From Syntrophales bacterium (GTDB lineage Bacteria > Desulfobacterota > Syntrophia > Syntrophales > UBA2210), in assembly GCA_963662405.2 (NCBI GenBank), contig CAXXKT010000001.1, positions 1,312,001-1,376,000 on the forward strand: DNA of 64,000 bases, written 5' to 3'. Below are positions 1 to 64,000 of the stretch, one piece after another; position 1 is the first letter of the stretch; every line of letters starts with the position of its first letter. The translations under genes were made by a program, and so were the position numbers. The notes below the pieces were generated by a model. That model was not told the origin of the DNA. It worked only from the letters and a program-made list of their open reading frames with translations, and did not search any database.

Positions 1-1681
1 CGGGGCTTTTTTGCAGCAGCGGCAAAGATACTTCAACCTCGGGTCCATTGCGGTTCACTTTGACAACAGGGAGGAGGATCTTTTCCTGAAGGCCCCTGAA
101 AATCCGGATATCCTTCCACCCCGCTTCTCTCCCCGGGTGTTGGAAGATGCCTTCATGGGAAAGGATCTCTCGATTGTCAGTTCCGTCGGGGGAGGGGATA
201 TCATAAGCGGAATAGCACCGATCTATTCCAATTTCAGCCCGAAAGAGGTCATTGGGGTGATTGCCGCCAGTTATTATATAGACAAAGAGTTGATTGCAAA
301 GATGGCGGTTATTTCCAAGACATCGGAGGAATACAAGCAAATCAGTCTCCTTAAGGAACCGATAAAGATTAATTATATCATAACACTCTTTATCGTTACC
401 CTACTGATTGTTTTTTCCTCAATGTGGTTCGGGCTTTTCCTGGCCAAGGGAATCACGGTTCCCGTACAGGAACTTGCCGAGGCCACCCGTGAGGTAGCCC
501 ACGGCAACCTCGATTACCACATCGATGCCCTGGCGGAGGATGAGATCGGGGTGCTGGCGGACTCCTTTAATCAGATGACGAAGGATCTCAAAGAGAGCAG
601 TCTCGAATTGAAGCAGGTCAATACGGATCTCGATCAGCGCAGGAAATACATGGAGACCGTTCTTCGGAATGTGTCGGCCGGTGTTGTTTCCATCAACAAT
701 GACAATGTGGTCAGTACGATAAACCGCGCTGCGGAAAAGATGCTGGGGATAAAGGGTGAGGAGATTCTCAATAGGAGATACGAGGACGTTTTGCAACCGG
801 AACACATGAAGTTGGTAGAAGAACTCCTTGAGGACCTCCATGCAAATGAGGGGAGCTTTGTCGAACGGCAGCTTCAACTGATAGTCAAGGATAGTGTGAT
901 CGCAATCCTGGTATCGGCTACGATACTGAGGGATGATGAGGACAACTATCTGGGGGTCGTTGCCGTTTTTGAAGATATCACGCAACTCCAAAAATCCGAA
1001 CGTATCGCCGCGTGGAGGGAAGCAGCCAAACGGATAGCTCATGAGATCAAGAATCCCCTGACGCCCGTCAAGCTGAGTGCCGAGAGGCTGCAGCGTAAAT
1101 ACGGGGACAAGATAGTGGGGGAGAAGGACCCGGTATTTCATGAATGCACGAAGACCATCATCAATCAGGTTGAAATATTGAAGAATCTGGTCAATGAATT
1201 CTCGCAGTTTGCGCGGATGCCCGTAACAAATCCCACCCCGAACGATCTGAATGCGGTTGTCGAAGACTCCGTGATCCTTTTCCAGGATGCCCACAAGGAT
1301 GTCACCTTCGATTTTCACAAAGATCCCGGCCTCCCGGTTATCAATATCGATGAACAGCAGATCAAAAGGGTGATGGTAAACCTGTTGGACAATGCGGTTG
1401 CAGCCGTTTCGATGGTCGACCACGATGGAAAGGTTGAAATCAGAACCCAGTATGATACATCTCACCGAAGGATCGGATTGGAAGTCAGGGACAACGGTCT
1501 CGGTATCTCCCCGGAGGATAAGATGAGACTGTTTGAACCGTATTTTTCTACCAAGAAAGCAGGGACCGGTCTGGGGCTGGTTATCGTGAGTTCCATCATT
1601 TCAGATCATAACGGTTCCGTTAATATCATGGACAATATACAGGGAGGAACTGTCGTATCAATTGAACTCCCTGTAGCATAG
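1..1681 (+). CDS. ntrY: NtrY-like sensor histidine kinase (TM-HAMP-PAS-HisKA-HATPase), 5'-truncated by window edge
   Basis: H-box AWREAAKRIAHEIKNPLTP, N-box NLLDNA, G-boxes DNGLGI/GTGLGL, HAMP DEIGVLADSFNQMT; frame is open to the window start. Confidence 0.85.
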   Translation, partial: GAFLQQRQRYFNLGSIAVHFDNREEDLFLKAPENPDILPPRFSPRVLEDAFMGKDLSIVSSVGGGDIISGIAPIYSNFSPKEVIGVIAASYYIDKELIAKMAVISKTSEEYKQISLLKEPIKINYIITLFIVTLLIVFSSMWFGLFLAKGITVPVQELAEATREVAHGNLDYHIDALAEDEIGVLADSFNQMTKDLKESSLELKQVNTDLDQRRKYMETVLRNVSAGVVSINNDNVVSTINRAAEKMLGIKGEEILNRRYEDVLQPEHMKLVEELLEDLHANEGSFVERQLQLIVKDSVIAILVSATILRDDEDNYLGVVAVFEDITQLQKSERIAAWREAAKRIAHEIKNPLTPVKLSAERLQRKYGDKIVGEKDPVFHECTKTIINQVEILKNLVNEFSQFARMPVTNPTPNDLNAVVEDSVILFQDAHKDVTFDFHKDPGLPVINIDEQQIKRVMVNLLDNAVAAVSMVDHDGKVEIRTQYDTSHRRIGLEVRDNGLGISPEDKMRLFEPYFSTKKAGTGLGLVIVSSIISDHNGSVNIMDNIQGGTVVSIELPVA

Positions 1682-1688
1682 GAGAAAC

Positions 1689-3053
1689 ATGAACGAGACA
1701 ATACTGGTTGTGGATGATGAAGAGAGCATCTGTCAGTCTTTGAAGGGGATTCTTTCAGATGAAGGGTACGAAGTGGTGACCGTGCAGAGTGGGGAAGAGT
1801 GCCTTGACATTATCGGTGAGGAGCTTCCCAATCTTGTGCTCCTCGACATCTGGCTCCCGGGAATTGACGGTATTGAAACCCTGAAACAGATCAAGGCAAA
1901 ACATCCTCAGATACAGGTAATCATGATATCCGGTCATGGGACGGTCGAATCGGCGGTGACGACGACAAAGTTGGGGGCATTCGATTTTGTGGAAAAGCCA
2001 CTCTCTCTCGACAAGATCGTTCTAACCGTCAATCATGCCCTGGACATTGCGCGTCTGGAAGAGGAAAATCGGTTGTTAAAGAATGGACAGGGGCACGAAA
2101 TCGACGGGGAAAGCAGATCGATTATTGAGTTGAGAGAGATGATCCAGATCATCGCACCCACCAATGCGTGGATCCTGATTATGGGTGAAAATGGGACGGG
2201 CAAAGAACTCGTTGCCCGATCGATACACCGCCTGAGCCGTCGTTCCGCGAGACCATTTATCGAAGTCAATTGTGCCGCCATCCCCGAGGATCTGATCGAA
2301 AGCGAGCTGTTCGGTCATGAACGGGGGGCCTTTACCGGGGCCACGGAGAAAAGGAAGGGGAAGTTTGATCTTGCAAACAAAGGAACGATCTTCCTCGATG
2401 AGGTTGCCGATATGAGCCTGAAGGCGCAGGCAAAGATCCTTCGCATTCTCCAGGAAAAAAAATTTGAGCGGGTAGGGGGAGCACGGATTATCGACACCGA
2501 TGTCAGGGTTTTAGCAGCGACCAACAAGGACCTGGAATATGAGATGGAGGAAGGACGTTTCAGACAGGATCTGTACTATCGGTTGAATGTCATACCGCTT
2601 GAGGTCCCTCCCCTCAGAGACAGGATTGAGGATGTTTCCCTCCTTGCCCGCCGGTTTATCAGGGATTTTTCGCGCAAGGAGTCGAAAACGGAGAAAGAAC
2701 TCACCGATGAGGCCCTCGCCATTCTCATGGAACATGACTGGCCCGGTAATGTACGAGAATTGAAGAACATTATGGAACGATTGGTCATTACATCGCCAAC
2801 GGACACCATTGGTGTTGATGATATCCCACCCCTCGCCCGAGAAACCCAGGGTTTAAGGCACGGTACTCCCCCCGGCGATGACGATTCATTCAGGGGGGCA
2901 AAAGAGGTGTTCGAAAGGGATTATATCGCCAAGAAACTGGCAGAAAACAAGTGGAACATAAAAAAAACGGCTGAGGTGATCGGTCTGGAAAGGAGCAATC
3001 TCCACAAAAAAATCAAGACATACGGCATCAAGGAAATAAAAAACAAGAGATAG
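1689..3053 (+). CDS. ntrX: NtrX-like sigma-54-dependent response regulator (REC-AAA+-Fis HTH)
   Basis: LLDIWLPG receiver, GENGTGKE Walker A, GAFTGA loop, C-terminal HTH; directly follows ntrY. Confidence 0.85.
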   Translation: MNETILVVDDEESICQSLKGILSDEGYEVVTVQSGEECLDIIGEELPNLVLLDIWLPGIDGIETLKQIKAKHPQIQVIMISGHGTVESAVTTTKLGAFDFVEKPLSLDKIVLTVNHALDIARLEEENRLLKNGQGHEIDGESRSIIELREMIQIIAPTNAWILIMGENGTGKELVARSIHRLSRRSARPFIEVNCAAIPEDLIESELFGHERGAFTGATEKRKGKFDLANKGTIFLDEVADMSLKAQAKILRILQEKKFERVGGARIIDTDVRVLAATNKDLEYEMEEGRFRQDLYYRLNVIPLEVPPLRDRIEDVSLLARRFIRDFSRKESKTEKELTDEALAILMEHDWPGNVRELKNIMERLVITSPTDTIGVDDIPPLARETQGLRHGTPPGDDDSFRGAKEVFERDYIAKKLAENKWNIKKTAEVIGLERSNLHKKIKTYGIKEIKNKR

Positions 3054-3115
3054 AAAATCCTTGTTCATCTTCCCGTTGGATACGAATCCGATTCAACCCG
3101 CGGGTGGCTTTCCCC

Positions 3116-4102
3116 TCACGTCTCTTGGTCGACAGAGAACCGGCGTTTCATATCTAACAGGGAGAAGCGGTTAAAGGGGAGGGAGACGACTCCCAGGACG
3201 GTAATGATACCGATACTCAGAAAATGGAGGACGATGGCATAGATGAGCGCGTCGGTCTTGTGAATGCCGAACAGGCCGAGACCGAGCACGCAGAAAAAAT
3301 GCCAATTTCCGACGAATCCCGGTGCGGTTGGGATGGCGATGCCCATGACGATAACGACCATGAGAACAAAAGCGGCCGGTAGCGGCAGCGCAATCTCAAA
3401 CGCGAAGAAGAGAAGGTACATCACCACCGCGTTAATCACCCATATTGTTATGGAGAGCAATGCCACGTAGCACATGGATCTTCCGTTTGGGAGGATCTTG
3501 AATCCATCGATAAGGTTTCCCGTAAATCCTTCCAGCCCGACATGCCATTTCTTCGGAAATATTCTCAGAAGGGGTGTCAGCACATTGAGAGCCCCTTTTT
3601 TCCTGAAGATAAGAACGGCCATGAGACCGAAGAGCGCGAGGGTGAGACAGAGAAGGAAGACGCTGCCCCTGATCAGCCAGGGGGGGAGCGGCGTGAATAG
3701 AAAGACGGCAAAGAACAGCGCAAAAATGCTCAGGCTGTCAAAGACACGTTCCACCAGGATGGTTCCCAGTGCCGAAGAGAGGCTGGCCCCGGTCTTGGTA
3801 CTCACGAGGTAGGGGCGCGCAAATTCGCCGATCCGTGCAGGAATGGCAACCATAGCGAGAAAACCGAGGTTACTCACGGGAAAGAGTGAGGACTGGCCTA
3901 TGGCCATGATGGGTTTCAGTATGATTCCCCACCGATATGACCTGAGTACTTGAATGATAACCAAGAGGACCAGGGCCGGCGGCACATACCAGAGCTTCGC
4001 ACGTTTCAGTCCCGTGCCGATCCCCTCGAGATCAACTCCTTTCAGGGAAAGATAGACAAAAAACAGACCGACGGCAATTCCCAACAGCACTTTTTTAACC
4101 AT
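3116..4102 (-). CDS. Lysylphosphatidylglycerol synthase TM / flippase-like (UPF0104) membrane protein
   Basis: Multi-TM protein with RSYRW, PARIGEFAR, ERVFD and PTAPGFVG motifs. Confidence 0.8.
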   Translation of the reverse strand: MVKKVLLGIAVGLFFVYLSLKGVDLEGIGTGLKRAKLWYVPPALVLLVIIQVLRSYRWGIILKPIMAIGQSSLFPVSNLGFLAMVAIPARIGEFARPYLVSTKTGASLSSALGTILVERVFDSLSIFALFFAVFLFTPLPPWLIRGSVFLLCLTLALFGLMAVLIFRKKGALNVLTPLLRIFPKKWHVGLEGFTGNLIDGFKILPNGRSMCYVALLSITIWVINAVVMYLLFFAFEIALPLPAAFVLMVVIVMGIAIPTAPGFVGNWHFFCVLGLGLFGIHKTDALIYAIVLHFLSIGIITVLGVVSLPFNRFSLLDMKRRFSVDQET

Positions 4103-4184
4103 AGATCAGGCGGCTCTTCAAACGGTGATGAGGATTGGTGTATGCCCGGTACCAGATCGCATCCGGCACATCCGGGGTACGATG

Positions 4185-4580
4185 CTATTCAGACAGGTAG
4201 GCAGCCACCTTATCATGGAGGCGTTGTGACGCCACTTTGTTGCCGAACACGCCGACGCGAATGGACACCGTGGTCAGGTCCTTTGCCTTATATTCGACAG
4301 TGAACCACGCCCACTCGCCGTCTATGACGGCTTCTATGCTGCCTTTGCTTATCTCCTTTTCGGGGGACACATCGGTCGCGTTCATATGGGCGACGGTCTT
4401 TTCACAGGCGGTCCAGGTCTTATCAAACGGGTAGGGGTAATCGGTCTTCAAATCACCGTTGATGTAAAGGTACGCCCCGGTTCCTCCACTAAGGGCTGCC
4501 CCACCTATTAAAACAGGCGCACAGGCCAACAGTACGCTGGTGCCTCCCACCACAAGCAAGAGTAAAAGCGCTCTTTTCAT
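4185..4580 (-). CDS. Small lipoprotein, DUF3568-like
   Basis: Lipobox LLAC, Gly-rich N-terminus, C-terminal TTVSIRVGVFGNKVAS. Confidence 0.65.
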   Translation of the reverse strand: MKRALLLLLVVGGTSVLLACAPVLIGGAALSGGTGAYLYINGDLKTDYPYPFDKTWTACEKTVAHMNATDVSPEKEISKGSIEAVIDGEWAWFTVEYKAKDLTTVSIRVGVFGNKVASQRLHDKVAAYLSE

Positions 4581-4845
4581 ACCAGTATCCTCTCGATGTT
4601 ATTATTCCCCTGGTCTATTCCCGGTTCTTCCACCTACACCACCCACCAGCAGCCTTTTACCATATTCGCCCCCAACATTAAACCGGAAATGCCGATGCAA
4701 GGGGTGATAATCTCCCCGTGCGGCGCAGGGTCCTTTCTCTCTGTCGATCACGGGATAACGGCGCGTTTGTTCAGGATGTGATGGCACCGTGACATCATCT
4801 TTAATCTCTTTGACCATTTCTCTTTTCTGGTGTAAACGATTCGGC

Positions 4846-5745
4846 ATGAAGGTTCTCAGACTCCTTATGATCATGTTGCTCGTGTTGTCAATGATGGCAC
4901 CTGTTTCTCTGGATGCCTTCTCGATATCCGCGCCAACCGAGGACGGAATCGTGAGGGTTAGCTCGGAATATCGAAAAATCGGCCAAGGAGAGATCATCAA
5001 GATCACCCTTACACCCCCTGAAGCCGCCTCTGCACGCTTATCCTTTGACGGGAAGATATTCTCGTTTGTTTCGAACGGAAAAGGAGTGACTCTCTTTACT
5101 CTGCTTCCGCTCCGAGTCGACATGGAGCCGGGAGATTATGACGCCGTCATTCGTCTGGAACCGTTTTGCGGCTCCTCCAGAGAGATTCCTTTCAAGCTTG
5201 CCCTACCCAGGGGAATATTTCCCTCCACGAGGATACACGTTGCCCGCCGCTTCACCAGCCCCAGTCCGGAGGATCTCAAGAGAATGCATGATGATGAAGC
5301 ACTTCTCGACCGTATATATGAAAAATCCGTTCCCGCGTGGCTGGGCGCCGGCACATTTGTCATGCCCCTCAAGGGACCCGTATCCGGTGTGTTCGGAGAG
5401 CAGAGAATGTTCAATAACGAGGTGATGTCACGGCACCGGGGAGTCGATATCCGTGCCCCCCGAGGCGCCCCCGTTAAGGCCTCCAACGCGGGGCGTGTTG
5501 CCTTGGCTCGGAATCTGTACTTCGCAGGGAATACCGTTATTCTCGACCATGGGATCGGTCTGTTTTCAATGTACTGTCACCTGTCAAAGATCGTTGTGCG
5601 AGAGGGAACGGTGCTCGATTCAGGGACAGTCCTTGGATATGTCGGTTCGACCGGGAGGTCTACCGGCCCGCATTTACACTGGGGGATGAGGCTGGCCGGT
5701 GATTATGTCGATCCCCTGTCGGTGCTGCATCTCTCTTTTGATTAA
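4846..5745 (+). CDS. M23-family metallopeptidase (secreted)
   Basis: HRGVD (HxxxD) and GPHLHW (HxH) Zn motifs; signal peptide from ATG 4846. Confidence 0.9.
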   Translation: MKVLRLLMIMLLVLSMMAPVSLDAFSISAPTEDGIVRVSSEYRKIGQGEIIKITLTPPEAASARLSFDGKIFSFVSNGKGVTLFTLLPLRVDMEPGDYDAVIRLEPFCGSSREIPFKLALPRGIFPSTRIHVARRFTSPSPEDLKRMHDDEALLDRIYEKSVPAWLGAGTFVMPLKGPVSGVFGEQRMFNNEVMSRHRGVDIRAPRGAPVKASNAGRVALARNLYFAGNTVILDHGIGLFSMYCHLSKIVVREGTVLDSGTVLGYVGSTGRSTGPHLHWGMRLAGDYVDPLSVLHLSFD

Positions 5746-5756
5746 AAGGGGTAGCG

Positions 5757-7157
5757 CTATGCCTTCGATGGCATGACGCCATCGAAACATTGGAGGCACA
5801 GATTGCCTCGGGGAATAAGAAGGGATGCCACAAAGGCATCCATGGTGTTAAATTTGACGGAATCCGCACCGATCGTACGGGCAATCCATCGTTCCAGACC
5901 CACCAGATCATCCATCGACATAATATCACCCGCCTTGATATGCTTTCGAGCCAGCAATTCTCCTTCGGAGCGAGTGGAGATCCCGAAGGCGCAGGGATAC
6001 ATGAGGGGGGGGCAGGCAACCCGGACATGAACCTCTTGTGCCCCTGCTTTTTTGAGGTCCCTGACCTTGTTGAGGATCTGGGTCCCTCGGACGACTGAAT
6101 CGTCGCAGAGAACAACCTTTTTCCCTTTTACATAGGGGAGAACGGACAATTTTCGTTTGGCCATTTTCTCACGGGCAACCTGAGTAATCTGGGTATAACT
6201 GCGATCGGCGTACCGATTGTAGAGGAACACATCCTGGTAACTGATCCCCGATCGCCGGTGATATCCGAGAGCATGTCCGACGCCAGACATCGGAACAGGG
6301 GCGACGATATCGGCCTCCAGACCTCCTTCATCGATATCCCGTTGGGCGAGGCTCTCTCCGAGGTTGTTTCGCGCCTCTTGTACGTAGACACCGTCTATGA
6401 TCGAATCGATACTTGCGGTGTACGCCCATTCGAAGGCGCAGTGTGCCGTGCGCGGTGCATCCAGTTGTTTTACGGTCTGGAAACCCTCATTGTTGATCAA
6501 GACGATTTCTCCCGGGGCAACATCCCTGACGACCTCCATCTCCATATTTTGAATAGCCCGTGATTCGGAGCTTACGGCATAACGCTCGGTGTCTCCGCCC
6601 AGGATGAGCGGTCTAAATCCATAGGTATCCCTCGTTGCGTAGATACCTTCTCCGGTGAGGACAACCAGCGAGTACGATCCTTCAATCTTATTTGCAATGG
6701 CGGATATCCCCTTTGCGATATCGCCCTCTCCTTCTTCAATAATAATCTTGGAGAGTATCTCGATGTCGTATCCTTTGTAGAACGATTTGCCCCGGTTCAT
6801 CATTTCTTTGAGGAGTTTGTCGCCGTTGATGATGTTGCCGCTGAAGGCGACCGATATCTCCCCGGCACGGGTCAACCATTTCATGGGTTGACGGTCCCGC
6901 AGACTGACATGCCCGATTCCCCACGTGCCCGTCAGACTCCGCAGCTCTTCCCCCGTGAACCGGTTGGTAACCCTTCCATGGTGGGTTACATGTTTGACTT
7001 CCATGTCAAAAGTGGATATGCCGCAGTATTCCTGCCCCCGGTGCTGGAGGAAATCCAGTCCCTGGTAGATGTCATCCACACAAGGTCCCGTTGAATATAT
7101 CCCGAATACACCGCAATTTTCCTCTATGAATTTCATGACACAGGCCTTTCTTTCCAT
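5757..7157 (-). CDS. purF: Amidophosphoribosyltransferase (PurF)-like, divergent, Fe-S type
   Basis: Propeptide-EENCGVFG Ntn start, LQHRGQE, RDTYGFRPL, DDSVVRGT PRPP loop, Fe-S cysteines HCAFE/CAFG/CLQC; several catalytic motifs diverged (see findings). Confidence 0.75.
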   Translation of the reverse strand: MERKACVMKFIEENCGVFGIYSTGPCVDDIYQGLDFLQHRGQEYCGISTFDMEVKHVTHHGRVTNRFTGEELRSLTGTWGIGHVSLRDRQPMKWLTRAGEISVAFSGNIINGDKLLKEMMNRGKSFYKGYDIEILSKIIIEEGEGDIAKGISAIANKIEGSYSLVVLTGEGIYATRDTYGFRPLILGGDTERYAVSSESRAIQNMEMEVVRDVAPGEIVLINNEGFQTVKQLDAPRTAHCAFEWAYTASIDSIIDGVYVQEARNNLGESLAQRDIDEGGLEADIVAPVPMSGVGHALGYHRRSGISYQDVFLYNRYADRSYTQITQVAREKMAKRKLSVLPYVKGKKVVLCDDSVVRGTQILNKVRDLKKAGAQEVHVRVACPPLMYPCAFGISTRSEGELLARKHIKAGDIMSMDDLVGLERWIARTIGADSVKFNTMDAFVASLLIPRGNLCLQCFDGVMPSKA

Positions 7158-7260
7158 CTCGAAGAGATACGAGTAACCACACTTGCGGTGCCGCGATCAT
7201 GCCGTTCACATGCCTGTTGCATGACGAACCGAAGGATAGCCGAAGTTGTGGAAAGCACCG

Positions 7261-10200
7261 TCATCTCATGTCCGCATGGTAGTCTTGGAGCGACTTCACA
7301 CGTCCGTGATCCTTCCGTATGGCGGCAATCCCTCTGACGGCGGCAAGGGCCGCGGCAGCCGTGGTTATGTAAGGGATCTTGTATCGAATGGCGGTTTTCC
7401 GAATGTATGAATCGTCGTACTTGCTCATCCTGCCGCTCGGGGTATTGATGACGAGTTGAACTTCCCGGTTTTTTATCCCGTCGGTTATATTGGGTCGTCC
7501 CTCGTGCAGCTTGAGTATCAGTTCCGAAGTGATTCCGTGATTCGCTAAAAACTGGTTGGTTCCCCTGGTGGTTTTCAATGTGAAGCCAAGCTTTTCAAAT
7601 TCCCGTGCCACGTCGAGAATAGCAGACTTGTCGTCGTCATATGCGGTGATCAGGACCGCGCCCTCCTCGGGGAGCATCTGCCCGGTGGCCTCCTGCGCCT
7701 TGAAGAAGGCCAGCCCGAAGGAATCTGCCATTCCAAGGACCTCTCCCGTTGATCGCATCTCCGGGCCGAGGAGGGGGTCGACCTCTTGAAACATATTGAA
7801 GGGGAAGACGGCTTCCTTGACGCCAAAGTGTTGTATCTGTGCCTCCTCAAGGTGGAGATCCTTCAGTTTCTTGCCCAGCATGAGCTGTGTGGCGATTCGC
7901 GCCATCGATATGTTGCAGACCTTTGAAACCAGCGGAACCGTTCGGGACGCCCGCGGATTGGCCTCAAGGATATAGACGACATCATCCATGATGGCGTACT
8001 GGATATTCATTAACCCTACGACCTGGAGCTCCCGGGCGATCTTCTGCGTGTATTCGGAGATAGTGGCCATCGCTGCATTAGAAAGGCTGACGGGAGGAAT
8101 CGCACAGGCGGAATCCCCCGAGTGGACGCCGGCCAGTTCGATATGTTCCATGATCGACGGGATGAAGACGTCCGTTCCATCGGAGATGGCGTCGGCCTCC
8201 ACCTCGATGGCATTTTCCAGAAACTTGTCGATCAAGATGGGTCTCTCGGGGGTGACGTCGACGGCGGCCGCGAGGTAGCGTTTCAACATCTCCTCGTCAT
8301 GGACCACCTCCATGCCGCGCCCTCCCAGGACGTACGATGGTCTGACCATCAGGGGGTAGCCGATTTCTTGAGCGATATCGAGGGCTTCTCCCAAGGTGCT
8401 CGCCATTCCCGATTTCGGCTCCGGTATCCCCAGTTTCTCCATTACCTTCCGGAAACGATCGCGGTCTTCCGCCAGGTCGATCATCTCCGGTGAGGTGCCG
8501 ATGATCTTTACGCCTGCGGCGGCCAACTCGTTCGCGATATTCAAGGGGGTCTGTCCACCGAACTGTACGATGACCCCTTCCGGTTGCTCCTTTTCGTAGA
8601 TGCTTAAGACATCTTCCACGGTCAAGGGCTCGAAGTAGAGCTTGTCCGAGGTGTCATAATCGGTGGAAACTGTCTCGGGATTGCAGTTTACCATGATTGC
8701 CTCAAGACCTTCATCCTTGATGGCGAAGGCGGCGTGAACGCAGCAGTAATCGAATTCTATCCCCTGCCCAATGCGATTTGGCCCCCCACCAAGAACGATG
8801 ATCTTTTTCCGGTCGGTTGATGGCACTTTGTCCGGCGTATTGTAGGTTGAAAAGTAGTATGCCGCATCCTCGACGCCGCTGACGGGGACCGGTTCCCACC
8901 CTTCGACAACACCCAAGGAGATACGTCGCTGGCGAATTTCCTCTTCCTTGATAGGGAGAAGCTTCGCCAGGTAACGGTCGGCAAAACCATCCTTCTTCGC
9001 CCGGATCAAGAGGTCTTCCGACAGTGTGCCCTTTTTGCATTGCAGGATTTCCTCCTCCAGCTCGACCAGTTCTTTCATCTGCTCGATGAACCACGCCTTG
9101 ATATGGGTCTTTTCATGGAGATCATCGATGCGGGCACCCTTGCGCAGGGCCTCATACATGATGAAGTGACGCTCACTCGTCGGCCTCGAGAGGAGTCCCA
9201 TCAGCTCATCGAGAGATCGTTCATGGAAGTCCTTTGCAAAACCGAGTCCGTAGCGGTTGATCTCCAGGGAACGGATCGCCTTCTGCAGGGCCTCCTTGTA
9301 CGTCTTGCCGATGCTCATCACCTCTCCGACCGCGCGCATCTGGGTCCCGAGCTCGTCGATGGCCCCCGGGAACTTTTCAAAGGCCCAGCGGGCGAACTTG
9401 ACAACGACATAGTCACCCGAGGGGGTGTATTTGTCCAAGGTCCCCTCTCGCCAGTACGGTATCTCATCCAGGGTCAGCCCGGCCGCCAGCATTGATGAGA
9501 TGAGGGCGATGGGGAATCCGGTTGCCTTGGAGGCCAGGGCTGAAGAACGGGATGTCCGGGGGTTGATCTCTATGACAACGACCCGTCCGCTCTCCGGGTC
9601 GTGGGCGAACTGGACGTTCGTCCCTCCGATGACCTGTATTGCCTCTACGATGTCGTAGGAATATTTCTGGAGACGCCCCTGCAGTTCGGAAGAGATCGTC
9701 ATCATGGGGGCGGTGCAGAACGAATCACCGGTATGGACACCCATCGCATCGACATTCTCGATGAAGCAGACCGTGATCATTTGGTTCTTGGTGTCTCGGA
9801 CAACCTCCAATTCCAGCTCTTCCCATCCCAGGACCGATTCCTCGACCAGGATCTGACCGATCAGACTCGCGGCGATCCCTCTGCCGGCGATGGTTTGAAG
9901 TTCTTCCTTGTTGTATACCAGTCCGCCTCCGGTCCCGCCCATGGTGTATGCCGGGCGGATTACCACCGGGTACCCCAGCTCTTCGGCGATCTCCTCCGCG
10001 TCCTCCACGCTGTAGGCGGGCTTGCTCCGTGGCATCTCGATACCGAGGCTGTCCATGGTTTCCTTGAAGGCGATACGGTCTTCTCCTCGTTCAATTGCGT
10101 CGACGTTGACGCCGATGATCTGGACTCCGTACTTGTCAAGGATCCCCTTTCGAGACAGTTCCGATGTCAGGTTGAGCCCTGACTGGCCACCCAAGTTGGG

Positions 10201-10461
10201 GAGGATGGCGTCCGGACGCTCCTTCTCGATAATCTCCTCGAGATATCGGGCATTCAAAGGCTCGACGTAGGTCGCGTCGGCCGTCCCGGGGTCGGTCATG
10301 ATGGTGGCCGGATTGGAGTTGACCAGGACAATCTCATATCCCAGCTTCTTGAGGGCCTTGCATGCCTGGGTCCCCGAATAGTCAAACTCACAGGCCTGCC
10401 CGATAATGATGGGCCCCGATCCTATGATCAGTATCTTATGGATATCCGTCCGTGCGGGCAT
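7261..10461 (-). CDS. carB: Carbamoyl-phosphate synthase large subunit
   Basis: MPARTDIHKILIIGSGPIIIGQACEFDYSG, duplicated ATP-grasp, C-terminal MGS domain; start at ATG 10461 with AAGGA RBS. Confidence 0.97.
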   Translation of the reverse strand: MPARTDIHKILIIGSGPIIIGQACEFDYSGTQACKALKKLGYEIVLVNSNPATIMTDPGTADATYVEPLNARYLEEIIEKERPDAILPNLGGQSGLNLTSELSRKGILDKYGVQIIGVNVDAIERGEDRIAFKETMDSLGIEMPRSKPAYSVEDAEEIAEELGYPVVIRPAYTMGGTGGGLVYNKEELQTIAGRGIAASLIGQILVEESVLGWEELELEVVRDTKNQMITVCFIENVDAMGVHTGDSFCTAPMMTISSELQGRLQKYSYDIVEAIQVIGGTNVQFAHDPESGRVVVIEINPRTSRSSALASKATGFPIALISSMLAAGLTLDEIPYWREGTLDKYTPSGDYVVVKFARWAFEKFPGAIDELGTQMRAVGEVMSIGKTYKEALQKAIRSLEINRYGLGFAKDFHERSLDELMGLLSRPTSERHFIMYEALRKGARIDDLHEKTHIKAWFIEQMKELVELEEEILQCKKGTLSEDLLIRAKKDGFADRYLAKLLPIKEEEIRQRRISLGVVEGWEPVPVSGVEDAAYYFSTYNTPDKVPSTDRKKIIVLGGGPNRIGQGIEFDYCCVHAAFAIKDEGLEAIMVNCNPETVSTDYDTSDKLYFEPLTVEDVLSIYEKEQPEGVIVQFGGQTPLNIANELAAAGVKIIGTSPEMIDLAEDRDRFRKVMEKLGIPEPKSGMASTLGEALDIAQEIGYPLMVRPSYVLGGRGMEVVHDEEMLKRYLAAAVDVTPERPILIDKFLENAIEVEADAISDGTDVFIPSIMEHIELAGVHSGDSACAIPPVSLSNAAMATISEYTQKIARELQVVGLMNIQYAIMDDVVYILEANPRASRTVPLVSKVCNISMARIATQLMLGKKLKDLHLEEAQIQHFGVKEAVFPFNMFQEVDPLLGPEMRSTGEVLGMADSFGLAFFKAQEATGQMLPEEGAVLITAYDDDKSAILDVAREFEKLGFTLKTTRGTNQFLANHGITSELILKLHEGRPNITDGIKNREVQLVINTPSGRMSKYDDSYIRKTAIRYKIPYITTAAAALAAVRGIAAIRKDHGRVKSLQDYHADMR

Positions 10462-10513
10462 ATGATTGTGTCCTTCCACTGATTTTCTTTGCACAGCCCC
10501 TCAGGGCGCAGCG

Positions 10514-10542
10514 AGTATAGAAAAGTCCCCCTCCCCTGTCAA
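10514..10542 (-). promoter_or_regulatory. Sigma70-type promoter of the carB-purF operon
   Basis: Minus strand TTGACA-17 nt-TATACT, about 50 nt upstream of the carB start. Confidence 0.75.
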
Positions 10543-12353
10543 GGTGTAAATAGTTCCCCGGGCAACCGGGGACACTGCCTGTATTCGCGGGAAAGGAGGC
10601 CTCCTTTTTCTTCCAACAATATTAATAACTTTCCGACTGCAAGGGGCTTGCGCTTTTTCCACTGACCTCGTCTCCGCAGGATAAGAACCGCCGAGATCAG
10701 AAGGATCAGGAACAGGATGATCATTCCCCACTCGTTCAGGGTGGGAATTGACATGGAGAAAGGTGTCAAGGCAATTCCGTCCGGCATAAAGCACCCGGTG
10801 ATCCAGCCCTGGTTCACGCCGGTCCCGTGCAGGGTAGCCCGGCCGATGGTTCCGCCCCAATTTGTCCAGTATACATATCCTGCATTCACGGTAACGCCAG
10901 CCGGTCCCGTGCACCCCGTGATCCAGTCCTGATCGGGGTTGGTTCCGTCGAGGTCTGCACGGCCGATGGTGTCATCATCGAAATTTGTCCAGTACACATG
11001 TCGCGCATCCACGGCGACACCGGCCGGTCCCGTGCACCCCGTGATCCAGTCCTGGTTGGGGTTGGTTCCATCCACGTTGGCCCGGCCGACGGTGTCGCTG
11101 CCGTAATTCGCCCAGTATATATAGTGTGCATCAACGGCGACCCCGTCAGGACCCGTACATCCCGTGATCCAGTCTTGGCTCACGCCGGTCCCGTCCAGAT
11201 TCGCCCGGCCGATGGTGTCGGATACGTTATTGGTCCAGTACACATGGGTGCCATCGACGACGATTCTGTACGGACCACCACACCCCGTGATCCAGTTATA
11301 GTCCACATGAGTCCCGTCCAGATCTGCCCTGCCGATAGTGCCGGGAGCGAAGGGCCAGGGCCCGAAGTTCGTCCAATACACGGAGTTTGCACCCACGGCG
11401 ACCCCGTACAACTCGAAGCATCCTGCCATCCATATCGGATCGGGATTGGAGCCGTCCAGATCTGCCCGACCGATGGAATGGGTGTTGTAATTCGGCCAGT
11501 ACACATAGGTCCCATCCACGGCGATCCCGTACGACTCGTCATACCCCTGGATCCAGCCCTGGTTCACACCGGTGCCATCCAGGTTTGCCCGACCGATCCT
11601 GTCTGATAATACATTGGTCCAGTATACGTACTGTGCATCGACAGCGATCCCCCACGGTCCCGCAAACCCCATAATCCAGTCCTGGTTGACGCCGGTTCCG
11701 TCCAGGTTTGCCCGGCCGATGGTGTCGCCGTCACGATTGGTCCAGTATATGTGGTTCGCATCCGTGGCGACGCCGGCCGGCTCAGCACACCCGGTGATCC
11801 AGTCCTGATTCGGGTTGGTTCCATCCAAAGTGGCCCGGCCGATTGAATCGCTGTCGTAATTCGCCCAGTATACATACTGTGCGTCAACGGCAACCCCGTC
11901 AGGACTCGTACACCCCGTAATCCAGCCCTGGTTCACGCCGGTGCCGTCCCGGTTTGCCCGGCCGATGGTGCCGTCGTCATAATTGGTCCAGTATACATAG
12001 TGCGCATCGACGGTAATCCCGTCCGGACCTTCACACCCCGTGATCCAGTCCTGGTTGACGCCGGAGCCGTCGAGGTTTGCCCGGCCGATGGTATTGTCAT
12101 GATAATTTACCCAGTATATGTAATTGGCATCGACGGCGACCGAAAGAGGTCCTTCGAATCCATGGATCCAGCGCTGATCGGGGTTCGATCCGTCCAGGTC
12201 GGCCCGGGCGACGGCATACATATCAGCACTGAAATCATTGTTTGTCCAATATACATACGCCGAACACATTTGACACAAAGGGTTCGTCAGCAAGATCACC
12301 GTAAAAAAACCTGTCAGGCACCAGATCATGCATCTCTTTGAAATAAAACTCAT
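10539..12353 (-). CDS. Secreted YWTD/LDLR-class-B-like beta-propeller repeat protein with IPTL-CTERM sorting signal
   Basis: N-terminal signal peptide; 12 repeats of ~41 aa (YVYWTN...TIGRANLDGTGVNQDWITGCxGPxGVAVD); C-terminal SIPTLNEWGMIILFLILLISAVLILRRR. Confidence 0.8.
   Translation of the reverse strand: MSFISKRCMIWCLTGFFTVILLTNPLCQMCSAYVYWTNNDFSADMYAVARADLDGSNPDQRWIHGFEGPLSVAVDANYIYWVNYHDNTIGRANLDGSGVNQDWITGCEGPDGITVDAHYVYWTNYDDGTIGRANRDGTGVNQGWITGCTSPDGVAVDAQYVYWANYDSDSIGRATLDGTNPNQDWITGCAEPAGVATDANHIYWTNRDGDTIGRANLDGTGVNQDWIMGFAGPWGIAVDAQYVYWTNVLSDRIGRANLDGTGVNQGWIQGYDESYGIAVDGTYVYWPNYNTHSIGRADLDGSNPDPIWMAGCFELYGVAVGANSVYWTNFGPWPFAPGTIGRADLDGTHVDYNWITGCGGPYRIVVDGTHVYWTNNVSDTIGRANLDGTGVSQDWITGCTGPDGVAVDAHYIYWANYGSDTVGRANVDGTNPNQDWITGCTGPAGVAVDARHVYWTNFDDDTIGRADLDGTNPDQDWITGCTGPAGVTVNAGYVYWTNWGGTIGRATLHGTGVNQGWITGCFMPDGIALTPFSMSIPTLNEWGMIILFLILLISAVLILRRRGQWKKRKPLAVGKLLILLEEKGGLLSREYRQCPRLPGELFTP
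10770..12257 (-). repeat. Intragenic tandem repeat, ~123-bp unit x12
   Basis: Recurrent + strand motifs ccagtatacata / gcccggccgatgg / caccccgtgatccagtcctgg spaced ~123 bp apart. Confidence 0.9.
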
Positions 12354-12517
12354 ATCGAATTCTCCTGCAGATACCTACCACGTTTGTGCATAACAAGAAA
12401 TAACGAACTCAGAAAAACAAGAAACCGGATGATCACCCTCCATTCGTTCAGAATGAAAATCGATGCACTGCGAATGAAGTCTCTTCCCTGGCGGCCAAGC
12501 CGCCGTGTGTTGCCATG

Positions 12518-12856
12518 CTACGATTCCGTAGCCTCGGGGCTACAAGGGGACGGGTCCCTTCTCTGTAACGGATGTTTGACTCGTCCGCGGTGATTTTCGA
12601 TTTTCCCAAGAATTGTCTCTATGTCGAAGGCCGCGCATATCAACTCCACCGAAAAGCCGCTTGCCCGGTTTTCCTGATCGACCACGCAGAAAGGGAGATA
12701 GTCAATCTCGGAGGCGGATGGAATGGAAGATTTGGCGGTTTCCGAAGGGCTTTCCGCCCTGGCGGTGATCCCCGACAGCAGGATGATTACCGTCACGAGT
12801 AACAAGGTCCCAATGAAATTGAGGTATTTTAATCGGGGTTGAAGGCCGGTCTGCAT
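12518..12856 (-). pseudogene. Truncated paralog of the N-terminus (signal peptide + start of SBP_bac_3 domain) of the gene at 13842-17594
   Basis: SASEIDYLPFCVVDQENRASGFSVELICAA vs SASEIDYPPFCVLDADGRAGGFSVELMQAA, then abrupt loss of similarity. Confidence 0.75.
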
Positions 12857-12941
12857 ACCCGCGATTCCTCTTTGCCTCCTTTCAGGGAAAGAAAAAAAGG
12901 AATTGCTCCCGTCCGAACGCCCTTATAACTACAGCAAATTA

Positions 12942-12970
12942 GCAATACAAGTTTTCCATATGACTGTCAA
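12942..12970 (-). promoter_or_regulatory. Putative sigma70 promoter of the truncated SBP paralog (homologous to 17680-17708)
   Basis: Minus strand TTGACA-17-TATTGC; flanks align with the HD-GYP gene promoter. Confidence 0.45.
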
Positions 12971-13115
12971 AGGATATCGTATGAACAGTTTGGCGAGTGG
13001 CGGGTCGGTCTTGTGATGGCGGGTCGGGACAGTACGCTGTGGAAAGCGGGGCAGGGAGGCATTGTTCAATACCGCCCTGTCCCCGGGTCGTGATCTTTGG
13101 CGTAGCGGTTTTTGT

Positions 13116-13613
13116 TCAATCCACGTTGAAGAATGCCTTCTGCTTGGCACCGCAGACGGGACAGGTCTCCGGCGCTTCGTTCTCGTGGGTGTAGCCGCAG
13201 ACCGAACAGACATAATAGCAATCGACTGTGGAAGGTTCGTCGAGGTTGCCCAGCATCTTCTGATACAATCCCGCGTGGACCTCTTCGACCGTATTGGCGT
13301 AGGTAAAGCTCCGCTCCGCTGCCTTGTCCCCCTCGTCTTTGGCTATTTCGATCATAGCGGGATACATTGATTTGAATTCATGGGTTTCACCCGCCACCGC
13401 CTCTTGCAAGTTTTCGCGTGTATTGTGTATACCACTCAGGGCTCTCAGATGCGCGTGGGCGTGCACCGCCTCCGCCTCCGCCGCGGCCCTGAACAGCTTG
13501 GCGGCCTGGGGATACCCCTCCTGATCCGCCTGCTTCGCGAAGGCCAGATACTTTCTGTTCGCCTGGGACTCTCCCGCGAACGCCTCCTGGAGATTCTGCT
13601 CCGTTGTGCTCAT
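13116..13613 (-). CDS. rbr: Rubrerythrin
   Basis: NLQEAFAGESQANRKYLAFA, ExxH di-iron motifs, C-terminal CSVC...CPVC rubredoxin-like domain; start ATG 13613. Confidence 0.92.
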   Translation of the reverse strand: MSTTEQNLQEAFAGESQANRKYLAFAKQADQEGYPQAAKLFRAAAEAEAVHAHAHLRALSGIHNTRENLQEAVAGETHEFKSMYPAMIEIAKDEGDKAAERSFTYANTVEEVHAGLYQKMLGNLDEPSTVDCYYVCSVCGYTHENEAPETCPVCGAKQKAFFNVD

Positions 13614-13770
13614 GGTTTTTCCTTTCGAAGGTTTGTTTGGACGTGCTTGATGATAATCTATGCACGCCTGCGGGAAAAGCAAGGGTTGGATTATCGATAT
13701 TCCGCCCAGGCGCCTTTGAAGCGACGAGCTATAGCTCCCGTCAGGGGGAGTCTTGATGTACAGGCTCGTT

Positions 13771-13798
13771 AGGATTTCTCCCTTCGGTCGAAATGACA
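13771..13798 (-). repeat. Single copy of a short REP-like element (TGTCATTTCGACCGAAGGGAGAAATCCT)
   Basis: Resembles, from recall, a widespread GTCATT(T/C)CGA...GAAATC intergenic repeat family; imperfect internal palindrome; no second copy seen in the window. Confidence 0.4.
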
Positions 13799-13841
13799 AG
13801 CACTGACAGGTATTCAACCCTCTCGGATTTCTATCGACAGA

Positions 13842-16800
13842 TCACGGAAGCTGATACCCTTTTTCACGGAATAGTCTCAGACAGGCATCCGCGACGGCAT
13901 CGTCGTAAAGCGTTCCCTTATTGTCCTCAATCTCCTCGAGGGATGCCTCGATGCCCAAGGCCGCACGATAGGGACGGTGGGAGGCCATGGACTCCACGAC
14001 ATCAGCCACGGCCATGATGCGGGCCTCCATGATAATCTCATCCCCCTTGAGGCCGCGTGGATAGCCGGAGCCGTCCATCCGTTCATGGTGCTGGTAGATG
14101 ATTTCCGCCAGGGGCCAGTCGGTTTCCACATTCTTCAGGATCTCATACCCGCTCCGCGGGTGTTCTTTGATGAGGGCGAATTCGTTAGCTGACAGCTGCG
14201 TCGGCTTGGACAGTATCTCCGCCGGGACGGACAGTTTCCCGATGTCATGGATCGACCCGGCCATCCGGATGGCTTCGACTTTCTCCTCTGGCAGTTCCAT
14301 TTTGGCGGCAATGGCACGGGCAAGGTCCGCGGATCGACTCTGATGCCCGGCCGTATAGGGGTCTCGTATCTCCACGGCGGATACCATGGCCTGAATGGTT
14401 ATGCCGACCGATTCCCTGAGCCTTTCCAGGGTTCGCTGAAGTTGCTCCGCCGCCTGCCTGCGGTCGGTGATGTCCCTGAACACACCGAGAAGCCCGGTCA
14501 ATACGCCCTGGTCATCCCGAATCCCGGTGACGGTCGTTTCCATCCAGCGGGTTGAGCCGTCCTTATGATAATATTCCAACTCAACGGTTTTGGTTCGATC
14601 GGGATCCACCTCACCCCCTTCTTCGCCTGCAAGTTCCTCTGCCAAGAGATTAGACGCATAGGACAACGAATCAGGGGTCATTTGTTCCTCAATTGGCTGG
14701 AGCATTCGTTCTTCCGGGGTGAATCCGAGTACCGTCTGGAGTGAGGGGGTGACGAAGGTCGTCCGCAGGTTCATGTCCGTCATCCAGACGATATCACTCA
14801 TCTTTTCGACAATCATCCGGTAGCGTTCTTCGCTCTCCCGCAGTTCCTCCTCCGCCTGCTTGCGGTCGGTGATGTCCCTGGCGATGCTCAGGATTGCCGG
14901 TTTCCCCTGGTACGTCACAAGACTGGAGTACACCTCGACGGGGAACGTCCTTCCGTCCTTGGTCGTATGTGATGTCTCAAAAATCTGTCGTTGATCCGAC
15001 TGCATCGCGGCAGCAAGCGCTTTAATATCATCCTTTTTGAGTTTCGAATCGATACCGTAAAGCCCGACTTCAAGCAATTCTTCCTTCGAATAGCCCAAAA
15101 GCTCAACGGCAGTATTGTTTACATCGATAAGGATCCCGTCAAAATCGATGACCCACACCGTTTCGTTCATTCCGTCAATTAATTCTCTATATTTTTTTTC
15201 GCTTTCCAGGAGCGCCTCCTCCGCTTTTTTACGGTCGGTGATGTCCTTGGACACGCCGTGAAGTCCGGTCAAAACACCCTGCTCATCCCGAATCCCGCTC
15301 ATGATAGTTTCCATCCAGCGGGTTGAACCGTCCTTGTGATAGTATTCCAAGACGAGAGTCGCGCTCCTGTCGGGATCCGCCTTCTCTTCCTCGAGGGCAA
15401 GCTCCTGTGCCAGGGCATCCAACCCCAAGGACAGGGAGTCAGGGGTCATTTGTTCATCAATGCTCATACGCATCCGTTCTTCCTGGCTGAATCCAAGCAC
15501 CGCCCGTACCGAGGGGGAGACATAGGTCGTCCTCAGGTCCATATCCGCCATCCAAACGATATCCTGCATTCTTTCTGTAAGGAACCGGTATTTCTCTTCG
15601 TTTTCCCTAAGCACCTCTTCGGCGCGTTTCAGCTCGGTAATGTCGCGTGCCGTGGACAGTACGCCGGAAACCGTCCCGGATGTATCCTTGAGAACGCGGG
15701 ACCACCAGGCCAGCAGGCGCTCCTGGCCGTCCTTCCGCCGCTGCCAGCTCTCGATATAGTGCACGTTTTCGTCGCCGTCGAACAGTGGCTGCACCGTGTC
15801 ATACGTGTCCTGCTCACCGACAAAGTAGTACGCGGCTTCCCTGCCGATCACGTCATCTCCGAAGAAATCGAATCCCGCCCGGTTTGCCCACGTGTAGATT
15901 TTGCCGGGATCCACCTCCATGATGATGTCCGGAACCGCGGCGAGGATGGCCCGGTGACGCTGTGAGACGGCGGCCAGTTCCGCCGTCCGGCTCGCCACCT
16001 GCCTCCGCAGTGACCAGGACCACAGGGAAACCGCCAGGAGGATCAGGATGAGCGGGACGAAGACCATTGCAACATAGCGGAGCACGCTGATAAAAGAGAG
16101 CGTATTTCCCCGGTACATGCCCATCCATTTTTCATAGATGCGGCGGTATTCGCCGTTTTCCTCCAGAACCTTCAGTCCTTCGCTGAACTGGGCCAGAAGC
16201 GCCCTGTGATTGTTCAGGACGACATAGCAGTACTCGTTTGAAATGAGAGGCTTTCTTCCCACGACGAGGTTCGTCCATCCCTCTTTCTTGATGCAGTACA
16301 GGGCCGTTATACGGGACACCAGCGCGCAGTCGTGCTTCCCCTCGGCCAGTTCCCGCAGGGCGTCCTCCTCGGTGTCAACGGCTGAGACCTCCTTCCCGAG
16401 GCCGTTTTCCAGCGCGAAATCGTGCATGATGTCGCCCCGCTGAACCACGATGCGCTTGCCCTTCAGCTCGCCGACCGCGGTCGGCGGATCACCCTCGCCT
16501 GTGCGCACGACGCTGACGCAGTGATTCACCGTATGCGCCTGCGTGAAGTCGAATTGCAGGTCGCGCTGCGGGGAATAGAACATGCCCTGAATGGCGTCGA
16601 TCTCGCCCCGCGCCAATGCCTCCCGAACCTCCGCCCAGGGGCCGAGGCGGATCTCGATATCCAGGCCCATTTCACGGGCGATGGCGCGTGTGAGCTCGAC
16701 ATTATAGCCGGCGGGGAGGCCCTTCTCATCCAGATATTCATAGGGCGGGAAGTTGTGGTCCCCGCCGACCACGATCCGCCGCTGAGAGGGCAGCTGCAGG

Positions 16801-17594
16801 GCGGCAAACCACTTGGCGTGCAGATGGCGGTAAGTGCCGTCAGCCATGATCAGGGCCAGGCCCTCGTTCAGGAGGGCCAGCGTTTCCCGGTCGCCCTCCC
16901 TGACGGCGAAGCAGAAGTCCTGCCGGAATCCCTCTATGGACTTGTTGACGATGCGAAGATTGGTCAGCCCGGCTTCCTGGATGAGACGCAGCGCCACGAG
17001 CCGCTGGATGACCACGGCGTCGTAGCGGCCTTCGGAAAGCTCGCGCAGGGCCTCATCGAAGGTGGCCGTCGTGTGAATCCCGATCCCGCGGCTCTCCCGC
17101 CGAAGGAACTCCTCGGCGTTGTCCCCTTTCATGACGGCCACCTGCCGTCCCTCAAGATCGCTCAGGTTCTCGATATCGCGTGTGTCCCTTCTGACGACGA
17201 TGGCGCCGTGGATGGACATGTAGGGAAAGGTGAAATCAAAAAGGGCTTCGCGTTCCGGCGTGCGGCCCACCAGGGGAAGGGCCTGCACCTCGCCCCGCTC
17301 CAGCCAGCCGCGGACCTTGCCCCAGGTTCCGGTGCGGAAGGTGACCTCTCGCCCCATGGCGGCCAGGGCCGCCTGCATCAGTTCCACCGAAAAGCCGCCT
17401 GCGCGGCCGTCCGCGTCGAGGACGCAGAAGGGGGGATAGTCGATCTCGGAGGCGGAACGAATGGGTGCCCTGAAGGTTTGAGCGGCATTGCCCGCCCCGG
17501 CGGGAATACTCAGCGCCAACATCGCGACTATGCTGAACAGCACGACTGTGGCGGTGCCGAGAGGCTTGAATCGGAATTGAGAATCTGTCTTCAT
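13842..17594 (-). CDS. Membrane-bound HD-GYP cyclic-di-GMP phosphodiesterase with two periplasmic SBP_bac_3 domains and four PAS/PAC domains
   Basis: Signal peptide, two DYPPF/NFPPY SBP domains, TM helix, four PAS-PAC ending DITE/DITD, then DPYTAGHQ, HDIGK, HHERMDGSGYP. Confidence 0.9.
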   Translation of the reverse strand: MKTDSQFRFKPLGTATVVLFSIVAMLALSIPAGAGNAAQTFRAPIRSASEIDYPPFCVLDADGRAGGFSVELMQAALAAMGREVTFRTGTWGKVRGWLERGEVQALPLVGRTPEREALFDFTFPYMSIHGAIVVRRDTRDIENLSDLEGRQVAVMKGDNAEEFLRRESRGIGIHTTATFDEALRELSEGRYDAVVIQRLVALRLIQEAGLTNLRIVNKSIEGFRQDFCFAVREGDRETLALLNEGLALIMADGTYRHLHAKWFAALQLPSQRRIVVGGDHNFPPYEYLDEKGLPAGYNVELTRAIAREMGLDIEIRLGPWAEVREALARGEIDAIQGMFYSPQRDLQFDFTQAHTVNHCVSVVRTGEGDPPTAVGELKGKRIVVQRGDIMHDFALENGLGKEVSAVDTEEDALRELAEGKHDCALVSRITALYCIKKEGWTNLVVGRKPLISNEYCYVVLNNHRALLAQFSEGLKVLEENGEYRRIYEKWMGMYRGNTLSFISVLRYVAMVFVPLILILLAVSLWSWSLRRQVASRTAELAAVSQRHRAILAAVPDIIMEVDPGKIYTWANRAGFDFFGDDVIGREAAYYFVGEQDTYDTVQPLFDGDENVHYIESWQRRKDGQERLLAWWSRVLKDTSGTVSGVLSTARDITELKRAEEVLRENEEKYRFLTERMQDIVWMADMDLRTTYVSPSVRAVLGFSQEERMRMSIDEQMTPDSLSLGLDALAQELALEEEKADPDRSATLVLEYYHKDGSTRWMETIMSGIRDEQGVLTGLHGVSKDITDRKKAEEALLESEKKYRELIDGMNETVWVIDFDGILIDVNNTAVELLGYSKEELLEVGLYGIDSKLKKDDIKALAAAMQSDQRQIFETSHTTKDGRTFPVEVYSSLVTYQGKPAILSIARDITDRKQAEEELRESEERYRMIVEKMSDIVWMTDMNLRTTFVTPSLQTVLGFTPEERMLQPIEEQMTPDSLSYASNLLAEELAGEEGGEVDPDRTKTVELEYYHKDGSTRWMETTVTGIRDDQGVLTGLLGVFRDITDRRQAAEQLQRTLERLRESVGITIQAMVSAVEIRDPYTAGHQSRSADLARAIAAKMELPEEKVEAIRMAGSIHDIGKLSVPAEILSKPTQLSANEFALIKEHPRSGYEILKNVETDWPLAEIIYQHHERMDGSGYPRGLKGDEIIMEARIMAVADVVESMASHRPYRAALGIEASLEEIEDNKGTLYDDAVADACLRLFREKGYQLP

Positions 17595-17679
17595 ATCCGT
17601 GGCGCCTCCTTGCTACACTCTCAGGGCAGGGAGTGCTGGAAGTTGCCCCATATGAATACATATAGATAATAACAGCTGG

Positions 17680-17708
17680 ATAATACAGGTTTAGCGCACA
17701 GCTGTCAA
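17680..17708 (-). promoter_or_regulatory. Sigma70-type promoter of the HD-GYP gene
   Basis: Minus strand TTGACA-17 nt-TATTAT. Confidence 0.65.
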
Positions 17709-17830
17709 AATATATCGTACTATCGTTTTAAGTGAATCTGGGGTAGTCCTGTTTCCTGATATACCGTTTCGTGCGGGAAATTGCTTCCCGCCATCGGGTT
17801 CATCTCGGGGACAGTGCATCGCGATAGTGA

Positions 17831-18087
17831 TCAGATGTCATGAATTAACCCGGCCACGCGCATGATTTCCATTCGTTCCTCGCCAAATTCAATCTCTGCC
17901 GCGATGGCACGGGCAAGATGCGCGCCCCGCGTCTGGTGGCCGGCTGTGTAGGGGGCTCTGATCTCCAAGGCGGAAAACAGGGCCTCCCCCCTTAGCCAGG
18001 GTGTCGCGCGCCGGGGCACTGAATTAGGGGTCAGTAGTTCATTGATCGGCTGAAGCATCTGTTCCTCCGGGGGTGAAAATCCGACCT
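17831..18087 (-). pseudogene. Decayed PAS/HD-GYP remnant (paralog of the 3' part of 13842-17594)
   Basis: MLQPINELLTPNS matches PAS4 MLQPIEEQMTPDS, joined to ALEIRAPYTAGHQ...MRVAGLIHDI* matching the HD-GYP N-half; stops right after HD. Confidence 0.75.
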
Positions 18088-18275
18088 ACATACAGTGTTA
18101 TCCGTTGTTGTCGAAGCGAAGTTCTGATTGCGTATGCCTTCAACGTATCAACAGAATCTCAGGAGAAAAATGATTATTCCTGGTTCACGGGCTCGCCATA
18201 ATATCCCTTGACATGTTATGCGGATAAAGTTAGTGATTTCACTTGATCTCATCATCTATGCTCAGGAAGGCGAAC

Positions 18276-18920
18276 ATGAAGAAACTCTATGCCGGTGTGG
18301 CGCTCGTATTTTTTGTTCTTTCTTTCAGCTCTTATGCAATAGGCCAGCAACGCACAACCCCGGCATCCGCCGATACCAGCCCGCATGTGGTCTCTGCCGA
18401 TCAGGGCGAAAAAGGTGCCACAACTGAGAGCCAGGGAGACGGGGAAGCTGAACGCGCCCAGGGTGATAAGCATTACTATGGCCGAGAGGCTACCCAATCA
18501 TTCGAAGAGGCAGGTAAATGGTACCGCAAAGGGGCCGCGCGGGGGAATGCCGGAGCCCAGAGTATGCTGGGGTTTATGTATTATTATGGTCAGGGTGTCC
18601 CCCAGGACTACGCAGAAGCAGTCACATGGCACCGGAAAGCAGCCGAACAGGGGAATGCCGCCTCGCAGGGTATGTTGGGATTGTCATATTATTTCGGCGA
18701 AGGTATCACTCAAGATTATAAAAGAGCCGCGGAGTGGTTTCACAATGCTGCCAAACAGGACGATGTCCTCTCACTGGGTATGCTGGGGATCTTATATGAA
18801 AAAGGACGGGGTGTCCCCCAAGACTACGGGAAGGCGGCAGAATGGTACCGAAAGGCGATAGGAAAAGGAGACACTACCTTCCAAGTCTTTCTGGACAGGG
18901 TGTTGGAGAAGATCAACTAG
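18276..18920 (+). CDS. Sel1-like repeat (SLR/TPR) exported protein
   Basis: Signal peptide; repeats AQSMLGFMYYYGQGVPQDYAEAVTWHRKAAEQG. Confidence 0.9.
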   Translation: MKKLYAGVALVFFVLSFSSYAIGQQRTTPASADTSPHVVSADQGEKGATTESQGDGEAERAQGDKHYYGREATQSFEEAGKWYRKGAARGNAGAQSMLGFMYYYGQGVPQDYAEAVTWHRKAAEQGNAASQGMLGLSYYFGEGITQDYKRAAEWFHNAAKQDDVLSLGMLGILYEKGRGVPQDYGKAAEWYRKAIGKGDTTFQVFLDRVLEKIN

Positions 18921-19042
18921 TGCAATATTGAGGGGAGTGAATTTCCCTCCCGGAGGTTGCACCGCAGGGGAGGTGTCCGAAACGGCGCTCTCTCGATGAG
19001 TGATTCCCCGTTGTAATATACTCGAACGAACAAATTCTTCCC

Positions 19043-20431
19043 TTACGCGAATATTTTTCCGGGATTCAGGACCCGGTGGGGATCAAAGATCTCCTTGATG
19101 GCTTTTTGGATGCGGATACTCTCCGCAGAGAGTTCCATCGGGAGAAACGGTTGTTTTGTAATCCCGATTCCGTGTTCGCCGGAGATGGTTCCGCCCATAG
19201 AAAGAACACGTCGGAGCAGCGCTTTGATTCCTTCCTCGATCCGATCCCTTTGCCGTCGGTCTTCCGCTCCGATATTCACGTGGATGTTCCCGTCACCGGC
19301 GTGACCGAAGGCGTAGAGCTGCATTCCGTATTCCTCTTCAAGACCCCGCAGGCAACCAACCAGTTCGGCGATTTTGCCGATGGGGACCACGATGTCCTCG
19401 TGGAGGTAGAGGGGGTATTGCTCCTCGATCCGTAGAGAGACCGACCGGCGGATCTCCCAGATCCGAGTCCTCTTGAGGGAGTCGGGGGCCATGATGACGT
19501 CGCTTGCCCCCTGCGCCATGCAGATAGATCCGATCTCCTCTATCTGTCGCTCTATCACGTCCTGGACCCCGTCCGTCTCAATGATGAGCATGGCCTGTGC
19601 CGCCCGCGCCTCCTCAAAGGGGAGGAGATCTTTTGTAATCTCCAGGCACCGGTCGTCGAGAAACTCGACGGCACACGGGACATAACCGTTGATAAGCATG
19701 GTGATAACCGCCTCCATGGCTGATATCATCCGGGGGAAAAAGGCAACCGCTGTAGTGGTCGCCGGGGGGAGGGGAATCAGCTTGAGAATCAGTTTCGTGA
19801 TGACGCCCAGCGTTCCCTCCGAGCCGAGGAGCAGATGACGCAGGTCATAGCCGACGACACCCTTTCGCGTTCGAACACCGGCCGTGATCAGTTCCCCGGA
19901 CGGGAGGATCGCTTCGAGCCCGAGGACGTAGTCGCGGGTGGTGCCGTACTTGACGCAGGCGGGTCCGCCTGCGTTTGTGGCTGCGTTTCCACCGATGGAA
20001 CAGGTATCAAGACTCGCCGGATCGGGGGGGTAGAAGAGGCCGTGCTTTTTCACGGCGTTCTGGAGATCGAGCGTGATGACCCCCGGCTCCACCTCTGCGA
20101 TCAGGTTGTCCCGTTCGATGGAGAGGATGCGGTTCATCTTCGCGAGGGAGAGGAGGACTCCGCCGAAAAGCGGCACCGCCCCCCCTGTCAAGCCGGTTCC
20201 CAGTCCCCGCGGTGTGACGGGGAAACGGTATCGGTTCGCCAGGCGCATGAGTGCTTGGATCTGATATGCGGACGTTGCCTCGACGACGAGGTCGGGGGTA
20301 TTGGACTGATCCGAACCGTCATTCCCGAACTCGGTCAGTTTCTCCGGGTCTCGGACAACCGCTCCGGGACCGACGGCTGCGGTGATTGCGTTCAGGATCT
20401 CAGGGGTGATGGGCGCGTATGCAGGAGGCAT
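19043..20431 (-). CDS. FAD-linked oxidase, GlcD/D-lactate dehydrogenase family
   Basis: PRGLGTGLTGG, YPPDPAS, SIGGNAATNAGG, GHAGDGNIH, GEHGIG, LNPGKIF. Confidence 0.9.
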   Translation of the reverse strand: MPPAYAPITPEILNAITAAVGPGAVVRDPEKLTEFGNDGSDQSNTPDLVVEATSAYQIQALMRLANRYRFPVTPRGLGTGLTGGAVPLFGGVLLSLAKMNRILSIERDNLIAEVEPGVITLDLQNAVKKHGLFYPPDPASLDTCSIGGNAATNAGGPACVKYGTTRDYVLGLEAILPSGELITAGVRTRKGVVGYDLRHLLLGSEGTLGVITKLILKLIPLPPATTTAVAFFPRMISAMEAVITMLINGYVPCAVEFLDDRCLEITKDLLPFEEARAAQAMLIIETDGVQDVIERQIEEIGSICMAQGASDVIMAPDSLKRTRIWEIRRSVSLRIEEQYPLYLHEDIVVPIGKIAELVGCLRGLEEEYGMQLYAFGHAGDGNIHVNIGAEDRRQRDRIEEGIKALLRRVLSMGGTISGEHGIGITKQPFLPMELSAESIRIQKAIKEIFDPHRVLNPGKIFA

Positions 20432-20444
20432 CGTATCACCGTGT

Positions 20445-21116
20445 CTAGCCGTACTGCTCGAAGCCGGGGAGGTGGAGACGGATTTCCAGACGGTGAAGGA
20501 GCCATGCCGCCGCCGAGGTCAGGACGAGATAGATGGCCCCGATCACGAGAAATGTTTCGGTGTACCGGAAGCTGTCGGAGGCGATGACCTTTCCCTCGCC
20601 GGTCAACTCGATGCAGGTGATCATGTAGGCCAGCGACGAATATTTGATGAGATAGATAATCTCGTTTCCACATCCCGGGAGGGCGCGGCGGAATGCCTGG
20701 GGAAGGGTCACGAAGAAGATCATCTTGATCCGGGAGAAACCGAGCGCCTGGGCCGCGAGCATCTGCCCTGTCTTGACGGAGCGAAATGCCCCCCGCACGT
20801 ACTCCGACTGGTAGGCGCCGCTGCACAGCGAAAAGCCGAGCACCGAGGCCACGAAGGGGGTCAGATAGATCCCAATGTAAGGAAGTCCGAAATACCAGAT
20901 GAAGAGCTGGACGACCAGGGGAAATCCACGGAAGACAAGAACAAACGCATCACCGATCGTCTTCACGGTAGTGTTTCCATAAAACCTCAATGCCCCGACG
21001 GTTACCCCGATGATGACGCCGAAGATCGTGGAGGGGATAATCAACTGGACGCTGACCACCAGTCCCCTGGCGAGGGCGGAGAGGATATCAGGTTGGAGAA
21101 AAAAAAGTTCTTTCAT
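20445..21116 (-). CDS. Polar amino-acid ABC transporter permease
   Basis: FRGFPLVVQL, AYQSEYVRG, EAA-like loop GQMLAAQALG. Confidence 0.9.
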   Translation of the reverse strand: MKELFFLQPDILSALARGLVVSVQLIIPSTIFGVIIGVTVGALRFYGNTTVKTIGDAFVLVFRGFPLVVQLFIWYFGLPYIGIYLTPFVASVLGFSLCSGAYQSEYVRGAFRSVKTGQMLAAQALGFSRIKMIFFVTLPQAFRRALPGCGNEIIYLIKYSSLAYMITCIELTGEGKVIASDSFRYTETFLVIGAIYLVLTSAAAWLLHRLEIRLHLPGFEQYG

Positions 21117-21118
21117 AA

Positions 21119-21886
21119 TTAAGACGATGAGTTTCCGTACAGGTCGGTTATTTTAGAGCAGAACTCCCGTGTCCGGGCACAATCAGCCGTAAAGAGGATC
21201 TTCGCCGGAGGGCCTGTCTCCGCGATGACGCCGTTCTCCAGAAAGATCATTTCATCCGCCAACTCGCTCGCGAAGGCGATCTGGTGTGTGGACATGATCA
21301 TCGTCATGCCGTCGGCCCGGACGGCCCGGATAACATCCAGAACCTCCGATATCAGCTCGGGGTCAAGGGCAGAGGTTGGCTCGTCAAGGAGCATGATCTC
21401 GGGATCCATCGCCAGGGCGCGCGCAATCGAAACGCGTTGTTTCTGTCCCCCGGAAAGCTCGGCGGGATACTGGTGCATGTGCTCCTTGAGGCCGACGCGG
21501 TCCAGTTCACGGACGGCCCGTTCCTTCGCCTCGCTCTTGTGCATCCCCTTGACCCGCACCAGCGCGATCTGGACGTTGTTGAGGGCTGTGAGGTGATCGA
21601 AGAGGTTGAAGTCCTGAAATATCATCCCCACCTTCTGGCGGTAGTCGTAGAGTTCTTCTCCCTTGGCGCGGATGATCTCGGTCCCGTCAAGCCATATCCG
21701 TCCTCGGTCCGGTTTGATCAGGAAGTTGATGCACTGGAGGAGGGTGCTTTTCCCTCCCCCGGAGGGACCGAAGAGGACCTTGAGTTCCCCCTTATTGATC
21801 GCAAGGGAGGCATCCTTCAGCACCTGCTTGTCGCCGTACCACTTGGTCATATGTTCGATCCTGAGGATCGGTATCGTATCTGTCAT
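21119..21886 (-). CDS. Polar amino-acid ABC transporter ATP-binding protein (GlnQ-like)
   Basis: GPSGGGKST, LSGGQKQR, LLDEPTSALDPE. Confidence 0.93.
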   Translation of the reverse strand: MTDTIPILRIEHMTKWYGDKQVLKDASLAINKGELKVLFGPSGGGKSTLLQCINFLIKPDRGRIWLDGTEIIRAKGEELYDYRQKVGMIFQDFNLFDHLTALNNVQIALVRVKGMHKSEAKERAVRELDRVGLKEHMHQYPAELSGGQKQRVSIARALAMDPEIMLLDEPTSALDPELISEVLDVIRAVRADGMTMIMSTHQIAFASELADEMIFLENGVIAETGPPAKILFTADCARTREFCSKITDLYGNSSS

Positions 21887-21897
21887 AGCAAAAATCC

Positions 21898-22566
21898 TTA
21901 TGAGGAGTACCCCGGAATCCGTACCTTTTCCTCAAGTATCCGGAGCCCTTTGGTTCCGAGATAGGTCATGATCATGAACATGAAACCCGCGGCAAAGTAC
22001 AGGGGGAGGTGTTCATAGGTCCGAGAGGCGACGAAATGCGCGCGAGCCATCATCTCCATGACCCCCAGTGCATAGGCGACTGCGGAGTCCTTCAGGACGA
22101 TGGAGTACTCGTTCGACCATCCCGGGATCGAGAGGCGCAGGGCCTGGGGCAGGATGATCAGGGCGATTGCCTTCCGATCGCTCATTCCAAGGGCGCGGGC
22201 GGCCTTGATCTGCCCCTCGGGAAGCGACATGATTGCCCCCCGGAATATCTGAGACTGGTAGGCCGAGCTGATCAGTCCCAGTACAATAACGGAGACCGTA
22301 AAGGCGGAAAGGTTGATGTGCAGGAGCGAACAGAGCCCGAAATAGAAGAGAAACAGAAGCACAAGCAGGGGTACCCCGCGGAAAAACCATACGTAGACAC
22401 CGATCGGACGGCGTAGCCACCTGCCGCCGTAGATCTGCCCGACGGCGAGGTTGATTCCCACCACCAACCCCAGCATCATCGCCCCCGCGACGACCGCGAT
22501 GGTAACCAACGAGCCCCGGAGAAGATACGGGAGGGCTCCATACAATACGATTAGACTTTCCGGCAT
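21898..22566 (-). CDS. Polar amino-acid ABC transporter permease
   Basis: FRGVPLLV, AYQSQIFRG, GQIKAARALG. Confidence 0.9.
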   Translation of the reverse strand: MPESLIVLYGALPYLLRGSLVTIAVVAGAMMLGLVVGINLAVGQIYGGRWLRRPIGVYVWFFRGVPLLVLLFLFYFGLCSLLHINLSAFTVSVIVLGLISSAYQSQIFRGAIMSLPEGQIKAARALGMSDRKAIALIILPQALRLSIPGWSNEYSIVLKDSAVAYALGVMEMMARAHFVASRTYEHLPLYFAAGFMFMIMTYLGTKGLRILEEKVRIPGYSS

Positions 22567-22671
22567 TCAATCCTCCGGTACTAATAAAGCAGAAGGCACC
22601 AGGATACCCCCTGATGCCTTCCATAAAAGACTATGCACGTGAGCGTCCATGGACGCGGCGATATTCCGATA

Positions 22672-23427
22672 TTATGGTTTATATTTTTCCTGCAGCTCTT
22701 CCCAGTAGGGATCCGCCATCAACTGTTTCAACCCTTTGTTCATCATGTCGAGGAGTTCAGTGTCTTCCTTGCGGACGGCGTACCCGAAGTCCTCGCTGGC
22801 CATGCCGAAGGTCCCGACGATCTTGACGGGTTTCTTTCTCATTGCGTCTTTCGCGGGTGCATCATCCATGGCCGCTCCTATGATCCGGCCGTTGAGGACA
22901 TCTTCGACCGCCAACGGCGCCGAGTCGTACTCCACGAGGACAAAATCCTTTCCCTTGGCGATCAGGTTGTCTTTCATCCATTTTGCCTCGGTGGTCCCTC
23001 TCTGGACGCCGATCTTGTTGCCCCGCGACAGTAACTGATCCACCGTCTGGAGGCACTCCTTCTTGGACACAATCACCTGGGCGATTTTCCAGTAGGGAAT
23101 GGTGAAATTGACCTGTCCTTTTCGCTTCTCGGTGATGCTCATGCCGGAGGCGACCATGTCGATCTTCTTCGCGCGCAGGCTCGGAATGATACCATCCCAG
23201 TCCATCGGCTGGTGTTTAACCGTGAACCCCATCTTCTGGGCAATCCAATCGACCGCTTTGACATCGAACCCATCCGGGACACCGTTCTTGTCAACATAGG
23301 CGAAGGGAGGAAAGTTGGCATCGATACCATTGATGTATACCTTCTCCGCCGCGAGACAGGTGGCGCCGCCTGCGATCAGGGAGACGGCGACACAGACGAC
23401 CAGGAACCTGACTATTTGCTTTACCAT
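22672..23427 (-). CDS. Polar amino-acid ABC transporter substrate-binding protein (SBP_bac_3)
   Basis: Signal peptide, DANFPPF, GFDV, WDGIIPSL, GMSITEKR. Confidence 0.92.
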   Translation of the reverse strand: MVKQIVRFLVVCVAVSLIAGGATCLAAEKVYINGIDANFPPFAYVDKNGVPDGFDVKAVDWIAQKMGFTVKHQPMDWDGIIPSLRAKKIDMVASGMSITEKRKGQVNFTIPYWKIAQVIVSKKECLQTVDQLLSRGNKIGVQRGTTEAKWMKDNLIAKGKDFVLVEYDSAPLAVEDVLNGRIIGAAMDDAPAKDAMRKKPVKIVGTFGMASEDFGYAVRKEDTELLDMMNKGLKQLMADPYWEELQEKYKP

Positions 23428-23501
23428 GAGAAGCCCTCCTTGGTAGGTATAAAAGCATGAAACCGCGGGGCGAACATGCGATGCATGTTGCGCCTGAAAA
23501 A

Positions 23502-23577
23502 TGGTGGAGATGAGGGGGATCGAACCCCTGACCTCGGCATTGCGAACGCCGCGCTCTCCCAGCTGAGCTACATCCCC
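23502..23577 (-). tRNA. tRNA-Ala (anticodon CGC)
   Basis: Minus strand GGGGATGTAGCTCAGCTGGGAGAGCGCGGCGTTCGCAATGCCGAGGTCAGGGGTTCGATCCCCCTCATCTCCACCA: 76 nt, G3:U70, encoded CCA. Confidence 0.97.
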
Positions 23578-23660
23578 ACTGAACCACCGTCAGGTGAAAC
23601 TGCATATCCTATCTGCAGAGGATATGTCAAGCAATTGTTGGTTGAATCGCGACCCTTCTC

Positions 23661-24617
23661 TCAGGAAAACACCCCCAGAGCGCGAGCCTGTTTGTACGTT
23701 GCCCGGGCCTCTTCGTCCCATCCCAGTGCCTCGCATGATTTTACCAGATTGAGATAGTGGAAGGGGTTTTTCGGATCCGCCGCGAGGGCCTTCTTGAAGG
23801 CTTCCACCGCTCGATCGTGGTGTCCTTCACCGGCGAGTGTATTTCCCAGACGGTTGTAATACCCTCCCGTCGAGGCCGGATCGCGTCGAACGGCTTCTTC
23901 ATATGCCTCTTCGGCATCGGCAATCCTTTCCCTGCTGACGAGGATGTCACCGAGGCTGCAATACACAAGCGGTTGATCGGGCTTGTGTCGCAACGATTTC
24001 CTCAGGGCAGTCTCCGCGCGTCCCCGTTCTCCTTTATGGAACAGAGTGTTTGCCAGGGCGCTATAAAATCGGTGTGCCTCAGACGGCTCTATCGAAACCG
24101 CCCTTTCATACGCTTTCTCGGCGTCGTCGTAGTCTCCAGTCTCGATCCGGGCATCACCGAGGCGGCAGCAGAGTGCCGAGGCATCCGGCTCCAGCTCGAT
24201 GAGAGCGGAGAAGATCTCGGCGGCCTCGGCCGGCTTTCCCGCCTCCAGATATGCATCTCCCAGGGAGGTCCTGATAGAGAGGTCATCGGGTTGGACGGCG
24301 GCCGCCCGTTCGCAGATGGCGATCAGCCGATCGTGATGGCCCTCGTCTCGGTAGATACGTACCAGTTCGTCAAAGGCAAAACCGGTAAAAGTTGCCCTGT
24401 TCAGTTCTTTTTCCAGGAGACCTTCCAGACAGCGGATCGCATCGGTCACCTTCCCGCTGTCGCGATAGGCCCAGGCCAGAGACATGACGATTGATTCATC
24501 TTCCGGGTGTGCCTCCGCCAGTTTAAGATACAGGTCAATTGCCTCGCCGTAGCGCCCCTCGCTGACGTACCGGTCCGCCTGATCATAAAAGGCGTCGATG
24601 TTCGTTGTAATGGTCAT
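23661..24617 (-). CDS. Tetratricopeptide repeat protein
   Basis: Multiple TPR units (e.g. LGDAYLEAGKPAEAAEIF, LGNTLAGEGHHDRAVEAFKKAL); start ATG 24617 supported by the upstream promoter. Confidence 0.85.
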   Translation of the reverse strand: MTITTNIDAFYDQADRYVSEGRYGEAIDLYLKLAEAHPEDESIVMSLAWAYRDSGKVTDAIRCLEGLLEKELNRATFTGFAFDELVRIYRDEGHHDRLIAICERAAAVQPDDLSIRTSLGDAYLEAGKPAEAAEIFSALIELEPDASALCCRLGDARIETGDYDDAEKAYERAVSIEPSEAHRFYSALANTLFHKGERGRAETALRKSLRHKPDQPLVYCSLGDILVSRERIADAEEAYEEAVRRDPASTGGYYNRLGNTLAGEGHHDRAVEAFKKALAADPKNPFHYLNLVKSCEALGWDEEARATYKQARALGVFS

Positions 24618-24644
24618 GGTACAAATCCTGACAATTTTCGGCGA

Positions 24645-24673
24645 TTTATACATTAAACGCCCGGACAAGTCAA
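24645..24673 (-). promoter_or_regulatory. Sigma70-type promoter of the TPR gene
   Basis: Minus strand TTGACT-17 nt-TATAAA. Confidence 0.6.
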
Positions 24674-24932
24674 CCCCATATACTCGGGGGGACGCATCTG
24701 TGGAATGATTCCTGTACCGTGCAGCCGCAATCTTTCCCGCAATCCCTGTTTCCCGAAATCCCTTGACAAATATCGCAACGTGCGTAGTATCTGGGCGTTG
24801 CATTCATTCAGACGTGGCCATACAGAGAGAGCACTTTTTGGCGAAAAAGAGCGTTCTTTATCCTGAAACTTACTGGAGTGAGGAAAAGAGACCTCACCAA
24901 TAAATTTTCCCCTGAGACGAAGGAGCGTATCT

Positions 24933-25208
24933 GTGGAGAAACTTCACAACTTCCTTGAACACCCCATCACCAATGTTGTCACCGCGCTTATCCTGATTGC
25001 CGCCAGCCTCGCCGAAGGTTGGGGTTCCCTCATAGATGATTTGACCGCATGCAACTTCGGGGTGCACCATGGGGTCCTTGTCTTTGGCGTTATCATGCTG
25101 CTGAAGGGAGTTGTCGAAGCCCTGGAAACCATCAGCCGGGCACACCGGAAGCTGAAGAGAGAACACGGGGGGGCAGTCATTGAAAAAATTCAATCGACGA
25201 ACATATAA
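24933..25208 (+). CDS. Small two-TM hypothetical membrane protein
   Basis: GTG start with AAGGAG RBS; two hydrophobic segments around GVHHGV. Confidence 0.55.
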   Translation: MEKLHNFLEHPITNVVTALILIAASLAEGWGSLIDDLTACNFGVHHGVLVFGVIMLLKGVVEALETISRAHRKLKREHGGAVIEKIQSTNI

Positions 25209-25662
25209 GAATATATCGACCTTTGTTGCTGACTTGAAGGCCATAATTGCAAAACGAGATCTCGTAAGACCTCTGATACGTGGAAAAATCATCAATGGGG
25301 CATTTCGGGAGCGTCTGATGCTGGCTGTCACGGCGGTGAACGGCTGCACGTATTGTACGTATGCCCATGCGAGGCGAGCATTAGTCGAAGGGCTTGATGA
25401 AGATGAAGTGAGGGCGCTGAAAGATGGGATGGTGGAAGATTGTCCAACAAATGAATTGCCCGGGTTGCTATATGCTCAACACTGGGCGGAAACACACGGT
25501 CGTCCCGCAGTGGCGGCTCGTGAGCGGCTTATTGCTGAGTACGATGAAGAGACGGTGAGGGCGATAGAGTTGACACTCCAGACCGTGCAGATGGGGAACT
25601 TACTGGGAAACACGATGGATTGGTTTCTCTATCGGTTGTCGTGTGGGCACTTAGGAGTGTAG
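25180..25662 (+). CDS. Carboxymuconolactone decarboxylase / AhpD-like protein
   Basis: RERLMLAVTAVNGCTYCTYAH (ExxxxxxxxxNxCxxCxxxH) signature. Confidence 0.85.
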   Translation: MKKFNRRTYKNISTFVADLKAIIAKRDLVRPLIRGKIINGAFRERLMLAVTAVNGCTYCTYAHARRALVEGLDEDEVRALKDGMVEDCPTNELPGLLYAQHWAETHGRPAVAARERLIAEYDEETVRAIELTLQTVQMGNLLGNTMDWFLYRLSCGHLGV

Positions 25663-25779
25663 GGTAAATAAGAAGACACAGGACGCATAGCCTGACAAGA
25701 CGGTTTTCCATGAGCCGGGGATTGACCGGATTCCTTAAGATATGAATCACCCTATTTATACTGGAGGTATACGGAGAGA

Positions 25780-26253
25780 ATGGGTGTTGATCGTGCACAA
25801 TTGGCGGATTTTGATGCGTGGATCACACTCGCGCGGGAAGTCGAACCATTATTTGGCCCCATGGCGGATAAAGTGGCTTTTCACGATGCCTTGCGACGGG
25901 CGATTTTTGGAAAGGCAGCTTTCTGCATCCGCTCAGCTCCCAATGAAAACGATCGGCCCTTAAAAGGCGGCATAGTTATTTCAAGAGAGGCAAGCGCGAT
26001 AGAATGGTTTGCCGTTTCGGCTCAATACCGCAGCAGGGGCTATGGCAGGCAATTACTTCAACGTGCACTCGGTGAGCTGAATCCTCACGAAGGCATATGG
26101 GTGCAGACATTTAATGGATCGGTTCGTGAAGGAAAGGCTGCCAGGAAGCTGTACTCTGATTTTGGATTTGCCGACTATCAAAATGGCGGCTTAAATCCGG
26201 CAGGGGTGCCGACGGTCGTCATGCGGTTGGCACAGCCCGATATCGTCTCATAG
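25780..26253 (+). CDS. GNAT-family N-acetyltransferase
   Basis: FAVSAQYRSRGYGRQLL acetyl-CoA motif A; ARKLYSDFGF motif B. Confidence 0.85.
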   Translation: MGVDRAQLADFDAWITLAREVEPLFGPMADKVAFHDALRRAIFGKAAFCIRSAPNENDRPLKGGIVISREASAIEWFAVSAQYRSRGYGRQLLQRALGELNPHEGIWVQTFNGSVREGKAARKLYSDFGFADYQNGGLNPAGVPTVVMRLAQPDIVS

Positions 26254-26277
26254 CACCTCCTCACAGGTGGCTATTGT

Positions 26278-26331
26278 AACCCGGACAGATTACGTGCTAC
26301 AAACCCGGACATATTACGTGCTCCTGAAACA
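26278..26331. mobile_element. Orphan IS-like terminal sequence (two 21-bp direct repeats ending ...GAAACA); alternatively a tandem operator
   Basis: AACCCGGACAGATTACGTGCT (26278-26298) and AACCCGGACATATTACGTGCT (26302-26322), 20/21 identical. Confidence 0.5.
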
Positions 26332-26346
26332 CTGTTGAAAATTCTC

Positions 26347-26374
26347 TTGACAAATGGATTGTTTTGTATAGAAT
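26347..26374 (+). promoter_or_regulatory. Sigma70 promoter of the ilv leader/ilvBN operon
   Basis: TTGACA-16 nt-TAGAAT upstream of the GAGGAG RBS of the leader. Confidence 0.6.
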
Positions 26375-26407
26375 CGATTTCCACCTTAGCTTGAGGAGCA
26401 GTGAACA

Positions 26408-26488
26408 GTGAGTCGTCTGTTTGGATTAACGGTAGTCCTTTTGAACGTACTTGTACTCGTCGTAGTACTTACGGGGACCGCCGCTTGA
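26408..26488 (+). CDS. ilv attenuator leader peptide MSRLFGLTVVLLNVLVLVVVLTGTAA (26 aa)
   Basis: GTG start after GAGGAG; 7 Leu + 7 Val codons; ends inside the antiterminator arm; not in the supplied ORF track. Confidence 0.85.
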   Translation: MSRLFGLTVVLLNVLVLVVVLTGTAA

Positions 26489-26527
26489 TCCGGATGAATT
26501 AAAAGAAAAAATCAAGCCGCGGGCCCC
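26473..26527 (+). promoter_or_regulatory. Antiterminator helix of the ilv attenuator
   Basis: GGGGACCGCCGCTTGAT (26473-26489) is complementary at 15/17 positions to ATCAAGCCGCGGGCCCC (26511-26527), which overlaps the 5' arm of terminator 1. Confidence 0.8.
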
Positions 26528-26546
26528 AAACCCCGCGGCTTTTTTT
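26514..26546 (+). terminator. Intrinsic terminator 1 of the ilv attenuator
   Basis: AAGCCGCGGG-loop-CCCGCGGCTT followed by T-tract. Confidence 0.85.
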
Positions 26547-26549
26547 GCG

Positions 26550-26589
26550 AAAAAGCCGCATCTCGAAAAAAGAGCCTGCGGCTTTTTTT
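26550..26589 (+). terminator. Intrinsic terminator 2 (tandem) of the ilv attenuator
   Basis: AAAAAGCCGCA...TGCGGCTTTTTTT. Confidence 0.75.
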
Positions 26590-26658
26590 ATAGCTTCATT
26601 TCCCCGTGAGTAAAGGGAAGCGGGGCGTACGACAATACGGAGATCAGGAAGGGAAGAC

Positions 26659-28335
26659 ATGGAAACGATAGGTGCTGATATACTGATAAAGACATTACAG
26701 AACGAAGGCGTGGATACGATCTTCGGTTATCCGGGGGCGAATAGCCTGCCGATCCACGACAGGCTGCTGAAGAGCTCGATACGTCACTATCTGGTGCGGC
26801 ACGAGCAGGCGGCCGCTCATGCCGCCGACGGCTACGCGCGGGCGACCGGGAAGGTGGGCGTCTGCCTCGCCACGTCGGGACCGGGGGCCACCAACCTGGT
26901 AACCGGTATCGCGACGGCATATATGGATTCGACCCCCCTCGTCGTCTTGACCGGGCAGGTGACGACCAATCTCCTGGGGAGCGACGCCTTCCAGGAGACG
27001 GACATTGTGGGGATTACGATGCCGATCACGAAGCACAGCTACCTGGTCAGTGACCCGTGCGATATCGCCTCCACGGTGAAGGAGGCCTTTGAGATCGCCC
27101 GGACCGGGAGGCCGGGGCCGGTTCTGGTTGATCTTCCCCGGGACGTGATGGCAGCTTCCTGTGAGTACAGTGAACCAAAGGAATCCCCATCCCGGATAAA
27201 ACCCACTCCCCAGGGGGAACAGGTCAGCGAACCGCTTCGGAAGATCGCCGCCTCCCTGAACCGGGCCGAGCGACCGGTCCTCCTGATCGGCGGCGGTGTA
27301 AAACTCGCCCAGGCCTGTGACAATCTGGCCGGACTCATCGAGAAGGGGAGCCTTCCCTTTGTGTCGACGATGATGGGGATTGGTTCGGTGACCGCCGCGA
27401 ACGGGTACAACCTGGGATTCATCGGGACCCACGGGAACGAACTGGCCAACCGTATCGTGCATGATTCAGACTTTATCCTGACGATCGGGGCCCGCTTCAG
27501 CGACCGCAGCACGTCAATCGTCTCGGAGTTCGCCCCGCTCGCAACGATCGCGCAGATCGATATCGATGCATCCTCCATCGGGAAGGTTATCAAGGCGGAT
27601 CTGTCCCTGGTCTGTGATATCCGTGAGGCCTTGGAAGAACTGCTCCCCCTCGTAGAGGAAAAGGAGCGCACGGAATGGCTGGAGCGGATCAAACGGGAAC
27701 GAGAGGCCCGGAATCAGACCGAGGCGATGGACGAATGCGGAGCGGTGGGACCGTTTATACGGGATGTCCAGGCGGCGATGCCGGAAAAGGCCACCGCGAT
27801 CACGGATGTGGGGCTGAACCAGATATGGGCACTGCGGTCATGGAAGGCGAGGGCACCCCGGAGCGTGATCACGCCGGGCGGGTTGGGGACTATGGGTTTC
27901 AGCCTCCCCGCGGCTATGGGCGTTCAGGTGGGGGTACCGGATCATGCCGTGGTCGTCTTTTCCGGGGACGGTGGTTTCTTCATGAACATACAGGAACTTG
28001 TCACGGTCACGTGCTACCAGATCCCGCTCAAGATCGTGGTCTTCAACAACGGGAACCTCGGTATGATCCGCCAGATACAGGATCTCTTCTATGGGGCCCG
28101 TTTCTGCGATATCGAACTGGGGACCAGCACGGTCGATCTGGTCGCCATTGCCCGAGGATTCGGGATCGAGGCGGACCGGGTTCCGGTCGGTGATGCCGCA
28201 GCCGGGATCGAGAAGATGGCCGTCTCCACGGGTCCGTTCCTGTTGGAGGTCATGGTCGATCCCGACAACTATGTCTACCCGATTATCCCTCCGGGAAAAT
28301 CGAATATCGACATGATCAGCGGACGGCAGGGATGA
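26659..28335 (+). CDS. ilvB: Acetolactate synthase large subunit
   Basis: RHEQAAAHAADGYARATG, TSGPGATN, DAFQE, RPGPV, GDGG...NN ThDP motif. Confidence 0.92.
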   Translation: METIGADILIKTLQNEGVDTIFGYPGANSLPIHDRLLKSSIRHYLVRHEQAAAHAADGYARATGKVGVCLATSGPGATNLVTGIATAYMDSTPLVVLTGQVTTNLLGSDAFQETDIVGITMPITKHSYLVSDPCDIASTVKEAFEIARTGRPGPVLVDLPRDVMAASCEYSEPKESPSRIKPTPQGEQVSEPLRKIAASLNRAERPVLLIGGGVKLAQACDNLAGLIEKGSLPFVSTMMGIGSVTAANGYNLGFIGTHGNELANRIVHDSDFILTIGARFSDRSTSIVSEFAPLATIAQIDIDASSIGKVIKADLSLVCDIREALEELLPLVEEKERTEWLERIKREREARNQTEAMDECGAVGPFIRDVQAAMPEKATAITDVGLNQIWALRSWKARAPRSVITPGGLGTMGFSLPAAMGVQVGVPDHAVVVFSGDGGFFMNIQELVTVTCYQIPLKIVVFNNGNLGMIRQIQDLFYGARFCDIELGTSTVDLVAIARGFGIEADRVPVGDAAAGIEKMAVSTGPFLLEVMVDPDNYVYPIIPPGKSNIDMISGRQG

Positions 28336-28384
28336 GATGCCGGAGCAGAACCGACGATACACGTAATGAAAGGGTAAATACATC

Positions 28385-28873
28385 ATGGGGATACAGGAAC
28401 GGATCATTGAGATATTGGTGAACAACAAACCGGGCGTCTTGGCCCGCGTTGCCGGCGTCTTCGGGCGGCTCGGCTATAATATCGAGAGCCTCTGCGTGGC
28501 GGAGACGATCTCCCCCGAGATCTCGCGGATCACATCGATCACCAACGCGGATTCCGACTTTATAGATAAGGTGAAGAAACAGTTGACACGGCTGGTGGAT
28601 GTGATCGAAGTGACGGAATTGGTTTCCGGACATTCCGCCCAGAGGGAAATGGTCTTGGTCGGGATCAAGATGACTCAAAAAAACCGGCAGGAGGTAGCGC
28701 AGGCCGTTGGCATGTTTGACTGCAAGATCATCTCCATGCGAGATAACTATTGCATCATCCAGGTTGCCGGGAGCCGGGAAGAGGTGGAGACGATCATTAA
28801 TTTCCTGCGGCCCCTCGGTGTCGACAAAATCGGGCGAACGGGGGTTCTTGCCCTCCAGCAGACAAAAAAATAG
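28385..28873 (+). CDS. ilvN: Acetolactate synthase small (regulatory) subunit
   Basis: ACT domain [38 protein letters not shown]. Confidence 0.92.
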
Positions 28874-28991
28874 GCGCGCTTTTAGGATTTGGCGGTCTTG
28901 CTCAGGTTATAGGTTGCCTGTTGATGGTAAAGTGTGGTATCAGGGCAGATTCATAAAATTCAGGATCTATACCACACGCAGGAGACCGATA

Positions 28992-31781
28992 ATGGACTAC
29001 AAGGACACGTTAAATCTACCGAAAACGAGCTTTTCAATGAAGGCAAACCTGGCCCGCAAGGAGCCGGAACAGCTTGAAAAATGGAACGAAATAAATATTT
29101 ACGAGAAAATACGAAAAGCGGCGAAGGGACGCGATCGCTACATCCTTCATGACGGTCCTCCCTACGCAAACGGGGATATCCACCTCGGAACCGCCCTCAA
29201 TAAAATCATCAAGGACATCGTCATCAAGGCGAAGAGCATGACCGGTTTTGACTGTGTCTATGTGCCCGGATGGGACTGCCACGGTCTCCCCATCGAGCAT
29301 CAGGTCGATCAGGAACTGGGAGACAAACAGTACACCATGCCCCAGGCGGAGAAAAGGCGTCTCTGCCGGACCTATGCCAACAGGTATCTCGACATTCAAC
29401 GGGAACAGTTCAAACGATTCGGTGTCTTCGGCGAGTGGGATAACCCGTACGTGACGATGGATTACGACTATGAGGCCACCACGGTGGAGGAATTCGGAAA
29501 ACTCCTCCTGAGCGGCGACGTCTACAAGGGGAAAAAACCGGTTTACTGGTGCGCCTCCTGCAAGACGGCCCTTGCCGAGGCGGAGGTGGAATACGCCGAC
29601 CATACCACCCCCTCCATCTATGTGAAGTTCCCGATGGTCTCCGATATATCATCCGTCCTTCCCGCCGTGGCCGGTGAGCAGGTCAGCGTCGTTATCTGGA
29701 CGACCACCCCGTGGACGATCCCCGCCAACCTCGCCATTGCCCTCCACGAGGACTTCGATTATGTGGCGGTCAAGATCAATGGTGAGGTGTTGATCTTTGC
29801 AGAGGAGCTGTTGGATTACTGCCTGGATGCCTTCGGCTTCCGAGGGAAAGAATACGAGATTCTCGCGACATTCAAAGGGGCGGTCATGGAGGGCCTGAGG
29901 TGTCGGCACCCATTCATCGATCGGGAGAGTGTCCTGATTCTCGCCCCCTTCGTCACCCTTGATGCCGGGACGGGATGTGTTCACATCGCCCCCGGACACG
30001 GCCAGGAGGATTATGAGATCGGTCTCAAGTATGGCCTGGATGTCTATGCCCCGGTGGATGACGACGGGAACTTTACCCCCGATGTGGATTTCTTTGCCGG
30101 CGGCTTCGTCTTCGACATGAACGAGGCGGTCAACGAAAAACTGGAGGAAGTTGGAGCTCTTCTGGGACAGATGGACATTGAACACCAGTACCCGCACTGC
30201 TGGCGATGCAAGAATCCCATCATCTTCCGCTCCACGGAGCAGTGGTTCATCTCGATGGAGAACAACGACCTGCGCAAAAAGGCCCTTGCGGCCATCGACA
30301 GTGTCACGTGGGTCCCTTCATGGGGACGCGATCGGATCTACGGAATGATCGAGAACCGGCCCGACTGGTGCATATCGCGGCAACGCTCGTGGGGGGTCCC
30401 CATCACGGTCTTTTACTGTAAGGAGTGCGGTGCCCATCTGGCAACCAAGGAGATCCTTGATCGTGTCGTCGCCCTGGTGCGGGAGCATGGGGCCGATATC
30501 TGGTTCGAAAAGGATGCAAAGGAGTTTCTCCCCGACGGGACGGTCTGCCCTGACTGCGGCGGGAAGGAGTTCAAAAAGGAGACCAACATACTTGATGTCT
30601 GGTTCGATTCCGGGGTCAGTCATGCGGCGGTCCTCGAGAAACGGGATGATCTCGGTTCTCCCTGTGACATGTACCTGGAGGGGAGCGACCAGCACCGTGG
30701 GTGGTTTCACTCCTCCCTCCTGGAGTCCGTCGGGACCCGGGGAAGGGCGCCATACAAGAATGTTCTCACCCACGGTTTCGTTGTCGACGGCGAGGGGAAG
30801 AAGATGTCCAAATCGCTGGGCAACTTCGTCGATCCTCAGAAAATGGTCGATCAGTACGGGGCGGAAATCCTGCGCCTGTGGGTTGCCGCCGAGGACTACA
30901 CCCTCGATATCCGGATATCCGAGGAGATCATGAAACGCCTTGTCGAGGCGTACCGGCGGATCCGCAATACGAGTCGGTACATCCTGGGGAACCTGTACGA
31001 CTTTGACTGTGAAAAAGACCTGGTCCCTGTGGAGAATATGGAGGAGATGGATCGGTGGATACTCCACCGTCTCCAGGAGATCATCCGCCGGGTGCGGAGC
31101 GCCTATGAGAAGTATCAGTTTCACGCCGTCTACTATACGTTGTACAATTTCTGCAGTGTCGATCTGAGTTCCTTCTACCTCGATGTCCTGAAAGACCGGC
31201 TCTACACCTCGAAGGCCGCCTCACACGAGCGGCGGTCAGCCCAGAGCGCGATGTACCGTGTCCTTGATGCCATGGTGAAGCTTCTTTCCCCGGTCCTGGT
31301 TTTTACGGCCGAAGAGATCTGGGGGCACATGCCCGCCCATGAAGGGAAGACAGAGAGCGTGCACATGACACGGTTCCCCGATGTGGACCCGCGCTGCCAT
31401 GATGAAGAACTCGGGAGAAAGTGGGAGACGCTGATCGCCGTGCGGGGAGAGGTATCAAAGGCGATCGAGATAGCACGGCAAAAAAAGGTGGTGGGACATT
31501 CTCTCGACAGCTGCGTATCCATCTGTGTTCCGGAGAAGCTCCAGACACTGCTCACGGAATACCGCGACATGATGTGTGACCTCATGATCGTATCTCAGGT
31601 GGACTTGGTAACAGCCGATGCGATCGCCGATCCGTATGAAAGCACGGAATTTGACGGCCTGAAGATCGGTGTTGCAAAAGCGCGGGGTGTCAAGTGTGAG
31701 CGGTGCTGGAACTACAGTGAGACGGTGGGGGAGGTTGCCGATCATCCCACCATCTGTACACGGTGCGCGCAGAACCTGTAA
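28992..31781 (+). CDS. ileS: Isoleucine--tRNA ligase (type 1)
   Basis: [12 protein letters not shown] start, [23 protein letters not shown]-terminal Zn finger CERC...CTRC. Confidence 0.97.
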
Positions 31782-31792
31782 GGACGGTGTCG

Positions 31793-32296
31793 GTGCGAAG
31801 GAACTATATCCTTTTCCTCATCCCTATGGCGTTGATTGTGGGGCTGGACCAACTCACCAAGTGGTATGTCAGCTCGGTGATGCCTCTCCATGCCTCCTAT
31901 CCGGTCGTCGATGGATTTTTCAGCATCACCTATGTGCGTAATCCCGGAGCCGCCTTCGGGTTTCTGGCGAATGCCGTCCCCCTCTTCCGGTCGACCTTTC
32001 TGATCGCCGTTTCGACCGCCGCCATTGTGATGATCCTGTACTATCTCTCACGGAACCGGACCACCGGAACGATGCTTATCTGCGCCCTTTCACTGATAGT
32101 CGGCGGTGCGGCGGGAAATCTCATCGACCGGGTCATGCTCGGAAGTGTAATAGATTTTTTTGACCTTTACGCCGGTTCCTGGCACTGGCCCGCCTTCAAC
32201 GTGGCTGATTCCGCCATATCGGTGGGTGCCGCCCTGCTCGTTATTGAACTATTCAGGAAGAAGCGGGCGGAGGAGATTATCTCCGCCGGAGAATAA
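31793..32296 (+). CDS. lspA: Lipoprotein signal peptidase (signal peptidase II)
   Basis: DQLTK, NPGAAFG, GNLIDR, WPAFNVAD; conserved ileS-lspA order; start approximate. Confidence 0.95.
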   Translation: MRRNYILFLIPMALIVGLDQLTKWYVSSVMPLHASYPVVDGFFSITYVRNPGAAFGFLANAVPLFRSTFLIAVSTAAIVMILYYLSRNRTTGTMLICALSLIVGGAAGNLIDRVMLGSVIDFFDLYAGSWHWPAFNVADSAISVGAALLVIELFRKKRAEEIISAGE

Positions 32297-32738
32297 CGAT
32301 CTTCAGGTACTTTTCCCCCCACTCAAGGGCATCATCGCGATCGGAGAAGAAGATATCGATGTGATCCCCCACGATGGCGCTTCCCGTATCGTGGACTTCT
32401 CCCCATCCGTACCCCGGGACATACATCTTGGTGCCGAAGGGATACCGCCGGATGTCCGCTGCGATTGTCCCATGCTTCGCTTTTGTCCCGTCGGCCGTGA
32501 TGCCGACCCTTTTGGGTTTTCCCTCGAGCGGTCCATAGGCGTAGACCGGAGGACCGATGCACCAGTACTTTCGTTTCCATCCGCATGATTCCGGCCCGGC
32601 ATCGTAGGCGGTGACGAGCATGGTGCGTGTTACCTTATCGAATTCTTTACCCTTGGGGAAGAGACAGCATCCCTGGAGGAAGAACCCGATGATAACAGGG
32701 ATCAGCCACAGCAAGAGCTGTCTGCGTATGCCGGTCAT
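32277..32738 (-). CDS. 3D-domain (MltA-like) lipoprotein
   Basis: Lipobox-like LQGC; VTAY, TADG, IAAD..YPFGT, DTGSAI, HIDIFF motifs. Confidence 0.85.
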   Translation of the reverse strand: MTGIRRQLLLWLIPVIIGFFLQGCCLFPKGKEFDKVTRTMLVTAYDAGPESCGWKRKYWCIGPPVYAYGPLEGKPKRVGITADGTKAKHGTIAADIRRYPFGTKMYVPGYGWGEVHDTGSAIVGDHIDIFFSDRDDALEWGEKYLKIVILRRR

Positions 32739-32855
32739 ATGATGCCTCACATATGAAAGTTTGATGCCGTGAACCTGTCCGTCCCTTATCACACCGGATG
32801 CGGATCTTTCAAGAGACCGTGCAACTGCATGCCGAGGAAACGGGGTCGGCGGTTC

Positions 32856-34157
32856 CTAGCCCATCAATCCCGGAAGGAAGAGGGCAATCTGGGGGAAGGG
32901 AATCAGAAGGAGCGTTCCGATGATCAGTGCCGCCAGGAAGGGGAGTGCCCCCTTGAAGATGACATCAAGCGGGACGTCCCTGGCCACGCCACTGACGACA
33001 TAGACATTGATCCCCACGGGGGGGGTGATCACGCCGATCTGGGTCACGAGGACTATAATGACACCGAACCATATGGGGTCGTATCCCAGGTGCAGGATCA
33101 CCGGGTAGAAGATGGGGATGGTCAGCATAATCAATGCCAGGGAATCGATGATGCACCCGCCGACCAGGTAGACGGCGATGATGATCAGCATGATGCTCCA
33201 TCGCGGCAGCTCCATCTCAGATACCCCTTGGGCGATATCGAAGGGGATCCGGGTAACGGCCAGGAAGTGACCGAAGATCGTGGCTCCGGCAACGATGATG
33301 AGGATCATGCAGGATATGCGTGTCGTCTCGAAGAGGGCGGCAAGGAATCCTTGCAGGGTGAGGTTACGACCCGCAAGGGCCAAGATAAGCGTGCCGCAGG
33401 CTCCGATGGCACCAGCCTCAGTCGGGGTGAAGATCCCCAGAAACAGTCCCCCCATAATCACGATAAAGAGGATGAGGGTCTCAACCAGACCCGAGAGGGA
33501 TTCCCATTTCTCTCTGAGGGAGAATCGCGGTCCCTTCGGCCCGAGTTCCGGCCGCAAGTGTGCCCATGTGACGATGGCGAGGACGAAGAGGAGTGTGAGG
33601 AGCAAACCGGGCACGAGACCGGCCATGAAAAGACTCCCGATGGACTGTTCCGTCGAGATCCCGTAGACCATAAAGATGACGCTGGGAGGGATCAGGATGC
33701 CGAGGCTTCCCCCCGCGGCGACGACACCCGTGGCGAGAGCCGGTTTGTAGTTGTATCGCTTCATCTCCGGAAGGGTTGCCGCCCCCATGGTTGCAGCCGT
33801 CGCGTTGGTTGAACCGCAGATGGCGGCGAAGGCGGCACATGCTCCGACCGTCGCAATGGCAAGCCCTCCCGGCCAATGCCCGATGAATTTGTAGGCTGCG
33901 TTAAAGAGACGAGAACTGATCCCGGAGTGATAGGCAAGTTGTCCCATCAGGACAAAGAGCGGGATCACGGTCAGGCTGTACGATCCGAAGACGGAAAAGA
34001 GGTCTTTTGCAACTAAACTCATGGATGCGTCGAATGTGACGGTGTATCCGAAACCGACAAATCCCACCGCGGCCATGACGAAGCCGACGGGCATCCGCAG
34101 AAACATCAGGATGAAAAGAAAGGCAATCCCTGTAAGTCCGATTACGGTGGGGTTCAC
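32856..34157 (-). CDS. dctM: TRAP transporter large permease (DctM)
   Basis: IPLFVLMG, GGSLGILIPPS, FTPTEAGA, ITPPVG; GTG start overlapping the dctQ stop. Confidence 0.92.
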   Translation of the reverse strand: MNPTVIGLTGIAFLFILMFLRMPVGFVMAAVGFVGFGYTVTFDASMSLVAKDLFSVFGSYSLTVIPLFVLMGQLAYHSGISSRLFNAAYKFIGHWPGGLAIATVGACAAFAAICGSTNATAATMGAATLPEMKRYNYKPALATGVVAAGGSLGILIPPSVIFMVYGISTEQSIGSLFMAGLVPGLLLTLLFVLAIVTWAHLRPELGPKGPRFSLREKWESLSGLVETLILFIVIMGGLFLGIFTPTEAGAIGACGTLILALAGRNLTLQGFLAALFETTRISCMILIIVAGATIFGHFLAVTRIPFDIAQGVSEMELPRWSIMLIIIAVYLVGGCIIDSLALIMLTIPIFYPVILHLGYDPIWFGVIIVLVTQIGVITPPVGINVYVVSGVARDVPLDVIFKGALPFLAALIIGTLLLIPFPQIALFLPGLMG

Positions 34158-34636
34158 TGGGTAATCCCCTTGATTTTCCTGTAGCAGCGTGTTGCAAGGA
34201 CGAATGTTGCAAGACAGCAACCGATCGCGATGCCGAAAACGAAGGGATAGACAGGAACTTCAACGGTGAGCGATACCTCGCCGGTGCGCCTCAAATTCAG
34301 GGCATATACCACACTCTGCCACGTAATGATTCCAAACAACAAGATGCTTATCAGATCAACGGCCGTCGCAATGACCGCCTGTACCTTCTCCGGCATCTTC
34401 CGGACCAGGAACTCAACTGCGATATGTCCCTGCTGCGCCGTGGTGTATGCCAAGGCAAAGGCGACACCGACCGTTCCCATCAATCCCACGATCTCATAAG
34501 TTCCGGGGATCGGGTGGCGGAAAAACCGCAAGACCACATCGGCGCAGGTGAGGAGCATCATCACTAGAATGCTCACCCCTGCCACCCAGTTGAAGGCGGT
34601 GCTGAGATTGTCGATCTGTTTCTCCAGGCGGATCAT
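34154..34636 (-). CDS. dctQ: TRAP transporter small permease (DctQ)
   Basis: 4 TM; DVVLR..PIPGTYEI, GHIAVE. Confidence 0.9.
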   Translation of the reverse strand: MIRLEKQIDNLSTAFNWVAGVSILVMMLLTCADVVLRFFRHPIPGTYEIVGLMGTVGVAFALAYTTAQQGHIAVEFLVRKMPEKVQAVIATAVDLISILLFGIITWQSVVYALNLRRTGEVSLTVEVPVYPFVFGIAIGCCLATFVLATRCYRKIKGITQ

Positions 34637-34704
34637 ATCGTTTCACATGCGGGGGGCGGGGCACCAACCTGTGTTGCGTCCCCCGTCCCCCGCTTCCTGA
34701 CTGC

Positions 34705-35724
34705 TCACTTGCTGTAGGTGCCGATCAGTTCTTTTACCACCGAGACGGCTTTTTGTCCCGGGAGACCTTTTCCTTCGGCGGTACGGATATAGTCGTTGAT
34801 TATCGGCTGTACCGCTTGCGTCCATCTCTTGCTTTCTTCCGCGGAGAGGGGGATGATCTCGTTCCCTTCGCTGAGGGTGTACGAACGCCCATCTTCATCG
34901 CTCTTGTCCCAGGCATTTCCATGGACGGTGACCCACTCCCCACTCACCTCCTCTATCACCTTTTGGAGGTCTTTGGGAAGTGATTTCCACTTGTCGGTAT
35001 TCATCACCACAAACATGGCCGTGGTATACCCGATGCCGGTGCACTGGGTGGTATAGTCGATCACCTCTGCCTGTTTCCAGCCCTTGAGGGTTTCGATCGG
35101 TGTGAAGGTCCCCTCGACCACTCCCTTCTGCAGGGCTTCATAGGTGCCTCCCTGAGGCATGGCGACGGGAACCCCGCCGAGGACCTCGACGACTTGAGCA
35201 CTCAGACCCGTCGAACGGATCTTCATCCCTTTGATGTCTTCCAGGACCCTGACCGGTTTTTGGGTGCTGAGAAGACCGGGGCCATGGGCATGGACATACA
35301 GGACTTTGACGTCTTGCAGTTCCTTCGGTACCATGGTTTTGGCAAACTCATTGGCAACAAGGGTTGCGACGAGTCCGCTGGGATATCCGTGGGGAAGATC
35401 GACGGCCGCCATAACCGGGAATCGCCCCCTCGTGTAAGCGAAACAGGACATCCCGATATCCGATATCCCCTGTACCACCCCGTCATAACACTGGTTCGCC
35501 TTTGTCAATGTCCCTCCGGGGAAGGTGGTGATCTTGATTCGGCCATCGGAGCGCTTTTCTACCTCCTGCGCCCAGGATACGGCCGCTTGGCACTGACTGT
35601 GGGTCGGTGGAAAAAAAATGCTGTAGGTCAGCGTGGTCTTTGCTTGTCCCTGCATGGTTGTTGCCAGCAAGAATGCCGCTGTGCCCATCATAATCATAAC
35701 ACTCATTAACATATTCTTTTTCAT
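34705..35724 (-). CDS. dctP: TRAP transporter substrate-binding protein (DctP)
   Basis: Signal peptide; [25 protein letters not shown]. Confidence 0.9.
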
Positions 35725-36102
35725 GCTTTTCCCCCTTTGGCTCAGTGTGTTCATATACCGACCTTCCGCGCTATCCCTGTAGGGATGTGCGAGGTCCGCC
35801 TTCAAGTTTATATAACGTAATTACAACGGAAACTACTTCGATGTGGTGGCCTGCTTTCCTGCCCGATCGGGTCAAGAAGCAGGCATCAATACATGTAGGT
35901 CTTACCCGTAGACTGCAAAATTGCTGGCAGGAAAAATAAGACGTTCATACCGTATCCCTGATTATAATATCACCCTGACCCATACCTGATTTGGTACGGC
36001 CTGTCAAATACTCTCTGTGCATTCCAAACAACCCGCCACGCGCGGAAGGGCTCCGTACGCGGCACCCTTCCACGGGGCATTATCCCTATATAACGAAATA
36101 TA

Positions 36103-36414
36103 TCACTTTTTCGCTTTATTTGCGGTCTTGACTTTTTCCAGTTCAGCCTTATACTTCTCGGCTTCAGCCTGGGCTTTTTTCAGGTCTTCCTTTGCGGCAT
36201 CCAGCTCCGCCGTATTCGGGGCGACCGGTTCGGCCTCCTTGGCGGTCATCTGGTCTTTCATCTCATCGAAACCAACATATATTGCAAGGGCGCCTCCGAG
36301 GAGCAGGATGACCGGGATACCACCCTGGAGAATCTCAAGAAAGGGACCCCACCAGATGACCAGTCCGATAAGTCCCAAAACAGCCGCTATTACACCGCCT
36401 ACCAATACTTTCAT
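36103..36414 (-). CDS. Small conserved hypothetical membrane protein with coiled-coil tail
   Basis: AGGAGG RBS; two TM segments then Lys/Glu/Ala-rich helix. Confidence 0.7.
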   Translation of the reverse strand: MKVLVGGVIAAVLGLIGLVIWWGPFLEILQGGIPVILLLGGALAIYVGFDEMKDQMTAKEAEPVAPNTAELDAAKEDLKKAQAEAEKYKAELEKVKTANKAKK

Positions 36415-36630
36415 AATCCCCAATCCTCCTTACTCAGTAATAGTCTCTCGTGGTCATTGCGGCAACAGTGCCAAACGAAACAGAGCTAACATAAAAAAGA
36501 GCTGCGGGCAAGATCAAAATAGAGAAAAAGGACTTGCCTAAAAAGAAATATTGCATTATCTTCATAAACTTTCAAATGACTTATTGGGATACTCTTCCCC
36601 TGAAGGGGGGGGGGTGGGAAAGGATGCGGT

Positions 36631-37008
36631 ATGGTTGATCTGGATTTCAAAAAGGGAGACGGGCTCGTCCCTGTTATAGCGCAGGATTGGAGAACGGGGG
36701 AGGTGTTGATGCTGGCCTATATGAACCGGGAGGCCTGGGAAAAGACGATTGAGACGGAGAGGGCGACGTACTGGAGCAGATCGCGTCAGTCTCTCTGGAT
36801 CAAGGGTGAGACATCCGGAAATGTGCAAACGGTCAAGGAAATCTTTGTGGACTGCGATCTGGATACCGTGGTGCTTAAGGTGGATCAGGGAGGCGGTGCC
36901 GCCTGCCATATGGGTTACCGGTCCTGCTTCTACCGGAAGGTGTCCGACGGGGAGATGGCGATTGTCGGTGAGAGGGTATTCGATCCGGAGGATGTATATA
37001 CGAAATGA
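36631..37008 (+). CDS. hisI: Phosphoribosyl-AMP cyclohydrolase
   Basis: [35 protein letters not shown]. Confidence 0.95.
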
Positions 37009-37877
37009 AGAAATTAAAACTGGGTATACCCAAGGGGAGCCTCGAATCCAATACGATAGAATTGTTCAAGAGGGCGGGGTGGCGTATCTCATATGATGCC
37101 AGAAGCTATTTCCCATCGATTGACGATGAGGACATCTCCTGCGCCCTTGTGCGGGCGCAAGAGATGTCCCGCTACGTTGATGACGCAACCATCGATCTCG
37201 GCCTGACGGGAAGAGACTGGATCCTGGAAAACGAATCCGACGTGGTGGTCGTTCAAGACCTCATCTACTCAAAGGCATCCACGCGTCAGGCCCGCTGGGT
37301 CCTCGTGGTGCGGGAAGATTCTCCCATTACATCGCTGGAAGATGTGGCCGGCAAGAGGATCTCCACGGAACTGGTGAGCTTCACCCGCAGATACCTCCAA
37401 GAGCGGGGGATAGAGGCGCACCTGGAATTTTCCTGGGGTGCCACGGAGGCGAAGGTTGTCGAAGGCCTAGTGGACGCGATCGTCGAGGTGACGGAGACGG
37501 GAAGTACGCTCAAGGCCAATAAGTTGAAGATCGTCCATGAACTCCTGAAAACGAACACCCAGCTGATCGCCAACAAGGTGGCATGGGAAGACCCGTGGAA
37601 ACGCAGGAAGATAGAGCAGATCAGCACCCTTCTCTCCGGCTCCCTCATGGCGATGGGAAAGGTCGGCCTCAAGATGAATGTCGGCCGGGAGAACCTGGGA
37701 CGAGTAGTGCTTCTCCTCCCCTCGTTGAAGGCCCCGACCACGTCCGGGCTTGCCGACGAGAACTGGTTCGCCGTCGAGGCGGTGGTCGATCGTGATATCG
37801 TACGAGATCTGATCCCGCTCCTCCGCGAGGCGGGGGCCGAAGGGATCATCGAATATCCGCTCAACAAGGTGTTGTAA
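37005..37877 (+). CDS. hisG: ATP phosphoribosyltransferase (long form)
   Basis: [28 protein letters not shown]-terminal regulatory domain. Confidence 0.95.
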
Positions 37878-37894
37878 AAAGGAGAGCCGAGGAG

Positions 37895-38482
37895 ATGGAA
37901 CGAACAGAAAAGATCACCCGAACGACCACGGAAACGGATGTGTCCCTTGAGATCAACCTCGACGGAGACGGGGTGGGAGAGGTATCGACGACGATCCCGT
38001 TCCTCGATCATATGCTCACCCTTTTTACGAAACACGGTTTTTTTGATTTGAATGTCCGGGGGAGCGGGGATACGAATGTGGATTACCACCATCTGGTGGA
38101 GGATATCGGGATATGCCTCGGAGAGGCGGTGAAGAAGACCTTGGGAAACAAGGAGGGTGTCACCCGGTACGGGTCCGCCCGTGTCCCGATGGATGAGGCC
38201 CTGTGTGATGTCTGCATCGATATCTCCGGGAGACCGTACCTCGTTTTCAGGGCCGAATTCGGGGGAAAGAAGATCAGGGATTTTGATCCCCTCATTCTGG
38301 AAGAGTTTTTCAGGGCATTTGCCGATCACGGGGGAATAACCTTGCATATAAATGCCGTATATGGTAAGAATCCTCACCACATAGCGGAAGCCATCTTCAA
38401 GGCGTTTGCCCGTGCTTTGCGAGAGGCCGTCTGTATTGACGGTCGGATCAAGGGTGTCCTGTCGACGAAAGGAAGTATCTAA
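37895..38482 (+). CDS. hisB: Imidazoleglycerol-phosphate dehydratase
   Basis: RTTTETD, FLDHML, DYHHLVED, NPHHIAEA, STKG. Confidence 0.96.
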   Translation: MERTEKITRTTTETDVSLEINLDGDGVGEVSTTIPFLDHMLTLFTKHGFFDLNVRGSGDTNVDYHHLVEDIGICLGEAVKKTLGNKEGVTRYGSARVPMDEALCDVCIDISGRPYLVFRAEFGGKKIRDFDPLILEEFFRAFADHGGITLHINAVYGKNPHHIAEAIFKAFARALREAVCIDGRIKGVLSTKGSI

Positions 38483-38561
38483 CGCTGCTGTCTGCCACGC
38501 CGAAGATCTTTCCATGAAATTCCCCGTGGGGGCCGGTTGTCGGAAAATCTTACGGAACGGG

Positions 38562-39278
38562 GTGATACGTATCAAAAAATCTGTTTCTCTCTTCGGTCTT
38601 ATCATGGTTTTCCTGGGGGGGGTGTTTTGTGTGACCTTTTTGGTCGGGTGTGCATCCCGTCAGGGAGGGACGGCTCTTCTTCTCCAAAGGGGTGTTCACC
38701 TTGAGAAGCTTGCCGTGGTCCCTTTTCAGGTGGTTGTTCCCGGTGATCCGGTTGAACGGATCGTCCGCTGTCCCCTTTCCGGGGCAACGTTCAGATCGTG
38801 TGTACCGTCGGGGAATCCTGAGAGGAAGCTGGAGGAGTATCTGGTTGGCGGTCTCAAGCCGTCCGGGGGATGCGTCGTGATACCTCCCCGAGAGATGCAG
38901 GGTGCATACCAGAGGGCCTCCGCCGATTCCATGGATCGATCCCACCGCGAGGTGTTGAGAGCGGTGGGGAAAGAGGTCGGGGCGGACGGGGTCCTTGCGG
39001 GGTATCTTTTCTGCTATCGGGAGCGAAGGGGGCGCGATTATGCCGCGGAGCGACCCGCCTCGGTTGCCTTCTGCGTCCACCTGATCCGTGTTGCCGACGG
39101 TGTGACGATATGGAAGGGTGTTTTCGATAAGACACAGGGCTCATTGATGGAGAATATACTGGATATCATTCCCTTTATACGGGGTGGGGGAAGGTGGATG
39201 ACCGCCGACGAGTTGTCGCGGGAGGGTATGAGAGTGATATTGGGGAATTTCCCCGAGATGGAGGGACGTGACAGGTGA
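38562..39278 (+). CDS. Putative lipoprotein of unknown function inside the his cluster
   Basis: Lipobox FLVGC; LAVVPF...GADGVL...IWKG pattern; stop overlaps the hisA start; start approximate. Confidence 0.65.
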   Translation: MIRIKKSVSLFGLIMVFLGGVFCVTFLVGCASRQGGTALLLQRGVHLEKLAVVPFQVVVPGDPVERIVRCPLSGATFRSCVPSGNPERKLEEYLVGGLKPSGGCVVIPPREMQGAYQRASADSMDRSHREVLRAVGKEVGADGVLAGYLFCYRERRGRDYAAERPASVAFCVHLIRVADGVTIWKGVFDKTQGSLMENILDIIPFIRGGGRWMTADELSREGMRVILGNFPEMEGRDR

Positions 39279-40006
39279 TCATCATACCGGCTATCGATCT
39301 CAAGGGCGGTAAGTGTGTTCGGCTTCTGCAAGGTGATTTTAATCGGTCGACCGTCTATTCTGATAATCCCGCCGATATCGCCCTCAAGTGGCAAGAAAAG
39401 GGGGCCACGCGCATCCACGTGATTGATCTGGATGGTTCCCGTGACGGGGTGCCCCGTAACAGCGATGTTATTGAAGAGATCGCTCATGCGGTAGATGTTC
39501 CCCTCCAGGTCGGAGGTGGAATACGGGATATGGCGACCGTTGATCGGTACCGCGCCGGAGGGGTCGAATACGTAATCCTGGGGACTGCCGCCCTGAAGAA
39601 CAGAGACTTTGTCTTTGATGCGTGCGCTCTTCACCGGGGACATATCATCCTTGCCCTTGACGCCCGGGACGGCATGGTTGCGGTGGAGGGGTGGACCGAG
39701 AGCACGGAGCAATCCCCTGCGGAAATAGCCGCACAGTACGAGGGATGTGGTCTGGATTCCGTCATATACACCGACATCCGCCGCGACGGCATGGAGACGG
39801 GGGTCAACATTGCATCCACACGACTCCTCGCCGAATCGGTCGATATCCCGATCATCGCCTCGGGGGGTGTCGCTGGTATCCGCGACATCGACCGGCTCCT
39901 CGAAGAAGGCGGGGCGGGGATCCGGGGTGTCATTACCGGCAAGGCGCTCTATACCGGGGCCCTGAAGCTGGAGGATGCGATAGCGCGTGTAGCTGCTTTT
40001 GCATAG
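39275..40006 (+). CDS. hisA: ProFAR isomerase
   Basis: IIPAIDLKGGKCVRL, HVIDLDG, QVGGGIR, YTDIRRDG, IASGG. Confidence 0.96.
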   Translation: MIIIPAIDLKGGKCVRLLQGDFNRSTVYSDNPADIALKWQEKGATRIHVIDLDGSRDGVPRNSDVIEEIAHAVDVPLQVGGGIRDMATVDRYRAGGVEYVILGTAALKNRDFVFDACALHRGHIILALDARDGMVAVEGWTESTEQSPAEIAAQYEGCGLDSVIYTDIRRDGMETGVNIASTRLLAESVDIPIIASGGVAGIRDIDRLLEEGGAGIRGVITGKALYTGALKLEDAIARVAAFA

Positions 40007-40017
40007 GAGGTGGTGAA

Positions 40018-40353
40018 ATGGATGAGTGTATATTTTGCAGGATCGTACGGGGTGATATCCCGGCGACCGTTGTTTACGAGTCCCCGGATGCCCTGGCTTT
40101 TGAGGATGTCAATCCGATGGCCCCTGTCCATGTGGTGGTCGTACCGAAACAACATATAGCCACCCTGATGGGTGTCACGGACGGTGTGATGGAGGGATTG
40201 ATGGCGGCGGTGCGGGAGGTTGCCACGATCAAGGGAATCGCCGACAAGGGGTTCAGGACTGTTATCAATTGTAACGAGGAAGGCGGGCAGGTCGTCTTTC
40301 ACCTGCATATCCATGTCCTGGGAGGACGGAAGTTAAGCGATGATATGGGATAG
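40018..40353 (+). CDS. Histidine triad (HIT/HinT) nucleotide-binding protein
   Basis: MDECIFCRI start with AGGAGG RBS; HLHIH triad. Confidence 0.92.
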   Translation: MDECIFCRIVRGDIPATVVYESPDALAFEDVNPMAPVHVVVVPKQHIATLMGVTDGVMEGLMAAVREVATIKGIADKGFRTVINCNEEGGQVVFHLHIHVLGGRKLSDDMG

Positions 40354-40440
40354 CACGGGAAAAGCCCTGCTTGCGGAACGTCACGGCGGAGAAGAGTCAC
40401 CCCGAGGGGTGGGCAATATACGAGAGGTGTTGAAAAGGCA

Positions 40441-40884
40441 ATGGACATGCAAAAACAGATATCGGATGCGATGATCACGGCGGCCAAGGAGAAGGATAAA
40501 GAAACCTTATCGACTCTCCGCATGATCAAATCGGCCTTGCATAATAAAGAGATAGATCTCAAGGATAAATTCGGCGAGACGGAGATGCTGCAGGTGCTCG
40601 CCTCGATGGTCAAGCAGCGCAGGGACTCCGTCGAGCAATTCAAAGAGGGCGGACGGCTCGAGCTTGCCGAAAAGGAGACGAGAGAGATCGCGGTTATCCA
40701 GCGATTTATGCCCCTACAGTTGTCTGAAGAAGAGTTGCGTACCCTGATCGAGCAAGCAATTGCGGAGGCCGGTGCGACCGGCATTCGGGACATGGGAAAG
40801 GTAATGAAACTTTTGATGCCCCGCGTGACGGGAAAAGCCGACGGCAAGGCCGTGGGAGAGGCAGTCAAGGTACAGTTGTCCTAG
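40441..40884 (+). CDS. GatB/YqeY domain protein
   Basis: KQRRDSVEQF..GGR.ELAEKE, DMGKVM, GKADGK. Confidence 0.92.
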   Translation: MDMQKQISDAMITAAKEKDKETLSTLRMIKSALHNKEIDLKDKFGETEMLQVLASMVKQRRDSVEQFKEGGRLELAEKETREIAVIQRFMPLQLSEEELRTLIEQAIAEAGATGIRDMGKVMKLLMPRVTGKADGKAVGEAVKVQLS

Positions 40885-40930
40885 AACCGCTTTTTTTCGA
40901 ACAGGGTCCGGCCGGAGAGTAAGAGGGATC

Positions 40931-42724
40931 GTGAAGGGATATATTCCTCAGGAAAAGATAGGGGAAATCAAAAGCAGGGTCGGTATCGTCGATCTCATTT
41001 CCGGATATGTCACCCTGAAGAAGGCCGGCAGGAACTTTGTCGGGCTTTGCCCTTTTCACAAGGAAAAGACCCCTTCCTTCAGCGTGAATCCCGAGAAGCA
41101 GATCTTTTATTGCTTCGGCTGCGGGGAAGGGGGGGATATCTTTGCCTTCCTGATGAAGCTCAATGGGATTTCCTTCGCCGAGTCGGCGAGATACCTGGCG
41201 AAAAAGGCGGGGGTTTCTCTCCCGGTCAAACCGCTGACCGGTGCAGAGAAAACCAGGGAGACGGAGAAGGAAAAACTGTACCGGATCAACGCGATTGCTG
41301 CGGAATTCTTTTCACGGCAGCTTTCTTTACAGCGCGGTCACCCGGCCCGGCAGTACCTGAATATCCGCAAGATGGAGAATACCATCGTTGAGACGTTTCA
41401 TCTGGGGTATGCCCCGGAAGGATGGAGTCATCTCGTTTCCTATCTGGGGGAGAGAAAAGTTCCCCTCGTCCTTGCCGAGAGGGCCGGACTTGTCGTATCC
41501 AAAGAAACGAGTGGATACTATGACCGGTTTCGTAAGAGGTTGATTTTTCCGATAGAAGATTTGAGCGGGAGGGTGGTGGCATTCGGCGGCCGGGCCATTG
41601 ACGATGCGGATATGCCCAAGTATCTCAATTCTCCCGAGTCGCCCGTTTATACCAAGGGAAAGCTTCTATACGGCCTGTCCCGAACGAAAGATGCCGTCCG
41701 TGACAGAGATTATGCCATCTTGGTCGAAGGATATATCGATCTCCTCTCTTTATGGAATGCGGGGGTGAACAACGTAGTCGCGACTCTCGGAACGGCGCTG
41801 ACCCGGGATCAGGTCGGGTTGATCAGGCGCTTTACGCGGAACGTTGCCGTCATCTTTGATCCCGATGAGGCGGGGAGGCATGCCGTGGAACGGAGCCTGA
41901 AGCTGTTCCTTGAGGAAAGAATGCATGCCCGCGTGGTCGTTCTCCCCGAAGGATGTGATCCGGATGATTATGTCAAACACAATGGCGCGCCGGCCCTTGA
42001 GGAGTTGATCGCCCGCTCCCCGATGATGGTCGATTACTACGTCGACGTGATCATGGGAGGGGGAGGAACGTTTGAACACGACCTGGATGCCATGCGGGAT
42101 TCGATATCGTTCATCAGGACGATTGCTGATCCGATCGAACGGGATCTCTTTATCAAACGGGTCTCCGAACGGCTCGGCATCGACCAGAAACTCCTTAAGG
42201 ATCGGGTGGAAAAGGTCTTTCCGAAACAGAAGGGCGCCGTTCCTCCCCTTACTTATACACCGGGTGGAGGGGTGGACAAGGTTGACATGGTGGAATTAAA
42301 CCTTATCTATATGATGATGGAATATCCGGAGCATATTTCCGTTGTTGCTGAGGAGGGGATCATCGATTCATTCGGCTCGGAAGAGTTGAAAAAATTGGGG
42401 AATACCATTATCGAAAGGAAGGGAGATAGCAGTTCCCTGATCCGTGATCTGGGAGACGGGCCGGTAAAAGCCCGGCTCTTGCAGTTGATGATGGAACGAC
42501 CCTTCCCGGATAGTGAGATTGCGGGGAAGGTATTGCATGACAATATCAGGCAAGTACGAAACAAATGGTTCAAGGGCAGGCGGGCCCTTCTGAAAAAGGA
42601 GCTGATCCGAGCACAACAGGCGGGCGACAGGACTTTGAGTGACAGTCTGCTCAGGGATAAAGATAAATTGCTAAAGGAAGAGAGAGGATTGGTCAACAAT
42701 GAAAAAGGTGATCAAATCGGATGA
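40931..42724 (+). CDS. dnaG: DNA primase
   Basis: CPFH...CFGC Zn finger, FGGR, KYLNSPE, TOPRIM VEGYID / DPDEAG / DPDD. Confidence 0.97.
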
Positions 42725-44462
42725 AGTCAACAAACTTATTTCGTTAGGCAAGGGAAAAGGATTCCTCACGTATGACGATATCAACGATATGCTGCCGTCC
42801 GACGTTATATTCTCAGACCAGATAGATGACATCCTAACGGTCTTTCATGAGAAAAACATTGAAGTGGTCGATGTCGAAAGAGACGAGAAAGATACCGATA
42901 AACACGGGGAAAAAACCGATGAGGACGAAGAGAAAGGGATGAAGGACGAGATTCCTCCCCTCCCGGTATCAGCCCTCGGCAAGACGGGAGACCCCGTTAA
43001 GATGTACCTGAGAGAGATGGGGATGGTATCCCTCCTCAGTCGTGAGGAAGAGGTGCGAATCGCCAAGAAGATTGAGAAGGGGGAAAAGAAGATCATGGAG
43101 TCCCTCTTCAGCCTGCCGGTCTTTATCGGAGAGGTGGTGGAGATCGGGGAAAAGCTTCAAACAGGTGAGGTCCGGATCAAAACGGTTGTCGACAACCTTG
43201 AAGACGAAAGTGGTTTTACCGAGGAGGAAGTGTACCAAGAACGAGTGCAGAAGCTTGCCTCCAAGGTTGGACAACTGGACGCGCGGAATACCGTTCTGAG
43301 GGACAATTTAAAGAAGGGAGGACTGGCGGATGCGGATGAGAAAGCCATCAGGGATGAACTGGAGAAAAACGGCAAACGGATTGTGAAGCTCTGCAAGGAT
43401 ATCAATTTCAATAAACGTCGCATCAGTGCGATGGTTGCCAGGCTTAACGACACCGTTGCTGCTTTAAACGAGGGCGAGCGAGCGATACAGAAGTGCGTGG
43501 AAGAAGCGGGCATGTCACTCAACGCGTTGGATCGGTTGTTTTCCCGCATGAGGGCCGGTGAAGAGGAAGAGATCTCCACGGAAACGGGTATAGCGGTCAA
43601 AACGATCCGTGAGTACGAGCGGACAGTTCGAGAAGCCCGGAATACCAGAAAGAGAATAGCGGCTCAGATCGGTGTCCCCAAAGAGACATTGAAGATGATC
43701 GTGACCTCCATCAAGGGGGGAGAGTCCGAGGCGAACCGGGCGAAGAGAAAATTGATCAAGGCCAACCTCCGTCTGGTTGTCAGTATTGCCAAGAAATATA
43801 CAAACAGGGGTCTGCAGTTCCTGGATCTTATCCAGGAAGGGAATGTCGGATTGATGAAGGCCGTCGAGAAATTTGAGTACCAGCGGGGGTATAAGTTCTC
43901 CACGTATGCAACGTGGTGGATCAGGCAGGCCATCACGCGGGCCATCGCTGATCAGGCGCGGACAATACGGATCCCGGTTCACATGATCGAAACCATCAAT
44001 AAACTGATCAGGACGTCGCGGTACCTGGTGCAGGAACTGGGGAGGGAACCGACCCCCGCCGAGATCGCGGAAAAGATGGAGTTTCCTCTTGATAAGGTGC
44101 GAAAGGTATTGAAGATTGCCAAGGAGCCGATATCTTTGGAGACCCCCATCGGGGAAGAGGAGGATAGCTCTCTCGGGGATTTCATCGAGGATAAGAAGGT
44201 CATGTCTCCCTCCGATGCCACCATGAACATGGATCTCGCGCAGCAGACCAGGAAGATCCTATCCACCTTGACGCCGCGCGAGGAAAAGGTGCTCAGGATG
44301 CGCTTCGGGATCAGTGAAAAAGCCGACGCCGGGTTCAGCCCGGACAGGACAAGCGAATATTCCAATGACACGGTGGAACGGGCCATGCAGATCGAAGATA
44401 ATGTCCTGAAGAAGATGAGAGGTACATCAAGGCGCAGAGAGATCAAGGGAGGAATCAAATAG
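42699..44462 (+). CDS. rpoD: RNA polymerase sigma-70 factor RpoD with atypical region 4.2
   Basis: Region 1.1 ([14 protein letters not shown]), 1.2 ([11 protein letters not shown]), 2 ([13 protein letters not shown]...[16 protein letters not shown]), 3 and 4.1 intact; region 4.2 diverged. Confidence 0.9.
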
Positions 44463-44523
44463 GGCTTCCCCCTTGGCATTACAAGAGCGCGTTTCATTAT
44501 CCCCTGTCAGGAGTGTAAGAAGA

Positions 44524-44907
44524 TCAGTCGCAGACGGCGACAACCTCGATCTCCAACGGGGCATCTTTGGGGAGACGATTGACCGCCACGCAGCTCCTGG
44601 CGGGACGGGATTCTCCAAAGTACTGTGTGTAGATCGTGTTGAACTGATCAAACAGGGTCATGTCGGTCAAGAAGATCGTGACCTTTACCACGCGGTCGAG
44701 GTTCGAATGAGCATTCTCCAGAATATGTGTCAGGTTGTCGAGCACGGTTCGCACCTGGAGCTCGAAAGGCCCCGTTACCAACTGACCCGTTTTCGAGTTC
44801 ATCGGGATCTGCCCGGAAACGTACAACCAGCCCCCGGCCCTGACCGCCTGAGAGTAAGGCCCTATCGGGATAGGGGCCCGTTCGGTATAGACAATCTCTT
44901 TGTCCAT
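44524..44907 (-). CDS. ridA: RidA/YjgF family enamine/imine deaminase
   Basis: PIGPYSQA, VSGQIP, KVTIFL, PARSCV, LPK...EIE. Confidence 0.92.
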   Translation of the reverse strand: MDKEIVYTERAPIPIGPYSQAVRAGGWLYVSGQIPMNSKTGQLVTGPFELQVRTVLDNLTHILENAHSNLDRVVKVTIFLTDMTLFDQFNTIYTQYFGESRPARSCVAVNRLPKDAPLEIEVVAVCD

Positions 44908-45027
44908 AATGCCCTCCTTTCCCCACCGGTACTTGACAACACAACCGGGGAGATGTCAATCAAATAGTTGCACCAGGGATGGACCTCTGCTAAACCACCT
45001 CTATGTGAGATAAGGATGCAGCCGACG

Positions 45028-46221
45028 ATGGATGTGAAAACCATACTGACTGTTACACAGTTGACAGAGGTCATTAAAGAAACGCTGGAGGGATGCTTCG
45101 GCGCCGTTTGGATCACCGGTGAGATATCCAATCTTCGGCGCCCCGCTTCAGGCCACCTCTATGCGACCCTCAAAGACGAGAAGAGCCAGATACGCATGGT
45201 CGCCTTCCGGGGGTCGGTCGCGCGGCTGGGGTTTGATCTTGAAGACGGGATGAAGATTATCTGCCGGGGGAGGTTGAATGTCTATCCGGCCCGTGGCGAA
45301 TATCAGATCATTATCGATGCTGCTGAACCGAAGGGGCTCGGTGCCCTCCAGATGGCCTTCGAGCAGCTGAAAGTGCGCCTGGAGAAGGAGGGGTTGTTCG
45401 ATCATTCCCATAAGCGGAAAATCCCCTTTCTCCCCGGAAAGATCGGAATTGTCACCTCTTCTTCCGGCGCGGCCCTCCGGGATATCCTGAATATTACGGG
45501 GAGGAGGTTCCCCTCCGTCGATGTCGTGATCGCCCCCGCGGCCGTTCAGGGAGTCGAGGCGCCCCGGGAGATATGCAGTGCCGTGGCGGATCTCAATGAG
45601 GTTGGTGTTGATGTCATCATCGTCACTCGGGGGGGAGGGTCGCTTGAGGATCTCTTCTGTTTTAATGACGAACAAGTCGCCCGGGCAATCCGGGCCTCGA
45701 AGATTCCCGTCATCTCGGCCGTCGGCCATGAGATCGACTTCACGATCGCCGATTTCGCGGCCGATCTCAGGGCTCCGACCCCCTCTGCGGCCGCCGAGTT
45801 GGTGGTCCCCGATACGAGGGTCCTGATGGAACGAACACAGAGGCTGAGGTCACAGCTGATACATGCCTCTCATATGGTGTTGCGGGAGCTGAAAACGAGG
45901 GCGGTCTTTGTCGCGGAAGGTCTGCGCGATCCGAAGGAGAGGATTGCCGACCTGCGGGTGAGGGTTGAAAATCTCCGAGGCGAAGCGGGATCCCGGATAC
46001 AAACCCGTATTGATACCCTTCGGGGTGTCCTGCAGGCGGAGATGGCCCTCTTGGACACTCTCAGTCCCTTGGCCGTACTGGGAAGGGGTTTCGGGATCGT
46101 CCGGTTGGCCGACGGGTCCGTCGTTAGGGATGCGGGGATACTGGCGGTGGATGAGGGTGTCGATGTGCGGGTTGCATCGGGAAGTTTCACGGCGCGAGTG
46201 ACCACTATTTCACGGGAGTAA
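45028..46221 (+). CDS. xseA: Exodeoxyribonuclease VII large subunit
   Basis: GEISN, SGHLY, RGGGSLEDL, SAVGHEID, APTPSAAAE, LGRGF; start approximate. Confidence 0.95.
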   Translation: MDVKTILTVTQLTEVIKETLEGCFGAVWITGEISNLRRPASGHLYATLKDEKSQIRMVAFRGSVARLGFDLEDGMKIICRGRLNVYPARGEYQIIIDAAEPKGLGALQMAFEQLKVRLEKEGLFDHSHKRKIPFLPGKIGIVTSSSGAALRDILNITGRRFPSVDVVIAPAAVQGVEAPREICSAVADLNEVGVDVIIVTRGGGSLEDLFCFNDEQVARAIRASKIPVISAVGHEIDFTIADFAADLRAPTPSAAAELVVPDTRVLMERTQRLRSQLIHASHMVLRELKTRAVFVAEGLRDPKERIADLRVRVENLRGEAGSRIQTRIDTLRGVLQAEMALLDTLSPLAVLGRGFGIVRLADGSVVRDAGILAVDEGVDVRVASGSFTARVTTISRE

Positions 46222-46225
46222 AAGG

Positions 46226-46480
46226 ATGGCGGAAAAAACGTTTGAGAAGGCCCTGGAAGAACTGGAAGCGATTGTAAAAAAGATGGAAGGCGGGGATTTG
46301 TCTCTTGATGATTCGCTCAAGGCCTTCGAAGAGGGGATCAGACTCTCCCGGTTTTGCACCGACAGGCTGGAGGAGACGGAGAGAAAGATCGAAATCCTGC
46401 TCAGGGATGATGATGTCCTGAAGACTGAACCATTTGAGAAGAAGAATGGAGATGATCGTGAATCAACCGATATCACTTGA
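46226..46480 (+). CDS. xseB: Exodeoxyribonuclease VII small subunit
   Basis: FEKALEELEAIV...LSLDDSLKAFEEG. Confidence 0.95.
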   Translation: MAEKTFEKALEELEAIVKKMEGGDLSLDDSLKAFEEGIRLSRFCTDRLEETERKIEILLRDDDVLKTEPFEKKNGDDRESTDIT

Positions 46481-47354
46481 GACATATCTCGCGGGACGGA
46501 AAGAAGTGGTCGATCGGGCTCTTGACGAATACCTCCCGGCGGTGGTCGGTGTTTCTTCCGAGATCGTCGAGGCAATGCGCTACTCGCTTTTCGCCGGCGG
46601 GAAACGGCTCCGGCCGATCCTCTGTATGGCCTCGGCGGAGGCGGTCGGCGGGAGTATGCGGACGGCACTTCCCATTGCATGTGCCATTGAGATGGTCCAT
46701 ACCTATTCCCTGATACATGATGACCTTCCGGCGATGGATAATGATGCCTATCGGCGGGGGAAGCCCACAAATCACAGGGTGTTCGGGGAAGGGATCGCGA
46801 TTCTGGCGGGGGATGCCCTCCTGACGGAGGCCTTCTGCCTCCTCTCCGGTCGACACCCGGGGATTCCTCCTGAAAAGGGGCTGACTGTTTTGCATGAGGT
46901 CGCTCGGGCTGCGGGTTTTCAGGGGATGGTGGGTGGTCAGGTGGCGGATCTCAGGGCTGAGGGGGAGGTGGTGGACCGGCAACAGGTGGACTATATCCAC
47001 ACACACAAGACACAGGCCCTCATTACCGTTTCCATCCGCGCGGGGGCACTGCTGGCGGATGCCGGGATAGATGATCTCAATGCCCTCTCGGCGTATGGGG
47101 ACATGACGGGACTTGCCTTTCAGATAGCGGATGATATCTTGGACATCGAAAGTTCCCGGAAGGCCCTGGGGAAGGATACCGGCAGCGATGAAGGGCGCGG
47201 TAAGGCAACCTATCCCGCCCTGATCGGACTTGAAAGGTCCCGGGAAGAGATGTCCCGATTGGTCGAGGATGCCCTGTCGGCGATACGTCGGTTCGATGAT
47301 CGGATCGATCCCCTGCGGATGATCGCACGGTTCATCGCAGAGCGGAAATCGTAG
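46458..47354 (+). CDS. ispA: Polyprenyl (farnesyl/geranylgeranyl) diphosphate synthase
   Basis: [35 protein letters not shown]. Confidence 0.93.
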
Positions 47355-47401
47355 GGTGCGTTTCGGGTCGATGGGGACCGCGAATCGCGGGAGAAACAGG
47401 T

Positions 47402-49291
47402 ATGAATAACGAAAACGGAATACTGGAGGGGATCAACGATCCTGAAGACATACGATGCCTCGGCATTGAAGAACTGAAAACCCTGGCCGGCGAAATCAGG
47501 CAGATGATACTGAAGGTTGTCTCCGTAAACGGCGGGCACCTGGCCCCCTCGTTGGGGGCGGTTGAACTGGCCCTGGCCATCCATTATGTCTTTGATACTC
47601 CGCGGGACAAGGTCATCTGGGATGTGGGGCACCAGGCATATGCACACAAGATCGTTACGGGGAGGAGACAGGCGTTTCACACCCTCAGAAAGAAGGGGGG
47701 AGTCAGCGGTTTTCCCAAGAGACAGGAGAGTGTCTATGACGTATTCGGCGCGGGCCACAGCAGCACCTCCATCTCCGCAGCGGCCGGTATCGCCGATGCC
47801 CGATGCCTGAAGGAACAGCATTTCAAGGTGATCGCCGTCATCGGGGATGGGTCTATGACCGCCGGAATGGCATTTGAGGCCCTCAATTGGTCCGGGGAGC
47901 GGGAGAAGGACCTGATCGTTATCCTGAATGACAACGAGATGTCCATTTCCCCGAACGTGGGGGCCATGTCTTCCTACCTGAATCGTGTCATGACGGGGCA
48001 GCAGATCACGCGCCTCCGGGCAAAGATCCACGATTTTCTGAAGACCGTCCCCGGGGTGGGAGAGCAGGTGATCAAATTTGCCCGGAGGGCTGAAGAGTCG
48101 CTCAAGGGTTTCGTGGTCCCGGGGATGCTCTTTGAAGAACTGGGGTTCAAGTATATCGGTCCCCTTGAAGGCCACCGGTTGGATCACCTGATCAAAAATC
48201 TCCAGAACGTACGAGGTATGGAGCGGCCTGTCCTGGTGCATGTCATCACTCGAAAGGGGAAGGGGTACCGCTTTGCCGAGGAGGACCCCGCCCGATTCCA
48301 TGGAATCGGGCCCTTTAATGTCGAAACGGGAGAGACAATCAGCCAGAATCATTCCCGGAAATCATACACGCAGGTCTTCGGCCAGACGGTGTTGGAACTC
48401 GCCCGCGAAAATCCTGCCGTTGTTGCGATCACGGCCGCGATGATGAGCGGGACCGGTCTCGACCGGTTTGCCCGTGAGATCCCCGAGCGGTTTTACGATG
48501 TCGGAATCGCCGAGCAGCACGGGGTTACCTTTGCCGCAGGACTCGCCACCGAGGGATTGATCCCCATTGTTGCGATCTACTCCACCTTCCTGCAGCGGGC
48601 CTACGACCAAGTGCTTCATGACGTGTGCCTGCAGAATCTTCCCGTCGTTTTCGCCCTCGACCGGGGGGGGGTCGTCGGGGATGACGGCCCGACACATCAC
48701 GGACTCTTCGATTTCGTCTACCTGCGATCCATTCCGAATATGGTGGTAATGGCCCCGAAGGATGAAAACGAACTGCAACATATGCTCAAGACTGCCGTGG
48801 AGTGCGGCGGCCCCGTTTCAATACGCTATCCCCGCGGCGCCGGGATGGGAGTTTCCCTCGACGAACGACCTGCCTGTATCGAAATCGGAAAGGCAGAGAT
48901 TCTCCGAGAAGGGAAGGATGTTGTCATCATGGCAATCGGATCCACCGTGTATCCCTCCCTCGAAGCTGCGGAAGTCCTTGCCGGCGAAGGGATTGAGGCG
49001 ACCGTTGTCAACAGCCGTTTCGTTAAACCCCTCGACAGGGATCTGTTGTGTAACATCTCATCCTCGTGTAAGCGGGTTGTTACGGTTGAAGAGCATGTCC
49101 TGATGGGCGGGTTCGGCAGTGCCGTTCTCGAGTTGTTTGAAGAAACAGGGCTGATGGGAATTGCCGTAAAGCGGGTCGGTATCGCTGACGAATTTGTAGA
49201 ACAGGGGACGCAGGCCGAACTGCGGAGACAACAGGGGGTCGATGCCCGGGGGATCGTGGAGTCCGTCAGAAGGATGGTAACTCTATCGTGA
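47402..49291 (+). CDS. dxs: 1-deoxy-D-xylulose-5-phosphate synthase
   Basis: [45 protein letters not shown]. Confidence 0.97.
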
Positions 49292-49328
49292 CCAGCGCGC
49301 CGATTACCATGACAGGGGCACGAATCAG

Positions 49329-50078
49329 ATGAAAACGAATCCGCCGAAGGTCAGGTTGGATCGTCTCCTGGTTGATCGCGGCATCACAGCAACCCGGGAG
49401 AGGGCCAAGGCGCTTATCTTGTCGGGCTTGGTGGTGGTCGGGGAATCACGTGTCGACAAAGCGGGAACGGTGGTTCCCGCCGATGCCGAAATCCGCGTCA
49501 AAGGGGACGGGAATCCCTATGTCAGCCGGGGAGGATTGAAGATCGAGGGTGCCCTCCGATCATTCGATATTGACGTGGCCGGGGTTGTGGCCCTGGATAT
49601 TGGTGCCTCCACGGGCGGGTTTACCGATTGTCTTCTGCAGCGAGGGGCAGTGAAGGTCTATGCGGTCGATGTGGGATATGGCCAGATCGACTGGAAACTC
49701 CGAACAGACCGGCGAGTAATCCTCTTTGAGAAGACCAATATCAGGTATTTTTCGGGTGAAGGGATCGAGGACCCCATCGACCTCACGGTCATCGATGTCT
49801 CATTTATTTCGCTGAAACTGGTTCTCCCCGTCGCCGTCAGACTGACCGGTGCGGGGGGATCAATCCTCGCCCTGATCAAGCCGCAATTCGAGGCAGGGAG
49901 GAGTGAGGTCGGTAAGGGTGTCGTGCGGGATCCGCTGGTCCACCGGAGGGTTGTTGAGGATATGGTGACATTTTCCAGTGAACTGGGCCTTGATGTCGTC
50001 GGGACCTGTGGATCACCCATTACCGGACCGGCCGGCAACCGGGAATTTTTCCTGTATGCCCGCAAGTCCAGCCTGTGA
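49329..50078 (+). CDS. tlyA: TlyA rRNA 2'-O-methyltransferase (S4 + FtsJ)
   Basis: YVSRGGLK, DIGASTGGFTD, DVSFISL, LIKPQFE, GNREF. Confidence 0.95.
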   Translation: MKTNPPKVRLDRLLVDRGITATRERAKALILSGLVVVGESRVDKAGTVVPADAEIRVKGDGNPYVSRGGLKIEGALRSFDIDVAGVVALDIGASTGGFTDCLLQRGAVKVYAVDVGYGQIDWKLRTDRRVILFEKTNIRYFSGEGIEDPIDLTVIDVSFISLKLVLPVAVRLTGAGGSILALIKPQFEAGRSEVGKGVVRDPLVHRRVVEDMVTFSSELGLDVVGTCGSPITGPAGNREFFLYARKSSL

Positions 50079-50092
50079 GATAGGGACGAACG

Positions 50093-51808
50093 ATGGGAGT
50101 CAAATTGGCCGAGACGGCGGGTTTCTGTATGGGCGTCAAGAGAGCGGTTGATATGGTTCTTGCCCTGACCCGTCACCGGAGCGACAAACAGGTGTATACC
50201 TACGGCCCCCTGATACACAACCCCCAGACGGTGGAGCTCCTCAGGGAACGAGGGATTGTCCCGGTGAAGGATATCGATTCCGTCGGGGATGGAATCATGG
50301 TGATACGCGCCCATGGGATATCGCCTCAAGAACGGAGTCGTATCAAAAACAAGGGGATCGAAATCGTCGATGCCACGTGCCCGCGCGTGGCAAGCGTCCA
50401 GGCGATCATAAAGAAACATGCCGCGCGGGGTGATGCGGTGGTGATAGTCGGGGACAGAGAGCATCCGGAGGTTGCCAGCCTCTTGGGGTATGCATCGGGA
50501 AAGGGAATGGTTATTCACGATATCGCTGGTGTCGCGGATCTTCCCGATTTGGAGAAACTTTGTGTCGTCGCTCAGACCACGCAGGATTCGGGAAAGTACC
50601 GAGAGATTACAGCGGCGATTCTCCGGAGGTTCCCGGAGGCCATGATCTTTGACACCATATGCGATTCAACCGAAAAAAGACAGGCCGAAGTCAAGGCGAT
50701 GGCCTCCGCAATGGACGGGATTATTATCGTGGGGGGAAGGGACAGCGCAAACACGAAACGGCTCGCGGAGATCTCTCACGGATGCGGGGCTCGAACGGTA
50801 CATGTCGAGACCGCCGAAGAACTTGACGGTGTTGATTTCGATGAGTGCAGGCAGATTGGTGTCTCCGCCGGTGCCTCCACACCGAACTGGATCACCGAAG
50901 GGGTGATAGACTATCTGATCCTCAACAGGAGAGGAAAGATGCCGGGGGTATTGAGAGGTCCGTACAATATCTGGATATTTCTGGTCCGGACAGACCTCTC
51001 TTCGGCCATCGGTGCCGGGTTTCTCTCCCTGGTAAGCATGGCGCTCCAGGGACTGACGGTAAAGATATCTCATATCATGATCGCCTCTCTGTGTGTCTAT
51101 GCCATCCATACCATCAACCGGTTGGAGGGGAGGAGCTTCGGGAGGATCAAAGGGGGCTTCAGGGAAAAATCCTACGTACGACACAAAAGGACCTATATCA
51201 CGGCCGCCATTGTTTCCCTTGCCCTCGCGTTGGCGCTCTCCTTTCTTGAAGGGACGGCCACCTTTTTACTGGTGGGGTTGGTCGCCCTCCCCGGGGTTCT
51301 CTATACGGTCAACGTCTGGGGGAAGCGGCTGGAGGATCTCCCCGGCTCCAAAAATTTCTTCACCGCTGCGGCGTGGGGTGCCGTGACCGGCGTTGTCCCA
51401 CAGATCAGCACCGGCATCGAGATCACCTGCAGTATGGTCGTTTCATTTGCCTTTGTCTTCGCCCTTGTTTTCGCCAAATCGGTCCTCTCCGATACCCTCG
51501 ATATCCAGAGTGATCGCCTGATCGGTCGGGAAACGATCCCTATCCTGATAGGGGAAGGACCTTCACGGATACTGCTGAAGGGAATAGCGGTTCTGACCGG
51601 GATCGGACTGGTCGTCTCGCTGCCCGTCGGCTGCACCTCTTCCCTGAGCCTGGCGCTTCTGGTGCCGTTGTTTTATCTATGGATTTGTATAGGACTTTGT
51701 GATAAGAAAACTCGGTTTTCCAGGATGGCCCTGGAGGGGCTGCTGGGGTTGAATTATATGATCGCCGGGGCAACTGCATGCTTCTGGTTAGTGATGGAAG
51801 CGCTGTAA
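50093..51808 (+). CDS. ispH: 4-hydroxy-3-methylbut-2-enyl diphosphate reductase fused to a C-terminal UbiA-like membrane domain
   Basis: IspH Cys triad GFCMGV / DATCP / TICDST, HPEV, AGASTP; then ~290 aa multi-TM with RLEDLPGSKN and DTLDIQSDRLIGRETIP. Confidence 0.88.
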   Translation: MGVKLAETAGFCMGVKRAVDMVLALTRHRSDKQVYTYGPLIHNPQTVELLRERGIVPVKDIDSVGDGIMVIRAHGISPQERSRIKNKGIEIVDATCPRVASVQAIIKKHAARGDAVVIVGDREHPEVASLLGYASGKGMVIHDIAGVADLPDLEKLCVVAQTTQDSGKYREITAAILRRFPEAMIFDTICDSTEKRQAEVKAMASAMDGIIIVGGRDSANTKRLAEISHGCGARTVHVETAEELDGVDFDECRQIGVSAGASTPNWITEGVIDYLILNRRGKMPGVLRGPYNIWIFLVRTDLSSAIGAGFLSLVSMALQGLTVKISHIMIASLCVYAIHTINRLEGRSFGRIKGGFREKSYVRHKRTYITAAIVSLALALALSFLEGTATFLLVGLVALPGVLYTVNVWGKRLEDLPGSKNFFTAAAWGAVTGVVPQISTGIEITCSMVVSFAFVFALVFAKSVLSDTLDIQSDRLIGRETIPILIGEGPSRILLKGIAVLTGIGLVVSLPVGCTSSLSLALLVPLFYLWICIGLCDKKTRFSRMALEGLLGLNYMIAGATACFWLVMEAL

Positions 51809-51835
51809 GATATACAGTATCCGGGGGGATCGTCA

Positions 51836-52429
51836 ATGCGGGTAAGCGTGAGGAATTTGATCTTTGCAGTGTTGCTCTGTGTGACACTTTCCGCCTGTGG
51901 GGGGCTCCGTTTTTCACAGATTGCGCCGGGGATTGATGCGTTTCATCCCGAAGCGCTCTGCATCCTTCCGGTTGATGCCGGTGTTTACACGCAAGCGGCG
52001 GGAGGAGTCGTCGATGATATCATCGACGATGTCGTCAAGAAAAAGGGGTGGTTTTCCACCGTTGTTTCACCGAAAGAGGTGGCGAAACTGATGGAAGAGA
52101 ACGACCGATTGAAAGATTCCATCACCGATTACCTCGCGAAGCTGAAGGTGGTACACTTTTCCGACCCCGACCTGAGCGGCTTTATCGGCAAGACGTGTCA
52201 TGCAGATGCCGTACTCGTCGTGGAGGTGGATTTCTGGAACTATACGACGCAGGGGGATGACAACCTCGTGAAGGCGGGTTTCAGCATGCAACTGGTGGCC
52301 GCACAGACGGGTGAGGTTATGTGGAAGGCGAACCACTTCGCAACGGAAAAATACCGGTGGTTCAAGCCAAACGTGGCCGCTTTCGCGCGCGACGTGGCCG
52401 CGGAGATGATAGCACGCATGCCCCATTAG
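51836..52429 (+). CDS. Putative lipoprotein of unknown function
   Basis: Lipobox LSAC; ILP...ADAVLV...TGEVMWKA pattern reminiscent of the lipoprotein at 38562. Confidence 0.65.
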   Translation: MRVSVRNLIFAVLLCVTLSACGGLRFSQIAPGIDAFHPEALCILPVDAGVYTQAAGGVVDDIIDDVVKKKGWFSTVVSPKEVAKLMEENDRLKDSITDYLAKLKVVHFSDPDLSGFIGKTCHADAVLVVEVDFWNYTTQGDDNLVKAGFSMQLVAAQTGEVMWKANHFATEKYRWFKPNVAAFARDVAAEMIARMPH

Positions 52430-52598
52430 GTGGTAAGAGGAGATCCTCCGCAGCTTTCCCGCGGGGATAATTTCTTGGGTGTGTTGATTCCTCCGGGGTT
52501 GGTATGTTTGGAATAAGCGTCTGCGGTTTTTCGGCGGATGTTACCTTCGGTCCCGGTCATATCATGTGTCGGTGACTGGAAGGGAAGAGGATGAGGGG

Positions 52599-53041
<443 letters not shown>

Positions 53042-53083
53042 CAGCCGATAACCGGGCTGTATGCCCTCATAGTGAGGCCTGGA

Positions 53084-53728
53084 ATGAAGGGTTTATTCAT
53101 TACGTTCGAGGGGATCGAAGGTTCCGGAAAGTCAACCCAAATCAGAAAGGCCGAGGGTTATCTGAAAGAACGGGGAATCCCCGTCATCGTCACCGGCGAA
53201 CCGGGGGGAACACCGCTCGGAGCGGAACTGCGGAAAATCCTGCTTGACAAGACGGCGCTTATGCTGTCCGGTAGGGCGGAGCTGTTGCTTTTCGCCGCGG
53301 ACAGGGCTCAGCACGTCGAGGAAGTTATGATGCCCGCGATGGAAGAGGGGAAAGTGGTGTTATGTGACCGTTTTTCCGATGCTACCGTCGCGTATCAAGG
53401 ATGTGGGAGAGGGGAAGACCGGGGGCGTGTCAGATCTGTGTGTGATTTTGCATCCCGGTCGCTGGTCCCCGATATGACCTTTCTGTTTGATATCCCGGCC
53501 GATACGGGACTCGGGAGGATCATGGACCGTGCCCGCAATGCGGGTGATCCCCCTCGTGAAGACCGGTTTGAGAGAGAACATCTGGACTTTCACGAAACCA
53601 TCAGGGATGGCTACCTGACGCTGGCCCGGGAGGCCCCGGACCGGATCAGGGTGATCGATGCCTCCCGGGATATCGATACGGTGCACCGAGATGTCCGTAT
53701 CCATTTGAAAGAATTGATTGAAAGATAA
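53084..53728 (+). CDS. tmk: Thymidylate kinase
   Basis: FEGIEGSGKST, EPGGT, ADRAQH, DRF..AYQG. Confidence 0.96.
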   Translation: MKGLFITFEGIEGSGKSTQIRKAEGYLKERGIPVIVTGEPGGTPLGAELRKILLDKTALMLSGRAELLLFAADRAQHVEEVMMPAMEEGKVVLCDRFSDATVAYQGCGRGEDRGRVRSVCDFASRSLVPDMTFLFDIPADTGLGRIMDRARNAGDPPREDRFEREHLDFHETIRDGYLTLAREAPDRIRVIDASRDIDTVHRDVRIHLKELIER

Positions 53729-53733
53729 GGCTT

Positions 53734-54714
53734 ATGCCGTTTTGCGATATTTATGGTCAGGAAAGGCAAATCGCAATACTCCAAAACGCCATCCGCAGAC
53801 GGCGGGTTCCGCATGCGTATCTCTTTTACGGCATCCCGGGGATCGGCAAGAAGACTGTTGCGTTGGCACTTGCCTCCACGCTGAATTGCCGGGAGGGTCA
53901 TGCCGATTTCTGTGGTCGGTGTCCTTCATGCCGTAAGGTGATTCGCAGGACTCATCCTGATGTCGTGATTATAGAGCCGGAAGGGCTTTTTATCAAAATT
54001 GATCGGATCAGAGACCTTCAAAATCAGACACAGTTCAGGCCGCTGGAGGGAAGAAAAAAGGTATTTGTTGTTGCCGATGCAGACCGGATGAACGATGCAT
54101 CGGCCAATGCTCTCCTGAAGACATTGGAGGAGCCGAGTCCTTCCAATGTCCTGATATTGACGACCTCTCGTCTTCACCGGCTTCCCCAGACGATCGTATC
54201 GAGATGCCAGAAGGTGCGGTTTCAGCCCCTGCGGCCCGAGACGGTGGCCTCCTTTCTGATCGACAGCGGAGAGACAGATCCGGTGTCGGCACAAATCGCG
54301 GCGGCAGCGGCTGGTGGAAGTATCGGAAAGGTACTCGAGATTCGGACGGGGCTGCTGTATGAATTCAAGGATGAGATAGCCGAGGTGTTTTCTGGGGGTC
54401 TCTCTTCCCTAGACATGATCTTTCTTGCGGAGAGCTTCGGAAAGGACCGGGAGACCGCCCTGCAGCGGCTTGACATCTTCCGGGAGTGGTGTCGTGATGT
54501 GCTGATATACCGTGAGTTGCACGATGAAGGCGGTCTTATGCACCCCGACATGGCCGAGGCGACAAAACGGTGTGCGGAGCAGACCGTTGGTGATGATATA
54601 CTCCAAAATATCAATATGATACGAAATGCACAGGGCGCGATCGAACAGAATGCCAACAGGCAATTGATACTTGAATCGATGGTGTTCCGTCTCAACAAGG
54701 CCAGACAGGATTGA
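53734..54714 (+). CDS. holB: DNA polymerase III delta' subunit
   Basis: HAYLF, CGRCPSC Zn site, HPD, NALLKTLEEP, TIVSRC; tmk-holB synteny. Confidence 0.93.
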   Translation: MPFCDIYGQERQIAILQNAIRRRRVPHAYLFYGIPGIGKKTVALALASTLNCREGHADFCGRCPSCRKVIRRTHPDVVIIEPEGLFIKIDRIRDLQNQTQFRPLEGRKKVFVVADADRMNDASANALLKTLEEPSPSNVLILTTSRLHRLPQTIVSRCQKVRFQPLRPETVASFLIDSGETDPVSAQIAAAAAGGSIGKVLEIRTGLLYEFKDEIAEVFSGGLSSLDMIFLAESFGKDRETALQRLDIFREWCRDVLIYRELHDEGGLMHPDMAEATKRCAEQTVGDDILQNINMIRNAQGAIEQNANRQLILESMVFRLNKARQD

Positions 54715-54715
54715 T

Positions 54716-55564
54716 ATGTCCGATGATACAACCTCCACTATAGGGATCAGATTTCGGGACAAGGGGAAGGTATACACCTTTGACGCGGCCGGTATTGACC
54801 TCGGCGAGGGAGACAAGGCTATTGTGGATACCGAAGGAGGGTTGGCGATGGCATGTGTGGCGACCGGTATTCGCCGTGTTTCCATCGACAGATTGCCCCG
54901 TACCATTCGGCGGGTTGTCCGGAAGGCCACCGATGAGGATATGACGGTCCATCAGCAGAATATGGAGATGGAGCGTGAGGCCTTCGCGTTCTGCATGGAG
55001 AAGGTCAAAGAACGGGATCTCTCTATGCGGTTGGTCGATGTCGAAACACTTTTTGATAAGAGCAAGCTGATCTTTTATTTCACCGCAGAGAGCCGGGTTG
55101 ACTTCCGGGAACTGGTGAAGGACCTGGTGAGAAAGTACAAGACACGGATCGAGCTGAAACAGATCTGGGTCAGGAGTGAAGCCCGGATATACGGGGGTGT
55201 CGGTATGTGCGGTAGAGAGCTTTGCTGTGCCAGCTTTCTCAACAAATTCGCTCCGGTGTCGATCAAGATGGCAAAGGAGCAGAATATGCTCCTGAACCCG
55301 GAAAAGATATCGGGTCTCTGTGGGAGATTGATGTGTTGTCTTGCCTTCGAACATGAGCAGTACATGATGGCAAAAAAAAATATGCCAAAATGCGGAAAGA
55401 CAGTTGTTACCAAGGAGGGGAGCGGCAAGGTAACCAGGCAGAACATACTGGAACGCATTGTGTTCGTGGATCTCGGTGACGGGGAAGAGAAAGAGATCTC
55501 GGTCGATGACATCCTGAGAGAAGAGAAACCGCGAAAACCGTTACCAGTGAAAAAGAAACAGTGA
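54716..55564 (+). CDS. PSP1-domain protein (YaaT/RicT family)
   Basis: RVDFRELVKDL, CGRELCC, KMAKEQ, GLCGRLMCCL. Confidence 0.92.
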   Translation: MSDDTTSTIGIRFRDKGKVYTFDAAGIDLGEGDKAIVDTEGGLAMACVATGIRRVSIDRLPRTIRRVVRKATDEDMTVHQQNMEMEREAFAFCMEKVKERDLSMRLVDVETLFDKSKLIFYFTAESRVDFRELVKDLVRKYKTRIELKQIWVRSEARIYGGVGMCGRELCCASFLNKFAPVSIKMAKEQNMLLNPEKISGLCGRLMCCLAFEHEQYMMAKKNMPKCGKTVVTKEGSGKVTRQNILERIVFVDLGDGEEKEISVDDILREEKPRKPLPVKKKQ

Positions 55565-55578
55565 GCTCGGAGTACGAT

Positions 55579-57468
55579 ATGAAAAATTTTTACGTTACAA
55601 CACCGATCTATTACGTGAATGCATCACCTCACATCGGACACGCCTATACCACTATTGTGGCCGATGTCATGACCCGGTTTTATCGGATGGCCGGATACCG
55701 GGCCTATTTCCTGACCGGGACCGATGAGCATGGGGACAAGGTCGCGGAGGCGGCACAGCAGGCGGGAGAGGATCCCCAGAGTTATACAGACCGGATCAGC
55801 GGTCAGTTCCGCGATTTGTGGCCGAAACTGGCGATCACCAACGATTATTTCGTCAGGACGACTGACACGGATCACAAAGAGGTGGTCAGGTCGATCCTCC
55901 AAAAGGTATACGATGCGGGTGACATCTATTTCGGCGAGTACGAGGGGCATTACTGTGTGGGGTGCGAGCGTTTCTATCGGGAGAGTGAACTGGTGGACGG
56001 CATGTGTCCGGATCACCTCACCGTGCCCGAGACCCGGAAAGAGAGCAATTACTTTTTCCGGATGAGCAAGTACCAGGATTGGCTGATTGATCATATCAAG
56101 AAGAATCCCGATTTCATCAGACCGGAACGCTACCGAAACGAGGCCCTCGCCTTTCTGAAGGAGCCCCTTGAGGACCTCTGCATATCGCGGCCCAAGACAC
56201 GATTGACCTGGGGGATCACCCTCCCCTTTGATGATCAGTATGTGACCTATGTCTGGTTCGACGCCCTGATCAACTACCTGACGGGGGTCGGGTACCCCGA
56301 GGGAGAACGGTATACAACGTTCTGGCCCGTCTCGCAGCACCTGATAGCAAAGGATATTCTCAAGCCCCACGGGATCTACTGGCCCACCATGCTGAAGGGG
56401 GCGGGGATCGAACCATATCAGCACCTGAATGTCCACGGATACTGGAACATCGATCAGAATAAGATGTCGAAGAGCCGCGGAACGGTGGTCAAACCTCTCG
56501 ATCTGAAGGACACGTACGGTCTGGATGCATTCCGCTATTTTCTGATGCGGGATATGGTATTCGGCCTCGATGCCAATTTCAGTGAAGAGGCCTTTGTCCA
56601 GAGGATCAACGCCGATCTAGCCAATGACCTGGGGAATCTGGTCAGTCGGTCCCTCTCCATGGCGGTCAAGTATTGCGGAGGCACAGCCCCCGCCACCGTC
56701 GATCACCCGGATGATACGCATCTGATCGAGGCGGCGGCAAAGTTGTTCCCGGATGTAGAGCAGTCCTTCCGCTCGTTGCAGTTCCATAAGGCCCTCATCT
56801 CCATCTGGGAATTCATCAATCTGACCAACCGGTACATCGTGGAGCGGGAGCCCTGGTCCCTGGCGAAGGATCCGGCCGTTCGGGAACGTCTGGACACGGT
56901 CATCTACAATCTCTTGGAGGCACTCCGTGTGATTGCCGTCCTGATCACCCCCTTCATGCCCGATGCCGCCGGTGATATCCTGGGCCGACTCGGGGTCGAG
57001 GATATCGAGTCCCAGAATTTCGAAAGTGTCCGAACCTGGGGCGGTCTCCCGATCGGCAGTCTCCTGACCCGTGGAGAATCCCTTTTCCCCCGTGTCGAGT
57101 ATCAGAAACCGGAAGCATCTGCGGTGAAGGTCCTCACCGATGTCAAGGACGAGATATCCTTCGAGGATTTCGAAAAGATCGACCTGCGTGTGGCGGAAGT
57201 GATCGCCGCGGAGCGGGTCAAGAAATCGGATAAATTGTTGAAACTGAAGATCGATGTCGGGGAGGAACGGACCATCGTTGCGGGGGTCGGTGCCCATTAC
57301 CGACCGGAAGATCTCGTGGGGAAGAAGATTGCCGTCATCCTGAACCTGAAACCCGTGAAGCTGATGGGGGTGGAATCGCACGGGATGCTCCTCGCAACGG
57401 AGTCGGAGGGGGGGGTAACGCTGGTCTCGTTTGAGGGAGACCCCGTTGTCGGAGCACGGGTAAGCTGA
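55579..57468 (+). CDS. metG: Methionine--tRNA ligase with C-terminal tRNA-binding domain
   Basis: TTPIYYVN.PHIGH, YVWFDAL, KMSKS, C-terminal DLRVAEV...GVESHGM. Confidence 0.97.
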   Translation: MKNFYVTTPIYYVNASPHIGHAYTTIVADVMTRFYRMAGYRAYFLTGTDEHGDKVAEAAQQAGEDPQSYTDRISGQFRDLWPKLAITNDYFVRTTDTDHKEVVRSILQKVYDAGDIYFGEYEGHYCVGCERFYRESELVDGMCPDHLTVPETRKESNYFFRMSKYQDWLIDHIKKNPDFIRPERYRNEALAFLKEPLEDLCISRPKTRLTWGITLPFDDQYVTYVWFDALINYLTGVGYPEGERYTTFWPVSQHLIAKDILKPHGIYWPTMLKGAGIEPYQHLNVHGYWNIDQNKMSKSRGTVVKPLDLKDTYGLDAFRYFLMRDMVFGLDANFSEEAFVQRINADLANDLGNLVSRSLSMAVKYCGGTAPATVDHPDDTHLIEAAAKLFPDVEQSFRSLQFHKALISIWEFINLTNRYIVEREPWSLAKDPAVRERLDTVIYNLLEALRVIAVLITPFMPDAAGDILGRLGVEDIESQNFESVRTWGGLPIGSLLTRGESLFPRVEYQKPEASAVKVLTDVKDEISFEDFEKIDLRVAEVIAAERVKKSDKLLKLKIDVGEERTIVAGVGAHYRPEDLVGKKIAVILNLKPVKLMGVESHGMLLATESEGGVTLVSFEGDPVVGARVS

Positions 57469-57526
57469 TTCGTGCGGGCGTTCCCTCGTCAACAAAACGA
57501 TAGTCAATAACTGTCTGATCGGAACG

Positions 57527-58300
57527 ATGTGTCCACGGAATGTTTCGGCCTTCAGAGTCGTATTCGCCCTCCTGTCGCTGCTGTTGGTGACGGGGTGTAT
57601 GGTGCGGCAGATTCCCGCTCCGGCGGTGTCTCCTCCTGCCTCGACAGCGAAACTTGCCTCGATGGGTTTTACCATTCAGGTGGGGGCCTTCGCGGAAGTT
57701 GAAAACGCCGCCCGCCTCGTCAAACGCCTGAACAATGATCATCTGGAAGCCTATTATTTTCTGTACCGGCAGGGGTTGTACAAGGTCCGCTTCGGCAACT
57801 TCTCGACCAGGGTGCTCGCCTCCCGGGAGGCGGAGATCCTGAGAGGGATGGGGGTGATCGGTCCCTACTACGTCGTCCGTCCGGACGAGTATGTCATTGC
57901 GAGAAGGCCCGGTTCTGACGAGCCGTATCTCAGGGATCAGATCGTGAAAACGGCACGGAGATTCATCGGTGTTCCCTATCAATGGGGGGGCGTCTCCGCT
58001 GAAGAGGGATTTGATTGCAGCGGCCTCGCCATGGCCATCTACCGCCTCAACGGTCTGAATCTGCCCCGCACATCGGTTCAGCAGTATGGAGCAGGCACGT
58101 CCATCAGCAGGGAAGATCTTGCCAAGGGGGATCTGATCTTCTTTGACACGCAGCTGAGGGGCGTGGTTTCTCACGTGGGGGTCTATGTCGGTGAGGACCG
58201 CTTTATTCACGCACCGCGGTCTGGACGAACCGTGCGATCCGGTTCGCTCTCGAATGCCTACTATCAACGGCGGTACGTCGGTGCCAAGACCTATCTATAG
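57527..58300 (+). CDS. SPOR-domain + NlpC/P60 peptidoglycan hydrolase lipoprotein
   Basis: Lipobox VTGC; FTIQVGAF SPOR; PYQWGG...GFDCSG, LPRTS, HVGVY, FIHAP. Confidence 0.9.
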   Translation: MCPRNVSAFRVVFALLSLLLVTGCMVRQIPAPAVSPPASTAKLASMGFTIQVGAFAEVENAARLVKRLNNDHLEAYYFLYRQGLYKVRFGNFSTRVLASREAEILRGMGVIGPYYVVRPDEYVIARRPGSDEPYLRDQIVKTARRFIGVPYQWGGVSAEEGFDCSGLAMAIYRLNGLNLPRTSVQQYGAGTSISREDLAKGDLIFFDTQLRGVVSHVGVYVGEDRFIHAPRSGRTVRSGSLSNAYYQRRYVGAKTYL

Positions 58301-58376
58301 CAATATCCACAAGAATCTTTTCTGAGTTCCGCTCATTTCTTTTTCAATAATTATTTTTTGCAAAAATACTTTTTCC

Positions 58377-58406
58377 TTGACACTGTTCCCTGTTTTCTTT
58401 TATGCT
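58377..58406 (+). promoter_or_regulatory. Putative sigma70 promoter of the Liv-type ABC operon
   Basis: TTGACA-18 nt-TATGCT preceded by an A/T-rich tract (UP-element-like). Confidence 0.5.
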
Positions 58407-58527
58407 GGTCTGGCATCATGGGGGGTTCTTTCTCTTCTACTTCACAGCATCACATCTGAGCATATGCTGGTGTCAACTATTTTTGTTGATTATTAGCACT
58501 CTTGGATAACCGAGCGAGGTGTCTCTT

Positions 58528-59598
58528 ATGGATATGAAGCGGGAGTATTACGAGGATATTGAGCTGTTCAAAAGCGGGACGATCCTTTTCTGGACGGTTG
58601 TCCTTCTTGCCGCTCTCCTGGCGGCGCCACTCTTTTTGTCGACCTATCATGTGTATCTGTTCAACCTTATCCTCGTCCATGTTATTGTCGCCGTGGGCCT
58701 GAACATCCTTGTGGGTTCCACCGGTCAGATCGCCCTGGGTCATGCGGGATTTTTTGCCATCGGTGCGTATGTGACCGTACTTCTGATGACCAAACTCCAG
58801 ATCCCCTTTTTTGCGGCCATCCTCGCTGCCGCCTTTATCTCGGCCTTTTTCGGTTTTGTCTTGGGGCTTCCAGCCCTGCGACTGGAGGGTCCCTACCTCG
58901 CCATTGCCACCCTCGCCTTCGGCCTCGCCATCATGCATGTTATCGGCCATACCGACCTCTTCGGGGGGCGGCAGGGTCTCATGGCCCCCGACTTTGATAT
59001 CGGGATCCCCCAATTGGGGTTGAGTTGGATTCTCTCCTCGGAGACAAGCAAATACTACCTGATCCTGGTTGTCACCGTTATCATGGTACTCCTGGCCATC
59101 AATATTTTAAAAACCAGGGCCGGTCGGGCCTTCGTCGCCATCCGGGACAGTGACATCGCAGCCGAAGTGATCGGCATCAATCTGACCATGTACAAAACCC
59201 TGGCCTTTGCCGTGAGCGCCTTTTACGCCGGCGTTGCCGGAGGACTCTTCGCCTTCGTGCTCGGCTTTTTTGATCCCTTCACGTTCAACCTGATCCTGTC
59301 GATTATCTTTCTCGTTATGGTCGTCGTGGGGGGGCTGGGGTCGGTCATGGGATCGATATCGGGGGCCGTTCTCATCACCTATCTCTGGTACGACCTGTTC
59401 AAGAACGTGGATGAGGTCCCCATCGTGGGCGACCTGCTGGTGGCCTTCGCGGGGCAGTTTCTCACCGTGACGGGGATGGATAATTTCAACTTCATAGCCC
59501 TGGGTCTCGTCATGATCGGTATCATCATCTTCGAGCCCCTGGGCATGTTTGGTGCCTGGATACGGATCAAGAAGTACTGGAAGACATGGCCCTTCTAG
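58528..59598 (+). CDS. livM: Branched-chain amino-acid-type ABC permease (LivM-like)
   Basis: GLNILVGSTGQIALGHAGFFAIGAY, RLEGPYLAIATL, GRAFVAIRD. Confidence 0.85.
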   Translation: MDMKREYYEDIELFKSGTILFWTVVLLAALLAAPLFLSTYHVYLFNLILVHVIVAVGLNILVGSTGQIALGHAGFFAIGAYVTVLLMTKLQIPFFAAILAAAFISAFFGFVLGLPALRLEGPYLAIATLAFGLAIMHVIGHTDLFGGRQGLMAPDFDIGIPQLGLSWILSSETSKYYLILVVTVIMVLLAINILKTRAGRAFVAIRDSDIAAEVIGINLTMYKTLAFAVSAFYAGVAGGLFAFVLGFFDPFTFNLILSIIFLVMVVVGGLGSVMGSISGAVLITYLWYDLFKNVDEVPIVGDLLVAFAGQFLTVTGMDNFNFIALGLVMIGIIIFEPLGMFGAWIRIKKYWKTWPF

Positions 59599-59668
59599 AG
59601 GGTTGATGTGTGACGGGGAAGAACCATGAACGACTGACAAGGAAAACCGACTATTGCAAGGGGGAGTT

Positions 59669-60544
59669 ATGCCGTTCGGACAGTTATTGATCGAGGGATT
59701 GGCCATGGGAGCCTGTTACGGCCTTTTTGGCCTCGCGGTGGTCATTATCTACAAGACGTCGGAAGTGGTCAATTTCGCCGCGGGAACGATGGCCATGCTG
59801 GCCACGTACATCGCCTTTCACGCCATGACCTTTTACGGATCCCCCTTCTGGCTTGCCTTTATCCTGGCACTGGTGTTCGCATCACTGCTCGGTGTATTCG
59901 TTGAGTTCTTCTTCCTTCGGCCCGCCAAGGATCCCACGCTCCTGGGTCTTATCGTCATCACCATCGGTGTCCAGCTGTTACTGGCCGGACTGGCGGGGTG
60001 GAAATGGACCGCCAACCAGCAGGCCTTCACCATCCCCTTCTCTTACCAGATCACCTATGAGCTGTTTGCCGGATTTGTCATTAGCCAGTGGGCCGCCGCC
60101 GTCTTCGTTATCGCCTTCATCATCATGACGTTTCTTTTTTTATTCTTCAAGTTCACGAAACTGGGAACGGCCATGCGGGCGACACAACAGAACAAGCACG
60201 CCGCGAAGATCATGGGTATTAAAACGGATCGCGTCTTTGCCTTTGCCTGGGCTTTAAGCTCCGTCATCGGTGTCACGGCCGCCATGCTCATTTCCGCACG
60301 AACCATCCTTGACCCCGATTTCATGATGGAGCCTTTTCTCCGGGCCTTTGCCGCGGCGGTTCTGGGTGGTCTCATGAGTATCCCCGGTGTCCTGATCGGC
60401 GGCGGTATCGTGGGGCTGTTGGAAAACTTTTTCGGCTACGCCTGGCCCTCGTGGAAACCTATTACGGCCTTTGTCATCATCGTGCTGGTCCTCTGTTTCC
60501 GGCCCAGCGGTCTATTCGCCAAGCATTATGTGAGGAAGGTCTAA
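59669..60544 (+). CDS. livH: Branched-chain amino-acid-type ABC permease (LivH-like)
   Basis: VVNFA, TKLGTAMRA, FAAAVLGG, RPSGLF. Confidence 0.85.
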   Translation: MPFGQLLIEGLAMGACYGLFGLAVVIIYKTSEVVNFAAGTMAMLATYIAFHAMTFYGSPFWLAFILALVFASLLGVFVEFFFLRPAKDPTLLGLIVITIGVQLLLAGLAGWKWTANQQAFTIPFSYQITYELFAGFVISQWAAAVFVIAFIIMTFLFLFFKFTKLGTAMRATQQNKHAAKIMGIKTDRVFAFAWALSSVIGVTAAMLISARTILDPDFMMEPFLRAFAAAVLGGLMSIPGVLIGGGIVGLLENFFGYAWPSWKPITAFVIIVLVLCFRPSGLFAKHYVRKV

Positions 60545-60548
60545 CCCC

Positions 60549-61034
60549 GTGATCGGCCGACCCAGCCATGCCGAGAGAAGAGTAAAACACCCCGGCGCTA
60601 CGATTGTCTCAGTGGTAATCTGCACGCTGGCGGTTGCTTCTTTTCTCCCTGCCTCGGCCCTCAGTGACACGATCTCGGGTGCGGAGGAGGCGGCCCTGGT
60701 GCTGGCGGCGCGGGAGTTTCTTGATGCCGAAATGAGGCAGGATTATCCGGCGGTATACCGCTGTTTTGCCCCTTCCTCTCCGTATGTCCACGAACACACC
60801 TACGATGATTACCTGCAGGATGCGCGGGTGTCGGAAGATCGCATCATGGCGTATACCATAGTTGGGGTTACCTATGTCCATGACAATGAAGACATGAAAA
60901 AATGGCCGGCCGTTGAACGATTCGCACAGGTCGAGGTGGAGATGACATTTTTGCACATACCGACCGATCGGCGGTCGGAGATCAATATCGGGTTCATTTT
61001 TTTCAAAGAGGGTGGAAAATGGTACAAGAGTTAG
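60549..61034 (+). CDS. Hypothetical exported protein (NTF2-like pattern)
   Basis: Signal-peptide-like N-terminus; C-terminal FFKEGGKWY strand; start uncertain. Confidence 0.5.
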   Translation: MIGRPSHAERRVKHPGATIVSVVICTLAVASFLPASALSDTISGAEEAALVLAAREFLDAEMRQDYPAVYRCFAPSSPYVHEHTYDDYLQDARVSEDRIMAYTIVGVTYVHDNEDMKKWPAVERFAQVEVEMTFLHIPTDRRSEINIGFIFFKEGGKWYKS

Positions 61035-61148
61035 CTTCTCATATACCGCAGGGGGAGAGGTGACAGGGGGCACGTATCTGCCCGACTGGAATGATGGGAA
61101 GAGGTAGCGGCGTTAATCGGATGTGTCAAAAGAAAAAGGAGGAACAAT

Positions 61149-62339
61149 ATGAATATGAAAAAAATGTTGATGGTTCTTTTCGTTCCCCTCCTGGCCCTGG
61201 CGCTTGTCGCTGATACTGGCCATGCCAAAAAGGAGCGAGGGTTTGACGACAAGGAGATCAGGGTGGGTCAGTGGGGGCCCCAGACAGGGCCTGCCGCTCC
61301 TTGGGGCTCGGTTGCCCGGGGAAGCACGCTTGTCTTTGACTTGGTCAATGAGGCGGGCGGGGTCCATGGCAGGCAGATCAAATACTTTATCAGGGACGAT
61401 CAGTACAATCCTTCCCAGACCATGGCGGGGGTGAGAGAACTGGTTGACCGAAAGGGGATTTTCGCCTTCGTAGGCGGCGTGGGGACCGCGTGCGGTCTTG
61501 CCGTGCAGAAGTACCTTCGCCAGAATGAGATCATCTGGATCGGCGTCTGTACCGGGGCACGCGCCTTTCAGGACAATCCCTGGCTGTGGCAGATGTGGCC
61601 CGATTATTTCGATGAAGGAAGTATCCTGGCAAAACACGCCGTCGAAAATATGAAATTCAAAAAAGTGGCCTACATGTACCAGAACGACGACTGGGGTCAT
61701 GATGCCCTGGCGGGAGTGAAGGCCGTCCTCAAGTTGAATAACATGGAACTGTTGGAGGCCGTTCCCGTAGAGCCCACCGAGCGGGATCTGTCGTCGCAGA
61801 TCGCCCGCATCAAGGCTTCGGGTGCGGAGGCGGTCATTGGAATCATGGCTCCCACCCAGGCGGCCATTGCACTTCGCACGGCGGTGTCCGTGGGGTTCCA
61901 TCCCCAGTGGCTCCATTCCTACAATCTGTGCGATTTTGCCCTCATGAGCCATATTACCGATGGCCTTTGGGCCAGCGAAGGGGTCATGACGGCGGCCTTT
62001 ACCCCTCCCATTGACGCGGACACACCTCTCATGAACAAGTACCGCGATGCGGCAAAGCGGCTGTATCCAAAGGAGCGGTGGGGCATTTTCTACCTGGCCG
62101 GCATATGCGTGGCAGAGCCGCTTGTCTGGGCTCTGGAGGCGGTAGGAAGAGACCTGAGTACAGAGGCGGTGAGGGACGCGCTCAATTCCGTCACGAAGCG
62201 TCAGGGAGTCGGCCCCGTCCTGACCTGGACGAAAGACAGTCATCTCCCCCCCCGGATGCTTCAGGTCTGGCAGTGCGGTCCCAAGGGAGAAACGATAGTC
62301 GTACAGGACTGGACAGAAAACACGTTGACCAGGAAGTGA
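61149..62339 (+). CDS. ABC transporter substrate-binding protein (LivJ/K-like, type I PBP)
   Basis: Signal peptide, PQTGPAA, NEAGGVHGR, DDQYNP, YQNDDWG. Confidence 0.9.
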   Translation: MNMKKMLMVLFVPLLALALVADTGHAKKERGFDDKEIRVGQWGPQTGPAAPWGSVARGSTLVFDLVNEAGGVHGRQIKYFIRDDQYNPSQTMAGVRELVDRKGIFAFVGGVGTACGLAVQKYLRQNEIIWIGVCTGARAFQDNPWLWQMWPDYFDEGSILAKHAVENMKFKKVAYMYQNDDWGHDALAGVKAVLKLNNMELLEAVPVEPTERDLSSQIARIKASGAEAVIGIMAPTQAAIALRTAVSVGFHPQWLHSYNLCDFALMSHITDGLWASEGVMTAAFTPPIDADTPLMNKYRDAAKRLYPKERWGIFYLAGICVAEPLVWALEAVGRDLSTEAVRDALNSVTKRQGVGPVLTWTKDSHLPPRMLQVWQCGPKGETIVVQDWTENTLTRK

Positions 62340-62547
62340 TTTGAATTCCGACAACGGTGGATTCGGCGGGATCGGGAACGGATCCCGCCGGGTTCACGGT
62401 TCTTGACACGGTATGGTGGAGATATGCCGGGGGAGGCCTTCCGGGCCATCCCCCCGGTGAGGACTGACCCCTGAATGGATGTGTCAGTTGATAACCCGGC
62501 ATGCTCCGGCGATAACGCTGCATTCGAGAAAGAGGGACTGATATTCC

Positions 62548-63327
62548 ATGGCCTATTTCAGCATCAAAAACTTGAGCATCAGTTTCGGCGGCTTAAAGGC
62601 GGTCAACGACATCAGCTTCGATGTCGAGAAGAATGAAATTTTTTCCATTATCGGGCCCAACGGTTCGGGGAAGACGACCATTTTCAACCTGATCAGCGGC
62701 ATCTATCGGCCCGATAAAGGTGTCGTTTTCATGGAGGGGGAGAACATGGTGGGGAAAACCCCCGACCGTATCGCCAAGCGGGGAATCGCTCGAACCTTCC
62801 AGAACATCGAACTCTTCGCGAATGCCACCGTCATGGACAATCTGATGCTCGGCCGGCATATCCACATGAAGACGGGGGTGTTCGGCGGTGCCTTCATGTT
62901 CGGTAAGTGGTCGCGGGCTGCCCGGGAGGAAGTGGGGCACCGGGAAAAGGTAGAAGAGATCATCGATTTTCTGGAACTTCAGTCCGTACGGGACCAGTTC
63001 GTGGGAAGCCTTGCCTACGGAAAACGCAAGCTTGTCGAGGTGGGCCGGGCCCTGGCGCTTGAACCGAAAGTAATGCTTCTCGACGAACCCTCCGCCGGAA
63101 TGAACACGGAAGAAAAGGACGACCTGACCATCTGGATAAAGGATATCCAGGAAGATTACAACGTGACGATCCTCCTGATAGAGCATGACATGAACATGAT
63201 CATGGGGATTTCCGATCGAGTGTTCGCCATGAACCAGGGGCAGAAGATCGTCCTCGGGACACCGCAGGAGGTACAGCGAAACACCGAAGTCATCAAGGCA
63301 TATCTCGGAGAGGAGGAGGTCAGCTGA
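62548..63327 (+). CDS. livG: ABC ATP-binding protein (LivG-like)
   Basis: FGGLKAV, GPNGSGKTT, RTFQN, LLDEPSAG, IEHDM, AYLG. Confidence 0.9.
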   Translation: MAYFSIKNLSISFGGLKAVNDISFDVEKNEIFSIIGPNGSGKTTIFNLISGIYRPDKGVVFMEGENMVGKTPDRIAKRGIARTFQNIELFANATVMDNLMLGRHIHMKTGVFGGAFMFGKWSRAAREEVGHREKVEEIIDFLELQSVRDQFVGSLAYGKRKLVEVGRALALEPKVMLLDEPSAGMNTEEKDDLTIWIKDIQEDYNVTILLIEHDMNMIMGISDRVFAMNQGQKIVLGTPQEVQRNTEVIKAYLGEEEVS

Positions 63328-64000
63328 TGCTGAAGGTGAACAATATCGAGACCTGGTACGACCTGATCCGGGCCCTGCACGGCATTTCCTTCGAGATCAA
63401 CAGGGGTGACGTGGTGGCCCTGCTGGGGTCGAATGGTGCGGGGAAAACAACGACCCTGAAGACGATCATGCGGCTCTTTTACGACCTGAAAGAGGAGCAG
63501 CCCGAAAAGGGAACCATCGAGTTTCTCGGCGAACGTATCGACCGGAAGGATACCGACGAAATCGTCAAGATGGGGATCGGCTATGTGCCGGAGGGACGGG
63601 AGGTCTTTCCCGAACTCACGGTCTTGGAGAATATCACCATCGGGGCGTACACCAGGAAAGACAAAGCCGGCGTGAAGAGTGATCTGGAAAACGTTTTCAA
63701 TCATTTCCCCATCCTCAAGGATCGAATAAAACAGCAGGCGGGATTAATGAGCGGAGGAGAACAGCAGATGCTGGCCATCGGGCGGGCCCTCATGAGCCGG
63801 CCCCAGTTGCTCATGCTTGACGAGCCGTCACTGGGTCTGTCCCCCATTTTGACACAGGAGATTTTCGGCATTATAAAAAACATCAATGAAAATGATGGGG
63901 TGACCGTTCTCCTGGTTGAGCAGAACGTCAACATGGCCCTTAAATACTCTCATTTCGCCTATCTTCTGGAGAATGGCAGAATCGTCCGTGCCGATAAACC
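63327..64000 (+). CDS. livF: ABC ATP-binding protein (LivF-like), 3'-truncated by window edge
   Basis: ATG overlaps the livG stop (TGATG); translation gives GSNGAGKTT, VPEGREVF, MSGGEQQMLAIGRALM, LDEPSLGL, VEQN; missing from the ORF track because it has no stop in the window. Confidence 0.9.
   Translation, partial: MLKVNNIETWYDLIRALHGISFEINRGDVVALLGSNGAGKTTTLKTIMRLFYDLKEEQPEKGTIEFLGERIDRKDTDEIVKMGIGYVPEGREVFPELTVLENITIGAYTRKDKAGVKSDLENVFNHFPILKDRIKQQAGLMSGGEQQMLAIGRALMSRPQLLMLDEPSLGLSPILTQEIFGIIKNINENDGVTVLLVEQNVNMALKYSHFAYLLENGRIVRADK

Follow-up and report, generated by a model that had tools for sequence, protein, structure and literature searches.

A probable two-chain housekeeping sigma factor in Syntrophales, with the −35-reading module encoded by a separate small gene

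Introduction

A primary sigma factor is usually regarded as one chain whose region 4.2 hardly varies. The rpoD gene found in a 64,000-nucleotide stretch of a Syntrophales genome (referred to below as the window) encodes a protein in which this region is eroded, and it raises the question of what reads the −35 element in this bacterium. In sigma70, the residues that read the −35 element are R584, E585, and R588; without region 4.2, the protein shows little activity on a consensus −35/−10 promoter and is able to transcribe extended −10 promoters (PMC2613000).

Results

The rpoD gene of the window encodes an intact sigma factor up to region 4.1

The rpoD gene (positions 42699 to 44462, plus strand; 587 amino acids) lies, as the preliminary description of the window had stated, in the dnaG-rpoD locus, behind a yqeY-like gene (40441 to 40884, plus strand) and the primase gene dnaG (40931 to 42724, plus strand), which marks the housekeeping locus. 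Its 3′ surroundings (44524 to 49291) are an ordinary housekeeping context, with what we take to be a RidA-like gene (44524 to 44907, minus strand) converging on rpoD and, within 44968 to 49291 on the plus strand, presumably xseA, xseB, ispA, and dxs-like genes. The regions recognized in that description also hold up in profile searches: regions 1.1, 1.2, 2, and 3 match Pfam strongly, and the protein clears the RpoD equivalog PRK05658 (630.7 versus a cutoff of 555); it scores just below the cutoff of TIGR02393 (352.1 versus 354), and its match to region 4 is weak (31 bits). Region 2, which serves core binding and −10 recognition and ends in YATWWIRQ, is intact (43767 to 43928, plus strand), and the region 4.1 helix (44268 to 44312, plus strand) is nearly invariant across the order.

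Downstream of region 4.1, alignment to solved RpoD/SigA chains bore out what had been read from the letters: the chain lacks the TLEEVG helix, has gained two residues, and reads TVERAMQ in place of TRERIRQ. In E. coli numbering, R584 is replaced by V and R588 by M, and E585 is kept. The former first helix of the helix-turn-helix (HTH) and its turn (44328 to 44369, plus strand) are hypervariable in sequence and length, and the remaining codons (44370 to 44462, plus strand) specify a remnant of the recognition helix and the C-terminal tail. The C-terminal half of this 4.2 remnant is still conserved in the host's family and is eroded or absent in the other families of the order. A structure prediction of domain 4, one of the checks that had been proposed, was made for the C-terminal 111 residues (mean pLDDT, 66) and gave confident 4.1 helices (pLDDT of about 90), a low-confidence loop (the former first helix falling under 50 in part), and one long helix, with no HTH after region 4.1. 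An intact region 4.2 HTH is thus absent from the host RpoD chain by alignment, by model, and by the dN/dS values given below.

The eroded 3′ end is real sequence and not an assembly error, because contigs of two studies are gap-free there and all 40 readable orthologs of the order are eroded at the same place. The contig of one sequencing run, which may be the source sample, covers positions 43980 to 45000 with 0 differences and 0 gaps, and contigs of a second study align without gaps to positions 43815 to 44349 (12 differences), 44355 to 44560 (2 differences), and 44386 to 44556 (2 differences). The misassembly or compensating indels that the preliminary description had considered did not appear in these pieces between 43815 and 45000.

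RpoD is the only group 1 sigma factor of the genome

The genome comprises 3.8 Mb in three contigs and is 100% complete. The second intact RpoD that had been expected elsewhere was not found in it by tblastn, by a motif scan, or by a Pfam region 4 search. Six proteins of the genome match region 4, namely, RpoD, RpoH, FliA, one extracytoplasmic function (ECF) sigma factor, a short HTH protein that is presumably LuxR-like, and a protein of 91 residues; a gene with an RpoN box is also present. The idea of a spare sigma factor or a competitor for core RNA polymerase fails on two counts, as this is the only group 1 sigma factor and the purifying selection on its regions 2 to 4.1 is extreme. From the sole copy and the purifying selection, we infer that RpoD would be essential and direct the bulk of transcription. 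In one Syntrophorhabdaceae genome (G440, loci L363 to L368), six RpoD-like sigma factors were seen in frames of 514 to 540 amino acids, with region 4.2 intact in those that were read.

Loss of region 4.2 is common to the whole order

Region 4.2 of RpoD is eroded in 40 of the 40 Syntrophales genomes with a readable RpoD (39 of the 41 genomes of the order set, in which erosion begins after RFGI and which were read in two rounds of 30 and 9, plus the genome G076). The filler that replaces the region differs in each, and the frames are open. Neither recent decay nor a unique allele among canonical relatives, both raised in the preliminary description, fits a loss shared in this way. One RpoD ends about 25 residues past region 4.1. 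No RpoD was recovered from G035 (86% complete), and G032 (85% complete, 5% contaminated) yielded just an intact-4.2 sigma factor, which shows 52% identity, lies on a 3-kb contig, and forms a long branch outside the RpoD clade of the order. Outside the order and the family termed f20 here, the best-matching sigma factor has an intact region 4.2 in 112 of 112 readable genomes (115 were examined, of which 2 had no RpoD match and 1 was cut by a contig end; 108 were judged by eye from match coordinates and 4 from fetched sequences). In another genome, the RpoD C terminus is broken by an apparent frameshift that leaves region 4.2 in a separate frame of 115 amino acids (L375, G182:C1:499700-500040), probably a sequencing error.

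The region-by-region comparison of dN/dS that had been suggested gave a clear pattern within the genus (8 sequences; counts pooled over pairs, synonymous sites approaching saturation at the family level): 0.006 for regions 2 to 3.0 and 0.012 for regions 3.2 to 4.1, versus 0.62 for the first HTH helix (0.58 to 0.62 with its turn). The front of the recognition helix and the tail gave 0.12 and 0.026, respectively. The first HTH helix therefore drifts nearly neutrally, and the low values of regions 2 to 4.1 reflect extreme purifying selection.

Promoters with −35 boxes appear to remain in use

The two promoter-like sites singled out in the preliminary description, TTGACA-17-TATACT (10514 to 10542) and TTGACA-17-TATTAT (17680 to 17708), are present, both on the minus strand. 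In noncoding DNA of the genome, TTGACA followed by TAnnnT shows a peak at a spacing of 17 bp (53 of 504 sites), which was seen neither in coding DNA nor with three control hexamers. Of the intergenic hexamers, CTTGAC shows the strongest enrichment. Across 1,673 gene-oriented upstream regions, TAnnnT stands 17 bp from 78 of 527 TTGACN sites, with 24 at 16 bp, 28 at 18 bp, and 1 to 17 at other spacings. Genome-wide, TTGACA-17-TAnnnT occurs 85 times versus 14 times for a reversed control, a count inside the range of four genomes with intact RpoD (74 versus 8, 245 versus 13, 34 versus 7, and 103 versus 33); three other genomes of the order gave 71 versus 8, 114 versus 26, and 230 versus 51 sites at spacings of 17 and 20 bp, respectively. 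Ahead of the 16S gene stand TTGACT-17-TATAAA and TTGACA-17-TAGAAA in tandem (G000:C1, about 1300200 to 1300629), each with an upstream A/T tract, an arrangement that we take to resemble rrn P1/P2. A result that points the other way is that strong −35 sites turned up, in a strict but crude scan, before only 6 of 49 tRNA genes (3 of them antisense) and in 3 of 20 marker gene rows; no CIRCE element was seen in the promoter scan.

Judged by these counts, TTGACA −35 boxes seem to remain in use and are as common as in relatives with intact RpoD. Since sigma70 without region 4.2 is hardly active on −35/−10 promoters, another protein must supply the −35 reader, in agreement with the earlier expectation that some other factor reads these boxes.

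A small cysteine-rich protein carries a canonical region 4.2

The missing −35 reader is most likely the 91-residue protein, a stand-alone region 4.2 protein encoded outside the window and on a contig different from that of rpoD (G000:C2:313702-313977, loci L003/L037, plus strand). Among solved structures, its residues 45 to 84 best match region 4 of RpoD/SigA (region 4.2), with a canonical TLEEVG…TRERIRQIE HTH, and its residues 1 to 44 hold four cysteines where region 4.1 would stand. Every one of 44 aligned sequences has these cysteines (C7, C18, C23, and C35), and the half of the protein that contains them probably binds zinc. The HTH has a dN/dS of 0 in the genus, with no amino acid change despite a pS of 0.61, and a pN/pS of 0.02 in the family; all 38 distinct HTH variants retain TRER[IV]RQIE. 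With the model of the small protein, Foldseek returned no match at an E value of ≤0.001 (sigma region 4 filled its top rows), and a wide fold search gave a best Z score of 5.0 to generic helices, with residues 1 to 42 barely covered.

The protein is present at full length in 37 of the 41 genomes of the order, with 73 to 100% identity. Its gene is cut by a contig end in G035 and was not found in G009, G012, and G029. It is usually single and chromosomal and converges on an operon of what we take to be rpsA and sppA. In G009 and G012 the neighboring sppA ends within 70 bases of the contig edge, and in G029 the small gene is missing together with sppA and the rpsA ortholog, which suggests that the three absences are assembly gaps; the enoyl-CoA hydratase neighbor is a poor marker of gaps, being missing also in G032, which has the small gene. 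Upstream of the small gene, TTGACA-16/17-TAnnnT was found in 11 of 14 loci checked (including L037, upstream of 1501, and 10 orthologous loci), implying autoregulation if the small protein is the −35 reader.

The small protein occurs together with 4.2-less sigma factors

A profile that included distant relatives found the whole small protein in at least 17 of 401 genomes of the phylum, namely, in 15 of 15 Syntrophales and 2 of 2 genomes of family f20, a count drawn from the best 150 of 503 matches with up to 12 candidates scored per genome, so that very distant relatives could be hidden. In other genomes of the phylum, the best match covers only the HTH half, among the matches listed. Short open frames among these HTH-only matches were considered as relatives of the small protein; the four that were fetched are all RpoD fragments.

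Both f20 genomes (G080 and G042) carry a 4.2-less group 1 sigma factor in a frame of 578 residues. Four further genomes, picked for the small gene alone, all have a 4.2-less RpoD, among them Syntrophus aciditrophicus and a genome with a 64%-identical copy of the small protein, and a Syntrophorhabdaceae genome picked for an HTH-only match has intact copies of region 4.2. The boundaries of the two proteins are complementary: the small protein covers positions 18 to 50 of Pfam Sigma70_r4 and the 4.2-less f20 sigma factor covers positions 1 to 18, and the sigma-like part of the small protein starts where RpoD conservation stops.

In G080, an intact dnaG-linked RpoD (L277, G080:C2; 494 amino acids, without a Pfam match to region 1.1) stands beside the 4.2-less paralog, which is given as 568 amino acids and has region 1.1 (L098/L276, G080:C5 and G042:C1); therefore, the pair does not act as the sole housekeeping sigma factor in every genome, and the f20 arrangement is a possible intermediate or parallel state. 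The absence of an intact RpoD from G042 is uninformative, as dnaG is also missing from that assembly. Family f20 forms a separate class that holds only these two genomes. Free quick trees set f20 apart from Syntrophales (G057 was dropped in one and G032, G088, and G070b in another), but a single origin of both was compatible with the AU tests (P = 0.123 on RpoB; P = 0.17 on RpoD). An independent origin in f20 is therefore not claimed, and the co-occurrence rests on at most two evolutionary events.

The small protein is predicted to pack onto RpoD region 4.1

A complex of RpoD residues 501 to 587, the small protein, and zinc was predicted with a score of 0.69, versus 0.02 for the best of three controls, a score that may reflect likeness to solved intact sigma-4, as the halves of a split domain can pass in that way. 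The mark used for this score is reached by 116 of 157 solved complexes and by 2 of 215 mismatched pairs, a calibration that is only roughly valid for these alignments and for the zinc ligand. The runs agree in at least 84% of contacts, and the pLDDT of the small protein is at least 73 in the complex and falls to 49 when RpoD is replaced. In the predicted complex, V531, L532, M534, and R535 of region 4.1 contact the HTH core of the small protein (F45, V50, I61, I64, E65, and A68); E528 also belongs to the predicted docking surface of RpoD. Inside an intact sigma-4, the 4.1 helix likewise packs on the hydrophobic face of the HTH. The DNA-reading residues R58, E59, and R62 of the small protein lie outside the listed interface. 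Further contacts to the small protein come from the remnant helix of RpoD and could explain why that helix is conserved in the host's family. The β-flap tip, on which the rebuilt domain would dock, is unchanged across the order.

Discussion

With a probability that we put at roughly 0.8, on sequence comparison and structure models, Syntrophales divide their housekeeping sigma factor within domain 4 between two proteins, with the −35 element read in trans by the small one. RpoD, as the large subunit, would bind core RNA polymerase, read and melt the −10 element, and keep and offer region 4.1; the small protein would pack on the 4.1 helix and so rebuild domain 4 in trans, and the rebuilt domain would read TTGACA at the normal 17-bp spacing. 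In the holoenzyme, the small protein would then bind the −35 element and presumably be essential. As for its history, a stand-alone 4.2 module was probably gained before region 4.2 of RpoD decayed, and was perhaps viral, because distant relatives sit on viral contigs; once the small protein had taken over, RpoD's own region 4.2 would have been freed from selection and have decayed.

It is unlikely, though the best of the alternatives, that the small protein is instead a TTGACA-reading universal activator of a class II-like kind, or is docked on the flap by itself, and recruits the RpoD holoenzyme without a composite domain 4. Such a role would suit its retention of the canonical C-terminal L..F tail of sigma-4, which has a role in flap binding, its fold when modeled alone, with a helix at residues 36 to 42 ahead of the HTH, and the viral relatives that have no 4.2-less sigma factor nearby. 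It leaves less room for a region 4.1 that is nearly invariant even where RpoD stops right after it (G028), for predicted contacts that join region 4.1 to the HTH core with a partner confidence that collapses without RpoD, and for a 17-bp spacing that stays sharp.

RpoH of the order keeps TRERARQIE in region 4.2, an RpoD-like recognition helix that might read TTGA-type boxes, and it is conceivable, if quite unlikely, that RpoH serves the TTGACA promoters, with RpoD blind to the −35 element and the small protein acting as an unrelated regulator or a repressor that masks −35 boxes. Some alphaproteobacterial RpoH proteins read CTTG-N17-CYTATNT, and CTTGAC is the enriched hexamer in the host genome; strong −35 sites precede rpoH and the clpB operon, and many sites in G038 have CC or CT ahead of the −10 box. 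Against this, the host genome shows neither a C-rich run before the −10 box (22 to 25% C at −13 to −15) nor a TTGA-CCCCAT peak, and its rRNA promoters are of the −35 form. RpoH also appears, from its sequence, to diverge as an alternative sigma factor does, with 73 to 82% identity versus 93 to 97% for RpoD across the same three genome pairs, and the co-occurrence of the small gene with a 4.2-less sigma factor is left unexplained. As a separate observation, contig C6 of G038 carries very dense TTGACATAC...TTCCYTATAnT sites at intervals of a few kilobases, which may mark a large mobile element or an extended promoter specific to that lineage.

The preliminary description had suggested an RpoD that is blind to the −35 element and works on extended −10 elements or with ordinary activators, in which case the small gene would co-occur by shared ancestry only. 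The reported activity of 4.2-less sigma70 on extended −10 promoters (PMC2613000, in the portion accessible) and the single origin of Syntrophales and f20 that was not rejected are compatible with it. We nevertheless consider this reading very unlikely: TG shows no enrichment at the extended −10 position (54 of 878 sites, with 43 to 70 at neighboring offsets), −35 sites are as frequent as in genomes with intact RpoD, no second RpoD is present in the genome, and the HTH of the small protein is invariant and of the RpoD type. An artifact or a recent pseudogenization of rpoD is hardly credible given agreeing, gap-free contigs and 40 of 40 eroded orthologs with open frames.

A split sigma factor would share with other two-subunit sigma factors the complementary division of sigma regions between two genes. 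In SigO-RsoA (YvrI-YvrHa) of Bacillus subtilis, one sigma function is likewise shared between two polypeptides, but that pair, in the part of the source available, is an alternative sigma factor for three operons that is split between domains 2 and 4 and encoded in one operon (PMC8103513), whereas the Syntrophales pair concerns the housekeeping sigma factor, is cut between regions 4.1 and 4.2, and is encoded by unlinked genes on different contigs. Further two-subunit sigma factors are Sig7-Sig8 of Tn916, in which a small region 4-like protein is also a subunit, T4 gp55-gp33, SPO1 gp33-gp34, and the proposed MtvS1-MtvS2 of Francisella (bioRxiv 10.64898/2026.10.01.756105; 10.1101/2024.09.12.612765); as far as the accessible parts of these sources go, they differ in belonging to mobile elements or phages or in being alternative factors, each with promoters of its own, and a primary sigma factor, consensus TTGACA promoters, or a cysteine-rich cap is not described for them. 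The Syntrophales pair is thus not of the SigO-RsoA or Sig7-Sig8 type. In T4 appropriation by AsiA and MotA, too, the role of sigma-4 at the −35 element passes to another protein, but AsiA acts by disabling a sigma-4 that is intact, and the box that MotA reads for the phage is a different one (PMC7403470); in Syntrophales, the loss of region 4.2 is heritable, and the replacement is a copy of canonical sigma-4.2 that should read the normal TTGACA box. Compared with group 1 sigma70 (RpoD/SigA), the locus, regions 1.1 to 4.1, and the promoter consensus are alike, and the −35-reading HTH sits on a separate gene; compared with a sigma factor that uses extended −10 elements only, both the TGn enrichment and the loss of the −35 signal are missing. 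In the literature searched, with most subscription journals and supplements outside its scope, we found no paper on region 4 of Syntrophales RpoD or on a split primary sigma factor.

We lean slightly toward a wider consequence, namely, that housekeeping transcription of a whole order would depend on a sigma factor of two chains, with a small cysteine-ligated module, transcribed separately and possibly derived from a phage, as its −35 reader, so that all −35-dependent transcription could be tuned via the level or the metal or redox state of this module and paralogs of the same fold could retarget the holoenzyme. The two-subunit sigma factors of the cited papers, in the parts accessible, are alternative, phage, or mobile-element factors. 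If the proposed split holds, −35 reading can pass to a detachable subunit across an order of syntrophic anaerobes, which would allow the modularity of sigma-4 to be tested in a natural system, would offer a possible point of global control without anti-sigma factors, would suggest a swappable −35 module for engineering, and would explain an unannotated core gene of the order. It would also serve as a warning that the automatic annotation "RpoD" hides the loss of region 4.2. Syntrophus aciditrophicus, which we take to be a cultured species, carries both parts and could be used for study.

Distant relatives of the small protein were found on viral contigs (ESM Atlas clusters and IMG/VR contigs) as cysteine-rich "Sigma-70 region 4" proteins; the GenBank phage collection gave no match, and a cluster look-up yielded no informative names. 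They have the same four-cysteine and 4.2 architecture but are about 36 to 47% identical, often have an altered recognition helix (TRMRICQIE), and lie without a 4.2-less sigma factor within 3 kb (0 of 14 loci). On seven uncultivated viral contigs (L282, L290, L291, L296, L304, L305, and L325), the changed helix reads TRMR[IV]CQIE, and several of these viral genes adjoin what is presumably a PhoH-like gene. Some Syntrophales genomes and one IMG/VR contig also hold a second copy of the small protein that has diverged further (L370, G001:C166:2963-3461; L371, G004:C11; L151; and L279); these copies may be swappable −35 modules, and one of them reads TLQDIA in its first helix.
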